This document shows, piece by piece, positions 1 to 676 of a DNA stretch of 676 nucleotides. The first letter of the stretch is position 1, and the number at the start of each line of letters is the position of its first letter. This DNA comes from a phage. The notes under the pieces were generated by a model. The model worked only from the letters and a program-made list of their open reading frames with translations, made no database searches and was not told the origin of the DNA. The translations under genes and the position numbers were made by a program. The DNA is taken from the sequence record AF056264.1, one strand, 5' to 3'.

Positions 1-146
1 AAAATCGCCAATGGTTAGCGTGATCCNAATCTTAAGTCTGGCGTAATTAATCTTGTTCATGATAATCAGATTATTCAACTGTACTCTAAAGATGTGAACT
101 TAAACAAAAATTCTAGTTGAAGATCTAGAAGGTATCACACCTCACT

Positions 147-413
147 TTGACTCTGAATCCTTTCCGTGAAATCAAAGTGGAAGTCGCCCCTCAAATTGAA
201 NGTGGTCAACACCTAAATGTCAATGTGTTAAATCCTGATCAGCTTTTGGATGCCCAGAAACATCCTGAAAAATACCCTCAGTTAACCATTCCTGTTTCTG
301 GTTATGCTGTGCGCTTTAACGCACTGACACGTGAACAGCAGAACGACGTTATTAGTCCTACATTTACTCAGCGATNTNATGGGGCTGGATACGGGTTCTA
401 CGAACTACGTTAA
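147..413 (+). CDS. grcA: GrcA/YfiD-like autonomous glycyl radical cofactor (PFL C-terminal-type glycyl-radical domain); partial or disrupted as read, start and stop both uncertain
   Basis: Frame-3 translation (in-frame open from 129 after TAG 126-128) gives ...[71 protein letters not shown]... From memory this matches E. coli GrcA (...[25 protein letters not shown]...[39 protein letters not shown]) and the PflB C-terminus (...GGQHLNVNV...[38 protein letters not shown]). The REIKVEV-AP block before GGQ is GrcA-like rather than PFL-like. Radical Gly codon is ggt at 300-302. N at 201 (ngt) is predicted to be G, giving the conserved Gly-Gly. No in-frame ATG; the only candidate start is TTG 147, with a weak SD-like gaagg (128-132) 14 nt upstream, which is too far. 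Homologous region is about 132..371; the 3' end at 413 is probably a read artefact (see findings). Confidence 0.8.
291..317 (+). other. Glycyl-radical signature segment (P-V-S-G-Y-A-V-R-F), radical glycine at codon 300-302; Arg expected at the first position reads as Pro
   Basis: Codons cct gtt tct ggt tat gct gtg cgc ttt translate to PVSGYAVRF; the canonical glycyl-radical enzyme motif is RVSGYAVRF (the Gly carries the radical in PFL/GrcA). Seen directly in the sequence. Confidence 0.8.
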
Positions 414-676
414 GGTAGTCAAACAACGCATTTATCTNCCAGNTTTAAGAAAAATGTTTGGATCGAACCTNAAGACTCTCCCNGNCACGTNTNAANAACA
501 CCCCCGAAATTGGGGACATCTNCCCCATAAAAAANCCTCAACGGTTAGNTTATCACACNCNCCNGGACNGTGCTGTTGGAAGTTTGGGAACCCGCNAACN
601 CNTTAGAATAGTGGANCGGNTGAAAACCNGAANTTGAAAGGAANCCNGATCCGACTGCGNGNGAGAATTGAAGCGT

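Follow-up and report, generated by a model that had tools for sequence, protein, structure and literature searches.

An apparently truncated glycyl-radical gene in a phage sequence is very likely an intact, known GrcA-like gene of a T5-like phage seen through an error-rich read

Introduction

Among the closest described systems to the gene considered here are the spare-part glycyl-radical proteins, of which E. coli YfiD (GrcA) and Y06I of phage T4 are the only validated examples (PMC8683613). The mechanism of both comes from Wagner et al. 2001 and is used here in the form in which PMC8683613 summarises it; YfiD truncated to lack residues 1–60 still supports catalysis once bound (PMC8683613). 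Short autonomous radical domains are also known from bacteria, and NCBIfam describes them as GrcA2 (80 positions) and GrcA3 (78 positions). In T5-like phages the GrcA-like protein is a longer, 122-residue form, whose gene already carries an annotation in T5, in BF23 and in hundreds of their relatives.

Here we analyse a 676-nucleotide stretch of phage DNA from sequence record AF056264.1, which we call the window. A preliminary description of this DNA reported a GrcA-like glycyl-radical domain that lacked an N-terminal half and any credible translation start, and offered three explanations, namely frameshifting errors in the read, a pseudogene, or a truncated stand-alone radical-domain minigene of about 77 aa. 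Our comparison with finished genomes clearly favours the first over the other two. There is almost certainly no minigene and no pseudogene in the window, which would instead hold an ordinary, known gene seen via a poor read. The preliminary description did not prefer the minigene; a free-standing radical domain of that size would in any case already have bacterial counterparts in GrcA2 and GrcA3.

Results and discussion

The window and its counterpart in T5-like phages

Searching phage genomes with blastn returned T5-like phages (Tequintavirus) as collinear matches across nt 17/23–612/628 of the window. Over nt 26–420, BF23 is the best match, with 95.7% identity despite the read errors, followed by Salmonella phage oldekolle (92.7%) and then T5 (91.2%), and 369 phage records match this segment with at least 80% query coverage. 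The window is collinear with positions 1481–2114 of the BF23 locus and with the T5 equivalent and occupies the conserved position, with the tRNA-Met gene itself just beyond the window. BF23 and T5 are annotated with one and the same gene order: tRNA-Met is followed by a ribosome-binding site (RBS) and a 369-nt CDS (122 aa), and 81 nt of spacer separate this CDS from a second one of about 104 aa. The 369-nt CDS is ORF trn 2.21 of BF23 ('putative formate acetyltransferase'; CAE53183.1 / WLW40667.1) and T5.056 of T5 ('putative acetyltransferase-related protein'; YP_006884.1), and other T5-like records name its product 'pyruvate formate-lyase' or 'putative autonomous glycyl radical cofactor GrcA'. 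The CDS that follows it is called ORF trn 2.22 in BF23 and T5.055 in T5. At the protein level, phrog_1209 matches the BF23 protein along its whole length (residues 1–122 against 1–121 of 121, E = 4.6e-48), and the similarity of the window to the 122-aa T5.056 / ORF trn 2.21 protein is full-length, with residues 6–120 recovered over three frames.

The window thus shares both locus and neighbours with ORF trn 2.21 / T5.056, and it differs from the BF23/T5 gene only in ways attributable to base-calling, that is, in four indels, three CGT-to-CCT changes and Ns. The sequence contains 30 Ns among its 676 bases, 4 of them up to nt 400 and 26 beyond it, rising towards the 3' end (24 lie in nt 451–676). 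From these alignments we conclude with high confidence that the window represents one error-rich sequencing read from the tRNA-gene region of a T5-like phage; that phage would be BF23 itself or something very closely related to it. Four G-to-A differences from BF23, at nt 171, 176, 182 and 232, could be errors or strain polymorphisms. At nt 176 and nt 182, where BF23 has G, the window shares its A with T5, and both changes are synonymous (AAA, GAA). These two may be real polymorphisms rather than errors, and if so, the source is a BF23-like phage and not BF23 itself.

The features of the window, with the evidence for each, are as follows.

1–27, plus strand: poor-quality read start, with the probable GrcA-like start codon ATG at 11–13 and an unreadable RBS region (BF23 alignment).
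28–93, plus strand: GrcA-like codons 6–27 in frame 1, NLKSGVINLVHDNQIIQLYSKD (tblastn with the BF23 protein).
94–110, plus strand: GrcA-like codons 28–33, G28 without its first base and then ELKQK, in frame 3 downstream of the first missing G (BF23 and T5 DNA alignment).
111–163, plus strand: GrcA-like codons 34–51, beginning (V), in frame 2 downstream of the second missing G (tblastn, 94.7% identity).
164, plus strand: spurious extra C, TTTCGT read as TTTCCGT, shifting the gene into frame 3 (DNA alignment; one of four TCGT sites).
165–371, plus strand: codons 52–120, the glycyl-radical domain (REIKVEV...RTFTQ), in frame 3 (tblastn, phmmer, Pfam Gly_radical).
235, plus strand: C for G, TCGT to TCCT, giving a false Arg75-to-Pro (alignment; the same miscall at nt 292 for Arg94 and at nt 358 for Arg116).
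300–302, plus strand: radical-glycine codon ggt, Gly97 of the BF23 protein, in the motif RVSGYAV, here PVSGYAV (aligned to E. coli GrcA and PflB).
372–379, plus strand: final two codons and true stop, (G)CG = Ala121, atN = Met122 and tNa = TAA at 377–379 (BF23/T5 alignment).
380–457, plus strand: spacer between the two genes, including the RBS of the downstream one, aagaa at 447–451, AGGAG in BF23 (BF23 annotated RBS, locus 1930–1934).
458–676, plus strand: 5' part of the ORF trn 2.22 / T5.055 homologue, its start GTG read as TTG (DNA alignment to BF23/T5 until about nt 612–628).

The GrcA-like gene as read

The N-terminal half reported as missing is present in the window in other frames. When the window is searched with the BF23 protein by tblastn, three segments are found in collinear order (joint E = 1.3e-49): residues 6–32 at nt 28–108 in frame 1 (85.2% identity), residues 33–51 at nt 107–163 in frame 2 (94.7%) and residues 51–120 at nt 162–371 in frame 3 (91.4%). 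The preliminary description had proposed BLASTX/TBLASTN with frameshift-tolerant alignment as a check on the truncation, and the tblastn search recovers the N-terminal codons. It had also stated that an unbroken ORF of some 125 aa, opening with ATG and preceded by a Shine-Dalgarno (SD) sequence, would speak against truncation, and the finished BF23 and T5 genomes have just such a gene, with 122 codons, an ATG and an annotated RBS.

Alignment of the DNA to BF23 and T5 locates four breaks. At the first, a G is absent after nt 93 and GATGGTG is read as GATGTG; at the second, a G is absent after nt 110 and AAAAAGTT is read as AAAAATT; the third is an additional C at nt 164, where TTTCGT is read as TTTCCGT; and at the fourth a G is absent after nt 370/371, with CAGGCG read as CAGCG. 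Correcting these four indels alone yields a continuous protein, NLKSG...TFTQA, that covers codons 6–121 and in which GELKQK is restored. The end of the gene is CAGGCGATGTAA in BF23 and T5 and CAGCGATNTNA in the window, so that the true end GCG ATG TAA is read as cg atN tNa, with the stop at 377–379. The G dropped after nt 370/371 hides this stop, and frame 3 therefore runs on to 413, making the frame end at that position an artefact.

The start of the gene is less clearly read. The BF23 ATG (locus 1491) projects to nt 13 of the window, and a candidate ATG is seen at 11–13, within 2 nt of the projected position, which provides the credible start that had been thought lacking; the annotated RBS of the BF23 gene lies at locus 1481–1485. 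Because nt 1–27 align poorly to BF23, in that two bases (nt 13 and 22) are surplus and some 10 are mismatched, we grade both this ATG and the RBS as candidates only, and judging from the alignment the start codon of the GrcA-like gene is probably the ATG at about nt 11–13. The loose alignment of nt 1–27 to the BF23 RBS/start region could reflect a poor read start or a cloning/vector junction. Taken together, the window very probably spans a complete and intact 122-codon GrcA-like gene, a spacer and the start of the next gene, with four base-calling indels that spread the GrcA-like gene over frames 1, 3, 2 and 3 and mask its stop. The radical domain appears start-less and N-terminally truncated because these indels split the gene among frames; the truncation vanishes on comparison with finished genomes and is not a property of the GrcA-like gene. 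There is also a lesson of method: when a domain seems to begin right after a stop in a read that contains Ns, frameshift-tolerant alignment should come first.

The glycyl-radical domain and its family

The domain itself is genuine, as the preliminary description held. The frame-3 product matches E. coli GrcA (6owr, chain residues 53–125) with E = 7.6e-27 by phmmer, and the C-terminus of PflB (residues 698–758) with E = 5.5e-24. The Pfam Gly_radical profile (PF01228), which had been proposed as a check, scores 54.6 bits on frame 3 as read, 54.4 bits on the indel-corrected product and 66.4 bits on the BF23 orthologue, against a gathering threshold of 22.2. Within the RVxG[FWY] radical-glycine motif, VSGYAV is present with its Gly codon at nt 300–302, and the Arg that precedes it is read as Pro (cct, 291–293) through a TCGT-to-TCCT miscall. 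The radical-glycine column is invariant across 15 T5-like and 14 bacterial sequences.

Several details of the frame as first described are also present, namely the frame-3 TAG at 126–128, the lack of an ATG before the stop at 411–413, TTG at 147–149 as the first start-type codon, and gaagg at 128–132. Others need revision. Homology had been placed from about nt 132, which is some 30 nt too early, as the match to GrcA begins at nt 159 (query residue 11) and that to BF23 at nt 162; the 11-residue peptide at 129–161 that had been taken as homologous is an out-of-frame translation. Likewise, the ORF from TTG 147 encodes 88 aa as read, and not about 77.

In overall size the phage protein resembles E. 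coli GrcA/YfiD (P68066, PDB 6owr), with 122 aa against 127 aa, and the two share 74% identity over the C-terminal 74 residues of the phage protein, including the GGQHLNVNV... motif. They differ at the other end: the first ~30 residues of the T5-type protein (about nt 11–101 of the window) are unalignable with bacterial GrcA, and the GrcA-type N-terminal half (MIxGIQITKAAND...NSxWLLD...EARC) was not found, with hhalign pairing phage residues 31–122 with GrcA 41–127 and leaving the first ~30 phage residues without a counterpart. Only positions 51–126 of the NCBIfam GrcA equivalog model TIGR04365 align, and its cut-off of 170 bits is not reached by either the window (104.5–106.2) or the intact BF23 protein (121.9). 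The GrcA2 and GrcA3 families, which would be the model for a minigene, do align to the domain in the window (E = 1.8e-22 and 3.2e-29, respectively), but the scores stay well under their cut-offs (79.1 vs. 145 for NF008341 and 100.8 vs. 158 for NF038360) and the window encodes the long, 122-aa form. An Rfam scan of the window at gathering thresholds gave no match.

Read errors and rival explanations

The key question is whether the frame breaks and substitutions belong to the phage or to the read. Between nt 28 and 379 the window shows 14 discrepancies from BF23, and 12 of these fall on a reference G, a base that makes up 20% of the sequence (binomial p = 2.6e-7). These 12 comprise three dropped G, four G-to-A, three G-to-C and two G-to-N events. 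Sequence context matters as well. All four TCGT sites in the reference stretch are misread, three as TCCT and one as TCCGT (nt 164), and the TCCT misreads create false Arg-to-Pro changes at nt 235, 292 and 358. Four further CGT sites remain; the three in the gene are read correctly and the one past the stop has an extra T beside it. An aG context accounts for most of the G-to-A, G-to-N and dropped-G events, and a weak G peak following an A is a well-known artefact of dye-terminator sequencing. The damage also extends outside the gene: in the RBS of the next gene AGGAG has become aagaa (447–451) through G-to-A changes at nt 448 and 451, and the GTG start of that gene is read as ttg.

Natural variation looks very different. 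The BF23 and T5 coding sequences are separated by 22 substitutions and no indels; 18 of the substitutions are at codon position 3, all four bases are affected and 3 amino acids change. Among IMG/VR sequences, the G at the second frameshift site is present in 21 of 21 natural sequences that match there, Arg94 is encoded by CGT in all 33 natural matches, and the gene is single-frame and uninterrupted in each of the 25 loci that hold it whole. None of 15 T5-like proteins varies at S74, R75, R94 or R116, positions at which the window reads N, P, P and P. Read errors are favoured because the changes target G, depend on context, reach into the next gene, differ from natural divergence and are absent from natural copies. 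From this comparison with relatives we strongly favour the reading that the four indels and the three CGT-to-CCT changes are base-calling errors concentrated on G, while a few of the differences between the window and BF23 may be real polymorphisms.

A real pseudogene, in which the grcA-like gene of a T5-like phage had decayed through four frameshifts and three Arg-to-Pro substitutions, would account for the four frame breaks as read and for the replacement of invariant residues, including the Arg adjoining the radical Gly. The gene sits in a tRNA region amid small ORFs of unknown function, and at least one deposited T5-like genome, that of Citrobacter phage YZU-L1, has a 1-nt frameshift in it. 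Decay, however, would not restrict 12 of 14 changes to G or affect every TCGT site; at A, C and T positions nt 28–377 show essentially no neutral divergence from BF23, similar damage and Ns are found in the spacer, the next RBS and the next gene, and the complete natural copies (25/25) are intact. We therefore regard a pseudogene as very unlikely. Somewhat less probable still is the proposition that the read is faithful and that the grcA-like gene of a BF23-like phage has decayed or re-initiates, so as to make the radical domain alone from TTG 147 as a minimal spare part.

The remaining two readings are, in our view, the least probable of all. One is a minimal radical-domain minigene from TTG 147, a shortened spare part of 88 aa as read. 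An ORF from this codon to 413 does exist mechanically, and both the short bacterial families GrcA2 and GrcA3 and the catalytic support given by bound YfiD without residues 1–60 (PMC8683613) speak for such a form. Against it, the first 6 codons (nt 147–164) are an out-of-frame translation of the real gene, the C-terminal tail (nt 372–413) is read-through from a dropped G, and the codons for the N-terminus can be read further upstream in other frames. An SD at adequate spacing is absent, the only SD-like run given in the preliminary description being gaagg at 128–132; moreover, as read, Pro would replace the Arg of the RVSGY motif, and the domain falls far under the GrcA2 and GrcA3 cut-offs. The other is that the window holds the C-terminal end of a full-length pflB-type pyruvate formate-lyase (PFL) gene and not a GrcA-type gene, as might be suggested by the match to PflB 698–758 and by the resemblance of ...TFTQ to the PflB ending ...TFTQSM. 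The GrcA match is stronger, though, and begins earlier (chain residues 53–125), the sequence upstream is the N-terminus of the 122-aa phage protein following tRNA-Met and not PFL, and phrog_1209 covers the whole BF23 protein. We rejected a pflB 3' end, since in the locus alignment the upstream sequence and the neighbours fit the 122-aa phage gene.

Predicted function of the intact protein

By analogy with E. coli YfiD/GrcA and T4 Y06I, the intact 122-aa product would be a spare-part glycyl-radical protein. The PFL-activating enzyme of the host would install the radical on Gly97 of the phage protein, and the phage radical domain would dock into oxygen-cleaved host PFL, replacing the fragment lost at Gly734 of PflB. 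Docking would restore PFL activity during infection, and we infer from the two validated spare parts that the T5-type GrcA-like protein would repair host PFL in this way. No paper on what the T5-type protein does turned up in literature searches. In YfiD it is the N-terminal half that mediates binding to cleaved PFL. The T5-type protein has a distinct N-terminal segment of about 30 residues, and this sequence difference may indicate that it recognises its target differently.

Other homologues and the downstream gene

A natural truncated form appeared to be available in the 67-aa protein P0032 of Citrobacter phage YZU-L1, which we rejected, as it is a gene call downstream of a 1-nt frameshift and the N-terminal codons remain. 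In YZU-L1 (OQ570641.1; L004:1337-1704) the frameshift lies at codons 14/15, where BF23 has AATCTTGTTCAT and YZU-L1 has AACATGTTCAT, and residues 1–14 are still encoded in another frame. This frameshift is either an assembly error or natural, and the name given to P0032, 'ribonucleotide reductase subunit', is wrong either way.

The downstream gene (window 458–676; BF23 L001:1941-2255) encodes a protein that is small and basic and carries a TPCICSCWMCGNPRK cysteine motif. In the window this gene is almost unreadable owing to Ns and indels, and a tblastn search with the BF23 protein recovers only fragments with E = 0.009. The BF23 version has no Pfam match, and PHROGs give only phrog_4499 and phrog_6828, both of unknown function.

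More distant GrcA-like genes, with 62–73% identity over the radical domain, are present in four IMG/VR contigs of 85–230 kb (L028, L034, L038 and L040). A protein search also found homologues of 120–123 aa in jumbo phages, namely Klebsiella phage K64-1, Salmonella phage SE_PL and Vibrio phage D479. Given these homologues in larger phage contigs and in jumbo phages, phage-borne spare-part-like genes are therefore widespread.

Follow-up and report, generated by a model that had tools for sequence, protein, structure and literature searches.

Apparent prolines at three conserved arginines of a GrcA-like gene in a BF23-like phage read are very probably base-calling errors

In E. coli, the stand-alone protein GrcA (YfiD) takes the place of the glycyl-radical domain in PFL cleaved by oxygen (PMC8683613). 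A phage protein, T4 Y06I, is described in the same paper, which cites Wagner et al. 2001, as a "spare part" glycyl-radical protein that is reported to restore O2-damaged PFL. According to that paper and its reference 27, both YfiD and T4 Y06I have been shown to receive the radical from the PFL-activating enzyme and to rescue O2-cleaved PFL. In PflB itself, the residue carrying the radical is G734 (PMC12338860). The stretch of DNA analysed here (676 bases, hereafter the window) contains a gene for a GrcA-like protein in which arginines conserved in this group of proteins appear as prolines. Comparison with related phages indicates that three such "prolines" are very probably base-calling errors in a single-pass read of a BF23/T5-type GrcA-like gene.

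In BLAST searches of phage genomes, the whole window matches T5-like phages (Tequintavirus), with BF23 closest over bases 28-420 (95.7% identity) and the next-best phage at 92.7%. At about 20 of the 22 sites that discriminate between BF23 and T5 the window carries the BF23 allele, the exceptions being positions 176 and 182. The 30 Ns of the window are unevenly spread (0-2 per 50 nt before position 450 and 6-7 per 50 nt afterwards), and this profile is characteristic of a single-pass + strand read that was left unedited. Judging from its sequence, the window represents the raw output of one fluorescent (Sanger-type) sequencing pass along the + strand in the tRNA region of a BF23-like phage of the T5 family (Tequintavirus); the source could be an unsampled close relative of BF23 with private changes, rather than BF23 itself. 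A bacterial source, namely GrcA or the C-terminus of PflB/TdcE, was also considered and was rejected because T5-like phages match the whole window, whereas E. coli genomes match only positions 198-371, with 74.7% identity, in tdcE. The tRNA-Met gene of BF23 and T5 ends just upstream of window base 1, and a search for tRNAs in the window, prompted by its position in the phage tRNA region, found none. Bases 1-27 diverge from BF23/T5, with the RBS AGGAG unrecognisable and MKAYQ read as MVSVI, a divergence typical of an unreliable read start. The product of the following gene, trn2.22/T5.055, has a basic N-terminus (VDRALRRHHRQRVKNN...).

In BF23 and T5, the GrcA-like gene is a CDS of 369 nt (122 aa in BF23) with its own RBS, located between tRNA-Met and trn2.22/T5.055. 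The BF23 copy, ORF trn2.21 (OR083247.1, 26914-27282), is annotated as "putative formate acetyltransferase" (CAE53183.1 / WLW40667.1), the T5 copy is T5.056 (YP_006884.1), and the same gene in other Tequintaviruses is annotated as "putative autonomous glycyl radical cofactor GrcA". By annotation and alignment, the gene is already known, intact in all finished genomes examined and conserved across T5-like phages. In the window, the true CDS extends from atg at 11-13 to tna at 377-379 (TAA in BF23). It is interrupted by four indels, with two Ns close to the stop, and the upstream part of the protein is carried in frames 1 and 2 of the read (Table 1). The window aligns with BF23/T5 over the whole CDS, the product of which, at 122 aa, is a small stand-alone protein and not the C-terminus of a full-length glycyl radical enzyme. 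The window ORF, as read, matches the Pfam family PF01228 Gly_radical with 54.7 bits (cut-off 22.2; E=1.6e-14).

Table 1. Features of the window, in window coordinates
Feature	Position	Strand	Basis
CDS of GrcA-like glycyl-radical protein (BF23 ORF trn2.21, T5.056)	11..379	+	BF23/T5 alignment and annotation; Pfam Gly_radical
Two dropped Gs, each a -1 frameshift relative to BF23/T5	93/94, 110/111	+	BF23/T5 alignment
Extra C before the fourth TCGT (ttt CGT = Phe51-Arg52), +1 frameshift	164	+	BF23/T5 alignment
Four AG>AA (171, 176, 182, 232) and one AG>AN (201)	171..232	+	BF23/T5 alignment
cct for CGT, Arg75 (NVNVLS-R-D)	234..236	+	BF23/T5 alignment
cct for CGT, Arg94 of the R-V-S-G-Y glycine loop	291..293	+	BF23/T5 alignment
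RVSGY glycine, ggt, read correctly	300..302	+	Aligned to the RVSGY glycine of 6owr and 1h16 (radical site G734 in PflB)
cct for CGT, Arg116 of S-R-T-F-T	357..359	+	BF23/T5 alignment
Dropped G (cag gcg atg taa read ca-gcgatntna)	370/371	+	BF23/T5 alignment
Start of next gene (BF23 ORF trn2.22 / T5.055, hypothetical protein)	458..676	+	Degraded read tail; BF23/T5 annotation

A sequence-only reading of this DNA had pointed out that two arginines conserved in GrcA and PFL are read as cct, at 291-293 and 357-359, both in a t-c-c-t context. All of this is borne out by the window, which contains att cct gtt tct ggt tat (I-P-V-S-G-Y) and agt cct aca ttt act (S-P-T-F-T), and by the alignments with E. 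coli GrcA (PDB 6owr) and PflB, which have Arg at both positions; YbiW likewise has Arg at both, as far as the alignment extends (through R-T only for the second motif). That reading did not list a third conserved arginine, the Arg of NVNV-L-x-R, which is also present in GrcA, PflB and YbiW and is read as cct at 234-236 (aat cct gat, compared with agt CGT gat in BF23/T5). Its count of seven Pro codons in ORF 147-413, all of them cct, is accurate, but its account of codon usage also took cct at 159-161 for Pro and cga at 372-374 for Arg. Both are out of the true frame, as a result of the frameshifts caused by the extra C at 164 and by the G lost between 370 and 371. Speaking against an artefact, no N occurs between 202 and 375, and bases 291-359 belong to a cleaner portion of the read.

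Over bases 28-380, the window departs from BF23 at 13 positions (substitutions, deletions or Ns) and has one inserted base. The reference base is G at 12 of the 13 (the thirteenth is an N), with G accounting for 71 of 355 bases, or 20% (binomial P about 4e-8). In each of the 7 definite substitutions, G is replaced by the base that precedes it, AG being read as AA at 171, 176, 182 and 232 and CG as CC at 235, 292 and 358, an outcome with a chance of (1/3)^7, about 5e-4; no C, T or A of BF23 is substituted within 28-380. The GTG start of trn2.22/T5.055, farther downstream, is read as ttg at 458-460, again with G converted to the preceding base. Three G deletions and one C insertion amount to four frameshifts within a 369-nt CDS and split the 122-aa coding sequence over all three frames. 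Due to the C inserted at 164, ORF 147-413 has a false start, whereas the loss of G at 370/371 hides the TAA stop at 377-379 and creates the false cga; the apparent C-terminal extension of this ORF is not real. The changes at 176 and 182 are synonymous, with A for the G of BF23, and equal the T5 allele (aaA, gaA). Both are compatible with the AG>AA class of errors, but could alternatively be true polymorphisms, in which case a BF23-like strain, and not BF23 itself, would be the source.

All 4 TCGT sites that BF23 has in this stretch are disturbed in the window, three being read as TCCT and the fourth as TCCGT, compared with 0 of 8 other CG sites (Fisher P about 0.002), and TCGT is absent from the read strand of the window. 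The TCGT sites of the opposite strand, which appear as ACGA at 343-346 and 400-403, are read correctly, indicating that the error tracks the direction of the read. By comparison, the CDSs of BF23 and T5 differ at 22 sites and show no indels; 18 of the changes are synonymous and fall at third positions, and 18 are transitions. Set against this largely synonymous divergence, the G-specific errors are the mark of a G signal that was weak or lost during reading, rather than of evolution. The discrepancies are biased in base and context and are accompanied by indels and Ns, a combination expected of a single-pass artefact.

Very probably, the G signal of this read is systematically weak or lost when G follows A or C, and the base-caller then doubles the preceding base (AG>AA, CG>CC), drops the G or writes N. 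In the T-C-G-T context, three CGT (Arg) codons have thereby come to read CCT (Pro), and TCCGT has arisen once. The physical cause is probably a context-dependent peak height in the dye chemistry, an effect generally known from fluorescent sequencing, and not GC compression, considering that the flanks are AT-rich and that AG>AA changes and dropped Gs occur in A-rich runs.

A comparison of orthologues at the two codons, which the sequence-only reading had proposed as a check, supports the artefact, one of its two alternatives, BF23 and every related phage having CGT. Homologous loci were retrieved by patterns requiring CGT at one site, each set being unbiased only for the other site, and among the resulting 34 homologous genes (28 distinct sequences) the arginine of RVSGY is encoded by CGT in 34/34 and that of RTFT by CGT in 30, CGA in 2 and AGA in 2. 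The codon corresponding to 234-236 is CGT in 31, CGC in 1 and AAA (Lys) in 2, the last being distant homologues, and every T5-like homologue has CGT at these Arg positions. As read, the window has P-V-S-G-Y and departs from the glycine-loop motif R-V-x-G-[FWY]; the orthologous codon is CGT in BF23 and T5 as well as in these homologues, and the P is attributed to a miscall. Degenerate patterns applied to IMG/VR found 0 contigs with CCT and 20 with CGT at the RVSGY site, and 0 and 30, respectively, at the RTFT site; the zero hits of the CCT patterns cover the gap left by the biased retrieval. Searches of 50,697 phage records with the 41-mer around 292 and the 35-mer around 358 gave best matches of 40/41 and 34/35, respectively, with CCT in none of the records. 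Hence, the variant is absent from the independent sequences of the locus, as would be expected of an artefact. Collectively, the identity of the locus, the CGT codons of its relatives and the G-specific pattern confined to the read strand argue for miscalled bases. Arg75, Arg94 and Arg116 are almost certainly present in the protein that the template encodes, a GrcA-like product of 122 aa that is intact and has TFTQAM as its C-terminus.

The homologues themselves display some variation. Distant stand-alone GrcA-like genes are present on four large non-T5 phage contigs (L011 and L019, viral contigs of 174 kb and 142 kb; L014 and L018, of 152 kb and 85 kb). Their proteins are 51-62% identical to the BF23 protein and end in ...RTFTESL, as does E. 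coli GrcA. Two of these four genes encode Lys (AAA) in place of Arg at NVNVxx-R, suggesting that this position tolerates Lys; the RVSGY and RTFT arginines are invariant. In a T5-like subgroup (L033, L029, L036, L026 and L038), the protein ends in QAI or QVI, not QAM, and is devoid of the F-R-E-[VI] motif near residue 52. Both traits represent natural variation within the family.

Two other explanations of the three codons deserve consideration. The CGT>CCT changes could be genuine, in which case an unsampled BF23-like phage would carry a decayed or diverged GrcA-like gene with R>P replacements at three conserved arginines, and its protein would not be activatable or would be unable to complement oxygen-cleaved PFL. 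Such a reading is in line with the placement of the codons where the read is better and has no N close by, and with the accessory nature of the gene in phages, which could in principle allow it to decay. However, decay would be expected to change all base types, mostly through transitions, whereas the discrepancies observed here are concentrated at G, each definite substitution copies the preceding base, and about 350 nt contain no non-G difference from BF23. Nor would decay be expected to affect the read strand only, or to produce three identical G>C changes confined to TCGT; G>C is an uncommon spontaneous substitution. With CCT also missing from all the viral contigs and phage records searched, we consider genuine changes at the three codons very improbable. 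Were they nevertheless real, a proline would stand beside the radical glycine, and either the gene would be dead or the activating enzyme would recognise the variant protein differently.

Classical GC compression, caused by secondary structure in the sequencing product, is the type of artefact that had been suggested initially. Being a sequencing artefact as well, it likewise predicts a template with CGT, and it is compatible with the TCGT context shared by the sites. Nevertheless, the flanks are AT-rich (att cgt gtt, agt cgt aca) and show no obvious G+C-rich hairpin, and compression would leave unexplained the AG>AA changes and the Gs dropped in A-rich contexts (aaaaGttc, tcaGgcg), whereas a general weak-G effect covers all of the events with one cause. 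Compression is therefore, in our estimation, extremely improbable. Between the two possibilities raised by the sequence-only reading, the systematic base-calling artefact is strongly supported and genuine inactivating substitutions are not, although "compression" is probably the wrong name for an artefact that consists in the loss of G after A or C, AG>AA changes and dropped Gs. The idea of a non-functional or functionally divergent protein falls away, since the Pro codons are very probably miscalls and the relatives have CGT.

The original observation was correct and non-random, yet the feature is, on the evidence of these alignments, not biological but an artefact in an already annotated gene, and is a matter of quality control only. 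Read literally, the window would present a phage GrcA homologue without the Arg that adjoins the radical glycine, or a C-terminally extended pseudogene; either impression very probably stems from G-specific miscalls and frameshifts in an unedited read. The error signature, in which a G following A or C is lost or called as the base before it, can serve to flag other apparent mutations in reads of the same batch.

Among known systems, the closest is BF23 trn2.21/T5.056, which occupies the same locus, directly downstream of tRNA-Met and followed by trn2.22/T5.055, and from which (in BF23) the window differs only by G miscalls, 4 indels and Ns, all attributable to read errors. The T5/BF23 product is a putative GrcA-like "spare part" protein. 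T4 Y06I is likewise encoded by a phage, but of a different family, and the two are likened by description, not by sequence. Residues 48-121 of the BF23 protein align with residues 51-126 of E. coli GrcA (YfiD, PDB 6owr; E=1.5e-30), and the two are alike in being stand-alone, in their length of about 120-127 aa and in shared motifs that include RTFT. They differ in that the N-terminal ~47 residues of the phage protein are unrelated in sequence to GrcA and in that the phage protein ends in QAM, similar to the QSM of PflB, whereas E. coli GrcA ends in ESL. The alignment with PflB (PDB 1h16) pairs BF23 residues 61-122 end to end with residues 698-759 (E about 4e-27) and includes all three arginines and the glycine; PflB, however, is an enzyme of 759 aa, whereas the phage protein comprises only the radical domain and a short N-terminal part. 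The radical domain of the T5/BF23 protein is almost residue-for-residue that of GrcA and PflB.
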